DNA of 44,323 nucleotides from Candidatus Saccharimonadota bacterium (GTDB taxonomy: Bacteria; Patescibacteriota; Saccharimonadia; Saccharimonadales; UBA10212), in NCBI GenBank assembly GCA_025934715.1, contig JAICWR010000003.1:1-44323 (forward strand). The letters run 5' to 3'. The translations under genes were made by a program, and so were the position numbers. Positions 1 to 44,323 of the stretch are shown piece by piece. Below the pieces are notes generated by a model, which was not told the DNA's origin, searched no databases, and saw only the letters and a program-made list of their open reading frames with translations. Positions within the stretch are counted from its first letter, which is position 1. Every line of letters begins with the position of its first letter.

Positions 1-1
1 C

Positions 2-97
2 GGCCCTGAGGGCCTGGTTAAAGCTATGCGCCAGCTGTTGGTCGAAATCGGTGCCAACGAAGACAACATCCGCACCGAAGAATTCACGGGGTATTAA
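2..97 (+). CDS. 3' end (partial) of a ferredoxin-reductase-type FAD/NAD(P)-binding oxidoreductase
   Basis: The frame is open from the window edge and translates GPEGLVKAMRQLLVEIGANEDNIRTEEFTGY, with a TAA stop at 95-97. This resembles the conserved C-terminus (CGPxxM..V...L..LG.....I..E.F) of that family. Only 31 codons are visible. Confidence 0.35.
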   Translation, partial: GPEGLVKAMRQLLVEIGANEDNIRTEEFTGY

Positions 98-98
98 G

Positions 99-443
99 AT
101 GACGGTATATATTAAACGAGTTTACGACGAACCGGCAGCTGACGACGGCTTCCGGGTGCTGGTGGACCGGCTGTGGCCGCGCGGCATGAGCAAGGATAAG
201 GCTAAGCCAGACGTGTGGCTAAAAGAGGTCGGCCCGAGCAATGAGCTGCGCAAGTGGTTCGGCCATGATCCAGCCAAGTATGAGGAATTTAAAAAACGTT
301 ACCAGAAAGAACTGGCACACAATGCAGCCTTCGCTGAGCTTGAGAAAATCGTTAAAGGAAAACAGATCGTGACTCTGCTATACTCGGCGCACGATACAGA
401 GCATAACCAGGCGGTCGTAATCAAAGCCTACCTGGAAAAGTAG
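99..443 (+). CDS. DUF488 (YeaO-like) family protein
   Basis: The ATG at 99 gives MTVYIKRVYDEPAADDGFRVLVDRLWPRGMSKDKAK...LRKWFGHDP...TLLYSAHDTEHNQAVV, close to E. coli YeaO over its whole length. The ORF-track start at 51 overlaps the upstream gene and was trimmed. Confidence 0.8.
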   Translation: MTVYIKRVYDEPAADDGFRVLVDRLWPRGMSKDKAKPDVWLKEVGPSNELRKWFGHDPAKYEEFKKRYQKELAHNAAFAELEKIVKGKQIVTLLYSAHDTEHNQAVVIKAYLEK

Positions 444-449
444 TATGGT

Positions 450-1370
450 ATGAATGAAACTACGTTTACCGTCTCTACCGCACCGCCGTTCAGATTCGAT
501 CTAACTGTATGGGCTCTGCGCCGGCGCGCTAAAAATAACCTAGACCGCTTCAACGGTCGTTCATATAGGCGCGTACTGGTATTAGATAATGCGCCTGTAG
601 AGCTGATAGCACGGCAGATTGGCACCTCAGAAGCAAAGCTTGAGGTCGGTTTGCGCAGTGAACAAAAGGTTGCACCCCGACAGCAGCAAGATGCCAAGCG
701 GCTCGTACTCAGTATGTTCGGGCTAAAGGTTAACTTACAGCCGTTCTATAACATGACAGCTAGCGAACCAGCGCTGAGTGAGTTGGTCGAACAATTTCGC
801 GGCATGCGGCCAACCCGCTACCCAACCATTTTTGAATCCCTGGTCAATGCCATCGCCTGCCAGCAGGTATCGCTGGATGCTGGAATTAGCGTACTTAACC
901 GGCTAAGCGAAAGTTTTGGTTCGGCATTTGAAAGTCATACCGCCAGGCTGTGTGCCTTTCCGAGCCCCGAGCAACTGGTTAAAGTTTCTGAAACAGACCT
1001 CAAGCAGCTGGGTTTCAGTTACCAAAAGGCGCGGTCCATAAAAGGCTTGGCATTTGGTGTTGCCAACGGGGACATCGAACTTGAGCAATTAGAATCCGCC
1101 AGCAACGAAGAGGCTATAGCTTACCTGCAAACAATTCGTGGTATCGGCCATTGGTCGGCTGAGTACGTGCTGCTACGTGGTTTGGGAAGATTGGATGTCT
1201 TCCCAGGTGATGACGTAGGCGGCCAAAATAACATTCAAAATTTGTTACAACTAGATGCGCGGCCGGATTACGAGGAGCTCGGCAGGCTGAAAGCCAAGTG
1301 GCATCCTTATGCCGGACTGATATATTTTCATTTGCTGCTTGATAAACTGCACATAAAGGGGTTGATATGA
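450..1370 (+). CDS. alkA: HhH-GPD base-excision DNA glycosylase (DNA-3-methyladenine glycosylase II, AlkA-like)
   Basis: 306 aa. It has a helix-hairpin-helix region (LQTIRGIGHWSAEYVLLRGLG) followed by the Asp-containing loop DVFPGDDVG typical of the AlkA/HhH-GPD family. Confidence 0.8.
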   Translation: MNETTFTVSTAPPFRFDLTVWALRRRAKNNLDRFNGRSYRRVLVLDNAPVELIARQIGTSEAKLEVGLRSEQKVAPRQQQDAKRLVLSMFGLKVNLQPFYNMTASEPALSELVEQFRGMRPTRYPTIFESLVNAIACQQVSLDAGISVLNRLSESFGSAFESHTARLCAFPSPEQLVKVSETDLKQLGFSYQKARSIKGLAFGVANGDIELEQLESASNEEAIAYLQTIRGIGHWSAEYVLLRGLGRLDVFPGDDVGGQNNIQNLLQLDARPDYEELGRLKAKWHPYAGLIYFHLLLDKLHIKGLI

Positions 1371-1819
1371 CACCGCCACTTAGAGCTACAAACGGAGCCG
1401 GAAGGAACGATTCTTCTAAAAAGTTAGGGTATCTGGCGGGCCGGTCCGAAGAGATAATTTTTTGCACAACCACTGTTTTTCGCTTTAGGCCAGAGCGCTA
1501 CGAACTACTCATTGACAGGGCTAAGATAACAGTCATAAAAAGGCTTTTTCTGCTAGCTGACAATATAACAAGTATTAGATGGGGTGATGTCCTCAGTGTA
1601 GATTTGAGCGTTGGCCCGTTCTTTGGAAGTTTGACTCTGAAGGCTCGTTATATGAACCAGCCTATCGTAGTCGCACCTCTGCGGCGCGATAAGGCTTTTA
1701 AAGCAAAACGTCTTATCGAGGGTCTTATAGTAGCTTGTAGTAAAGGCATTGCTTTAGATGAAATTCCCACCGAGGAGTTAGTGGAAGAGATTATCAGAAT
1801 AGGCACCGGGGTAAGGTAA
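1367..1819 (+). CDS. Hypothetical protein, possible bacterial PH (bPH_2/YdbT-like) domain
   Basis: The start overlaps the alkA stop in ATGA. The pattern ITVIKRLFLLADNITSIRWGDVLSVDLSVGPFFGSLTLKAR resembles bPH domains. The start codon is uncertain. Confidence 0.5.
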   Translation: MTPPLRATNGAGRNDSSKKLGYLAGRSEEIIFCTTTVFRFRPERYELLIDRAKITVIKRLFLLADNITSIRWGDVLSVDLSVGPFFGSLTLKARYMNQPIVVAPLRRDKAFKAKRLIEGLIVACSKGIALDEIPTEELVEEIIRIGTGVR

Positions 1820-1976
1820 AGGCTATGCTTAGTATGCCAACCAGTACAAACAATACGGTAACACCAGTCATGGAACGCGGCCTCGTTTTTGAGTGCATAA
1901 TCCGGTTGAGGCTGTCGGTTTCTACCTATTGTGCGACTCAAGTCTTGTTAGCATCGCGACCTTAGAGTTAAGGTGT

Positions 1977-2549
1977 CTATTTTTCTATAGAATGCTTAGA
2001 GCCATCATCGAAAGTTGCTTCAATTTTTAAGAAAACCTCTGTTGGATGTAAATCTTTTTGGTCAAATGCAAGTCTCTTCTCTTCGGGCGTAATAAGAATT
2101 TGTGTTTTCGCTGGCGAGCCTTTCTTTCCAGCATAAATCACGGCCTGTAAGCCCCGTTTTGATTCCATTAACTGAGAAGTAAGGAAATGTTTACCGTTCT
2201 TTGACTTAATTTTATCTTTTGCTATTGGGGTAGCCTCATCATCGAGGTTCAAGACTTTCATCCCCTTAAAGACCTCTGCGTCAACACGGTCAACAACATA
2301 CTGTTTTTCATCACTGAAAGTGCGTGGTATAGCAATCTTGTGAGGACCTTCGGCGCATTTTAGTTCAACTGCATCTTCAGAATAACCGTTAACGTATCCC
2401 CTCTGTACGGAGTTGTATACCCTTGGTCTAATCGGAGTTAAACGCAAATCATGATCAGGACATAATGGCACGGGATGCCGACTGCCATTCGTGAGCGTGG
2501 TCATCCACCATTTGATAGAGTCTATTCTAATTATCTCATGGCCATTCAT
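1977..2549 (-). CDS. Hypothetical protein (AT-rich orphan)
   Basis: A 190-aa ORF lies 24 nt downstream of tRNA-Gln on the same strand. Its composition is clearly AT-richer than its neighbours. I recognise no family motif. A possible Cys/His cluster is present (PLCPDH...LKCAEGPH). Confidence 0.6.
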   Translation of the reverse strand: MNGHEIIRIDSIKWWMTTLTNGSRHPVPLCPDHDLRLTPIRPRVYNSVQRGYVNGYSEDAVELKCAEGPHKIAIPRTFSDEKQYVVDRVDAEVFKGMKVLNLDDEATPIAKDKIKSKNGKHFLTSQLMESKRGLQAVIYAGKKGSPAKTQILITPEEKRLAFDQKDLHPTEVFLKIEATFDDGSKHSIEK

Positions 2550-2573
2550 TACGGTCTCCTTTGGAGTTCAAAT

Positions 2574-2648
2574 TGGCTGGGGAGGAGGGACTCGAACCCC
2601 CGAATGCCAGGACCAAAACCTGGTGCCTTACCACTTGGCCACTCCCCA
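2574..2648 (-). tRNA. tRNA-Gln (anticodon UUG)
   Basis: The reverse complement is TGGGGAGTGGCCAAGTGGTAAGGCACCAGGTTTTGGTCCTGGCATTCGGGGGTTCGAGTCCCTCCTCCCCAGCCA. It folds as a cloverleaf with acceptor TGGGGAG/CTCCCCA, anticodon loop TTTTGGT, a TTCGAGT T-loop and an encoded CCA. Confidence 0.92.
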
Positions 2649-2722
2649 TCGTCGGAGCGTAACTGCAATATTACCTTTTTGCCAACAAAATGAATTTGCT
2701 TGACAAAAGAGGTAATCTTGCA

Positions 2723-2787
2723 AGGTCTCTTCCTCTCAGAATCGCGAAATACTGCACTGCGGAATTTCGCGATTTCGGAAAAGACCT
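2723..2787. repeat. Long imperfect inverted repeat (hairpin) in the tRNA-Gln / hydrolase intergenic region
   Basis: The outer arms are AGGTCTCTTCC (2723-2733) and GGAAAAGACCT (2777-2787). The inner arms are AATCGCGAAAT (2740-2750) and ATTTCGCGATT (2764-2774), separated by a 13-nt loop. Confidence 0.5.
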
Positions 2788-2842
2788 ACAGAAGCTCTAA
2801 ATGCTGATCTGTGATTATTATATTAGCAAAAAACGCATCTGT

Positions 2843-2871
2843 TTTACAGGGGTCGATAAATCTTCTATAAT
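2843..2871 (+). promoter_or_regulatory. Sigma70-type promoter giving a (near-)leaderless hydrolase/GT operon mRNA
   Basis: TTTACA (2843-2848), a 17-nt spacer, then TATAAT (2866-2871). Only 9 nt (aggccacat) separate it from the ATG at 2881, and there is no Shine-Dalgarno sequence. Confidence 0.5.
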
Positions 2872-2880
2872 AGGCCACAT

Positions 2881-3825
2881 ATGCTTGAATCCGCAAAAGA
2901 TGCGGCAGCTTATATACTGCCCTTGAATATCAATGGCTTGCGCGGCCGCATGCTTAGGGCGCCAGCTAGCGCTAAGAAATACCAGAGGCGCGAGATCCTG
3001 CTGGTCTATGGCCACCACGCCATGCTGGAGCGCTGGTGGAGCCTGGTCCAAAACCTTGAAAAATACGGCAATGTGACGATGCCGGATATGCCCGGTTTTG
3101 GTGGAATGGATAGCTTCGCTAAAATTGGCAAAAAGCCGACCATAGACGCGCACGCCGACTATCTGGCTAGTTTCATCAGGCTCCGTTACCGCCGCAAACG
3201 GCTGACAATCTATGCTGTTTCGTACGGCTTCATCGTGGTCACCCGCATGCTGCAGCGTTACCCCGAGCTCGCCTCCAAAGTTGAAATGCTGGTTAGCGCC
3301 GTCGGATTCATGAATGCCGACGACCTGACATTCAAGCCGTTCAAAAGAAAGCTTTATGGCCGGATAGCCAGGTTATTAGCCACCCGTCCAGTGGCCTTTT
3401 TCATACGCTACTTTTTCCTAAACAGGCTGGCGCTGACTTACCTTTATACCAAATTGCCCAGCTCTAAGCGGCGGATGGTCGAGGTTACTCCAGAACAATT
3501 CAAAGCCTCCATGGACTTCGAGGTGACTCTCTGGCAAGCGAACGACGTCCGGACGCACTGGCTGACGACCAGCGAGTTTCTACGCTTTGATAACACCCGT
3601 GCGCACGTTCCGCTGCAGGTGATGCATGTGGTGTCCAAGCACGATTTTTACATCGATAACGTATCGGTCGAACAGCATATGAGGCAGGTTTTTTCTGGTT
3701 ATGAACAGTTCGCGTCAAAATCAAAGGCACATGTGCCCAGTGTGATAGCGGATAAGGCCGCCATGAGCGTTCTGCTGCCGCCGGCGCTTCGCCGCCGGCT
3801 AATCCAGCGGAAGAATAAAGTATAA
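2881..3825 (+). CDS. Alpha/beta-fold hydrolase
   Basis: 314 aa. The N-terminal strand-loop LLVYGHHAMLERW...MPDMPGFGGMDSF and the later VSYGFIV nucleophile-elbow-like segment fit the alpha/beta-hydrolase fold. Confidence 0.75.
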   Translation: MLESAKDAAAYILPLNINGLRGRMLRAPASAKKYQRREILLVYGHHAMLERWWSLVQNLEKYGNVTMPDMPGFGGMDSFAKIGKKPTIDAHADYLASFIRLRYRRKRLTIYAVSYGFIVVTRMLQRYPELASKVEMLVSAVGFMNADDLTFKPFKRKLYGRIARLLATRPVAFFIRYFFLNRLALTYLYTKLPSSKRRMVEVTPEQFKASMDFEVTLWQANDVRTHWLTTSEFLRFDNTRAHVPLQVMHVVSKHDFYIDNVSVEQHMRQVFSGYEQFASKSKAHVPSVIADKAAMSVLLPPALRRRLIQRKNKV

Positions 3826-3838
3826 TGGTCGCTAAGAC

Positions 3839-5083
3839 ATGAAGATTGCTTTAGTTTGTCCTTATAACATGCTGGATAGGCCCGGCGGCGTCCCTCAAGT
3901 TGTGATTCACCTGCACCAAGGGCTTAAGAAAAAAGGACACCAAGTCAAAGTGATAACTCAGCGACCATCGGGGTTCAAGGGTAAGGTGCCGGAAGATTAT
4001 ATTTTATTCGGGATGACCCGTACCTTTAAGGTCAGCGGTTTTGGCACTGAGGGAAACTGGGGAATGCCGGCCGACAGCGATGAAATCGCCCAGAGGCTTA
4101 ATATCGAAAAATTCGATGTCATTAATTTCCATGAACCGTGGCTGCCGATGCTGGCCTGGCAGATGCTTAAGCACTCCGAAGCGGCCCACGTGGGCACCTT
4201 CCATGCCAATTTGATAGATACGGCCGCCGGTAAATCCTGGACTAGCAGTGTGTTCACGCCATACGGACGTCCTTTACTGCGCAAAATGGACTTGTTCACA
4301 GCCACTACGCCGGCGGCTTCGGGCATGTTGATCAGTAAAGCCAGCATGAAGTCCCCGACGGAGAAGCGGCTGATAGAGAATCTTAAATACATCCCCTGCG
4401 GAGTCGAGCTAAGTGATTTTAAGCCGGTTAAAAAAAGGTTGCCGCTGAATGGTCCGAACACTAAGACCATTGTTTATGTGGGCCGCCTAGAAAAACGCAA
4501 GGGCGTTGATTATCTTTTGTCGGCCTTCGCCGAGCTTGTCAAAGAAATGCCCAAGGCGCACTTGATCATCGCCGGCTCAGGAGTCCGGGCCACGAAACTG
4601 CGCCAGCAGGTCGAGCTCGACAATATCCCAAATGTGACATTCCCCGGGTATGTCAGCGAAGAAGAAAAAAGACGGCTGCTATCCAATGCTGACCTGGCAT
4701 GCTTTCCAGCTATTTTTGGCGAGGGTTTCGGCATTGTACTGCTGGAATCAATGGCTGTGGGCACCCCTTTGGTGGCCGGGAATAACTTGGGCTATATAAA
4801 TGTGATGAAAGGGGCTGGGCGGATCGGGCTGGTGGAGCCGCAGGCCACCAAGGACTTCGCTAACCGGTTAGCGGTTTTTTTGAGCGACGAGGACCAGCGC
4901 CGGTTGATGACCACCTGGGCTCTAAAAGAAGTCAAAAAATATGACTATCCTAAAGTTGTAGGCCAGTACGAAGCCGCTTATAAAGCGGCGATTGATTTTA
5001 AGCGGAAAGCTAACCCAAAGACTAGTGATGAAGCGCAGAAACGTCGGGCTGTCCGTCGGATTTTTGTTCGACGACACGCTTGA
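3839..5083 (+). CDS. GT4-family (GT-B) glycosyltransferase, PimA-like
   Basis: The N-terminus MKIALVCPYNMLDRPGGVPQVVIHLHQGLKKKGHQV and the C-terminal EGFGIVLLESMAVGTPLVA (E-x7-E region) are typical of GT4 enzymes. Confidence 0.85.
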   Translation: MKIALVCPYNMLDRPGGVPQVVIHLHQGLKKKGHQVKVITQRPSGFKGKVPEDYILFGMTRTFKVSGFGTEGNWGMPADSDEIAQRLNIEKFDVINFHEPWLPMLAWQMLKHSEAAHVGTFHANLIDTAAGKSWTSSVFTPYGRPLLRKMDLFTATTPAASGMLISKASMKSPTEKRLIENLKYIPCGVELSDFKPVKKRLPLNGPNTKTIVYVGRLEKRKGVDYLLSAFAELVKEMPKAHLIIAGSGVRATKLRQQVELDNIPNVTFPGYVSEEEKRRLLSNADLACFPAIFGEGFGIVLLESMAVGTPLVAGNNLGYINVMKGAGRIGLVEPQATKDFANRLAVFLSDEDQRRLMTTWALKEVKKYDYPKVVGQYEAAYKAAIDFKRKANPKTSDEAQKRRAVRRIFVRRHA

Positions 5084-6197
5084 CAGCACCGACGGTGTCG
5101 CCCAGCACGTCAAAACCCTGGGCGCCTGGCTGTCCTCGGCTGGCCACGAGGTGAGCTACCTGGTTGGCGAAACCAGCATCGATAGCTGGGCCAGCGGCAC
5201 AGTCTACAGCCTAGCGCGCAATATCGGCGTGACATTTAACGGAAACAAGTTGTCCATGCCGCTGGTCTCACATAAAGCCGATCTTAGGCGCGTTTTGCAA
5301 GAGCGGAATTTTGACGTGCTACACGTCATGGTTCCCTACTCGCCTTTTCTGTCGCATAGGTTAATCAACCTTGCCCCTCCAAACACAACCGTCATCGGCA
5401 CATTTCACATCTTCCCCGCCGGTTTTTTGTCGCGCGCCGGGGCTAGCCTGCTGCGCGGTGTAAATGCCCGGAGTTTAAAACGGATATCATCTATGATTAG
5501 CGTCAGCGGGCCGGCTGCAGAGTTCTGCCGGCAGTCGCTGAAACGTGAATCCGTCATATTTCCCAACCCCGTGAACGTCGCGGCTTATAAGCCGGACGGC
5601 CGTCTCTTGAGCGGCCCAAAGAAAGTGGTTTTTCTGGGCCGTTTAGTTAAAAGAAAGGGCTGCGAGCAGCTTATCAGGGCCTTTAGCATACTGGACAATG
5701 ATTCGCCAGACATCCAGTTAGTGATAGCTGGCGACGGCCCCCAGCGGCTGGAACTCGAGCGGCTGGCCCAAAAACTGGGCATAAAAAACAAAACTAGTTT
5801 CTTGGGCCATATCGCAGAGCAGGATAAGCCCAATTTACTGCACGGGGCTGACGTGGCCTGCTTTCCTTCTTTGTACGGCGAGAGCTTCGGCATTGTGCTG
5901 GTGGAAGCGATGGCGGCGGGCGCCAAAACCATTCTGGGCGGGGACAACCCAGGGTATCGCAGCGTCCTAAACGAGCAACCAAACTGTCTGGTGAACCCAT
6001 CGGATATAGAGGCCTTAAGCAGCCGGCTCAAATTATTACTATCGGACAAAGCCCTTAGCCGAAAAATAAGCAAATGGCAGAGGCAAACAGTCAGACAGTA
6101 CGACATTGAAGTGGTGGGACCGAAAATAGAGTCGCTATACCGCACCGAGATTGCGCGGTTAACTAAAAAAAGCCATAATACTAGGTATGAACAATAA
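5028..6197 (+). CDS. GT4-family glycosyltransferase (tandem paralog of the preceding gene)
   Basis: The start is taken at MKRRNVGLSVGFLFDD. The motif ESFGIVLVEAMAAGAKTILG and the overall collinearity with the preceding GT support the call. It overlaps the upstream gene by 56 nt, so the start is uncertain. Confidence 0.8.
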   Translation: MKRRNVGLSVGFLFDDTLDSTDGVAQHVKTLGAWLSSAGHEVSYLVGETSIDSWASGTVYSLARNIGVTFNGNKLSMPLVSHKADLRRVLQERNFDVLHVMVPYSPFLSHRLINLAPPNTTVIGTFHIFPAGFLSRAGASLLRGVNARSLKRISSMISVSGPAAEFCRQSLKRESVIFPNPVNVAAYKPDGRLLSGPKKVVFLGRLVKRKGCEQLIRAFSILDNDSPDIQLVIAGDGPQRLELERLAQKLGIKNKTSFLGHIAEQDKPNLLHGADVACFPSLYGESFGIVLVEAMAAGAKTILGGDNPGYRSVLNEQPNCLVNPSDIEALSSRLKLLLSDKALSRKISKWQRQTVRQYDIEVVGPKIESLYRTEIARLTKKSHNTRYEQ

Positions 6198-7278
6198 GGT
6201 AACGGTTAATGTTACCAACCGTACAATCGTGCGGACGATTTTGTGGGTGATCCTGACAATCATCCTGTTTAAATTCATCGGCCGGATTTCGCATGAGCTC
6301 ATCTTGATTTTCGCGGCTTTCTTTTTGGCGCTGGCGTTGAACCCGGCGGTGAGCTGGATATCGCGCCACCTTAAAATCAGGAGCCGGGGGTGGGCCACGT
6401 CGATAGCGTACCTGGTGGTGATTATCATTCTGGTGGCTTTTTTTGCGCTGGTGTCACCGCCGTTAGTCCGGCAAACCCGGTCATTTATCAGTGATGTCCC
6501 GCAGACCGTCCAGAACTTCCAGCAGCAAAACTCCAAACTAGCCAGGTTCGCCCGGCGCTATAACATCGACCAAAAAATCAGCCAGAGCGCCAGTGATTTC
6601 GCCTCCCACTACAATAATTTCGGCAGTACGTTATTGGACACCGGAAAGCGGATCATCGCGGCCGTGGCTTCGGTGGCGGTGGTGCTGGTAATGGCGTTTA
6701 TGATGCTGGTGGAGGGGCCACGCTGGCTTGAACTCATCTTTGGCTCTATGCCGGATAAGAAAAGGGCCCGTTACCAGGCCATGGCCCACCGGATGTACCG
6801 CGGGGTGAGCGGCTTTGTCAACGGGCAGGTCATCCTGGCGATAGTCGCCGGCCTGTTCACCTTCTGCGCGCTCGAGATCGGCAACCACATCACCCAAGCA
6901 GGCATAAACTCAGTGGCTCTGGCCGGCATTGTGTCGGTGTTTGGCCTGATTCCGCTGTTCGGCAACCCGGCCGCGGCAATCATCGTCGTTTTAGCCTGCC
7001 TGATAAATTCGGTCTCGCTTGGAATCGCCATGCTGGCGTACTTTGTGATCTATTTCTTCATCGAGAACCACACCTTCCAGCCTTACATCCAATCGCGGCT
7101 AAACGAGCTCACAGCCCTGACTGTTTTCGTCGCGGCTATCATCGGAGTTGGTTTTGGCGGCCTGCTTGGAGCTATCATCGCCATCCCGGCGGCCAGCGCT
7201 ATCAAAATAATACTTGAAGATTATTTTAGGCGCGGTGCCCGAAAAGAAACGCCCAAAGCTGGTACGGCCTCAGTCTAA
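6187..7278 (+). CDS. AI-2E family (PerM/UPF0118) transporter
   Basis: A 363-aa polytopic membrane protein whose helix layout and C-terminal IIGVGFGGLLGAIIAIPAASAIKIILE segment are characteristic of AI-2E/PerM permeases. Confidence 0.8.
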   Translation: MNNKVTVNVTNRTIVRTILWVILTIILFKFIGRISHELILIFAAFFLALALNPAVSWISRHLKIRSRGWATSIAYLVVIIILVAFFALVSPPLVRQTRSFISDVPQTVQNFQQQNSKLARFARRYNIDQKISQSASDFASHYNNFGSTLLDTGKRIIAAVASVAVVLVMAFMMLVEGPRWLELIFGSMPDKKRARYQAMAHRMYRGVSGFVNGQVILAIVAGLFTFCALEIGNHITQAGINSVALAGIVSVFGLIPLFGNPAAAIIVVLACLINSVSLGIAMLAYFVIYFFIENHTFQPYIQSRLNELTALTVFVAAIIGVGFGGLLGAIIAIPAASAIKIILEDYFRRGARKETPKAGTASV

Positions 7279-8699
7279 AGCCGCTGCCAGATCTGGCCGG
7301 CTGGGGTGTCCTTAACCCCGATTTTCTTCTTCGAAAGCTGGTCCCTGAGCTGGTCGGACAGTTGCCAGTTTTGGTCATGCCGGGCCTGTTGGCGCTGTGA
7401 TAGCAATGATTTTTCGTCTTCATTGACATCCTCGCGGCTCGATAAAGATAGTCCCAGCAAGCAGTCGGCCGCTTCTAGCAGCTCTTGAAAGCCCTCATTG
7501 TTGATTCCGTTTTCTTCTGCTTCTGCCACTAAGTCCGATAAAGAGACTAAAGCCGCCGCTGTGTTTAAGTCATCAGCCATCGCCTGCCGCATTTTTCGCA
7601 AGACAGGGCCGTATGCCGGGCCGCCGGCGTTTTGGGCCAACGCCGCCGGCTGGAATTTCAAATCCGCCCAGGCCTGCAGCCGGCGCAGAAAACTTTGAGC
7701 CGCTTCCAGCCCGCTAAAAGTGAAGTTCATTTGTGAGCGATAATGGGCTTGTAAGAACAACAGTCTAAGGGCAAGCGGGTCAAACCCCTTATCGATGAGA
7801 CCTTTAAGGGTGTGGTAATTGCTGTCTGATTTGGACATTTTCCGGCCTTCCGCCAGAAGGTGTTCATTATGGACCCAAAAATTGGCCAGCCTGGTGCCAA
7901 AAGCGGCCTCGGTTTGGGCAATCTCATTGGTGTGGTGGGTGCCGATGTGGTCGACGCCGCCGGTGTGGATATCTATCGGCTCGCCCAGCGTGGCGTGAAT
8001 GATGGCGGAGCACTCCAAATGCCATCCTGGAAAGCCTTTACCCCATGGGCTGTCCCAGCCCATGCTGTGGTTAGCGAACCGGCCGGTGTTGAAGAACCAG
8101 AGCGCGAAATCCTGGGGATGGCGTTTATCCGTGTCCGTGACGACTTCAGGCCGGGCAGCCACTTCTTTGTCCGCTATGTCTTGGCGTGCCAGCCGCCCAT
8201 AATCAGGCAGTTTGCCCACGTCAAAATAGATGGCCTGCTCCGCCGGATAAGCATAGCCTTTATCTAGAAGTGTCTGCACCAGTGATTGCTGGTCATCGAT
8301 GAAATCCGTGGCCCTGGCGTAGGGCGCATGCCGGCCATGATAAGCGTTAGGCGGCAGGATATTCAGCATCGCCGAATCTTTCTCAAATGCATTTATAAAG
8401 GTTTCGGCCACCTCCCAGACGGTCTTGTGCTCCCGCGTCGCGCCGCTCTCCAGCTTATCTTCGCCCTCATCCATGTCGCTAGTCATGTGACCTACATCAG
8501 TGATATTCATCACATGTTTGACCTGGTAACCCTCGGATTCCAGGGTGCGGCGCAGCACATCGTCAAAGACGAACGACCGTAAATTGCCAATGTGGGCATA
8601 GTCGTAAACTGTCGGGCCGCAGGTGTAGAGTTTGACCGCGCCATCATTAATCGGCTGAAACTGTTCGACGGTTCGCGAAAGAGTGTTATATAGCCTCAC
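7275..8699 (-). CDS. cysS: Cysteine--tRNA ligase
   Basis: MRLYNTLSR...LYTCGPTVYDYAHIGNLRSF (HIGH region), a KMSKS motif and WHLECS are all present. Confidence 0.95.
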   Translation of the reverse strand: MRLYNTLSRTVEQFQPINDGAVKLYTCGPTVYDYAHIGNLRSFVFDDVLRRTLESEGYQVKHVMNITDVGHMTSDMDEGEDKLESGATREHKTVWEVAETFINAFEKDSAMLNILPPNAYHGRHAPYARATDFIDDQQSLVQTLLDKGYAYPAEQAIYFDVGKLPDYGRLARQDIADKEVAARPEVVTDTDKRHPQDFALWFFNTGRFANHSMGWDSPWGKGFPGWHLECSAIIHATLGEPIDIHTGGVDHIGTHHTNEIAQTEAAFGTRLANFWVHNEHLLAEGRKMSKSDSNYHTLKGLIDKGFDPLALRLLFLQAHYRSQMNFTFSGLEAAQSFLRRLQAWADLKFQPAALAQNAGGPAYGPVLRKMRQAMADDLNTAAALVSLSDLVAEAEENGINNEGFQELLEAADCLLGLSLSSREDVNEDEKSLLSQRQQARHDQNWQLSDQLRDQLSKKKIGVKDTPAGQIWQRL

Positions 8700-9709
8700 G
8701 GACCCGCCTCGTGCCCGCTCAGCAACTCGCTAGCCACGCTCAGGCACTCTGCTTTTAGCTGGTCGAAGTCGCGGCTATCATTCAGTTTGAAACCGGCAGC
8801 GTAGGGGTGGCCGCCGCCGCCAAAGCGCTCAGCCAGCTTATCAGCGACCCCAAAACCATAATTCGCCCGGATCTTAGCGGTTATTTTGCCTTCATCATAT
8901 AATTTGAAGGCGATTGCCAGCCGGGTTTCTTTTCCCAGGCGCATGTCGTCCAAAACCAACATGGGCGGATTGTACAGTGGGCTGAACTCAACGATCTCGT
9001 TATACGGAATAACAACGCTTGCAATCCGGTTTTGGTCGTGGAATTCAACCCGTTCTAGCAGCCGGCCTTTATAATGGATAAGCTCTGGCTCGCGGCGCAT
9101 TGAATCGCGGCGGGCGCTCTCCAACTCAGCCAGTTTGACGCCTTTTTCGACCAGCTCGGCAAGGATGTGTATGGAGCGGGCGATGGTCGCTTCGGAAGTC
9201 AGGCCGAGGCTGTCGCTTAGAATTCCCACCGCCAGGAACTCGGCCGCCGTGCGGTTAAGCTGCCAGCCCAGCTGTGTTGAAAGTTCATAAATCACTTCGG
9301 TGGTGGCCACCGCCTTATGGACGCAGGTGATTGACGCGAATTTTATGGTTGGTTCTGTGGCGTGGTGGTCGATTATAATACAGGGTTTGGCCGCCAGCCA
9401 GCCCTTCTGGCCGCTTTTTTCGAGCTGCTCCAATAAGCTGTCGCTGCTGGTGTCCACGATTATAGAAAGGTCAAATTGCTTGGGTAGTTCGCTAGTAACT
9501 CTTGAGCTTCCAGGTAAGTAACGCAGATAAGCCGGAATGTCCACACCGCAATACAGTGTGACTTGCTTGCCCCAATCACCCATGATTTCCTCTAGGGCTA
9601 ATGCGCTTGCCAGACTGTCGGCGTCGGGGTTATCAGCCTGCAAAACAACTATATGGCCGGCTTTATCAACGGCCTGTTTAATAGCTGCGGCTTCGGGGTA
9701 ATCGCTCAT
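8696..9709 (-). CDS. DHH/DHHA1 phosphoesterase (NrnA-like oligoribonuclease / pAp phosphatase)
   Basis: DNPDADSLASALAL, IIDHH and the C-terminal GGGGHPYAAGF DHHA1 motif are present. Confidence 0.85.
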   Translation of the reverse strand: MSDYPEAAAIKQAVDKAGHIVVLQADNPDADSLASALALEEIMGDWGKQVTLYCGVDIPAYLRYLPGSSRVTSELPKQFDLSIIVDTSSDSLLEQLEKSGQKGWLAAKPCIIIDHHATEPTIKFASITCVHKAVATTEVIYELSTQLGWQLNRTAAEFLAVGILSDSLGLTSEATIARSIHILAELVEKGVKLAELESARRDSMRREPELIHYKGRLLERVEFHDQNRIASVVIPYNEIVEFSPLYNPPMLVLDDMRLGKETRLAIAFKLYDEGKITAKIRANYGFGVADKLAERFGGGGHPYAAGFKLNDSRDFDQLKAECLSVASELLSGHEAGP

Positions 9710-9740
9710 CTTGCCCCTATTGTAACAAGTAAAAGGTTGA

Positions 9741-10349
9741 TTAGATGCTCTGGCGGCCTTCCAGCGCCCGAGTCAGTGTTATTTGGTCGGCATACTCTAA
9801 ATCGACCCCTACCGGCAGTCCCCGGGCCAAACGGGTGACCTTAAGCTTGCGGCCGCCCACTTTCTGGGTGAGCAGCAAAGCTGTGCTTTCCCCTTCCACG
9901 CTGGCGTTTGTCGCCAAAATCAGCTCTTTCACCTTGTCATCGTCTATCCGGTGTATCAATTCCTCGATATGCAGCTGCTCCGGGCCGACATTATCGATGG
10001 GTGACACCAAGCCCCCCAATACGTGATATGTACCATGGTAGCTGCCGGTTTTTTCAATAGCGACGATGTCAAAAGGGTCGGCGACCACAGCCACTTGCCG
10101 CTTATCGCGGGCGGGGTTGTCATATAAAGGGCTGACCTCTAGCTCGGCGTCAATCAGCGCGAAAGTCTTCGGGCAATACCGGATGCTTTTGTGCAGGCTG
10201 GCCAAGGCACTAGACAGCTGTCCGGCTTTGGCTTGGTCGGCTTTTAATAAGTAATAGGCGTAACGTTCGGCGGTCCGGGGTCCGACACCCGGAAGTTGCT
10301 CCAGAGCCTCGATAAGCTCGCGAAGCGGCTGGGGTATGACAGAGTCCAT
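9741..10349 (-). CDS. recR: Recombination protein RecR
   Basis: LIEALEQLPGVGPRTAERYAYYLL (HhH) and a Toprim segment (ELILATNASVEGESTA) are present. The usual Cys4 zinc finger region appears reduced (IRYCPKTFAL). Confidence 0.9.
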   Translation of the reverse strand: MDSVIPQPLRELIEALEQLPGVGPRTAERYAYYLLKADQAKAGQLSSALASLHKSIRYCPKTFALIDAELEVSPLYDNPARDKRQVAVVADPFDIVAIEKTGSYHGTYHVLGGLVSPIDNVGPEQLHIEELIHRIDDDKVKELILATNASVEGESTALLLTQKVGGRKLKVTRLARGLPVGVDLEYADQITLTRALEGRQSI

Positions 10350-10356
10350 AAAAGGC

Positions 10357-10650
10357 TTATAGGCCTAGATTGCCAAGCGATCCCATCAGAGGCTGCATCT
10401 TTTCGGCGGCCACTTTCTGGCTCTGGTTGATCGCTTCTTTAACGGCTTCTTCTATCCACATTTCCAACTGGCCGATATCTTCGAGATCGACGCTGTCGCG
10501 GTCTATGTGGATTTTTTTGATTTTTTGCTCGCCGGTGATTTCGACGCTGACGGCGCCGTCGCCGGCCTCCACTGTGATGATCTCCCGCTGCAGCTCTTTC
10601 TGCATTTTGCGTGCCTGCATAACCAACTTAGCCTGGTCGTATTTACTCAC
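10357..10650 (-). CDS. YbaB/EbfC nucleoid-associated protein
   Basis: 97 aa. MQKELQREIITVEAGDGAVSVEITGEQKIKKIHID matches the YbaB family, and the gene lies next to recR as usual. Confidence 0.9.
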   Translation of the reverse strand: MSKYDQAKLVMQARKMQKELQREIITVEAGDGAVSVEITGEQKIKKIHIDRDSVDLEDIGQLEMWIEEAVKEAINQSQKVAAEKMQPLMGSLGNLGL

Positions 10651-10672
10651 TGCCTGCCTCCTTCCAGTCCTG

Positions 10673-11878
10673 TTATTTTATCACGTAGGTGTCACGGGTA
10701 GCCACGCTGTCAGGCCAAGCTACCAAAGCGTATCTTATTCCAAACAACATCTGCACGGCGCCTATTAGGGCGATGAGCACTATGGCTAAATATTTGGCTG
10801 CAGGGTTTCTTGGGAAAACCCCCCGCCATTCCACATATAAATAACGAAGCCCTGTGGCGATAAACAGACCAGCTGCCGGGAAACCTAGCAGCAGCAGGCT
10901 GATATTGTCATTTAAGCCCGCAGCCACCGATGCGAAGGCCATAGCGGCCACCAATGCCCAAGCTTTATTTCTAGCGGCCTTAAACAGCGCGTAGGCGCCA
11001 AAAACTAGTAAAGCCGCCTGCACGATATTAAATAAAGGCAGACGGTCTATGATAAGCGGGCTGTGGAAAGGCGTTTTCACAAACCAGGCTGACCCCATCC
11101 AGCCGATATTTTTCAGCTCGCCAACAATTGATTGCCAGTGGCCCGGAACTAGCGCCAAGGGTTTTATAAGCTGCCAATCCAGGGCAATAGCCAGCACCAA
11201 TGGCGCCGCGAGTACCACCCCCGCAATAAAACTTATATATAGCTTTGGCGCCGGCACCGATTGGAAGGCTTCCCCTAGTTTTTTCCGCCCGACTATCGCG
11301 GCGCCAGCCAACCACCAGACCATACCGGGTATATATAAAGTCAAAGCGCTGAATACTATTAGTGACGGTAAGGCCAAAGAGGTCTCTGATGAAGGCCGGC
11401 CCAGCCGTGAGTGAATCGCCATGATAAGGATTGGCGCGGCCAGCATGATTTCAGCCGATGACTGGCGTCCGGCAATCAAAAACAGCGGTGTGGCTGCCCA
11501 AATGACTGCGCCGACCAAACCGATAACGTTGCCAAACATGGACCTAGCTAGGCTGAAAAAGGCGGCGACCCAGACCAAGTACCAGATAACTGAGCTGAGC
11601 CGGGTCCAAAAGAGATGGGCGCCGACTTTACTAAGCACGAAGCTGAGAATATCATGTGGCGCGCTAAGCGGGTTTTCGCTTATGGAGTGGAAGGAGCGGC
11701 TATGGATGACGGCAGCATTCTCTAATGGGCTGGCGCCTCCCGGCTGGCTGCCCAAGTGGATTAATAAGATTACCAATACAATAGTAGCCCCAAGCCAATA
11801 GAATAATTTTTGGCGGCTTAAAAGTCGTCCGGCCGATAGGCCAGCTAAGACCCCAGGCATATGTCTAGAGTATATCAA
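10673..11878 (-). CDS. Polytopic membrane protein of unknown function (possibly GT-C/ArnT-like)
   Basis: A ~400-aa ORF with about 10 or more hydrophobic helices. It is wedged between dnaB and ybaB. No catalytic motif was recognised with confidence. Confidence 0.55.
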   Translation of the reverse strand: MIYSRHMPGVLAGLSAGRLLSRQKLFYWLGATIVLVILLIHLGSQPGGASPLENAAVIHSRSFHSISENPLSAPHDILSFVLSKVGAHLFWTRLSSVIWYLVWVAAFFSLARSMFGNVIGLVGAVIWAATPLFLIAGRQSSAEIMLAAPILIMAIHSRLGRPSSETSLALPSLIVFSALTLYIPGMVWWLAGAAIVGRKKLGEAFQSVPAPKLYISFIAGVVLAAPLVLAIALDWQLIKPLALVPGHWQSIVGELKNIGWMGSAWFVKTPFHSPLIIDRLPLFNIVQAALLVFGAYALFKAARNKAWALVAAMAFASVAAGLNDNISLLLLGFPAAGLFIATGLRYLYVEWRGVFPRNPAAKYLAIVLIALIGAVQMLFGIRYALVAWPDSVATRDTYVIK

Positions 11879-11893
11879 AATCGCTAACGGTCA

Positions 11894-13255
11894 CTATTGA
11901 AAGGGTTGTTGGTGGCGGATATCCAAGTCCCGGAACTTTTGCTTGTCACGGTCAAAGAATATTTTTAAGTTTGCGGTGGGCCCATTGCGGTGCTTTTTGA
12001 TGTGCAGTTCCGTGATGTTAGGATCGGCATTTTCATCGTAATAATTTTGCCGGTAGATGAACGCCACTATGTCGGCGTCTTGTTCGATGGAGCCTGATTC
12101 GCGCAGATCGGCAAGCTGGGGTATTGGCGGATTTCGGCTTTCGACTGATCGGCTCAGCTGGCTGGCCGCCACAATCGGCACATTCAATTCGCGGGCTAAA
12201 ATTTTTAAACTGCGGCTGATTTCCGATATCTCCTGCACGCGGTTAGCCGTGGCCGCAAACCGTGAACCGCCGCTCATCAGCTGCAAGTAATCGACGAAGA
12301 TAGCGGCTAAGGGGTGGCGGTGATGCAGACGCCGGGCCTTGGTCCTAAGGTCGCTGACCGTTATTCCGGATGTGTCGTCGATAAAAATCGGCGCCTCGGC
12401 CAGCTCACCCATGGCGGCACTTAGCCGTTCAAAGTCCTTGTCATTAAGGCCTTCGCCGGTGCGCAGTTTCCAGGCATCCACGCCGGCTTCAGCTGCCAGC
12501 AACCTGTCCACAAGCTGTTCCTTGCTCATCTCTAAGCTGAAATATAGCACCGAGCCGTTTTTATTTTCAGTGGCGATATTCAGGGCTATATTAAGCATCA
12601 GCGCTGTTTTGCCCATGGACGGCCGGGCGGCTATGACGACCAGATCTGACCGCTGCAGGCCCGCTAAAAGTTTGTCCATGTCCTTAAGCCCTGTAGAGAT
12701 GCCCCTTATTCCGCCCTTATTGCGATGGAGGTCGTCCAGTCGGTCAAAGCTGTCGCCCAGGATCGACTCCAGGCTGGTGATATCCTGCTTGACATGTTTT
12801 TGGCTGACATCAAACAGCCGTGTCTCAGCTTCTTCGATAAGCTCTTGCAGGCTTTTATTCTCGTCGAAACTGACGGTTACGATGTCCTGCGAGGCGTCTA
12901 TTAGGCGCCGCCTGATGGACTTATCAGCCACAATCTCGGCATATTGCTCAAGGTGGGCCGCCGTGGGGACAGTGTTAGTCAGCTCTGTCAAATAAGCGGC
13001 TCCGCCAACCAAGTCTAATCTTGATTCGCTCTTTAGCTGCTCGCTTATGGTCAGGATATCGATTGGGCTATGTTTGTCGTGAAGAGTCCGCATCGAGGCG
13101 AAAATCATCGAGTGCTTCTTATCGAAAAAATCCTCGGCCTGCAACACATCGCTGATTTTCAGAAAAGATTCACCGTCAATCAGTAAACTGCCGAGCAGGC
13201 TGGCTTCGACATCGATATTTTGCGGTAAGCTGGTGGTGTTTGCTGAATGGGCCAT
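11894..13255 (-). CDS. dnaB: Replicative DNA helicase DnaB
   Basis: N-terminal DnaB domain (NIDVEASLLGSLLID), Walker A ARPSMGKTA, Walker B FVDYLQLM and a RecA-like C-terminus. No intein is present. Confidence 0.95.
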   Translation of the reverse strand: MAHSANTTSLPQNIDVEASLLGSLLIDGESFLKISDVLQAEDFFDKKHSMIFASMRTLHDKHSPIDILTISEQLKSESRLDLVGGAAYLTELTNTVPTAAHLEQYAEIVADKSIRRRLIDASQDIVTVSFDENKSLQELIEEAETRLFDVSQKHVKQDITSLESILGDSFDRLDDLHRNKGGIRGISTGLKDMDKLLAGLQRSDLVVIAARPSMGKTALMLNIALNIATENKNGSVLYFSLEMSKEQLVDRLLAAEAGVDAWKLRTGEGLNDKDFERLSAAMGELAEAPIFIDDTSGITVSDLRTKARRLHHRHPLAAIFVDYLQLMSGGSRFAATANRVQEISEISRSLKILARELNVPIVAASQLSRSVESRNPPIPQLADLRESGSIEQDADIVAFIYRQNYYDENADPNITELHIKKHRNGPTANLKIFFDRDKQKFRDLDIRHQQPFQ

Positions 13256-13259
13256 ACTT

Positions 13260-14690
13260 TTATGATTCTAATACTTCGGAGCCGCCAAAGATATTGTTTA
13301 TGGATGCCAGCTGGCCGCCATTCTCATTATCAGGTCGGATATCTTCTGCCTCAGCTTGGGGAAAGGCCTCTTTGTCGACCACGCAGCGGATAGGCACCTT
13401 GAGGCCAAAGATCTCATCTATGATTGATGCCACCAGCTGTTTATTTTCAGCCTTCTCCAACTTCTTCTGGTGTAGGGGAAATTCGAACTTCAGTGTTAAG
13501 ACGCCATCACTGAATTCCGGTACGGCCAAGCGGAGCGCCGTATAAATAGAGGCGGCTTTATGCTTGGAGCGTTCCACGACTTCAGCCCATCTGCCGGCGG
13601 GGAAATCCGCATCTTTGATGGTGTTGGATGGCTTCTCATGATGGCTCGCAGCTTTTTTAACTTCTTTGGGGCCAGTTTCTGGTTTGGTCTCTTGACTCGC
13701 CTCTGGCGGCGGGGGCGTATCCGCTGAAGAAGTATCCTGGTGCTTTTGGCCGGCTTCCAGGACGATTATCTCTAAATAATCATAGGGTCTGGAGCTGGCG
13801 GGAACTTCCAGCAGTTGTTTTAGCAGGTCTATCGTTGGCTGGTCAGCCTGCCCTTCGGACAATTGAACTCTGATTTTAGCGGCTAAAGCGGCGGCAACCT
13901 GGGCAGCGTCAACCCCTTGCTCACGAATAGACCGCAAACAGTCTAAAATGGCGCTTAGATCGCCTGTGCGCATACTGGAAATGAGACGGCTAATCTCGCC
14001 CTTAGACGGCAGGCCGAGTAAGGTACGGACATCCGCGGCGGTGATAGTGCCCCCATTGGAACTCAATTGGTCAAGATAGCTGATGCTGTCTCGGAAGCTG
14101 CCCTGACCGAAATCGGCCAGCAGTTCCAGAGCGCTGGTTTCAATATTGATTTTTTCACGCTTGGCGAGGCTGCCAAGGTGCGCAGCTGCCTCCGATGGGC
14201 CGATGGGCTTGAACTCAAACCGCTGGGTGCGGCTGACGATGGTCTCGGGTAATTTATGGGCTTCTGTAGTGGCTAAAATAAATATGCAATGGGCGGGCGG
14301 TTCCTCAAGCGTCTTGAGTAAAGCATTGAAGGCTTCGCGTGTCAGCATGTGCACCTCGTCGATGATATAAACCTTATATCTGGCGCTGGACGGTGCCACC
14401 CGGACCCTCTCCCGTAACTCGCGGATTTCATCTATCCGGCGGTTGCTAGCGGCATCGATCTCAATAATGTCAAGGTGGATGGATTCGTCCTTATAGGGCA
14501 GCTGGTTCACCTCGTGGGCTAAAATCCGCGCCACGCTGGTTTTGCCGACCCCCCGCGGGCCAGTGAATAGATAGGCGTGGCTAATCCGGCCGCTTTTAAT
14601 AGCCGACTTGAGCGTTTTGGTGATATGCTCCTGCCCGACCACCTCATCGAACGACCTGGAGCGGTATTTCCTATATAGCGCTTGCCTCAT
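13260..14690 (-). CDS. dnaX: DNA polymerase III subunit gamma/tau
   Basis: YRKYRSRSFDEVVGQEHI, GPRGVGKTS (P-loop), IIDEVHML and the sensor SRTQRFEF are present. Confidence 0.95.
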   Translation of the reverse strand: MRQALYRKYRSRSFDEVVGQEHITKTLKSAIKSGRISHAYLFTGPRGVGKTSVARILAHEVNQLPYKDESIHLDIIEIDAASNRRIDEIRELRERVRVAPSSARYKVYIIDEVHMLTREAFNALLKTLEEPPAHCIFILATTEAHKLPETIVSRTQRFEFKPIGPSEAAAHLGSLAKREKINIETSALELLADFGQGSFRDSISYLDQLSSNGGTITAADVRTLLGLPSKGEISRLISSMRTGDLSAILDCLRSIREQGVDAAQVAAALAAKIRVQLSEGQADQPTIDLLKQLLEVPASSRPYDYLEIIVLEAGQKHQDTSSADTPPPPEASQETKPETGPKEVKKAASHHEKPSNTIKDADFPAGRWAEVVERSKHKAASIYTALRLAVPEFSDGVLTLKFEFPLHQKKLEKAENKQLVASIIDEIFGLKVPIRCVVDKEAFPQAEAEDIRPDNENGGQLASINNIFGGSEVLES

Positions 14691-14754
14691 CCCTACACCA
14701 ATTATACCGCCAGACGATGCCAGAGCCCTGTTGTGATTTAACCTATCGGGTGGG

Positions 14755-15267
14755 CTAAAGAGCCGCCTCTAAAGCGGCCCATTCAGCTTCCACTGAGTCA
14801 TCCGCTGGAATATTGACGCTAACTTGGTCGCCTGGTTTGGCTTTAAAGTAGGTGACGCTTGCCAGCAGCACGCGGTACTGCTTATCGTCGACCTCCACGT
14901 AATAGTGTCCGTCTTTTTGATTAAGCACGCCCACGACTTGCTTGCGCGGGATCGGGCCGATCTGCTTATACATGAAGGCGCCGTCATCGGCTATAGTCAG
15001 CTTTAAGATATCGCCCTGGACCAGCTTTGATTTGCTGGCGTAGTTAGCGGGCACAGGGTAGGTTTTAGCGTCCGAGCCGACCATGTTTTGGCCGTCAAAA
15101 ACCCCCTCGATGACCTTACCCAAGGCCTTATCTTTGACTTTCTCCGTCAAAACCGGGTCTTCACCCACTAAACTGATGAGCAGCTCTTTGGTAGCTGCTA
15201 AAGCTGTTTCAGCCTCAGCAATTAAAGCCCTAAGCCGTTTTATCTGTTTCTCTGGTATATCTGCCAT
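14755..15267 (-). CDS. Hypothetical protein (N-terminal helix plus beta-rich C-terminal region)
   Basis: A 170-aa ORF with host-like composition lying between rplL and dnaX. I recognise no family. Confidence 0.6.
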   Translation of the reverse strand: MADIPEKQIKRLRALIAEAETALAATKELLISLVGEDPVLTEKVKDKALGKVIEGVFDGQNMVGSDAKTYPVPANYASKSKLVQGDILKLTIADDGAFMYKQIGPIPRKQVVGVLNQKDGHYYVEVDDKQYRVLLASVTYFKAKPGDQVSVNIPADDSVEAEWAALEAAL

Positions 15268-15385
15268 TTATTTTGCTTTCCTCAACCTCTCTATAGGTAT
15301 TTGTTTGCCCTATATTCTTTCCAAAACGTACCACAGTGCGCCTGATAAGTCAAAGCGGGCTTTTAAACGCTTGTGGAAAAAACTC

Positions 15386-15769
15386 TTAAGATAGCTCTAC
15401 GGTCGCGCCAGCGGCCTCAAGAGCCTTCTGGGCTTCCTCGGCTTCTTCTTTGCTAACCTTCTCTTTGACGGCCTTGGGCGCGCTGTCAACGATAGCCTTG
15501 GCTTCACCTAAGCCTAAGCCGGTGATGTCCTTGACCGCTTTGATGACGGCTACCTTCTGGGCGCCGGCGTCTTTAAGCATGACGTCGTATTCGCTTTTCT
15601 CTTCAGCGGCTTCACCGCCTTCGGTGCCGCCAGCAGCCGGACCAGCGACGGCTGCCACTGCGGCGGCCGGCTCAATACCGTACTCGTCTTTTAGGACGGT
15701 CTTTAGTTCGTTTACTTCCAAAACCGTGAGCTTGGTCAGCTCTTCGGCCAGTTTCTTTACATCTGCCAT
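15386..15769 (-). CDS. rplL: 50S ribosomal protein L7/L12
   Basis: [22 protein letters not shown]..., an Ala/Gly/Glu hinge, and [24 protein letters not shown]. Confidence 0.95.
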
Positions 15770-15788
15770 GAATATTCTCCTTAGTTAT

Positions 15789-16310
15789 TTAAGATGCTTT
15801 GGCGCTTACAGCGTCCAGCAAGCCGTGCAGGTTGCCCGAAAGCGCGTTGGTAACTTCGTTAACGGGACCTAGCAGCATTGCTACCGTTTCAGCGATAAGC
15901 TGGTTCTTGCCCGGCAGGCTTGCCAGGACTTTTACTTCTTCGGCTGACAGCAGCTGGCCTTCTTTGGTCAGCGCGCCTACGAATTCTATCTGCGGCTCGG
16001 TTTTGGCAAACTGGGCCAGGCTTTGGGCCGGGGCGACTTCGTCTTCACTGCTGAAGGCGTAAATCAGCTGGCCGCTCAAAGCGGACAGATCAGTGTCTTT
16101 AAAGCGTTCATCGCCGCTGGCCGCCTTTTTAAACAGGCGGTTTTTGACGACCATCACTTTAGTGTCGTTATCGCGCGAATCTTTGCGCAGCTGCTGCATA
16201 GATTTAACCGATGTGCCCTGGTATTTGGCCACGACCGTCAGTTTGCTGTCTTTTAGCAGCTCTGCAACTTCGTCAACGACTTCGGCTTTCTTATCTTTAC
16301 TTAGAGCCAT
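15789..16310 (-). CDS. rplJ: 50S ribosomal protein L10
   Basis: 173 aa. The L10 pattern is present (LTVVAKYQGTSVKSMQQLRK...), the gene is directly upstream of rplL, and an AAGGGAG Shine-Dalgarno precedes the ATG. Confidence 0.95.
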   Translation of the reverse strand: MALSKDKKAEVVDEVAELLKDSKLTVVAKYQGTSVKSMQQLRKDSRDNDTKVMVVKNRLFKKAASGDERFKDTDLSALSGQLIYAFSSEDEVAPAQSLAQFAKTEPQIEFVGALTKEGQLLSAEEVKVLASLPGKNQLIAETVAMLLGPVNEVTNALSGNLHGLLDAVSAKAS

Positions 16311-16465
16311 AAAACTCCCTTATTTACTTGTATCGACCTTGCTTGAGCTAATAAAAACGGCCCATTTGGGCCAAGAGATTCAGAAATCCTAAAATAGACT
16401 TCTTTCACCTAGGTAGCAGATTAAGCAACTTTCGTCGCGGCTACTGTCTCCGGCTCAAGTTCCAG
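16311..16465 (-). promoter_or_regulatory. rplJ 5' leader with terminator-like attenuator hairpin (L10-leader-like)
   Basis: The minus strand reads GGCCC-AAAT-GGGCC followed by GTTTTTAT (hairpin at 16359-16372, T-run at 16354-16358). This lies about 45 nt upstream of the rplJ ATG and downstream of the predicted promoter. Confidence 0.4.
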
Positions 16466-16497
16466 ATTATAATAGCAAAATCTACCCTGTTAATCAA
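16466..16497 (-). promoter_or_regulatory. Putative sigma70 promoter of rplJL
   Basis: Minus strand: TTGATT (16492-16497), a 17-nt spacer, then TATTAT (16469-16474), which overlaps a TATAAT at 16466-16471. Confidence 0.45.
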
Positions 16498-16534
16498 TAG
16501 ACTGACTTTGACTTTTAATATTTGACGCGTTGAA

Positions 16535-17245
16535 TTAAGTATTTTTCTTCTGCTTAGAGTGGGAGAGTCTTGCCACCACGCCCTCGACGAAAGTTGGCGT
16601 GATAGTTGTTACTAAGGGCACATAGTCTTCAGGAAGCGATATTTTAAGTGTTCTCTCGGGAGAACCTTCGTGCTTGTCAGAGCTGCGGCTGAAGACCATT
16701 ATTTTATATTCTCCAAGATCCCACCGAGCGTGTCCAAATGTATGAAGCGTGGGTTTATCATTGCTTTCGACATACTCGACATTGAAGTTTATGTTTTGGT
16801 CTCGTGGGACAGCGATGACATCTATGACACAGCCGGTCATATTAGACAGATACTCAATTTTTAAGTCACGCTTTCTGTTTGCGGAATCTTCTTCGAATTT
16901 CGATATGTCAGGAAGAACAAGAGTCCATAGATGACGTGCTTTTTGTAAGCCTTTCAATGGAGTCCATTGAGACCTGTCAATCACGTCGCCTTCTTTAACT
17001 CGACTATGCCCTATGCCTGAGCCGTGAATTGAAAAATGGTCGTAATCAACGTCCTCTTCGAATGTCTTAATATCTATACGGAACTTTGATCCCGGCTGAG
17101 ACGACATCTCGGTTATGCCACGCTTGCCGGGCGCATTCTTCCTGTTCGGGACAAAAAGATAAATACTTGCGTCCTTTGGATTGTAGTCAAGGTTAGCTAC
17201 CTTATAAGATCTGTCATCTCTCGTGACGAAAACTCGAGCGACCAT
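16535..17245 (-). CDS. Hypothetical protein (AT-rich orphan)
   Basis: A 236-aa ORF starting 17 nt after the tmk-fusion stop. It is visibly AT-richer than the flanking genes. I recognise no motif. Notable strings are HFSIHGSGIGHSRV and FGHARWDLGE. Confidence 0.6.
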   Translation of the reverse strand: MVARVFVTRDDRSYKVANLDYNPKDASIYLFVPNRKNAPGKRGITEMSSQPGSKFRIDIKTFEEDVDYDHFSIHGSGIGHSRVKEGDVIDRSQWTPLKGLQKARHLWTLVLPDISKFEEDSANRKRDLKIEYLSNMTGCVIDVIAVPRDQNINFNVEYVESNDKPTLHTFGHARWDLGEYKIMVFSRSSDKHEGSPERTLKISLPEDYVPLVTTITPTFVEGVVARLSHSKQKKNT

Positions 17246-17262
17246 AAATCTATAATAAGCGG

Positions 17263-19227
17263 CTAGGATTTTTTTGGTTTGCGGCTGCGGCGCTTGGATG
17301 GGCGGTGGGCCGGCTTAATCTTGTTTTTGGGCATTTTAGCTTCCATTGGCAGACCGTGGAGGATGTCCCACAGCAGCGGATGGGCTTCGCTGACCCTTTC
17401 GGAAATAGCGGATGATAAAGGTCGGAGATTCGCGTCCGCGTGGTAAATAACCTGTTTTAGCGAGGCGGCATCAACGCTCAGCTGCCAGCGGACCCTGTGG
17501 CCCAGCAACGTCGCGTAAGCGGCTGTCTGGTCTAGCCCGGCGCCCTGCATCAAACTGAACAATTTTAAGCTCTCATCAAAACACTCGGCATAAAGATCGT
17601 CGGCACCGGCCTCTTCGATAATTGAAGGCGTATCAAACCCGTACCGGGCAGTGAATGATTGCACCCGGAAAGCCGGTGATTTACTGATTTCGACAATTTT
17701 ATCCAAAGCCAACTGGTCGGATAGGATATCCAGTTTATACCGTACTTGCTTGAGAATACTGCTGCGGCCAGCCGCTTCCTTGAGGCCTTGGTACTTCTGG
17801 CTGTAAGACCAGTTAGAGACGCCTTCGACTATATCTTCCAGCGGCAAATCGGTGTGCGGGTATAAGGACTCCGCCAGCAAATCGAATTCCAATTTTGGAT
17901 AAGCCGCAGCAACATTTACGACATCATCGGACCCCAGCTTGGAGAGTTCGTTATAAGGAAGCTGGCTGATTATGCTGCTGATGGAGTCCATGCCATCTGT
18001 TTCCAGCGGCCGCTTGAAATCTTCGGGCCATTTTTTCCTGGCGGCCAGGTACAGCTGCTGGGCTGTCCACTGGGCCTCATCGCCGTCACTGGAGAGCAGA
18101 TTCTCGGATAATTGCCTTAGTCCCTCTTTCCGGACACCGAATTCAAAGCTGACAAGCGCGCTGAGCGGCGTTAGAGGCAACAACAGCCCCTCGACACTAT
18201 TTTGCGGGTTGGATTTCACGCTCTCTGGTTGGTCTTCCAGATACCTCTCGAGCTTGTCTGCTATCTGCCGGTGTTTTCCAGCCAGTAGCTCCATAGTCGC
18301 CCGGTAATGTTCAGCAATATTCTTTGGCATCCCCTGGGGCGTGTAATAACTGTAGTCGCTCGCTTGCCAGCCACGGTAAGACGGACTGATCGAGGTTTTT
18401 TCATTCCGCTGCAGGAGCAGCCTGAGTAGCAGGCTGACGTCCTTAAAGATATGCCGCAGCTCGCCGTCCGGCGCGTCCACTGAGCCCGCAGGTTCTTTAG
18501 CAGGCGCGCCTAGCTTGACCACCACACTATGCGAGGGGTGAGGGCGCTCAGCCGGCAGCAGAGGCTTAAGCTTCTTCCAAATAAGGTCATTGACCTTGGC
18601 GACCGTCATCAGCTTGTCATTTTTGGCGCACTCTATGGCTTTATAATCTTTGGGAAACAGCCGGCACAGGATGTCATAGGTCTCTAATGATTTAATCAGG
18701 AATTTGGCGTTCTTTTCGTGGTCGTCGAGCTTAGCACCGGTTTTAGCCGCCCTTTCCTCAATTAGTTTCAGAGAGATGTCAGCTGGCACCCGCAGGAAAA
18801 AGGAAACATCCGGCCTCGGTATGCCCAACAGCTCAAACTCAAGGTTATCTTCCCAGATAAAAAAGCCCCGCTGCTCGACCGGATCTTCGAATTTCGCCCC
18901 CTGGTGGGCCATATTGGAACCGACGTAACGGTTCGCCAGTACAATCTTGCCATCGCCCAGGGCTTTTTTGATCGCTTTGGAGGCCTCAAACCTGTCCAGA
19001 GCGTAAAACAGAGAGGCGGTGTAGGGGCTGAGCTTAGTCGCTTGCCCGTAGGCGCCGGCCAGATATCGCCGGACGAAATAGCTGGACTCCTCGTCATAGC
19101 GTGGAAAATCGAACTCCTCGACATCGTAGCCGATGGCCTTCAGCCTCTCCTTTAACAGGTTTAGCTGGGTGGCTTTGCCGGACCCATCAGATCCTTCTAT
19201 GACGATGAACAAGCCGCGGTGTCTCAT
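17263..19227 (-). CDS. tmk: Thymidylate kinase fused to a ~440-aa C-terminal region resembling two tandem degenerate ThyX-like repeats
   Basis: N-terminus: GLFIVIEGSDGSGKATQ (P-loop), PRYDE..., LFYALDRF and ANRYVGSNMAHQ give the dTMP kinase call. C-terminus: two repeats with ThyX-like signature strings (LQRNEKTSISPSYRG...YYTP...LLPLTPLSALVSFEFGVRKEGLRQL, and ISKSPAFRVQSFTARYGF...ATLLGHRVRWQLSVDAASLKQVI). Confidence 0.85.
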   Translation of the reverse strand: MRHRGLFIVIEGSDGSGKATQLNLLKERLKAIGYDVEEFDFPRYDEESSYFVRRYLAGAYGQATKLSPYTASLFYALDRFEASKAIKKALGDGKIVLANRYVGSNMAHQGAKFEDPVEQRGFFIWEDNLEFELLGIPRPDVSFFLRVPADISLKLIEERAAKTGAKLDDHEKNAKFLIKSLETYDILCRLFPKDYKAIECAKNDKLMTVAKVNDLIWKKLKPLLPAERPHPSHSVVVKLGAPAKEPAGSVDAPDGELRHIFKDVSLLLRLLLQRNEKTSISPSYRGWQASDYSYYTPQGMPKNIAEHYRATMELLAGKHRQIADKLERYLEDQPESVKSNPQNSVEGLLLPLTPLSALVSFEFGVRKEGLRQLSENLLSSDGDEAQWTAQQLYLAARKKWPEDFKRPLETDGMDSISSIISQLPYNELSKLGSDDVVNVAAAYPKLEFDLLAESLYPHTDLPLEDIVEGVSNWSYSQKYQGLKEAAGRSSILKQVRYKLDILSDQLALDKIVEISKSPAFRVQSFTARYGFDTPSIIEEAGADDLYAECFDESLKLFSLMQGAGLDQTAAYATLLGHRVRWQLSVDAASLKQVIYHADANLRPLSSAISERVSEAHPLLWDILHGLPMEAKMPKNKIKPAHRPSKRRSRKPKKS

Positions 19228-19233
19228 AAGCTT

Positions 19234-19947
19234 CTACAAAGTTTTAAGGCCTTTTATGGGCTTGGGCATCGAACGTCTGTCCAGGTAAGCTTTTGGCAGC
19301 ATCAATTCCGGCCGCCAACTTTTAATCAGCTGGTTTAAATCAGTGCCGGATTGGTACTTACCGCTGAAACCGCGGTGCCTGCCCTGGCCGTAATTCCCCT
19401 CCACCGGGCCAGTTTCATGGAAAACGATTTGGCCGATACGCTCGCCGACCGGCAGAAGGATGATTTCACTGTGGTTGAGGTTGAAAACCTCGAGCGTCAA
19501 CCGGTTTATATAGCCGGGGTCGATCCATCCGGCGTCGAAACTGACAGCCACGCCGTTACGACCCCAACTGGAGCGCGATCGGACTTCGCAGGCGCCGGGC
19601 GGCAAGATGCCAAAAAACTCATGGGTGTGGGCCAAAATGCGCTCTCCTGGACGGACCGGAATAACCGGATGGTTGGGTGGGATCCCCCTGAGCTGCTTTA
19701 TACCATTTTCTTCGCACCACTGCTTATGCGGCGTAGCCGTCAGGGCGCCTTCAAAGTATCTTTGCACATCCCCTTCATCAAAAGGGTTGTAGACCGGGTG
19801 GTCGGCCGAGCGCTCGGTGCGGTAGTAATTGTGGCCTAAAGTGACGTCTAGGCTGGCATGGGCCACGTGGCGCAGATTGAAGGGCGTACACAAAATATGA
19901 CCGTCCTTGACGGCGGCTATAATCTGCTTGTTACTAAAGACTGCCAT
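19234..19947 (-). CDS. dcd: dCTP deaminase family protein (Dcd/dUTPase superfamily)
   Basis: MAVFSNKQIIAAVKDGHILCTPF...ASLDVTLG, plus GWIDPGYINRLTLEVFNLN, is typical of dCTP deaminases. At 237 aa it is somewhat longer than the classical ~190 aa. Confidence 0.8.
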   Translation of the reverse strand: MAVFSNKQIIAAVKDGHILCTPFNLRHVAHASLDVTLGHNYYRTERSADHPVYNPFDEGDVQRYFEGALTATPHKQWCEENGIKQLRGIPPNHPVIPVRPGERILAHTHEFFGILPPGACEVRSRSSWGRNGVAVSFDAGWIDPGYINRLTLEVFNLNHSEIILLPVGERIGQIVFHETGPVEGNYGQGRHRGFSGKYQSGTDLNQLIKSWRPELMLPKAYLDRRSMPKPIKGLKTL

Positions 19948-20010
19948 TCCCTGTTCAACTCCTTACCCATTAAGTCTAGTTTGATTGATATACGCCCGCA
20001 AGCATAAGCT

Positions 20011-20952
20011 CTAAAGCTCCAACTTGATACTTGGCCCCATCGTTGTGCTCACGTAGGCGCTCTTGATGTATATCCCCTTTAAGCTGGAGGGCTTGGCCGC
20101 CCTGACACTGGCCAGCACAGCCTCGGCGTTATCGGTTAGCTTTGAGGGTCCGAAACTAGCCTTACCAACGCTTAAATGAATAATCCCGGCCTGGTCTACA
20201 CGGTATTCCACCCGGCCGGCTTTGGCTTCTTGTACGGCTTGCTTAACATCTTTAGTCACTGTACCGCTCTTGGGGTTGGGCATCAGCCCGCGTGGGCCTA
20301 GCAGACGGGCATATTTACCGAGTTTGGGCATCATATCGGGAGTCGCGATCAGCACGTCAAAATCGATGTCTTCTTTATCCAATTTGGCGAATAGCTTTTC
20401 AGCCTCCGGTTCATCTGCAACCGTCGCCACTCGGACATCTTTGCCGGTCCCGGCCGGCAGCACCACCGTGCCGCGGACATTCTGGTCAGCCTGGCGGGGG
20501 TCGACACCTAGGTTCACATGCAACTCTATGGCGGCATCAAATTTCGTATTAGCGGTCTTGGTCGCCAGATCTATCGCCTCGGCCAAAGGATAACTCTTGG
20601 CCTTGTCTATTAGTTTCGCGGCCTCTTTATACCGTTTGCCGGTTCTTTCTGCGCGGCTGCGCGGAGCTTTGGCGGCCGGCTTGGCAGCTGGTTTAACCGG
20701 CTTTTTATCAATGGTGTTTTTCCGGGCTTCTTTATCCTGCCTTTCTTCAGCATCAGCCACGGCTTTAGCGCTCCTTTTGCCGGCTTTGGCAAGTGGTTTA
20801 TCAGGCTTTTCCTCGATGACCTCCATTTTCTTTTCGGGGGCAGCATCGGCCGGAGTGGTCTCTGCGACGACTTCCGCCCGTTTCATCTTCTTTTGCTTGG
20901 TTTCGTCCTCGGCCTTAGCTTTTGAACTTTTGGCTTGCTTGGCTTGTGCCAT
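20011..20952 (-). CDS. rplA: 50S ribosomal protein L1 with a ~100-aa Lys/Ala/Glu-rich N-terminal extension
   Basis: The start is set at MAQAKQ because AAAGGAGGAATC precedes that ATG (20950-20952). The L1 core runs from GKRYKEAAKLIDKAKSYPLAEAIDL to the end. Confidence 0.9.
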   Translation of the reverse strand: MAQAKQAKSSKAKAEDETKQKKMKRAEVVAETTPADAAPEKKMEVIEEKPDKPLAKAGKRSAKAVADAEERQDKEARKNTIDKKPVKPAAKPAAKAPRSRAERTGKRYKEAAKLIDKAKSYPLAEAIDLATKTANTKFDAAIELHVNLGVDPRQADQNVRGTVVLPAGTGKDVRVATVADEPEAEKLFAKLDKEDIDFDVLIATPDMMPKLGKYARLLGPRGLMPNPKSGTVTKDVKQAVQEAKAGRVEYRVDQAGIIHLSVGKASFGPSKLTDNAEAVLASVRAAKPSSLKGIYIKSAYVSTTMGPSIKLEL

Positions 20953-21010
20953 GATTCCTCCTTTGTGGTCCAAACGGCCTTATCAGCCTCCCACAAAAAT
21001 GCTTAACTTG

Positions 21011-21445
21011 TTAAGTTTCCACTTCTACGCCCATGCTGCGGGCGGTGCCGGCCACCATTTTTTTAACCGCTTCGATATCATCAGTGTTCATGTCATCCGC
21101 TTTAGCCTCGGCAATCTCGGCCAGCTGCCCTTGGCTCAGCTTTTTATCAAGCTTGGTTTTATTGGGCTCGCCTGAGCCTTTATCAACTTTCAGAGCTGAT
21201 AAGATCATTTCGTCTGTCGGTGTCCCAACCACCCGCCACTGCATGCTCCGGTCCTCAAAAATCGTGATATGTACCGTCAGGCTTTGCCCCATCCGGTCTT
21301 TAGTTTCTTCGTTAAAGGGATTGATGAAGTCCATCATGCTGACGCCGTATTGGCCGAGCGTGGAGCCGACCGGCGGTGCGGCGCTGGCTTGGCCCCCCCG
21401 AACTTTCATCTTAAGTGTCGCTCTGGCTTGCTTTGCTTCAGCCAT
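21011..21445 (-). CDS. rplK: 50S ribosomal protein L11
   Basis: The start is set at MAEAKQ (GGAGGTGAAA precedes the ATG). The L11 signature is present (GGQASAAPPVGSTLGQYGVSMMDFINPFN). Confidence 0.9.
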   Translation of the reverse strand: MAEAKQARATLKMKVRGGQASAAPPVGSTLGQYGVSMMDFINPFNEETKDRMGQSLTVHITIFEDRSMQWRVVGTPTDEMILSALKVDKGSGEPNKTKLDKKLSQGQLAEIAEAKADDMNTDDIEAVKKMVAGTARSMGVEVET

Positions 21446-21677
21446 TTTCACCTCCTGCCTCAAGCCTGACGGCCTGTGGCAGCATTCTTCTGGATGCTTC
21501 TATGCCACCAAAAACGCGCTTGTCCCAATCTACACTCTGCTCACCATCTTCGATGGGAGGCAAATCCAGCATTTCAAGCCACGCGTTGGTTTCATCGAAA
21601 GAGTACGGCTCCGCCATCACGGATTCTCGCCCGCGCATACCCTGAGGTCCTTCCCAGTCTTGTTTAGCTACTGCCAC
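21438..21677 (-). CDS. Questionable small acidic ORF in the nusG-rplK spacer
   Basis: A 79-codon open frame (GTG start; internal ATGs) fills the 233-nt spacer. Its TGA overlaps the rplK ATG region. I recognise no family, there is no clear SD, and ORFs are also open on the opposite strand. Confidence 0.25.
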   Translation of the reverse strand: MAVAKQDWEGPQGMRGRESVMAEPYSFDETNAWLEMLDLPPIEDGEQSVDWDKRVFGGIEASRRMLPQAVRLEAGGENG

Positions 21678-21678
21678 T

Positions 21679-22221
21679 TTAAACTCTTTTCACCTGCAGG
21701 CCGTCCAGCTCCACTGGTGTTTCCCGGCCGAACATGCTGACTAGCACCTTTAATTTGCCTTTCTGCGCATCTATCTCATTGATAGCCCCGTCGAAGCCTT
21801 TGAAAGGACCATCGACTATGTTGACGACTTCGCCGACCCGGTAGTCAAACTTATGTTTAGGCTCTTCGCGCCCCATCCGCTTCATGATTTTTGTGATTTC
21901 GTCATCACTGACCGGAGTTGGCTCTGTCCCGGTGCCCACGAAGCCAGTCACGTTAGGCGTGTTCCTCACGATATACCAGGCATCTTCGCTCAGTTTCATC
22001 TCGACCAGAACATAGCCCTGGAAAATCCGCTTCTCAACCACTTTACGTTTACCATTCTTAATCTCGATCATTTTTTCCTTTGGCACTAAGACCTGGAAAA
22101 TTTTGTCGCCCATATCAAGGCTCTCCGCCCGCTGGCGGATGCTCTCGGCGACCTTTTCTTCATAACCACTATAAGTGTGAATGGCATACCATTGCTTGGT
22201 TGAGTCGTAACGCTTGTTCAT
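21679..22221 (-). CDS. nusG: Transcription termination/antitermination factor NusG
   Basis: WYAIHTYSGYEEKV (NGN domain) and the KOW motif GEVVNIVDGPFKGFDGAINEID are present. Confidence 0.95.
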   Translation of the reverse strand: MNKRYDSTKQWYAIHTYSGYEEKVAESIRQRAESLDMGDKIFQVLVPKEKMIEIKNGKRKVVEKRIFQGYVLVEMKLSEDAWYIVRNTPNVTGFVGTGTEPTPVSDDEITKIMKRMGREEPKHKFDYRVGEVVNIVDGPFKGFDGAINEIDAQKGKLKVLVSMFGRETPVELDGLQVKRV

Positions 22222-22228
22222 GGGTCCT

Positions 22229-22642
22229 TTACTTTAAAATCACCTTCTTAAACACTTCATCTAGGCCCTTATCCACACCTGCCACTAAGGCGCCGAAAAT
22301 AACGGAAAAGATAAAGACAGCCAGGGTGAGGCGCCAGGTTTCGCGGCGTTTGGGCCATTGCACCTGCCGCAGCTCCCTCCAGGCATTAATGAAATAGCTT
22401 GGCACGATCCAGGCGAGCCCTCTTTTAACGTGACGGAGAGGTGTTTTAGCTGCTTTCACCGGTTTACGCTCTCCCAGCCGCAATCGCTGGACCGGCTTTG
22501 CCGGAACCGCTAAAACTCTTCGCGCCCGGCCGCTTTTAGCCAGACTTTCTTTGGCTTTGGCGGTCTCTTCAACTTTTTCACGGATTGTCGGTGCGCTTTT
22601 ACGGATCCTTGGCTTGCGCCTGGATCCCGGTGCTTCTGCCAC
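22229..22642 (-). CDS. secE: Preprotein translocase subunit SecE with a ~80-aa basic N-terminal extension
   Basis: The C-terminal FINAWRELRQVQWPKRRETWRLTLAVFIFSVIFGALVAGVD is the SecE core. The gene has a GTG start preceded by GGGAG and sits upstream of nusG. Confidence 0.85.
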   Translation of the reverse strand: MAEAPGSRRKPRIRKSAPTIREKVEETAKAKESLAKSGRARRVLAVPAKPVQRLRLGERKPVKAAKTPLRHVKRGLAWIVPSYFINAWRELRQVQWPKRRETWRLTLAVFIFSVIFGALVAGVDKGLDEVFKKVILK

Positions 22643-22661
22643 TCCAAGCTCCCTGTCAGTT

Positions 22662-22687
22662 AAATAAAGCCTACTTTATGAGTAGGC
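22662..22687 (-). terminator. Rho-independent terminator-like hairpin between the DUF45 gene and secE
   Basis: Minus strand: GCCTACT-cataa-AGTAGGC followed by TTTATTT. Confidence 0.55.
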
Positions 22688-22732
22688 CGTCACTGTCAAT
22701 ACTAGCGCAAGTTAGCATCTTTGACAACTGTT

Positions 22733-23437
22733 TCATACCGGCGCCAAGACCGGGCGGTGTTGTTTGATTTCGCGCCGGAGCTGTTTGGCGTCTGGCAAGA
22801 TTTCCGCCACCAACTGCCAAAACTGAGGGCTATGGTTTAAGTGTTTGGTGTGCGCCAGCTCGTGGATGATAACGTAATCGATCAAATGCCAAGGGAGCTG
22901 GACCAGATAATAATTGAGGGTTATTAATTTTCTGTCTGAGCAGCTTCCCCACCTGGAGGTTAGCCGCTTGATTTTCAGCCGGTCGTATGCAAGCCCATGT
23001 GCAGCTGATAGCCGGCTAAGCCTACGGGTCAGCAGTTCTTCCGCCTCACGCTTAAGGGCCCTTTCGCAGGCTGTTTGTGCGGCCCGCTGCACCGGTTGGC
23101 TGGCTGGATGGTGGGGGCTGGTGATGCTGATGAGATTGGCGGCGACCCTGGTCCGGGTTCGGCCCACAGTGGAAGAATTACGGAACGACAGCCTGTACGA
23201 TTTGCCAATCCGCTGCCCATCCGCTAGCAACATAGGCTGGCTGGCTGCCAAATGTGAGTTTATCCACCCCTTGCGCTTCACGGCGAAAGCCACACCAGCT
23301 GAGTAAGGCGCCCAGTGAGGAATGCCGACGCGGACGGACCCGTCGGGACGGATGCTCAGTCTCAGATTCCGGCTGCCGCGGCGCTTGGCCAGCACGACCT
23401 GGCCGATGCCCTCGACTTCCACGATTTTTTGCGACAT
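22733..23437 (-). CDS. YgjP-like (DUF45) zinc metallopeptidase-fold protein
   Basis: 234 aa. RWGSCS followed by IDYVIIHELAHTKHLNHSPQFW (HExxH) is diagnostic of the DUF45/M48-like family. Confidence 0.85.
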   Translation of the reverse strand: MSQKIVEVEGIGQVVLAKRRGSRNLRLSIRPDGSVRVGIPHWAPYSAGVAFAVKRKGWINSHLAASQPMLLADGQRIGKSYRLSFRNSSTVGRTRTRVAANLISITSPHHPASQPVQRAAQTACERALKREAEELLTRRLSRLSAAHGLAYDRLKIKRLTSRWGSCSDRKLITLNYYLVQLPWHLIDYVIIHELAHTKHLNHSPQFWQLVAEILPDAKQLRREIKQHRPVLAPV

Positions 23438-23439
23438 TT

Positions 23440-24099
23440 TTAATTTATAGAAATATTACGGCGGGCTAGGTCGACTCTGCCGGCCCTCGGATTAGGTATC
23501 AGGTTGATGAGACCGGGTTTGGCCACCCGGTGCTGCACGGTCTCGCTGCCTATCAATCCCAATTGGTACATCCGGTTTATGATCGTATTCTTTTGGGTGG
23601 TGAATGTATGTTTGCCGCTGATAACTATATATTCTTCGCCCTCAGGGTTTTGCATGCCGGACGCTTGGCGGTCGAAAGTCGACCGGGTTTGGGGTTCGGC
23701 GAATTTATCGTCTGATGTGCGGCGGTCTCGCTGCTGGGTCCGGCCGAAAGCCGTCTCTAAATCAATCTGGATCCATATCAACATGTAAGCCGCGCTGTGC
23801 TTCCGCGCTAGTTCGCGCAGGCGGCGGCGCTGGGCGATGCGTAAAGCGTTGGTGTCATAGACAATGCTCACGCCAGCGCTTAAAAATTCTTCGCTCATGT
23901 AGTCCATAAGGTGGCTGACAATCGCGTTTTCCTGGGCGTCATAACGGGGCTCCTGGAAGAGCTCACTTCTGATCCGGTCGGAATTAACATGCGCCAGCTG
24001 GACTTCCTCGGCTAAATTGCGCGCCACATAAGTTTTCCCGGAGCCCGGGTAACCGTAGAGGCAGATTAAAGCTGGTTTATTGGGGATTATCTTCGGCAT
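23440..24099 (-). CDS. P-loop kinase (AAA_33 / polynucleotide-kinase / zeta-toxin-like fold)
   Basis: LICLYGYPGSGKTYVARNL (Walker A), NSDRIR and an Arg-rich lid (AQRRRLRELARKH) are present. Its stop is 2 nt from the DUF45 gene start. Confidence 0.7.
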   Translation of the reverse strand: MPKIIPNKPALICLYGYPGSGKTYVARNLAEEVQLAHVNSDRIRSELFQEPRYDAQENAIVSHLMDYMSEEFLSAGVSIVYDTNALRIAQRRRLRELARKHSAAYMLIWIQIDLETAFGRTQQRDRRTSDDKFAEPQTRSTFDRQASGMQNPEGEEYIVISGKHTFTTQKNTIINRMYQLGLIGSETVQHRVAKPGLINLIPNPRAGRVDLARRNISIN

Positions 24100-24112
24100 C
24101 GCTTCTGCTATG

Positions 24113-24141
24113 ATACTACCACTGTCGCAGCTGGTTTTTAA
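24113..24141 (-). promoter_or_regulatory. Putative extended -10 promoter of the kinase/DUF45 operon
   Basis: Minus strand: TTAAAA (24136-24141), a 17-nt spacer, then TGgTAGTAT (24113-24121). The ATG follows 13 nt downstream. Confidence 0.4.
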
Positions 24142-24196
24142 AGTGTTTGCGTTTAGTAATTTAAATCGTTTTATCTTAAAATAGTACTGGCCGTGA

Positions 24197-24273
24197 AGGG
24201 GTGTAGCTCAGTTGGCTAGAGCGACGGTCTCCAAAACCGTAGGCCGGGGGTTCAAATCCCTCCACCCCTGCCA
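24197..24273 (+). tRNA. tRNA-Trp (anticodon CCA)
   Basis: AGGGGTGTAGCTCAGTTGGCTAGAGCGACGGTCTCCAAAACCGTAGGCCGGGGGTTCAAATCCCTCCACCCCTGCCA. The anticodon loop is CTCCAAA and the CCA end is encoded. Confidence 0.92.
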
Positions 24274-24411
24274 AGTATCGGCCAACATCGGCCGCCCTAG
24301 AAATTTGTACAAAACCAGTGGCCCAAATTTAGCGGGCCTTTGTATTACCGCTGCCCTTCCTCGGGCTTTATCCCAAAAGCTCGCGGGCAGAAAAAAATCC
24401 ACCAATAGCGG

Positions 24412-24440
24412 TTGTGTTTATAGTGGTGGTAGTATATAAT
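24412..24440 (+). promoter_or_regulatory. Putative sigma70 promoter of the alpha-glucan operon
   Basis: TTGTGT (24412-24417), a 17-nt spacer, then TATAAT (24435-24440). A 57-nt leader with a GGGAG Shine-Dalgarno precedes the ATG at 24498. Confidence 0.5.
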
Positions 24441-24497
24441 TTACAACAGAAACCATTAGCACTTAAAAGAGAAACAAACAGGGAGCTATAAACATCC

Positions 24498-25700
24498 ATG
24501 AAAGTCCTGATGCTGGGCTGGGAGCTTCCGCCTAATAATAGCGGCGGCCTTGGTGTTGCTTGTTTGCAGCTGTCTAAAGCTTTGACGGCCGCCGGCGCGG
24601 ACATTGATTTCATCCTGCCATGCCGGCACGAACCAAACTATGACTTCATGAGGGTGGTTTCTGCCTTCGGAACCAAGTCTTTTCCTGGATGGGACGTTAA
24701 AGCTTATGAGAGTTTTCGGTATTTATCCGAAGGTGGAGATTTTATCGATTTCGATATGAACGACCAACAAGCGGTTTACGCTAAGCGAGTCGGGCAGCTG
24801 GTAGAGCATATGGAGTTTGACATCATCCACGCCCACGACTGGCTGACTTTCAGGGCGGCTTTATTGGTACGCCAGAAGCGCTCAGTGCCGTTGGTTTTGC
24901 ATGTCCATTCGATTGAGCGCGACAGGGCTGGGGGACAACCCGGTAACCCCTGGGTGAGGGAGGTCGAAGCCACGGCTATGCTCTTGGCGGACCATATCCT
25001 AGCCGTCAGCCACCGGACCAAAAGGATGATTTGCGAAGAATACGGAGTTCCGGCAGACAAAGTCGAGGTGGTCCATAACGCTGTGGACATCAACGAGCTC
25101 GCGCCAATAGAAGGCCGCAACTCATTCTCATATCTTGAGTCTCTCAAAGCCGACGGCTGGAAAGTGGTCGCCAGCGTGGGCCGCTTAACTGTACAAAAAG
25201 GGCTGCCCCATCTAGTTTCCGCGGCCGCGGAAGTTGTCAAACGGCTACCCAAGACCATATTTCTGTTCGTCGGCGATGGCGAACAAAGGGATGAGCTATT
25301 AGAACAGGCTGCTGCCTCTGGCATAGCCTCGAATGTTGTTTTTGCCGGATTTCAGCGGGGCAAGCGCTGGCGTGACGCTTATTCCATCGCCGATTTATTC
25401 GTTTTGCCCTCGGTGTCGGAACCTTTCGGCCTGACCCCATATGAAGCAGCGGCGTATAGTACGCCTTCCCTGGTTAGTAAACAGTCCGGGGTCGCCGAAG
25501 CTTTCCAAAATTGTCTGAAAGTCGACTACTGGGATACCAATGAAATGGCCAACAAAATAGTGGCGGTTCTACGGGAAGACCCTTTGCAGCATGAATTGAG
25601 CCGTAGCGCCAATCATGAGTTCCAGCGTTTAGCTTGGAGCGGCGCCGCCAGCCGGATCATACGGCGCTACAACCAGTTAGCCGAAAAGGTGTCGGCATGA
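24498..25700 (+). CDS. Glycogen-synthase-like GT-B glycosyltransferase (GT4/GT5)
   Basis: MKVLMLGWELPPNNSGGLGVACLQLSKAL resembles the glycogen/starch synthase N-terminus. The C-terminal PSVSEPFGLTPYEAAAYSTPSLVS nucleotide-sugar motif is also present. Confidence 0.8.
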   Translation: MKVLMLGWELPPNNSGGLGVACLQLSKALTAAGADIDFILPCRHEPNYDFMRVVSAFGTKSFPGWDVKAYESFRYLSEGGDFIDFDMNDQQAVYAKRVGQLVEHMEFDIIHAHDWLTFRAALLVRQKRSVPLVLHVHSIERDRAGGQPGNPWVREVEATAMLLADHILAVSHRTKRMICEEYGVPADKVEVVHNAVDINELAPIEGRNSFSYLESLKADGWKVVASVGRLTVQKGLPHLVSAAAEVVKRLPKTIFLFVGDGEQRDELLEQAAASGIASNVVFAGFQRGKRWRDAYSIADLFVLPSVSEPFGLTPYEAAAYSTPSLVSKQSGVAEAFQNCLKVDYWDTNEMANKIVAVLREDPLQHELSRSANHEFQRLAWSGAASRIIRRYNQLAEKVSA

Positions 25701-26902
25701 GTAAGTCCATAATTTTATATCTGCACGCCCACCAACCCTGGCGGCTGCGCCACTACACCATCTTTGACGCCGCCGAGCAGCATAATTACTTTGACACTGA
25801 CCCCAAAAACCAGAACTCCAACCAGCAGGTTCTGCAAAAAGTCACCGCTAAATCGTACTTGCCCACCATCAATAGACTAAAAAATCTGATTGACAAACAT
25901 TACGATTTTAAGCTGAACCTGTCAATCACCGGTTTGCTGATTGAGCAGCTGGAGCGGTGGGCGCCAGAGGCGCTCGCGGGGTTCCAGGACCTGGCCGCCA
26001 CCGGGCGGGTGGAAATCGCCGCTGAGACTTATTACCACAGCTTGGCTTTCTTTTATGACCGCCCGGAGTTTGAGCGCCAGGTCAAACAGCACACCGAAAA
26101 AATCCAACAGCTCTTTGGCCAGACGCCAACGGTTTTCCGTAACACCGAACTGGCCTACAACAACGAGTTGGCGGGGTGGGCCGAGCAAGCCGGCTACACA
26201 GGTGTTCTAGCCGAAGGCTGGGATCCGGCCCTTGGCTGGCGGAGCCCTAACTTCATGTACAGGCCCGCGGGCACGCACCACATCAAATTACTGCTCAAGA
26301 ACTATAAGCTCAGTGACGACCTGGCTTTTCGTTTTGGCGATGAGAAATGGTCGGAATGGCCACTGACCGCGGATAAGTTCTGCCATTGGTTGAACGAGAC
26401 CCACGACGCTGACATTTTCAACCTCTTCATGGATTATGAGACTTTCGGCGAGCACCAATGGGAAGATAAAGGCATTTTTGAATTCCTGGAAAGCCTGCCC
26501 GAGCAGTGGCTGGCTCACCCGGGCAATAACTTTTTGACATTCTCAGAAGCCATCGACAGGTACGAGCCAAAAGATGAGGTCGATATGCCCAACACCACAA
26601 CTTGGGCTGACACTGACCGCGATTTGACCGCCTGGACGGGAAACCAGATGCAGCAATCAGCCATCGCGGCGCTTTATGAGCTAGCGGATGACGTGATGTC
26701 CAGCAATGACCTGAAGCTGATAGATGACTGGCGCCGCCTGCAAACCAGCGACCATTTCTATTACATGTGCACCAAGTGGTTCAACGACGGTGATGTCCAC
26801 GCCTATTTCAGCCCGTACGATTCTCCATACGAAGCTTTCATCAACTTCATGAACGTCTACCACGACCTTAAATGGCGCTCCATGAAAGCGGAGTTCGCCT
26901 AA
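25697..26902 (+). CDS. Glycoside hydrolase family 57 protein (alpha-amylase / branching-enzyme type)
   Basis: The start is set at MSKSIILYLHAHQPWR, in an ATGA overlap with the upstream stop. The HQP motif, the ETYYHS segment and MDYETFGEH are typical of GH57. Confidence 0.85.
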   Translation: MSKSIILYLHAHQPWRLRHYTIFDAAEQHNYFDTDPKNQNSNQQVLQKVTAKSYLPTINRLKNLIDKHYDFKLNLSITGLLIEQLERWAPEALAGFQDLAATGRVEIAAETYYHSLAFFYDRPEFERQVKQHTEKIQQLFGQTPTVFRNTELAYNNELAGWAEQAGYTGVLAEGWDPALGWRSPNFMYRPAGTHHIKLLLKNYKLSDDLAFRFGDEKWSEWPLTADKFCHWLNETHDADIFNLFMDYETFGEHQWEDKGIFEFLESLPEQWLAHPGNNFLTFSEAIDRYEPKDEVDMPNTTTWADTDRDLTAWTGNQMQQSAIAALYELADDVMSSNDLKLIDDWRRLQTSDHFYYMCTKWFNDGDVHAYFSPYDSPYEAFINFMNVYHDLKWRSMKAEFA

Positions 26903-26924
26903 GTGGAGAAAAGGGGGTGGGAAG

Positions 26925-28862
26925 ATGGCTAGGCCGGTGATGCTGAGTAACGGCAGCATGATGGTCGGACTGAACGAGTTCGGCCTGGTCCACGACTTTT
27001 ACTTCCCCTTCGTAGGACAGGAGAACTTGACGAACGCCAGAAGCCTCCAGCACCTGGTTGGGGTGTGGACAGACGATAAGTTCGCTTGGCTCGATAATGG
27101 TGAATGGCAGATTAGCGTCGACTTTGAGACTGACTCGCTGGTTTCCATAATCACGGCCGAGCATCCCGGGCTCCACTTGCGCCTTGAGTTCACAGACTTT
27201 GTTGATAGCGAATACACGGCTTTCTGCCGGCAGATTAAAATCACGAATCTGGCTGAGCAGCAGCGGGAAGTGCGCATATTCATGCACCAGGTCTTCACTA
27301 TCTCGCGGCGCGGCCGCACCGATACGGCTCTTTTTGTACCGGGAAAGAACTATCTATACGACTATAAGGGCCGCTGCGCGCTATTGATCAGCGCCTGCGA
27401 TGGCCAGAATAAGCCTTTTGACCAGTTCGCTATTGGCAATTACGGGATTGAGGGCAAAGAAGGCACCTATAAAGACGCCGAGGACGGCCAGCTTGAAGGC
27501 AACCTGGTTGAGCACGGCAGCGTGGATTCGGTAATCCGGAATGTTCTGAACCTGGAGCCAGGAGCGTCCGGCCAGCTTGATTACATCGTAGTCGCCTCTT
27601 TTTCCCAGCTTGACGCCGAGTCCATCCATGACACCATATTTGAACACGGGCTTCACGCTAGGCTGGATTCCACTCGGGACTATTGGCGCGAATGGCTGAA
27701 AGTCGGCGAGTCCGCCACTGATAAGATCGACGAGAAACACCGGCCCGTTTTTAAAAAATCAATGATGCTGATAAAGGCCCATATCGATAAACGCGGCGGC
27801 ATCATCGCCAGCGGTGACTCTTCGATTTATAATTACGGCCGGGATTATTACAGCTATGTTTGGCCTCGCGACGGCGCCCTCACAATGATGACTCTTATTA
27901 GATTAGGTTATAGCCATGAACCAAGGCGTTTTTTTGAGTTTTGCATAGACACTGTCAATCCGGCCGGCTATATGATGCACAAGTACCAGGTTGACCGCTC
28001 CATCGGCAGCACATGGCACCCACTGATGCACCGCCACCACCCCGAGCTGGCTATACAGGAAGATGAAACGGCCTTAGTCATTTGCGCGCTGTATGAATAC
28101 CTCCAGAAGTTTCCAGATGATAAATTCCGGCAGTTCGCTTACGACAGCCTGGTGCGCCCAGCCGCCAACTTCATGTCCCGGTTCATAGACGAACAGACAA
28201 ACCTGCCCCACGCCAGTTATGATCTTTGGGAAGAGCGGTTCGGCACTCATACGTTCACAGTTGTGGTGACAAAATCCGCCTTGTCCCGCGCTGCTGAGAT
28301 TGCCAGGCAGCTGGGTAATTCCGAGAGCGCCGAGACCTGGCAGGCCGCAGCTGACAGGATAAGTGGCGCTATCCATCAGCTTTATAACCAAGAACTCGGC
28401 CGTTATCGGAAGGGGCAATACCTCAACCTCGAAAGCCAACTGGAATACGACGACACCGCCGACACCTCGACTTTGCTTGGTTTTATGGAGTTCGATCCAC
28501 AAAGTCTGTCGGCCACTGAAGTGCTAAAGACGGCCGAGACGGTTGAGTCCGTACTTTATAACAGCAGCCCCTCTGGCGGTGTGGTCCGCTATGAGCATGA
28601 CAATTACTTCCTATCCCGCCAGGAATATCTGGGAAACCCCTGGATTATCTGTACTTTATGGCTGGCGCAATTCTATCTGAAAGCCGGCCAAAAAGACAAA
28701 GCCGGAGGGCTTATTGACTGGTGCCTTTCAACGGCGCTGCCTAGCAGCGTGCTGGCCGAACAAGTCGACCCGGTCGACAAAAACCAGGTGGGGGTTTCGC
28801 CCTTGGTTTGGAGCCACGCCGAGCTGGTTAATACGCTGCTGGAATTTTACTCGGCTGGCTAG
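26925..28862 (+). CDS. Glycoside hydrolase family 15 protein (glucoamylase/glucodextranase-like)
   Basis: 645 aa. An N-terminal beta-sandwich region is followed by an (alpha/alpha)6 catalytic region with YSYVWPRDGA, LWEERFG and ICTLWLAQ motifs. Confidence 0.85.
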   Translation: MARPVMLSNGSMMVGLNEFGLVHDFYFPFVGQENLTNARSLQHLVGVWTDDKFAWLDNGEWQISVDFETDSLVSIITAEHPGLHLRLEFTDFVDSEYTAFCRQIKITNLAEQQREVRIFMHQVFTISRRGRTDTALFVPGKNYLYDYKGRCALLISACDGQNKPFDQFAIGNYGIEGKEGTYKDAEDGQLEGNLVEHGSVDSVIRNVLNLEPGASGQLDYIVVASFSQLDAESIHDTIFEHGLHARLDSTRDYWREWLKVGESATDKIDEKHRPVFKKSMMLIKAHIDKRGGIIASGDSSIYNYGRDYYSYVWPRDGALTMMTLIRLGYSHEPRRFFEFCIDTVNPAGYMMHKYQVDRSIGSTWHPLMHRHHPELAIQEDETALVICALYEYLQKFPDDKFRQFAYDSLVRPAANFMSRFIDEQTNLPHASYDLWEERFGTHTFTVVVTKSALSRAAEIARQLGNSESAETWQAAADRISGAIHQLYNQELGRYRKGQYLNLESQLEYDDTADTSTLLGFMEFDPQSLSATEVLKTAETVESVLYNSSPSGGVVRYEHDNYFLSRQEYLGNPWIICTLWLAQFYLKAGQKDKAGGLIDWCLSTALPSSVLAEQVDPVDKNQVGVSPLVWSHAELVNTLLEFYSAG

Positions 28863-29062
28863 CGGCGGGGTTTGACTTCATTTCGTCCGAGACTTTTCTT
28901 AGTCTCCACCTGCTTTGATTGCAACCGCTTCACAGGGCAATACTTGATAAGCTCCACCTTTTCAGGCGTGTTCACGGTGTTTTTGGTCGTGTAATAATGG
29001 CGCTGCTTGCAGGCATCGCAGGTCAGACCGATGATTTTCCGCTTGTCGCCTTTTTTAGCCAT
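28859..29062 (-). CDS. rpmG: 50S ribosomal protein L33 (with a short C-terminal extension)
   Basis: The start is set at MAKKGDKRKIIGLTCDACKQRHYYTTKNTVNTPEKVELIKYCP, the L33 signature. The ORF-track start 18 nt upstream was trimmed. Confidence 0.85.
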   Translation of the reverse strand: MAKKGDKRKIIGLTCDACKQRHYYTTKNTVNTPEKVELIKYCPVKRLQSKQVETKKSLGRNEVKPRR

Positions 29063-29082
29063 AAAAAATAACCTTCCCAAAG

Positions 29083-29111
29083 ATTCTAACAGATGAGCTT
29101 TATCTGTTCAA
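29083..29111 (-). promoter_or_regulatory. Putative sigma70 promoter of rpmG
   Basis: Minus strand: TTGAAC (29106-29111), a 17-nt spacer, then TAGAAT (29083-29088). The ATG is 20 nt downstream. Confidence 0.5.
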
Positions 29112-29125
29112 GAGGAAGGCCTTAT

Positions 29126-29164
29126 AAAAAGAAGAGAGCCTGCGTCTCCACATCCCGCGGGCTC
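29126..29164 (-). terminator. Rho-independent terminator-like hairpin downstream of tRNA-Thr
   Basis: Minus strand: GAGCCCGCG-ggatgtggaga-CGCAGGCTC (one mismatch) followed by TCTTCTTTTT. Confidence 0.55.
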
Positions 29165-29291
29165 CATTCTTACGTATGCTTGTGCCTAAAATTGGTCCGG
29201 GCTAATCAAGCATGAGTACATTTAATACTAATACTAGTAAGCCTGCTGTACTCTATGTCACGCTTTTTTTGTATTTTTTCTCACAAAAAAA

Positions 29292-29366
29292 TGGAGCCGT
29301 CGACGAGACTTGAACTCGTGACCCCCTCCTTACCATGGAGGTGCTCTACCACTGAGCTACGACGGC
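29292..29366 (-). tRNA. tRNA-Thr (anticodon GGU)
   Basis: The reverse complement is GCCGTCGTAGCTCAGTGGTAGAGCACCTCCATGGTAAGGAGGGGGTCACGAGTTCAAGTCTCGTCGACGGCTCCA. The anticodon loop is ATGGTAA. Confidence 0.92.
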
Positions 29367-29404
29367 GATCACAGACGTATTTTACAGGATATAATTTGGC
29401 TGTC

Positions 29405-30424
29405 CTAGATGGCGTTTCTGACTTTATTGATTGCTTCTTCCGCAGACATCGCCTCAAACTTGGCGCCAGCTGATGGTTTATGCCCGCCGCCCCCGACTTT
29501 ACGCGCAATTTCGGCAACGTCTTTTACATCTCCAAGCGCCCTGAACGACGCCGAGTATCTGCCCTCGCCAGCGGATAAATCGGGATAGACTATAAAACCC
29601 CACTTATTATTGCCGATATTCCTGATAAAACCGCTTACGAAAAGTTCACAGCCTTGCTTGAAGTCATCCGCAGTTTTGCCGGCCTCCAGCCACCGGCGGG
29701 TAAATACGTCTCCCACATAACTATAGGTATAGCCTGTTTCGATCCGAAGGTTTTTAGCCAGCTCACCAAGCACCGTTATCTCGTCGGCCGTGTACCTCCT
29801 GGCGCGGTTTTCCAGGTGCTCTATACTAACGCCGCTATCTATCAAGTTGCTGACAATCCTGAAAGTTTCACGATGCCTGGGGTTGTCATAAAGGAAGCGG
29901 GCTGAGTCACTGAGGATGCCTGTCATGGCCGTCTCTCCCGAACCATCGGGCTGCTCATATCCCAAATTCTCAAACAGCACTTCGTAGACATCCTGCGCGG
30001 CGGCCGGACTTTTTTGGTTTATGTAAACTTCGTTGTCAGCAACATCTACCGGCTCGTGATGGTCAATTATCGCTAGCTTGGATCTGGATTCTTTAACTTT
30101 CTCGGCTACTTTGGCCGCGTCGCCGCGCGTGCAGCGGCTGTAGTTCATAGCATCCACCATGATAATCAGCTCCGGTTTAAGCTGGGCTATCGCGGTGTCG
30201 AGCGGCTGTAGTTGGATTAACTCATAGCCCTTTAGAAAACCGAGGCCTTCGGTGAGTTCTTCTGAATTCATCGCTATATGTTTTTCAGGATAGTTAAGCG
30301 CCAGCGTCGTACCGCAAAGCAGCATAGAGCATATGGCGTCCGGGTCCGGAGAAATATGCGAGATTACCAGTATCCGCTCACTCGCCTCAATCAAGCCCCT
30401 TAGCTTTTTTGCCGCTTCATTCAT
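29405..30424 (-). CDS. DHH/DHHA1 phosphoesterase (second NrnA-like paralog)
   Basis: HISPDPDAICS, AIIDHH and GGGGHKPSAGAKF motifs are present. Confidence 0.85.
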   Translation of the reverse strand: MNEAAKKLRGLIEASERILVISHISPDPDAICSMLLCGTTLALNYPEKHIAMNSEELTEGLGFLKGYELIQLQPLDTAIAQLKPELIIMVDAMNYSRCTRGDAAKVAEKVKESRSKLAIIDHHEPVDVADNEVYINQKSPAAAQDVYEVLFENLGYEQPDGSGETAMTGILSDSARFLYDNPRHRETFRIVSNLIDSGVSIEHLENRARRYTADEITVLGELAKNLRIETGYTYSYVGDVFTRRWLEAGKTADDFKQGCELFVSGFIRNIGNNKWGFIVYPDLSAGEGRYSASFRALGDVKDVAEIARKVGGGGHKPSAGAKFEAMSAEEAINKVRNAI

Positions 30425-30440
30425 AAAAAACCAGTATCAA

Positions 30441-30746
30441 CTACTTAGCCTGCTTATTAAGCACCCTTTGTACCGAAGGGCTTATCGCCTTGTCGGTCCG
30501 GTGGATACAGCCTATCCAGCAACAAGGCCGGCACATACCCTCTATCAGCTCCTTCACCACGCGCCTGATGTGGTCATCCCTTGTTTTCTCTTGCTTGACG
30601 TTTATGGTCCAGCAGATCCATTCATTGCGCGCCAGAGGTGTTAGGCTCTCCCACTTATCCAGGGCTGCCTTATTAGACGATAGGGCTTTATGCAAATCAG
30701 CCGGCAATTCGTGGACTGTGCCGCCAGGTATCACTCTTTTGGACAT
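30441..30746 (-). CDS. YdeI/OmpD-associated (OmdA) family protein
   Basis: 101 aa. LTPLARNEWICWTINVKQEKTRDDHIRRVVKELIEGMCRPCCWIGCIHR matches the OmdA-type C-terminal domain. Confidence 0.7.
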   Translation of the reverse strand: MSKRVIPGGTVHELPADLHKALSSNKAALDKWESLTPLARNEWICWTINVKQEKTRDDHIRRVVKELIEGMCRPCCWIGCIHRTDKAISPSVQRVLNKQAK

Positions 30747-30785
30747 GAGTTCATTATACCTGTTTGAGACTAGTTAACCGATGCG

Positions 30786-30871
30786 TGGTGCTGGGGGAGG
30801 GATTCGAACCCCCGTAGGCAAATGCCAGATGATTTACAGTCACCCCTCGTTGACCGCTTGAGTACCCCAGC
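30786..30871 (-). tRNA. tRNA-Tyr (anticodon GUA), long variable arm
   Basis: The reverse complement is GCTGGGGTACTCAAGCGGTCAACGAGGGGTGACTGTAAATCATCTGGCATTTGCCTACGGGGGTTCGAATCCCTCCCCCAGCACCA. The anticodon loop is CTGTAAA. Confidence 0.9.
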
Positions 30872-30878
30872 AGGTACG

Positions 30879-30955
30879 TGGAGCCACCTATCGGACTCGA
30901 ACCGATGACCCACGGTTTACAAAACCGTTGCTCTAGCCAGCTGAGCTAAGGTGGC
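30879..30955 (-). tRNA. tRNA-Thr (anticodon UGU)
   Basis: The reverse complement is GCCACCTTAGCTCAGCTGGCTAGAGCAACGGTTTTGTAAACCGTGGGTCATCGGTTCGAGTCCGATAGGTGGCTCCA. The anticodon loop is TTTGTAA. Confidence 0.92.
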
Positions 30956-30985
30956 GTAACAGAGGTAATTCTAGCAAAATCGATA

Positions 30986-31651
30986 CTATATTACAACGCG
31001 CTTGGGGCGGAGGATGCGCTTGGGCTTGCCGGCCGGCAAGGCGGCTTTATCCAGCCTTTTTTGAATTTTATTGGCCTCGGTGTTCATGCCCTGTTGCTCA
31101 TAGGCTTTGGCCAACAGAGTGAATGATTCGCGGTTAGGCTCCAATTCGGCGGCGGTTTCCAGTTCTTGAAGCGTCAGTTTGTCATTGCCTAGTTTCTCCT
31201 GCACTTTGGCATAAGCGATGTGGCGGGCCGCCAGATTATCTTCAATCTTTAATGATTCCTCGAATGCGGTGGCGGCTTTTTCGTAGTTTTCGGTCTCGTA
31301 ATAAATCAAGCCTAGATTATGGAAGCTAGAGGCGCTGGGCTCTATGCTGCTGGCGATTTCAAAGCAGTCAATGGCGTCTTTGTATTCATGCTGCTTGGCA
31401 TATAAAATCCCGAGTCGATTGTAGGCGGCTGCGTTTTTTTCATCGATTTTAAGTATGGTCAGCAAAGCCTTCTCGGCTCTGAGGAAACGGTTCTCGCGCA
31501 TACCATGATGGGCGATTTCCCACAGGCGTGTCAGGCGGTCTCCAATGCGGCGTGGCACGATGGCCATTTCCAGTTCGCTGATTTTACCGTGCCGATACAC
31601 GATGTAAGCGAAAATTATAAGCAGCGCAATGGCGTACATTTCATAGGACAT
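30986..31651 (-). CDS. Membrane-anchored tetratricopeptide-repeat (TPR) protein
   Basis: An N-terminal hydrophobic helix (YAIALLIIFAYIVY) is followed by repeated TPR-like units (AAYNRLGILYAKQHEYKDAIDCFEIA; SFHNLGLIYYETENYEKAATAFEESL). Confidence 0.8.
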   Translation of the reverse strand: MSYEMYAIALLIIFAYIVYRHGKISELEMAIVPRRIGDRLTRLWEIAHHGMRENRFLRAEKALLTILKIDEKNAAAYNRLGILYAKQHEYKDAIDCFEIASSIEPSASSFHNLGLIYYETENYEKAATAFEESLKIEDNLAARHIAYAKVQEKLGNDKLTLQELETAAELEPNRESFTLLAKAYEQQGMNTEANKIQKRLDKAALPAGKPKRILRPKRVVI

Positions 31652-31666
31652 TATACCAGTAACGGC

Positions 31667-32554
31667 TTAAACCGGCAGGCTAAGGGCCAAGTGGAGACAT
31701 ACGAGCCTTGGCGAAGCATTATGGTTTAGCGAGTCGGCCGCGGTGCTCGCCAGACGCCTTGCCGCCGATATTTTCTTTTGCTGGCTGGAACTACCTGTTT
31801 TCACAGATGCGGCGTGGAGGGCAGCCAAAACAATCCCCAAAGCCCTTAAAAACTCTTTCAGCTCCGCTTTATTGGAACTTAGGCTATCAAGATATAAAGC
31901 CCGCTGATATTTGTCCATTCTTAGAAATTTTTTAGCCTCCTGCACGGCCTGCTTGAGCGGGTGCTCCGCCTCGTCCTTTAAAAGGGCGCTAAGTAAACCG
32001 GCGGCCCCCTGGCTGAGCTGCCAGGCGCTATCGATGTCCTTAGCGGAATATGATTCTTTGAAGTGTTCTAAAGCTAGAGCCGCGCCCACCGGCGCGACAG
32101 CCAGCTTCTGCACGCGAGAAACGATGGTCGGCAACAGCGCCGCTTCCCTTTCCACTGTCAGCATGAACACCGTGTCATCTGCCGGCTCTTCCAGCGACTT
32201 CAGTAGCGCGTTTTGGGCTTCTTCGCTGAGGTTATCGGCATTCTCTATCAAAATCACCCTTTTAGCTCGCTTTTGTCCGGTAATGACTGGCTTGAGCCGC
32301 ATGTCTTTTATAACTTGCCTGACGGACTCGATGGAAATTTCTCTTTTATCCCGGGGTGTTTGCAAATGATTGAAATAGGGGTAGTCTGGCAGTTTTTCCA
32401 CTTTTATGTCCAAAACTTCCGCGGCCAGTTGCCTGGCGAGCGACAGTTTTCCGCTGCCGGATGGGCCGGCTATCAAAATGGCCGGCGCCGGCTCCAGCGC
32501 GAATTTTTCAATTCGGGCCTTTGTTCGGGGGTGTAGCAGCAGGCTACCGGGCAT
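31667..32554 (-). CDS. holB: DNA polymerase III subunit delta' (HolB)
   Basis: The start is set at MPGSLLLHP. AILIAGPSGSGKLSLA and VILIENADNLSEEAQNALLKSLEEP are the clamp-loader delta' signatures. The ORF-track N-terminus overlaps rluD and was trimmed. Confidence 0.8.
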   Translation of the reverse strand: MPGSLLLHPRTKARIEKFALEPAPAILIAGPSGSGKLSLARQLAAEVLDIKVEKLPDYPYFNHLQTPRDKREISIESVRQVIKDMRLKPVITGQKRAKRVILIENADNLSEEAQNALLKSLEEPADDTVFMLTVEREAALLPTIVSRVQKLAVAPVGAALALEHFKESYSAKDIDSAWQLSQGAAGLLSALLKDEAEHPLKQAVQEAKKFLRMDKYQRALYLDSLSSNKAELKEFLRALGIVLAALHAASVKTGSSSQQKKISAARRLASTAADSLNHNASPRLVCLHLALSLPV

Positions 32555-33428
32555 TTTTAATGAATTCCTTGAATCTTGGCGGCAGCGTGGATTTAAAATT
32601 TTGCCGTTGGCCTCCAGGTAACGCGAGTTCCAACTCAGAGGCGTGCAGCACCAGTCCACCGCTTCTGTGGCCATAAACAACGTCCCCGACGATGGGATGG
32701 CCTATATATGCCATGTGGACCCGTATTTGGTGGGTCCGGCCCGTCAAAGGCTTAAGCTCGAGGCGTGCCGCTCTTTTTTTAGCAAAAAGGCCTTCTGCCA
32801 GGACTTTATACTCTGTTTGAGACGGTTTGCCGTTCGCTATGACGGTGAAGGTCTGGGGTTTTTTGGGATTGCGACCAATCGGAGCGTCGATAATGGCCGC
32901 CACTGGGTTAGGCACGCCCTCTGTAATAGCGATATAAGTTTTTTTAACTTTACGCTGCGAAAATTGTTTTTGCAGGAAATGCTGGGCTTTGGCCGTTTTG
33001 GCGACGATCATAACACCGCTTGTGTCCCTGTCCAAGCGGTGGACGATGCCGGCCCGGTTGCCAGACAACGATTTGTCTGTGATTTTGGGCTGGATAAAGC
33101 TGGCCACGGTGGCCTCGAAGTTAAGCGCGCCTTTGGAGTGTGTCAGAACCCCTGCCGGCTTATCAAGCACAATGACATTTTCGTCCTCATACAAAACAGG
33201 CAGGTCAATTTTGGGCGGCTCTTGCCTAAGATAAGCCTCGTCTATCATTATTTTTTCGCCTTCATGTAATTTATGCGAGGCCTTGGCCCGGCGGCCTCCC
33301 ACACTCACAAAACCCCTTTTAAATAAGGGTTCGAGTGAAGAACGAGTCAGCTTCGGATAGAGCTCCGCCACCACCACATCCAGCCGCCGCCCAACATTTT
33401 TGGGGGTTGCCGAAAATTTCTTCATCAA
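32544..33428 (-). CDS. rluD: RluA-family 23S rRNA pseudouridine synthase (RluD-like)
   Basis: An S4-like N-terminus, the catalytic HRLDRDTSGVMIVAKT motif and the LTGRTHQIRVH motif are present. Confidence 0.9.
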   Translation of the reverse strand: MMKKFSATPKNVGRRLDVVVAELYPKLTRSSLEPLFKRGFVSVGGRRAKASHKLHEGEKIMIDEAYLRQEPPKIDLPVLYEDENVIVLDKPAGVLTHSKGALNFEATVASFIQPKITDKSLSGNRAGIVHRLDRDTSGVMIVAKTAKAQHFLQKQFSQRKVKKTYIAITEGVPNPVAAIIDAPIGRNPKKPQTFTVIANGKPSQTEYKVLAEGLFAKKRAARLELKPLTGRTHQIRVHMAYIGHPIVGDVVYGHRSGGLVLHASELELALPGGQRQNFKSTLPPRFKEFIKNAR

Positions 33429-33440
33429 TCTCTATTTTAC

Positions 33441-34469
33441 CTAAGTTTTGGGTCTTAAACCCACCGCTTGCTGGACTTTCAAAAGTGTGATGTCGGCGGT
33501 ATGCGACATAGCCGTTTCATCAGATTCTAGTTTACGTAGTATCGTTTCATCATCAACGATCTTCAGGCTATCATGAAAACCTATTAGGAAATCGCGCACC
33601 GTGCCGGCAACTTTGGTCTTAAGGTCCTGGTAGCTGCCCATTGCCATGATCTGGTCGTGCTCGTCGGGCTTGAGTAAATCGTGTATCTGCACTAAGTTGG
33701 TGATTCCGGCCCGTTCATTCATGTCCAGTTTGATGCCGTCCGTGAAGCTATCGGTTGTCGCGCTCATAACCTTTTGGGCGGCTTCATCGGGGTCATCACC
33801 CAGAAAGATAACTCCCTTGTCGCTTTCCTCGCTTTTACTCATTTTCTTGGTGGGATCCGCCAGGTCCCTGATTCTCAAGCCCTGGTCCTTACCAAAAAAC
33901 TCATGCTGCTTGGCGGCCGGCTCGGGCAATAAGAATAGCTCGCCAAACTGCTTGTTCAACCTGCCGGCGATATCGCGGGTGAATTCAAGATGCTGGGTCT
34001 GGTCGTCGCCGACGGGCACGTATTTGGCGCCGTATAAAAGGATATCCGCAGCCATTAGCACCGGGTAATTGAACAGGCCGACAGTGACGCGCTCATTGCC
34101 AAGTTTAGCGCTGCGGTCTTTGAACTGGGTCATCCGGCTCATCTCACCATAGACGGTGAAGCAATCCAGTATCCACGTCAGCTCGGAGTGGGCCGGAATG
34201 TAGCTTTGGCGGTAGATATAAATATTCGGGTTATCCAGCGGCAGCCCAGCGGCCACGAACAGCTTCAAATTATGCATGATTTGATTTTGCAGTTTGTCGT
34301 GTTCAATCGGGGTTGTGAAGCTATGTAAATCAGGGATGAACAAATTTATCTGATAGTCAGCGGAGCGGGTTTTCGCCATATCGACCATAGGTAGCAGAGC
34401 CCCGAAATAGTTGCCTATATGGAGGTCATTATTCGCCCTAATGCCGGTTAAAATGACGTCTTTTGCCAT
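33441..34469 (-). CDS. trpS: Tryptophan--tRNA ligase
   Basis: TGIRANNDLHIGNYFGAL (HIGH-like), GDDQTQHLEFTRDIA and KMSKS are present. Confidence 0.95.
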   Translation of the reverse strand: MAKDVILTGIRANNDLHIGNYFGALLPMVDMAKTRSADYQINLFIPDLHSFTTPIEHDKLQNQIMHNLKLFVAAGLPLDNPNIYIYRQSYIPAHSELTWILDCFTVYGEMSRMTQFKDRSAKLGNERVTVGLFNYPVLMAADILLYGAKYVPVGDDQTQHLEFTRDIAGRLNKQFGELFLLPEPAAKQHEFFGKDQGLRIRDLADPTKKMSKSEESDKGVIFLGDDPDEAAQKVMSATTDSFTDGIKLDMNERAGITNLVQIHDLLKPDEHDQIMAMGSYQDLKTKVAGTVRDFLIGFHDSLKIVDDETILRKLESDETAMSHTADITLLKVQQAVGLRPKT

Positions 34470-34516
34470 CAGATAGATTATATCTTAAATCCGTCTCGGC
34501 TAGGAGTGATTATGAG

Positions 34517-34918
34517 CTATCGCTTGGTGAACTGCCGTTTTTTGCGGGCGCCCTTAAGACCGAATTTTTTGCGCTCTTTTTCACGCGGATTGCGGCCAAG
34601 CAGTTCGGCCCGGCGCAGTGTTCCGCGGTAGTCTTCATTTAGTTCCACCAAGGCCTTTGCGATGCCCAGGCTAATTGCGTCAATTTGGCTGGCGTGTCCG
34701 CCTCCAGCAACTTTGGCGCTGATAGTGAACTTCTCAGGATCGAGCTCCAGAGCGTTGAAGGGCCGTGTCAGCCTGGAGGTCAAGTATTTACTGTTATCAA
34801 AGTAGTCGACCGCCGGCTTTTCGTTGACGGTGATATCTCCTTTCCCCGAAATCAGGCGAACCCGCGCTGTGGAGCTCTTGCGCCGTCCTAATCCGTAAAA
34901 ATAGTTGCTTGAGGCCAT
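34517..34918 (-). CDS. rpsI: 30S ribosomal protein S9
   Basis: YGLGRRKSSTARVRL...GGGHASQIDAISLGIAKAL...GLKGARKKRQFTKR. Confidence 0.95.
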   Translation of the reverse strand: MASSNYFYGLGRRKSSTARVRLISGKGDITVNEKPAVDYFDNSKYLTSRLTRPFNALELDPEKFTISAKVAGGGHASQIDAISLGIAKALVELNEDYRGTLRRAELLGRNPREKERKKFGLKGARKKRQFTKR

Positions 34919-35358
34919 TAGTTAGCGCCTTTCATACTGATTTCGTGTGGTTTTTGGGCGGTATGGTCGTGCTCGGCACCGGCATAGACTTTCAAGCGCT
35001 GCAGGCGCTGGCGGCGCAGCTTGTTGTCGGGCAGCATGCCTCGGACAGCTTTTTGAATCAAGACAGCCGGGTCTTTTTGGCGCTGCTCTTCCAATGAGCG
35101 CGAATATAAACCTCCGGGGTAGCCGCTGTGGCGATGGTATATTTTTTTACGATCTTTGCCAGCCGTGGCCACCAGCTTTTCGGCGTTGATCACCACAACG
35201 TGGTCGCCGCCGTCAGTATGTGGCGTGACCGTCGGTTTGCCTTTGCCGATCAATAAGCTGGCCGCCATAGTGGCTAACCGGCCAAACGGAGCCTTGGAAG
35301 CGTCAATCAAATACCATTGGCGCTCCACCTGCGCCGGTTTTTGGCTATAAGTTTTCAC
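34918..35358 (-). CDS. rplM: 50S ribosomal protein L13
   Basis: RQWYLIDASKAPFGRLATMAASLLIGKGKP...GDHVVVINAEK...YHRHSGYPGG. Confidence 0.95.
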   Translation of the reverse strand: MKTYSQKPAQVERQWYLIDASKAPFGRLATMAASLLIGKGKPTVTPHTDGGDHVVVINAEKLVATAGKDRKKIYHRHSGYPGGLYSRSLEEQRQKDPAVLIQKAVRGMLPDNKLRRQRLQRLKVYAGAEHDHTAQKPHEISMKGAN

Positions 35359-35828
35359 TATTTCTTCTCCTTGGCAGTTGTTTTCACCGCCGGCTTGCGG
35401 GCCGGGGCGCGCTTAGCAGCCTGTTTTGGCGCCGGCTTCCCGGCCTTTGGCGCGGGAGCCTTTTTGTCCAAATCATCGACAAAGCTGACCCGGGCCAGCT
35501 GGGCGTTATCACCGCGGCGTAAGCCCGTTTTTTTAACTCTTAAATGGCCGCTGTTGCGGGCATTAAGTTTAGGGGCCAGTTCGTCAACCAGCTTATGGGC
35601 GGCGGCTTTTGTTTGCAGCCCGGAAATAATCTGGCGCCGGTTGTGTAGGCCGCCTTTTTTGGCCCTGGTGATCAGCTTTTCGGTGTAGCTCATAACCTCT
35701 TTCGCCTTAGGTAAGGTGGTTTCGATTGATTCACGCAGCACCAAGGAATCGGCCAAGCCCTTTATCAGAGCTTCGCGCTGGTCGGTCTTACGGCCGAATT
35801 TCCTACCTTGATATCCGTGGCGATGCAT
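35358..35828 (-). CDS. rplQ: 50S ribosomal protein L17 with a Lys/Ala/Pro-rich C-terminal tail
   Basis: The start is set at MHRHGYQGRKFGRKTDQREALIKGL (canonical L17 N-terminus), which avoids overlap with rpoA. The tail reads KKAPAPKAGKPAPKQAAKRAPARKPAVKTTAKEKK. Confidence 0.9.
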   Translation of the reverse strand: MHRHGYQGRKFGRKTDQREALIKGLADSLVLRESIETTLPKAKEVMSYTEKLITRAKKGGLHNRRQIISGLQTKAAAHKLVDELAPKLNARNSGHLRVKKTGLRRGDNAQLARVSFVDDLDKKAPAPKAGKPAPKQAAKRAPARKPAVKTTAKEKK

Positions 35829-35835
35829 CTTTTCC

Positions 35836-36789
35836 CTATAACTCCAGTTCGGCAAGCTTTTCTTTGACTTCGTCGAGCGCCTTGTTGCCAAAGCCCTTCA
35901 GGTCGCGTAATTCGGCTTCGGACAGGCTTAGCAAGTCTTTGATGGTGTGGATATCGTTGTTAACCAGCGCGTTGGTGGTGCGGGCGCTAAGGTTCAGGTC
36001 CTCGATTGAGGTCATCAGCTCGGCTGGCTCTTCCCCGTCAGCTTCGCGTCCATTTTCATCAGCACCGGCACGCGGGCTCGGCATGGCTTCCACGCGGGTC
36101 TGGCCAGCTAAAGCAGTATATTGGTTGACCAATATAGCCGAGGCTTCCTCGAAAGCGTCACGCGGCGTAATGGAGCCGTCGGTGTCTATAGTGACCAGCA
36201 GGCGGTCCAGATCGGTCCGCTGGCCGACACGGGTGTTCTCCACGCGGTAACGGACCCGCAGCACCGGAGTGAAAAGCGCGTCTAACATAATCATGTCACT
36301 AACGACCTTGCCGCTGGCGGTTTCGTCCAACGCCCGGTAGCCGCGGCCGGTCTCCACTGTAAGCTCCATGCTCACGTTGGCCTTATCGTCATCGACGGTG
36401 CAGATCAGTTGGTCGGGATTCACTATTTCAGTGTCTGCATTCAATTCCAGGTTCTTTGCCCGGATAGGGCCTTTGCCCTTTTTATTGAGCGTTATGATCT
36501 GTGGCTCTTCAGAATAGACTTTGAAGCGGATGCTCTTTAAATTAAGCATGATTTGCACCACATCTTCTTTGACGCCTTTAATTGTGGTGAACTCGTGGCT
36601 GATCCCGCCAATACGGAACCCGGTCACTGCGGCGCCAGCGATGCTGCTGAGCAGCACCCGGCGCAGGCTATTGCCAAGCGTCATGCCATAGCCTGGGTGC
36701 AGCGGCTCAATCACGAAAGTTGCGCTGGTTGGACTGTGATCTGTGACACTGGCCAGGGCTGGTGTGTGGATTAATTTGTCATTATTCAT
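35836..36789 (-). CDS. rpoA: DNA-directed RNA polymerase subunit alpha
   Basis: FVIEPLHPGYGMTLGNSLRRVLLSSI (N-terminal domain) and the C-terminal LNLSARTTNALVNNDIHTIKDL (alpha-CTD HhH) are present. Confidence 0.95.
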   Translation of the reverse strand: MNNDKLIHTPALASVTDHSPTSATFVIEPLHPGYGMTLGNSLRRVLLSSIAGAAVTGFRIGGISHEFTTIKGVKEDVVQIMLNLKSIRFKVYSEEPQIITLNKKGKGPIRAKNLELNADTEIVNPDQLICTVDDDKANVSMELTVETGRGYRALDETASGKVVSDMIMLDALFTPVLRVRYRVENTRVGQRTDLDRLLVTIDTDGSITPRDAFEEASAILVNQYTALAGQTRVEAMPSPRAGADENGREADGEEPAELMTSIEDLNLSARTTNALVNNDIHTIKDLLSLSEAELRDLKGFGNKALDEVKEKLAELEL

Positions 36790-36808
36790 TGCTGCCTATC
36801 TCCTTCTA

Positions 36809-37426
36809 CTAGCGCGAGTAATACTCGACGATTAATTGCTCTTTAATGTCCGGTTCCGCGTCATCACGGGTAGGCACTCCGGTAACTGTGAACTCAAACT
36901 GCTTGCGGTTGACTTTCAGCCAGGCGGGGATGGCCGATGGGGCCGGTGATACTTCATCGATCTGCTTGAAATACTCGGTTTTCTTACTGGCTGGGCGTAT
37001 AGAGACTTTGTCTCCGACTTTCAAACGGAGTGACGGGACGTCCACGCGCCGGCCATCCAGCATAAAGTGGCCGTGGGTGGCTAGCTGGCGGGCCGCCCGC
37101 CGGCTCGGCGCGAAGCCGACCCGGTAAATGGCATTATCTAACCTCTGTTCCAAAAACTGCAGTAAAGTGGCGCCTGATTGGCCCTTGGTGCGGCTGGCTT
37201 CGGCCATCAGCTTAGAGAATTGGCGTTCCAGCAGGCCATATAGCCGCTTAACCTTCTGCTTTTCGCGCAGCTGCAGAGCGTATTGGCTCTGCTTGATCCG
37301 GCCGCCATAATTGCCCGGTTGGCCTGGCGGCCCAGGCCGCTTGACCAGAGCTTTATGGGCTTTGGGATGCAGCGCATATCCTTCGCGCCGGGACATTTTG
37401 ACTATTGGTCGGGTTTCTCTAGCCAT
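36809..37426 (-). CDS. rpsD: 30S ribosomal protein S4
   Basis: QSQYALQLREKQKVKRLYGLLERQF...RLDNAIYRVGFAPSRRAARQLATHGHF. Confidence 0.95.
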   Translation of the reverse strand: MARETRPIVKMSRREGYALHPKAHKALVKRPGPPGQPGNYGGRIKQSQYALQLREKQKVKRLYGLLERQFSKLMAEASRTKGQSGATLLQFLEQRLDNAIYRVGFAPSRRAARQLATHGHFMLDGRRVDVPSLRLKVGDKVSIRPASKKTEYFKQIDEVSPAPSAIPAWLKVNRKQFEFTVTGVPTRDDAEPDIKEQLIVEYYSR

Positions 37427-37428
37427 GA

Positions 37429-37902
37429 CTAATTCCTTTTTGGCCTCCGTGGCCTCACGCCGCCGTGCGGGATGCCTGTCACGTCTTTGACGTTATCTAT
37501 TGTTATCTTTTGGTTGATAAGCGTGCGCACTGCGGCGTCCCGTCCCATGCCAACTCCTTTAACCAATACATCAGCCTTACTAAGGCCGTAATTCTGCCGG
37601 GCAGTGCTGATGGCCTTCTCGGCCGCTATTTGGGCGGCGTAGGCAGTACCCTTTTTGCTACCACGGAAGCCGCTGGCGCCGGCGCTGGCGGTGGTTAAGG
37701 TATTACCTTTGGTGTCTGTAACTGTGATAATCGTATTATTAAAGGTGGCCAGCACGTGGATTTGGCCTTCGGAAACATTCCGCTTGGCTTTGCGCTTGCG
37801 CGGTTTGGCGGCCGGCTTGGCCTCGGCCTCCGGCTGTTCGGCCGCTTGCCCGTTGACAGGAGTTTGATCCTCCAATTTCTCCTCTACCATTTCCTCAGCC
37901 AT
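37429..37902 (-). CDS. rpsK: 30S ribosomal protein S11 with a ~30-aa acidic N-terminal extension
   Basis: The core is GQIHVLATFNNTIITVTDTKGN...GFRGSKKGTAYAAQ...IPHGGVRPRRPKR. It is preceded by MAEEMVEEKLEDQTPVNGQAAEQPEAEAKP. Confidence 0.9.
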   Translation of the reverse strand: MAEEMVEEKLEDQTPVNGQAAEQPEAEAKPAAKPRKRKAKRNVSEGQIHVLATFNNTIITVTDTKGNTLTTASAGASGFRGSKKGTAYAAQIAAEKAISTARQNYGLSKADVLVKGVGMGRDAAVRTLINQKITIDNVKDVTGIPHGGVRPRRPKRN

Positions 37903-37909
37903 AAATACC

Positions 37910-38296
37910 TTAGGTCTTAGACGGCGCCTTCTTCGCCGTGCCGCCGACTGTCACTTTCTTGCCGCGCTTGGTGCGGGCATTGGTACGGGTGCGCTGGCCA
38001 CGCGCCGGCAGGCTAGCTTTGTGGCGCAGGCCGCGGTAGCTGTTAATGTCACGCAGGCGCTTGATATTGGCCGTCACGACCCTTTGCAACTCACCCTCAA
38101 TCGTATAGTTGGCGTTAATGATGTCCTGGATCCGGCTGATTTCACCGTCGTTTAGGTTTTTAACCCTCACGGCTGGGTCTATTTTAGCCTCGGCTAGGAT
38201 GTCGTGGCTGGTTTTGGGCCCAATGCCTAAGATGTAGGTCAGACCGACCCAGGCCTGCTTGTTATCCGGAATAGTCACACCGCTGATTCTAGCCAT
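37910..38296 (-). CDS. rpsM: 30S ribosomal protein S13
   Basis: MARISGVTIPDNKQAWVGLTYILGIGPKTS...YRGLRHKASLPARGQRTRTNART. Confidence 0.95.
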   Translation of the reverse strand: MARISGVTIPDNKQAWVGLTYILGIGPKTSHDILAEAKIDPAVRVKNLNDGEISRIQDIINANYTIEGELQRVVTANIKRLRDINSYRGLRHKASLPARGQRTRTNARTKRGKKVTVGGTAKKAPSKT

Positions 38297-38299
38297 AAG

Positions 38300-38416
38300 T
38301 TAACCTTGCCTCTGCTTATGCTTGGGCTTCATCTTATTGATGACGTAAACCCTCCCTTTTCGGCGGACAATTTTATCATCGGGGCTGATTTTCTTGACGC
38401 TGGCACGGACTTTCAT
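38300..38416 (-). CDS. rpmJ: 50S ribosomal protein L36 (Cys-less, zinc-independent type)
   Basis: This gene is not in the ORF track because it is under 60 aa. The reverse-strand translation is [38 protein letters not shown] followed by a stop. AGGAG lies 8 nt before the ATG. The position between infA and rpsM is canonical. Confidence 0.85.
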
Positions 38417-38463
38417 CCGGATCTTCTCCTTTCAAAAGAGAGACACACTGCTCTTTAATTGAA

Positions 38464-38679
38464 TTAGTTCTCGCGGTAAGTTATCCGACCCTTCGTAAGA
38501 TCGTAAGGTGTCAATTCTACCTTAACGCGGTCGCCCGGCACCAAACGGATGTAGTTTTTCCGCATCCGCCCGGCGACATGAGCTATGATTTGATGGCCGT
38601 TCTCAAGTTCCACCCGAAATTGTGTGCCGGGCAGCGCCTCAACCACAACTCCGGTGAGCTCGATAACCTCTTTCGCCAT
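38464..38679 (-). CDS. infA: Translation initiation factor IF-1
   Basis: [69 protein letters not shown]. Confidence 0.95.
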
Positions 38680-38727
38680 AAATCTAACCTGACAATTGTA
38701 GCAAATTCTACAAGGGTATGTAAAGGG

Positions 38728-39138
38728 TTATTTTCTGCTGGCACCTATCTGCCGGGGTATGGCTCCGATGCTGTTGCCGTAGGCGCTGAAAGCAACCAGT
38801 AAGCCAAGGGCCATCAGAAAGACAGCAACGTCGTTGGCGTTGGCGGCCGCAATGCCGCCGGAGATAAGCGCGCCAATAATGGCCAATAAACCCACAAGCG
38901 AATGTATGGCCAAGAAATTCCATTTTAGTGAAGTGATCAGTCTGGCTAATGCTAGTCCAAAAAGCAAAGCCGCCACAATTATATGCAGTACCAGGAATAT
39001 GGACTGGACCGCGCTGTGCTTGTGGGGGTCATAATTAATAATTGTGGTCAACAAAACGCCGATAATGAACTGTAATGAAAGTAGGCCCATCAAAGCCTGC
39101 ACCTGCTTTTGGGCCAGCTCAAACCGCCTCTTCTCCAT
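38728..39138 (-). CDS. Small 4-helix membrane protein of unknown function
   Basis: A 136-aa ORF with four hydrophobic segments sits between secY and infA, where adk and map normally lie. Its composition is host-like. Confidence 0.6.
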   Translation of the reverse strand: MEKRRFELAQKQVQALMGLLSLQFIIGVLLTTIINYDPHKHSAVQSIFLVLHIIVAALLFGLALARLITSLKWNFLAIHSLVGLLAIIGALISGGIAAANANDVAVFLMALGLLVAFSAYGNSIGAIPRQIGASRK

Positions 39139-39180
39139 GCATTAATAATACTCCGGTTCACAGAACCAGCTGAAATTAAA

Positions 39181-40710
39181 TTATTTTTTGCGGCTGGGAA
39201 GCGAGGGGCGAGGGATAAAACGCAGGCGACGGGCGCCGAGAGCCCCTGTGCCGGCTGGCCCTGGTTCATAGAAATACTCCGGCGCTTCATACTGGTCGTA
39301 GGTGATCATCAGCGCGCGGGACTCGACCTGGCGAAGGGTTTCTAGAGATACGGACACCAAGATCAGGATGCTGGTGCCGCCGATGGCGATATTTTGGTTC
39401 AGCTTGACTTGTCCCAATATCGGCAAAACCGCCAACAAACCCAGCGCGATACCTCCGAACAAAGTTAACCGGTTAACGATCCTACTTAGATACTTTTCGG
39501 TCTGCTTGCCGGAGCGGACATCCGCGATAAAACCGCCCTGCTTTTGCAGGTTCTCGGCTATCTCTTTCGAATTGAATGTCACGCTAGTGTAGAAATAGGT
39601 GAATATAAACACTAAGAAGAAGTAAGTGATTGGATAAACCCATGGCTTCCAGCCGCCGGCCGCGAAGGTCTGGGCGCTGGGGTTAGCGAAAACTGTCGAC
39701 AAAGAAACGCCGATTTTGCCCCAGTGGCTGTGCGGCACATACTGGGCGCCCTGGCCGTGCGTAAGCAGCTGGCCGACGAAGCTTGGAACTGACAAAAACG
39801 CCACGGCAAAGATAATCGGTATGACACCGGCCGTGATTAACTTGACCGGCAGCGTGGTGGTCACGCCACCGTAAGTCCGGTTACCTTGCACCCGTTTAGC
39901 GTAATTGACCGTCAGGCGCCTGGAGGCTTCGTTGAGTTTGACGACCGCCCACGTCACAAAGATAATGACCAGACAGACTATGCCAAAAACAAGTAGTCCG
40001 TGTTTACTGAAACTACGGTGGAATAAATAGGCCTTGTCGTTCGCTGCCATACTGGTGGTCCAATAGGCTCCGCTCCACAGCGAAGTGAACAAAGTGGGCA
40101 GGCGGCTGACAATGCCGACTGTGATCAACAGGGAAATACCATTTCCGATAGACCGTTCGGTAATAAGCTCGCCGAGCCACATCAGCACCATAGAGCCACC
40201 CGTCAGCGCGGCAATCATCACAACCCACTGCATAAATGACGTGTGCGCCGTTATATCACCCAAACCACCGATACTTGAGGCCTCCTGCCTAATCAGATAA
40301 ATCGTGCCAATGCCCTGGATGATAGCTAGGGGGAATGTCAGCATGCGGGTGTACTGGTTGATTTTCTTGCGGCCGTATTCGCCCTCTTTGTTCATGGCCT
40401 CGAGCTTAGGCACGGCTTTGGTTAAAAGCTGCATGATTATGCTGGCGTTAATGTACGGACCAAGGCCGACCAGCATGATGGAAAAGTTAGCCAGGGCGCC
40501 GCCGGAGAGGACATTAAGGTAGCCAAATAAACCGGCGGTATTGGACTGCTGGAAGAGGTTCTGGAGGATTTGCTTAAGCGTGTGGGAATCGCCAAGCGGC
40601 ACAGGGATATGGGCCAGGATACGAAAGACCAGCAGCATAAGCAGAACGGCGCCGATGCGCTTGCGCATCTCGCCATGTCCTAAAGATTTGAGTATTATTC
40701 CCCAGTTCAC
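39181..40710 (-). CDS. secY: Preprotein translocase subunit SecY (extended, 509 aa)
   Basis: LRILAHIPVPLG, SGGALANFSIMLVGLGPYINASIIMQLL and GGFIADVRSGKQTEKYL are present. The start is GTG. A C-terminal tail of ~45 aa follows the conserved end. Confidence 0.95.
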   Translation of the reverse strand: MNWGIILKSLGHGEMRKRIGAVLLMLLVFRILAHIPVPLGDSHTLKQILQNLFQQSNTAGLFGYLNVLSGGALANFSIMLVGLGPYINASIIMQLLTKAVPKLEAMNKEGEYGRKKINQYTRMLTFPLAIIQGIGTIYLIRQEASSIGGLGDITAHTSFMQWVVMIAALTGGSMVLMWLGELITERSIGNGISLLITVGIVSRLPTLFTSLWSGAYWTTSMAANDKAYLFHRSFSKHGLLVFGIVCLVIIFVTWAVVKLNEASRRLTVNYAKRVQGNRTYGGVTTTLPVKLITAGVIPIIFAVAFLSVPSFVGQLLTHGQGAQYVPHSHWGKIGVSLSTVFANPSAQTFAAGGWKPWVYPITYFFLVFIFTYFYTSVTFNSKEIAENLQKQGGFIADVRSGKQTEKYLSRIVNRLTLFGGIALGLLAVLPILGQVKLNQNIAIGGTSILILVSVSLETLRQVESRALMITYDQYEAPEYFYEPGPAGTGALGARRLRFIPRPSLPSRKK

Positions 40711-40746
40711 TTTATGTTTAAGTATACCAGCCCTCCTGCTGGCAGT

Positions 40747-41220
40747 TTACTTTTCGGATTTAGCGCTAGTTTTCTTGGGGCGTGGCACTCTGGCGACTTT
40801 GGCAAAGCTGCCACCGGCTTTTTCGACGGCATCAATGGCATTAGCGCTGGCGGCCTGCAACTGGACGATTTTCTTTGTTTTCAGCTCCCCTTTTAGTAGC
40901 AGCTTCACGCTCATATGCGGGCTGGAAATCAGGCCGGCTTCAAATAAAACCTTAGTGTCGATGGCCGGTTTCTTAATCTGTTCCAGCTGGCCCGTGTAAA
41001 TATTTTCAACGCCGTATCTATGGCTCTTAAAGCCACGAAGTTTGGGCAAGCGCATATAAAGTGGCATTTGGCCGCCTTCGAAGCCGGCTCTAACAGGGCT
41101 CTTTCGGGCTCCTTGGCCTTTGGTGCCGCGCCCCGCAGTCTTGCCCCGGCCGGCGCTGATTCCCCGCCCGGACCGGATAGGCTTAGCCTGGCGCTTCATC
41201 GTCAGCTCGTTGTACTTCAC
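40747..41220 (-). CDS. rplO: 50S ribosomal protein L15
   Basis: The GTG start gives MKYNELT...RSGRGISAGRGKTAGRGTKGQ, the L15 signature. Its start overlaps the rpsE stop in GTGA. Confidence 0.93.
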   Translation of the reverse strand: MKYNELTMKRQAKPIRSGRGISAGRGKTAGRGTKGQGARKSPVRAGFEGGQMPLYMRLPKLRGFKSHRYGVENIYTGQLEQIKKPAIDTKVLFEAGLISSPHMSVKLLLKGELKTKKIVQLQAASANAIDAVEKAGGSFAKVARVPRPKKTSAKSEK

Positions 41221-41768
41221 GCTTTGGCCTCCACTTGCTTGGCTGGAGTCTTTTTGGGTTTGTTGCTGCTTGGTTTAATGACCCATTTTTTGGTTGGCTC
41301 CATGGTCTTGAGCGCTTGTAGGGTGGCGTAGGCCATATTCACGCGGTTGCTGGAACCCAGCGACTTACTCAGGGCATTCTCAATGCCGGCGACCTCTAAG
41401 ATGGTACGGATAACACCCCCGGCAATTAAACCGGTGCCGGGCGCCGCCGGCATAATAAGCACATTAGCTCCGCCGACTCTGCCTCTGACTTCGTGCGTCA
41501 GTGTCGAGTTATATAGCGAGATTGTTAAAAGGTTCTTTTTAGCGACATCGGTAGCTTTACTGACCGCGGCAGCGACATCAGCGCCTTTACTGATGCCGAC
41601 GCCGACCTTGCCTTTATGGTCCCCAGCGACGACCAACGCTTGGAAACGGAAACGACGGCCGCCTTTAACTACGCGGGCCACGCGGTTAACGTAAATCACC
41701 CGTTCGTCGTACTGCTTTTCTTCGGTATTCGAAGGGTCCCTATGACGCGGTCTTCTTGCTTGTGCCAT
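41217..41768 (-). CDS. rpsE: 30S ribosomal protein S5
   Basis: The start is set at MAQARRPRHRD (ATG at 41766-41768), right after the rplR stop. The core reads VIYVNRVARVVKGGRRFRFQALVVAGD...GTGLIAGG. Confidence 0.9.
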   Translation of the reverse strand: MAQARRPRHRDPSNTEEKQYDERVIYVNRVARVVKGGRRFRFQALVVAGDHKGKVGVGISKGADVAAAVSKATDVAKKNLLTISLYNSTLTHEVRGRVGGANVLIMPAAPGTGLIAGGVIRTILEVAGIENALSKSLGSSNRVNMAYATLQALKTMEPTKKWVIKPSSNKPKKTPAKQVEAKA

Positions 41769-41769
41769 A

Positions 41770-42123
41770 TTAAAACTCCAATCCTTCCTTGCGGGCGGCG
41801 TCTGCCAATGCTTTGATGCGGCCATGGTACTGGCGGGCGCCCCTGTCAAATGCTACTTTCTTGACTTTGGCCTTCTTGGCTTTGACGGCGATATCTTTGC
41901 CGACCGCCTCGGCTTTATCTGTCCGGCTGCCGCTTAAGCTCTTGCCGACAGTGGTGGCGTAAGCCAAAGTTTTGCCTTGGGAATCATCAACTATCTGCGC
42001 TGTTATGTGTAGGTTGCTGATGTGCACGCTCAGCCGGGGGCGCTTGGGTGTGCCCTGCACGACTGTCCGCACCCGGTGGGCCCGGCGGCTGGTGTTCTTT
42101 CTCTTAGATGCTAACCGGTCCAT
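41770..42123 (-). CDS. rplR: 50S ribosomal protein L18
   Basis: RRAHRVRTVVQGTPKRPRLSVHISNLHITAQIVDD...VAFDRGARQYHGRIKALADAARKEGLEF. Confidence 0.95.
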   Translation of the reverse strand: MDRLASKRKNTSRRAHRVRTVVQGTPKRPRLSVHISNLHITAQIVDDSQGKTLAYATTVGKSLSGSRTDKAEAVGKDIAVKAKKAKVKKVAFDRGARQYHGRIKALADAARKEGLEF

Positions 42124-42126
42124 ATG

Positions 42127-42663
42127 CTATTCCTTACCGCTTTTTCCGCTCTTGCGGATAATCCGCTCATCAGCGTACTTAATACCTTTGCCCTTATAAG
42201 GTTCGGGTTTCTTAAGCGACCGGATTTCGGCCGCGGCCTGCCCGACCTTTTGCTTGTCGATTCCGGACAGCGTTATAACGTTCTGCTCAATCGCCGCCTG
42301 CACCCCTTCGGGGACTTTATAGGTGACGTCATGCGAAAAACCAAGGTTGAACTTAAGATCAGCGCCCTGCTGCTGCACCCGGTAGCCAACGCCGTTGATC
42401 TCGAGTTTCTTTTCAAAGCCTTGGCTGACACCCGTCACCATGTTGTTGACCAGCGACCGCATCAAACCATGCTTAGAACGCGTGAAACGGTCTTCACTAG
42501 TGCGCTCAACAGTCACCGTGTCTTCATTCTGGTTAAGCCTGATGCCAGGCATCGTGAATTGGGTCAGGCTGCCTTTCGGACCATTGACGGTGATAACATC
42601 ATTGCCAGCTGTCACGGTGACCCCGCTGGGGACTGTGATGGGCATTTTTCCTACTCGGCTCAT
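42127..42663 (-). CDS. rplF: 50S ribosomal protein L6
   Basis: MSRVGKMPITVPSGVTV...INGVGYRV...EPYKGKGIKYADE. Confidence 0.95.
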   Translation of the reverse strand: MSRVGKMPITVPSGVTVTAGNDVITVNGPKGSLTQFTMPGIRLNQNEDTVTVERTSEDRFTRSKHGLMRSLVNNMVTGVSQGFEKKLEINGVGYRVQQQGADLKFNLGFSHDVTYKVPEGVQAAIEQNVITLSGIDKQKVGQAAAEIRSLKKPEPYKGKGIKYADERIIRKSGKSGKE

Positions 42664-42672
42664 AAAATACTC

Positions 42673-43083
42673 CTAATAGACCTCGCAAATTAATTCACCG
42701 CCCAAGCGCTGGCTGGCGGCCTGATGCCCGGTCATGATTCCGCGGGATGTGGAAATGACCACTATGCCGCGGCCGCTGCGCACTTTTGGAATGGCCGTGG
42801 CTTTGACATACATACGCCGGCCCGGGCGGCTCAGGCGGGAAATCGAGCTTATTTTAGCCGGCTCGTCTTCGTTATTAATCTTAATAACTAGCGTCTTTTT
42901 ACCGTTTTCGTCTTTAGCCTGGACGCCAGCTAAAAAACCACTGTCGACTAGGATTTTGGCGAGGGTTTCCTTATTTTTGGAATGCGGAAATGACACCTCT
43001 GTGTGATTCACGATTGCGGCGTTGCGGATACGGCTAAGCATATCGGCGATTGGATCGGTTGTGATGGCGGTTGCTCTACTCAT
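42673..43083 (-). CDS. rpsH: 30S ribosomal protein S8
   Basis: DPIADMLSRIRNAAIVNHTEV...PGRRMYV...GRGIVVISTSRGIMT. The ATG at 43081-43083 is preferred over the GTG two codons upstream. Confidence 0.9.
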   Translation of the reverse strand: MSRATAITTDPIADMLSRIRNAAIVNHTEVSFPHSKNKETLAKILVDSGFLAGVQAKDENGKKTLVIKINNEDEPAKISSISRLSRPGRRMYVKATAIPKVRSGRGIVVISTSRGIMTGHQAASQRLGGELICEVY

Positions 43084-43089
43084 ATTCAC

Positions 43090-43359
43090 CTACCAGCTAC
43101 TCTTAGTCACACCCGGAATTTCACCTTTGGAAGCATGCCTACGGAATGAGAGACGGCTAAGGCCGAAACGGCGCATATAAGCCCTGGGGCGGCCGGTCTC
43201 GAAATCCCTGTTGGTGTGACGGGTCGGGCTAGAGTTGCGGGGCAGTTTAGCCAAGCCTTCCCAGTCACCGGCGGCTTTAAGCTCAGCCCGTTTGGCGGCG
43301 TATCTGGCGATCATTTTATCGCGCTTGGCATCTCGTGCCAGAATCGATTTTTTGGCCAT
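43090..43359 (-). CDS. rpsN: 30S ribosomal protein S14 (long, non-zinc form)
   Basis: [28 protein letters not shown]...[21 protein letters not shown]. 89 aa with no CxxC pairs. Confidence 0.9.
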
Positions 43360-43943
43360 CAGCTTCTCCTTTCGAACGGCATGCCAAGCTTTTCTAACAA
43401 AACTCTGGCCTGCTCGTGGTCCTTAGCTTTAATGTTGAATACGACCTGTAGGCCGTGGGGTGCGGCGGTGTCTTCGTAGCTCAGCTCGGGGAAGACTGAC
43501 TGGTCGGTTAGTCCGATGCTGTAGTTGCCCTGGTTATCAAACGAGCCGGCGGATACGCCGTGAAAGTCACGCAGCCGAGGCAAAATGATGTTTATGAACC
43601 GATCGGCAAATTCGTACATTCGCTGTCCCCGCAAGGTGACTTTGAGGCCGATTTTATTGCCCTCGCGCAGCTTGAAACTGGCTATAGACAACCGGGCGAC
43701 AGTTTCCACCGGCTGCTGGCCGGTGATTTTGCGCAGGGTGTTGGCTCCGACTTCCAGCAGCCGCTTTTCGTCCTTGGCCCTTCCCAATCCGATGTTGATG
43801 ACGATTTTCTCGAGCCGGGGGACCTCGCTGACATTTTTGAGGCCCAGCTCCTTCATCAACTCTTTGCTGTATGTGCTATTATACAACTTTTTGAGCCGGG
43901 CTTCATATTTGGCTGGCGGGGCGGCTGTTGATTTAGCCATCAC
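43359..43943 (-). CDS. rplE: 50S ribosomal protein L5
   Basis: [39 protein letters not shown]...[19 protein letters not shown]. Confidence 0.95.
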
Positions 43944-44293
43944 TTGACCTCCTTGCCAGACGACTTCAGGTATCGGACTTTATCGCCTTTGGCGTTTAAC
44001 TTCAAACCTATACGGGAGGGCTTTTTGGCGGCGCTGTCCAACAGGCCGACATTGCTCACCCAGATCGGCTTTGTCAGCTCAATGATGCCGCCTTGAGGCT
44101 GCTGCTGAGTGGGCTTGCGGTGGCGCTTCACGATATTGATACCCTCGACAGTCACTTTATTGAGCGCGGGGTGCAACTGGATAACTTTGCCGGTTTTACC
44201 CTTGTATTTGCCGGAGCGAACCATAACCAAATCGCCCTTTTTAAGGCGGATTTTGTACGGTTTGCGGCTGTTAACGTTAGATTTTGCGCTCAT
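43940..44293 (-). CDS. rplX: 50S ribosomal protein L24
   Basis: The KOW motif IRLKKGDLVMVRSGKYKGKTGKVIQL is present, and the gene lies between rplN and rplE. Confidence 0.9.
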   Translation of the reverse strand: MSAKSNVNSRKPYKIRLKKGDLVMVRSGKYKGKTGKVIQLHPALNKVTVEGINIVKRHRKPTQQQPQGGIIELTKPIWVSNVGLLDSAAKKPSRIGLKLNAKGDKVRYLKSSGKEVK

Positions 44294-44323
44294 TACAATA
44301 CCTCCGGGGCGAGGCTGATTATC
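44293..44323 (-). CDS. rplN: 3' end (partial) of 50S ribosomal protein L14
   Basis: The reverse strand reads ...ISLAPEVL followed by a TAA that overlaps the rplX ATG (TAATG). This matches the conserved L14 C-terminus and the canonical gene order. Confidence 0.6.
   Translation of the reverse strand, partial: IISLAPEVL

Follow-up and report, generated by a model that had tools for sequence, protein, structure and literature searches.

Does a gene that joins a thymidylate kinase (Tmk) to a region resembling the flavin-dependent thymidylate synthase ThyX encode an enzyme that both makes and phosphorylates dTMP, or has its ThyX-like part stopped being an enzyme? The question is raised by a 654-residue open reading frame without internal stops (17263..19227, minus strand) in the window, the whole 44,323-nt stretch of DNA that we analysed. 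An initial annotation offered both readings, a fused synthase-kinase with non-canonical substrate-binding residues or a dead, nucleotide-binding derivative of ThyX that would regulate Tmk. Our analysis favours the second, with the regulation as a mere possibility: the protein is probably an active dTMP kinase that carries a retained ThyX-derived pseudoenzyme module. Its degenerate form is a variant of a Tmk-ThyX fusion of Saccharimonadales that is already present in sequence databases.

The locus and its domain organization

The same architecture, with Tmk followed by the C-terminal region, is found in at least 80 homologues from Saccharibacteria/Saccharimonadales, and relatives of about 650 residues are currently annotated as 'dTMP kinase', 'deoxynucleoside kinase' or 'hypothetical protein'. 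The gene lies in a ribosomal-protein cluster (nusG-rplK-rplA...rplJ). As the initial annotation stated, dcd is immediately upstream, separated from the start of the fusion by a junction of 6 nt. At loci whose upstream sequence is available, intact or degenerate, it almost always adjoins the fusion. The window's gene has the layout of the Saccharimonadales Tmk/ThyX fusion: Tmk and then tandem ThyX in one open reading frame, downstream of dcd, in the rplA...rplJ region. The features are as follows.

19234..19947, minus strand: dcd, dCTP deaminase family, 237 residues, conserved upstream partner (Pfam DCD, E 2e-29)
17263..19227, minus strand: whole gene, Tmk plus degenerate tandem ThyX, 654 residues plus stop (open reading frame list; homologues alike)
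18583..19227, minus strand: dTMP kinase domain, residues 1-215 (Pfam PF02223, M. tuberculosis TMPK alignment, Foldseek)
18463..18582, minus strand: linker, residues 216-255, partly predicted to be disordered (pLDDT <50 for residues 232-247 in the full-length model)
18013..18462, minus strand: ThyX-like half 1, residues 256-405, N-terminally truncated, without canonical substrate or FAD residues (hhalign; M. tuberculosis ThyX profile match)
17920..18012, minus strand: connector between the halves, residues 406-436, low confidence (pLDDT <50 for residues 412-433)
17353..17919, minus strand: ThyX-like half 2, residues 437-625, homologue of the catalytic half, with 0/8 catalytic residues (hhalign; motif table)
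17683..17691, minus strand: E513-I514-S515, position of the ThyX RHR triad (aligned to R600-H601-R602 of P0081)
17635..17661, minus strand: Q523-S-F-T-A-R528-Y-G-F531, retained substrate-loop motif (equivalent to MtbFDTS Ser105, Arg107 and Tyr108)
17464..17472, minus strand: D586-A-A588, replacing N-A-R (alignment)
17263..17352, minus strand: K/R-rich C-terminal tail, residues 626-654, plus stop codon (12 K/R in the last 25 residues; pLDDT <50)

The kinase domain

The assignment of residues ~1-210 to a dTMP kinase holds, with the domain extending over residues 1-215. Residues 10-202 match Pfam Thymidylate_kin (PF02223) above the cut-off (E 8e-23), residues 7-177 align end to end with M. tuberculosis TMPK (1g3u, E 2e-18), which is the best PDB match by sequence, and the full-length model superposes on Tmk structures with a TM score of about 0.8, normalised to the target (Foldseek). 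Its motifs are the P-loop EGSDGSGKAT (residues 11-20), FPRY (41-44), LDR (77-79) and NRY (99-101). The P-loop lysine, the dTMP-phosphate arginine (Mtb R74) and the arginine of DR(Y/H/F) (Mtb R95) are present as K18, R79 and R100, which are conserved in most fusions. The aspartate of DRY is an asparagine in the window's protein; we rejected this as a mark of kinase decay, since the substitution is equally frequent in intact fusions (15 of 27). The domain looks intact and of the Mtb type, and we predict from its sequence that it is an active dTMP kinase.

The C-terminal region has a ThyX fold and descends from tandem ThyX

By itself, the window's C-terminal sequence matched nothing in Pfam (including Thy1), in NCBIfam or, by phmmer, in the PDB, so that homology detection needed relatives and profiles. 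A Foldseek search with the full-length model returned Tmk structures only and no ThyX, and a model of the C-terminal region alone was needed.

With relatives and profiles, the connection to ThyX became clear. Pfam Thy1 is matched by 5 of 44 aligned relatives, including P0004, which is 48% identical to the window's protein over the C-terminal region and exceeds the Thy1 gathering cut-off. Profile alignment with hhalign joins half 2 to the catalytic half of intact tandem ThyX (probability 100%, E 4e-41) and half 1 to their half 1 (97.8%, E 9e-13, positions 77-237 of 251), and the best PDB match of the C-terminal profile is M. tuberculosis ThyX (residues 110-228, E 0.014). The AlphaFold model of residues 245-632 is confident (pLDDT 84.6, pTM 0.80, compared to a pTM of 0.56 for the full-length model). 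Its top 50 Foldseek matches in the PDB are all ThyX/FDTS (probability 1.00, E about 4e-6), among 138 matches with E<=1e-3. Fold and family descent (PF02511) thus bear out the proposed ThyX likeness, and a C-terminal region lacking a ThyX-like fold is not what was found.

The proposal of two ThyX copies stands on the intact relatives and on a repeated order of secondary structure, and not on mutual similarity of the window's halves, which is undetectable by hhalign (E 0.74). Even in intact tandem ThyX, half 1 matches half 2 only at E 9.5e-4. Together, the sequence profiles indicate that the C-terminal region derives from a tandem ThyX.

Catalytic residues lost and retained

None of the eight canonical catalytic residues of half 2 is present. 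The initial annotation had recognized that RHR is degenerate, but alignment to intact proteins changes the residues that occupy its place: E513-I514-S515 in copy (ii), not K-S-P, and R274-N275-E276 in copy (i), not Q-R-N. In copy (i), the position already reads K-G-R in intact fusions. The residues at the RHR position are variable across 42 family members, and consequently no new conserved set has taken the triad's place. Where intact relatives have an arginine four residues before RHR, the window's protein has Asp509 and the family at large N/S/D/E.

The FAD contacts, which we take from T. maritima ThyX structures to be made by N-x-R, the His/Gln after ELR and a His segment before strand 1, have fared no better. 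N-A-R reads D-A-A; just downstream, a deletion of 4-5 residues falls in the ELR...Q-x-H segment and includes its arginine; and an 8-residue deletion at ...RRQKPGRALE... takes out the His segment that precedes strand 1 in half 2. In the window's clade, substitutions or deletions affect the N-x-R, ELR and Q-x-H positions. In half 1, about 76 residues are deleted, with gaps of 46 and 7 residues relative to P0081.

Of the motif RHR(x)nS, the distal S/T-x-R alone is left. It had been described as retained in both copies, which is correct for copy (ii), where T526-A-R528 is invariant, and incorrect for copy (i), where the S-Y-R columns vary across the family. The surrounding S/T-P-R-Y-G-Y loop is the sole surviving element of the catalytic motifs: Q523, R528 and G530 never vary within the family, and the loop is complete in 91/101 fusion representatives compared to 7/28 catalytically intact stand-alone ThyX. 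The roles of lost and kept residues in ThyX are described in PMC6514825 and PMC3498832. The dUMP-binding set consists of MtbFDTS Arg87, Arg95, Arg199, Ser105, Arg107 and Tyr108 (PMC6514825). Ser105, Arg107 and Tyr108 have their equivalents in T526, R528 and Y529, while the Arg95 equivalent is a glutamate and the Arg199 segment is deleted.

These observations weigh on the reading that the C-terminal region is a working thymidylate synthase with a non-canonical active site, so that dcd and this gene would cover dCTP to dTDP. Retention of the Ser/Arg/Tyr substrate loop speaks for it. Loss of all FAD-contacting motif residues and of three dUMP-binding arginines, variation at the lost positions within the clade without a new conserved set, and deletion of catalytic segments all speak against it.

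Intact fusions and phylogeny

Intact Tmk-ThyX fusions of about 770 residues with all catalytic residues (for example, P0089 and P0081) are common in Saccharimonadales, where they are labelled 'thymidylate kinase/thymidylate synthase ThyX' in metagenome-assembled genomes (MAGs). They share the nusG-rplK-rplA...rplJ neighbourhood with the degenerate fusions, usually right after dcd. The ThyX residue score is at most 2 of 8 in 83 of 101 Tmk-containing representatives and 7-8 of 8 in 22 of 28 stand-alone tandem ThyX. In a neighbour-joining tree, 93 degenerate and 15 intermediate representatives all fall in one clade with the intact fusions as its sister, although the clade's monophyly is possibly inflated by a shared acceleration of rate. 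With 0/8 residues, the window's protein belongs to this separate sister group and not to the bifunctional fusions with 8/8.

In the literature searched, we found no description of a Tmk-ThyX fusion, intact or degenerate, and nothing relevant on ThyX in Saccharibacteria/CPR. The initial annotation's remark that no such fusion has been characterised holds to that extent; the fusion itself is abundant and annotated in Saccharimonadales MAGs.

Canonical ThyA and FolA accompany the degenerate fusion in relatives

Within the 44-kb window, there is no thyA, thyX, folA or tdk. A negative tblastn search and the 6-nt spacer rule out an overlooked thyA, whether elsewhere in the window or between dcd and the fusion. 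Relatives with the degenerate fusion do carry thyA. A canonical ThyA lies between dcd and the degenerate fusion in L001 and L165-L170, and in two assemblies, both binned MAGs, a thyA-folA operon is located on another contig than a window-like dcd-fusion junction (GCA_035701765.1 and GCA_050730915.1). At least 120 ThyA clusters are at least 81% identical to the ThyA of L001, and every organism-named one is from Saccharimonadales. Some Saccharibacteria have a thyA...dcd-tmk arrangement with a stand-alone Tmk of about 220 residues. As the window's genome is represented by 44 kb, we infer its ThyA from relatives that are 41-47% identical in the C-terminal region.

The initial annotation had anticipated that a canonical thyA or thyX elsewhere would mark the domain as unrelated to ThyX. 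The gene is there in relatives, but its presence implies that the domain is non-catalytic, not that it is unrelated. It also makes unlikely the suggestion that dcd and the fusion lead from dCTP to dTDP in two genes. An active synthase would find some support in the absence of thyA from the window, in the strong purifying selection described below and in the adjacency of dcd, which is tight (6 nt) and very widely conserved. Set against the lost residues and the co-occurrence of canonical ThyA and FolA with the same degenerate fusion, we judge it extremely improbable.

The degenerate domain is under purifying selection

Comparison of the window with L085 yielded pN of 0.05-0.08 and pS of 0.57-0.72, and dN/dS values of 0.08 for half 1, 0.02 for half 2 and 0.03 for Tmk; these values are approximate, as dS is near saturation in this only close pair, and for more distant pairs saturation of synonymous sites makes the ratio unusable. 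Purifying selection constrains the degenerate ThyX domain no less than the kinase.

The measurements bear directly on whether the domain is a functionless relic whose deletion has merely not yet happened. A relic would explain the truncation that half 1 has already undergone, the erosion of the motifs, the stand-alone Tmk beside dcd and thyA in some Saccharibacteria, and the in-frame stop that separates the kinase and ThyX-derived parts in one relative (L093). A relic would not be expected to have a dN/dS of 0.02-0.08, equal to that of the kinase domain, a reading frame left uninterrupted in about 100 representative clusters (50% identity), a confident and compact AlphaFold model, or many positions that are invariant across the family. 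Consequently, we regard this explanation as very unlikely.

A proposed history and role of the module

The data support the reading of a predicted active kinase with a catalytically dead ThyX-derived module, on the grounds of ThyX fold and homology, 0/8 catalytic residues, a variable RHR position and deletion of two catalytic segments. The alternative, in which non-canonical residues would serve a fused synthase-kinase, is unlikely given the lost residues and the canonical ThyA of relatives with the degenerate domain. The ancestor would have been a bifunctional Tmk-tandem-ThyX located after dcd in the nusG-rplK-rplA...rplJ cluster, as is still intact in the sister Saccharimonadales clade. In the window's clade, dTMP synthesis would have passed to canonical ThyA working with FolA. 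Decay of the ThyX module would then have removed the residues that bind FAD and dUMP (RHR with the arginine four positions ahead of it, N-x-R and ELR...Q-x-H), the His segment that precedes strand 1 in half 2 and some 76 residues from half 1, leaving the module unable to make dTMP. In the resulting pathway, Dcd would supply a dU nucleotide, ThyA/FolA would convert it to dTMP and the Tmk domain would produce dTDP.

What was presumably kept is a compact, two-lobed ThyX-like fold under purifying selection equal to that on the kinase. Its most likely role would be that of a non-catalytic assembly module, holding the kinase in a dimer-of-pseudodimers inherited from tetrameric ThyX, and the surviving S/T-P-R-Y-G-Y loop may still bind a uracil or thymine nucleotide. 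This scaffold role is one that we infer; ligand binding or another acquired function could likewise explain the invariant loop and the very low dN/dS in half 2. It is possible, though unlikely, that the module is a nucleotide-binding pseudoenzyme, as the invariant loop might suggest, that regulates or feeds the kinase, or that it docks ThyA or Dcd in a dTTP-synthesis complex, with the basic tail perhaps tethering nucleic acid or the ribosome.

Outright repurposing of the domain, as an allosteric dUMP/dTMP/dTTP sensor of the kinase, a docking platform for ThyA/Dcd or, in concert with the basic tail, an anchor to nucleic acid or the ribosome, appears improbable. It would account for a loop that is more uniform in the fusions than in catalytically intact stand-alone ThyX, for the very low dN/dS of half 2, for the gene's position within a ribosomal-protein cluster and for the K/R-rich tail, which is specific to the clade, typical of its short members and stands where intact proteins end in '...RLEAER...'. 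However, the ligands and partners are candidates, the tail is low-complexity and variable in sequence, and the loop is conserved in intact fusions as well, so that it may be a mere structural feature of the fused architecture.

If the pseudoenzyme reading is correct, the locus provides a clean natural case of non-orthologous displacement, of ThyX by ThyA/FolA in ultra-small Saccharibacteria, in which the displaced enzyme survives as a conserved pseudoenzyme domain on the next enzyme of the pathway instead of being deleted. The annotations of proteins of about 650 residues conceal this ThyX-derived domain, and metabolic reconstructions should not count a thymidylate synthase there. The intact fusion, abundant in Saccharimonadales, may channel substrate from the synthesis of dTMP to its phosphorylation, and the intact and degenerate forms together are a natural experiment on what the ThyX fold contributes besides catalysis. 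Should a repurposed nucleotide-binding or docking role prove true, it would be the first described non-catalytic function of the ThyX fold.

Comparison with known systems

Among the closest systems is the intact fusion of the sister clade (for example, P0089 and P0081), which has the same order of Tmk and tandem ThyX, the same neighbourhood, and the Q-T-P-R-Y-G-Y loop, LLGH+xRW block and HPL block in common with the window's protein. Intact fusions keep RHR, N-A-R, ELR, Q-x-H and the His segment, a complete half 1 with xGR/EQSTRY and the '...RLEAER...' C-terminus, whereas the window's protein has none of these, is about 110 residues shorter and ends in the K/R-rich tail. Stand-alone tandem ThyX of 520-560 residues (P0082 and P0083) likewise have two ThyX-fold halves per chain, with half 1 already non-canonical and the motifs carried by half 2; unlike the window's protein, they have no kinase domain and their half 2 is catalytically intact (7-8 of 8 in 22/28).

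Canonical homotetrameric ThyX/FDTS (T. maritima TM0449, M. tuberculosis Rv2754c, H. pylori and PBCV-1) has the same fold (Foldseek probability 1.00, TM about 0.6 to the target) at only 10-14% identity. The equivalents of MtbFDTS Ser105, Arg107 and Tyr108 are retained in the window's half 2, while RHR, the equivalents of Arg95, Arg199 and Arg87 (Mtb numbering), N-x-R and the His are lost. One chain of the window's protein is a single pseudo-dimer, compared to a canonical monomer of about 220 residues. With Mycobacterium-type TMPK (1g3u), it shares the P-loop lysine, the D9 equivalent, FPRY, the LDR arginine and the R95 and N100 equivalents, and it differs in having NRY for DRY and a 440-residue C-terminal extension.

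The bifunctional DHFR-TS of protozoa and plants also fuses enzymes of consecutive steps around dTMP synthesis, with both halves active. Conceptually, it parallels the intact Tmk-ThyX ancestor, although its folds and partners are unrelated.

Gene structure and kinase domain

We analyzed the following features of the window (K/R, lysine or arginine):

16535-17245, minus strand: ORF of 236 aa between the fusion and rplJ
17263-19227, minus strand: fusion ORF, 654 aa
17263-17352 (aa 626-654): K/R-rich tail of the fusion, predicted to be disordered, LPMEAKMPKNKIKPAHRPSKRRSRKPKKS, with 12 K/R in the last 25 residues
18925-18933 (aa 99-101): DR(Y/H/F) motif of Tmk, reading N-R-Y
19234-19947: dCTP-deaminase-family gene (dcd), upstream of the fusion; Pfam DCD, E = 2e-29

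The initial annotation recognized a dTMP kinase at the N-terminus, and our searches bear this out. A Pfam Thymidylate_kin match (E = 8e-23) spans residues 10-202, NCBIfam dTMP kinase models match too, and an alignment of residues 7-177 to M. tuberculosis TMPK (E = 2e-18) is free of large gaps and preserves the P-loop lysine K18, D14 (equivalent to D9), FPRY, R79 (R74 in M. tuberculosis) and R100 (R95). The window protein is a Tmk family member with the key residues in place, and its kinase domain is probably active. We considered and rejected kinase decay as the origin of N-R-Y; because Asn occupies the motif's first position in 82 of 126 degenerate fusions (two or fewer of eight canonical half-2 catalytic residues) and in 15 of 27 intact fusions (seven or eight), it is a lineage trait.

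Some relatives (P-numbers, proteins; L-numbers, DNA loci) depart from this architecture. P0079 (564 aa, first residues MLTDRFVGSNMAHQG) begins within the Tmk domain, so that the third of the kinase bearing the P-loop is absent; P0024 (560 aa, on a 96-kb contig) is similarly short, with no Tmk Pfam match on record. A miscalled start or decay of the kinase N-terminus may explain both. In many intact fusions (L112, L116, L126, L127, L131, L145 and others), the N-terminal domain only weakly matches the family Tmk HMM (E = 1e-7 to 1e-14), and L127, L131 and L145 carry a separate Tmk-like ORF a few kb upstream; the kinase domain in these lineages may have diverged or taken another role. At L093 (1947-3914), an in-frame stop lies between a Tmk part of 228 aa and a ThyX-like part of 427 aa, whereas L092, almost identical, is fused; L161, of the intact type, likewise comes as two overlapping ORFs. 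Such splits are either sequencing errors or natural.

As initially annotated, dcd lies immediately upstream: six nucleotides separate its TAG stop from the fusion ATG, with no promoter-like or terminator-like sites between them. Because the ATG is so close to the dcd stop, the true start is uncertain; the public gene call (P0001, 649 aa) is five residues shorter than the ATG-started ORF, and codon 6 is TTG (window 19209-19227). The gene order is secE-nusG-rplK-rplA-dcd-fusion-(236-aa ORF)-rplJ-rplL-dnaX-dnaB-recR-cysS; further ribosomal-protein genes, rpoA and secY are also present, a housekeeping gene set typical of Saccharibacteria. The 236-aa ORF had no match in Pfam or NCBIfam and is missing between fusion and rplJ in L177 (the closest relative), L002-L004, L167 and L175; it therefore looks like a lineage-specific insertion.

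The C-terminal region descends from ThyX

The window sequence alone gave no Thy1 match in Pfam or NCBIfam, and a PDB search with its C-terminal sequence alone found nothing. Using residues 210-654 as query, we found 83 homologues, nearly all Tmk fusions of ~650 aa; all organism names given were Saccharibacteria or Saccharimonadales. Pfam Thy1 is matched by 5 of 44 aligned family members; P0004, whose C-terminal region is 48% identical to that of the window protein, reaches 38.8 bits against a cut-off of 24.8, its strongest stretch lying in half 1. In P0081 (740 aa), Tmk is joined to a region that matches Thy1 strongly in two stretches (E = 5e-38); P0082 and P0083, each of ~550 aa, are tandem ThyX proteins that stand alone.

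In profile-profile comparisons, the window family's half 2 matched the catalytic half of the intact proteins (probability 100%, E = 4e-41), and half 1 matched intact half 1 (97.8%, E = 9e-13) over positions 77-237 of 251 only. The C-terminal profile's best PDB match was M. tuberculosis ThyX (E = 0.014), with half 1 aligned to residues 110-228. An AlphaFold model of residues 245-632 (pLDDT 84.6, pTM 0.80) retrieved flavin-dependent thymidylate synthases as all 50 of the top 50 Foldseek matches in the PDB (probability 1.00, E from 4e-6, TM ~0.6 to target; 138 matches at E ≤ 1e-3). Together, the profile and Foldseek matches indicate that the region's fold and descent are those of ThyX, as the initial annotation had proposed. 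Its two-copy pattern stands in part: the halves share no detectable sequence similarity (E = 0.74), and the duplication appears only through intact relatives and the repeated order of secondary structures in the predicted model.

Loss of catalytic residues

We compared each alignment column of 42 family members with the intact fusion P0081. The ThyX RHR triad falls at E513-I514-S515 of the window protein, not at the KSP first assigned to the second copy; family members differ at these positions and share no new consensus. Four residues upstream, an arginine has given way to N, S, D or E; N-A-R has become D-A-A in the window protein; the ELR...Q-x-H segment has lost 4-5 residues, its arginine among them; and ahead of half 2's first strand, eight residues are missing at the ...RRQKPGRALE... 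segment. In half 1, stretches of 46 and 7 residues are absent relative to P0081, and its EQSTRY is replaced by variable residues. The module has a ThyX fold without the FAD- and dUMP-binding residues of the active enzyme, apart from one loop: Q523, S/T526, P527 (Ala in the window), R528, Y/F/N529, G530 and Y/F531, with Q523, R528 and G530 invariant. It includes the equivalents of dUMP-binding Ser105, Arg107 and Tyr108 (MtbFDTS numbering) and, in half 2, the distal S/T-x-R noticed initially (S/T526, R528). The blocks Y571...L-L-G-H-K/R-x-R-W-Q and H616-P-L are also kept.

With E ≤ 1e-3 as the limit, an exhaustive profile search yielded 2,628 representative clusters, 586 of them at E ≤ 1e-30; we scored the eight canonical residues in the top 137 representatives. 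Among the 101 with a Tmk domain, 83 retain two or fewer, 5 retain at least seven, and 91 have the complete loop motif. Seven or eight residues are present in 22 of 28 stand-alone tandem ThyX proteins.

Intact fusions at the same locus

A metagenome scan recovered 80 loci; with L001-L004, these include 53 fusion ORFs with 7-8 of the eight residues (mostly 740-865 aa, stop to stop, where complete) and 27 with two or fewer. In both forms dcd almost always directly precedes the fusion. Both lie in a nusG-rplK-rplA...rplJ neighbourhood whose ribosomal proteins closely resemble the window's, indicating that related genomes carry the two forms at one and the same locus. The intact P0089 as query retrieved 3,906 proteins at E ≤ 1e-20, which annotation pipelines name 'thymidylate kinase/thymidylate synthase ThyX' or 'FAD-dependent thymidylate synthase' from Candidatus Saccharimonadales or Saccharibacteria. 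In a neighbour-joining tree of 182 half-2 columns, excluding the eight catalytic ones, all 93 degenerate and all 15 intermediate representatives form one clade with no intact member inside; intact fusions are its sister group.

Source of dTMP

The separate thyA proposed as a check was found in relatives: tblastn detected no thyA within the window, and the window's ORFs include no thyX, folA or tdk, while relatives with the same module encode ThyA, in several cases with FolA. On L001 (421-kb contig), dcd and a degenerate fusion flank a canonical ThyA (PF00303), an order repeated in L165/L167 (contig otherwise collinear with the window), L166 and L168-L170 (including a 734-kb contig). ThyA proteins at least 81% identical to that of L001 fill at least 120 clusters, all those with an organism name being Saccharimonadales. 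ThyA occurs in a thyA-folA pair in unrelated context in L171 and L172, and apart from dcd and tmk in the species-representative genomes L005-L008. GCA_035701765.1 carries rplK-rplA-dcd-fusion (P0048) and, on a different contig, thyA-DHFR (P0243); GCA_050730915.1 is arranged alike (fusion P0051, thyA P0262). These two NCBI assemblies, both binned, show ThyA accompanying a window-like dcd-fusion arrangement. The window organism probably also has ThyA. An active synthase in the C-terminal region, the initial fused synthase-kinase alternative, is highly improbable, because the lost positions are variable rather than re-invented and ThyA is present in relatives.

In several Saccharibacteria (L011, L053, L066, L069 and L070), thyA...dcd-tmk includes a stand-alone ~220-aa Tmk with no ThyX-like part; the ThyX-derived domain, though selected, can be lost in some lineages. 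A ThyA-like gene lies within 10 kb at 1 of 53 intact-fusion loci, L158 (8/8 fusion, no dcd), divergently oriented just upstream. L149 and L153 have intermediate fusions (RHQ, 4/8) and a weaker ThyA-like neighbour. These three loci may be transitional stages of ThyX-to-ThyA replacement.

The surroundings of the separate Saccharimonadales thyA-folA pair (L171, L172, L174, L176) are conserved: an FAD-linked oxidase lies upstream and a hypothetical ~190-aa ORF downstream, and the longer loci (L171, L172 and L176) also have a UvrD/PD-(D/E)XK helicase-nuclease on the downstream side. The L176 pair adjoins cytochrome oxidase subunit genes, reflecting unusual Saccharibacteria gene content or a binning problem.

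Selection on the degenerate domain

We compared the window with L085, the closest relative with DNA to compare (89% amino-acid identity; pN 0.05-0.08, pS 0.57-0.72). The dN/dS ratio is ~0.08 in half 1 and ~0.02 in half 2, compared with ~0.03 in the Tmk domain; all three values are approximate because dS is near saturation. The reading frame is intact in ~100 representative clusters, and the C-terminal AlphaFold model is confident and compact. The module is under strong purifying selection, and these observations together support a domain maintained by selection. A purely neutral relic is very unlikely given this constraint.

The module probably has a non-catalytic role. Most likely, it would hold the kinase to which it is attached in the oligomeric arrangement that ThyX passed on, and the loop that was kept may retain some nucleotide binding. 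A specific new function, such as sensing nucleotides, providing a docking platform or tethering via the K/R-rich tail, seems unlikely, if less so than a neutral relic. Such tails are typical of short degenerate-clade members, standing where intact tandem ThyX ends '...RLEAER...', and could serve nucleic-acid binding or another interaction.

Relation to known proteins

The window protein is also a ThyX homologue without that family's defining catalytic features. Database labels of degenerate fusions read only dTMP kinase, deoxynucleoside kinase or hypothetical protein. The intact Tmk-ThyX fusion is known to annotation pipelines, with no describing paper found in the literature searched. This intact Saccharimonadales fusion is the closest known entity, and the window protein is a degenerate derivative of that form.
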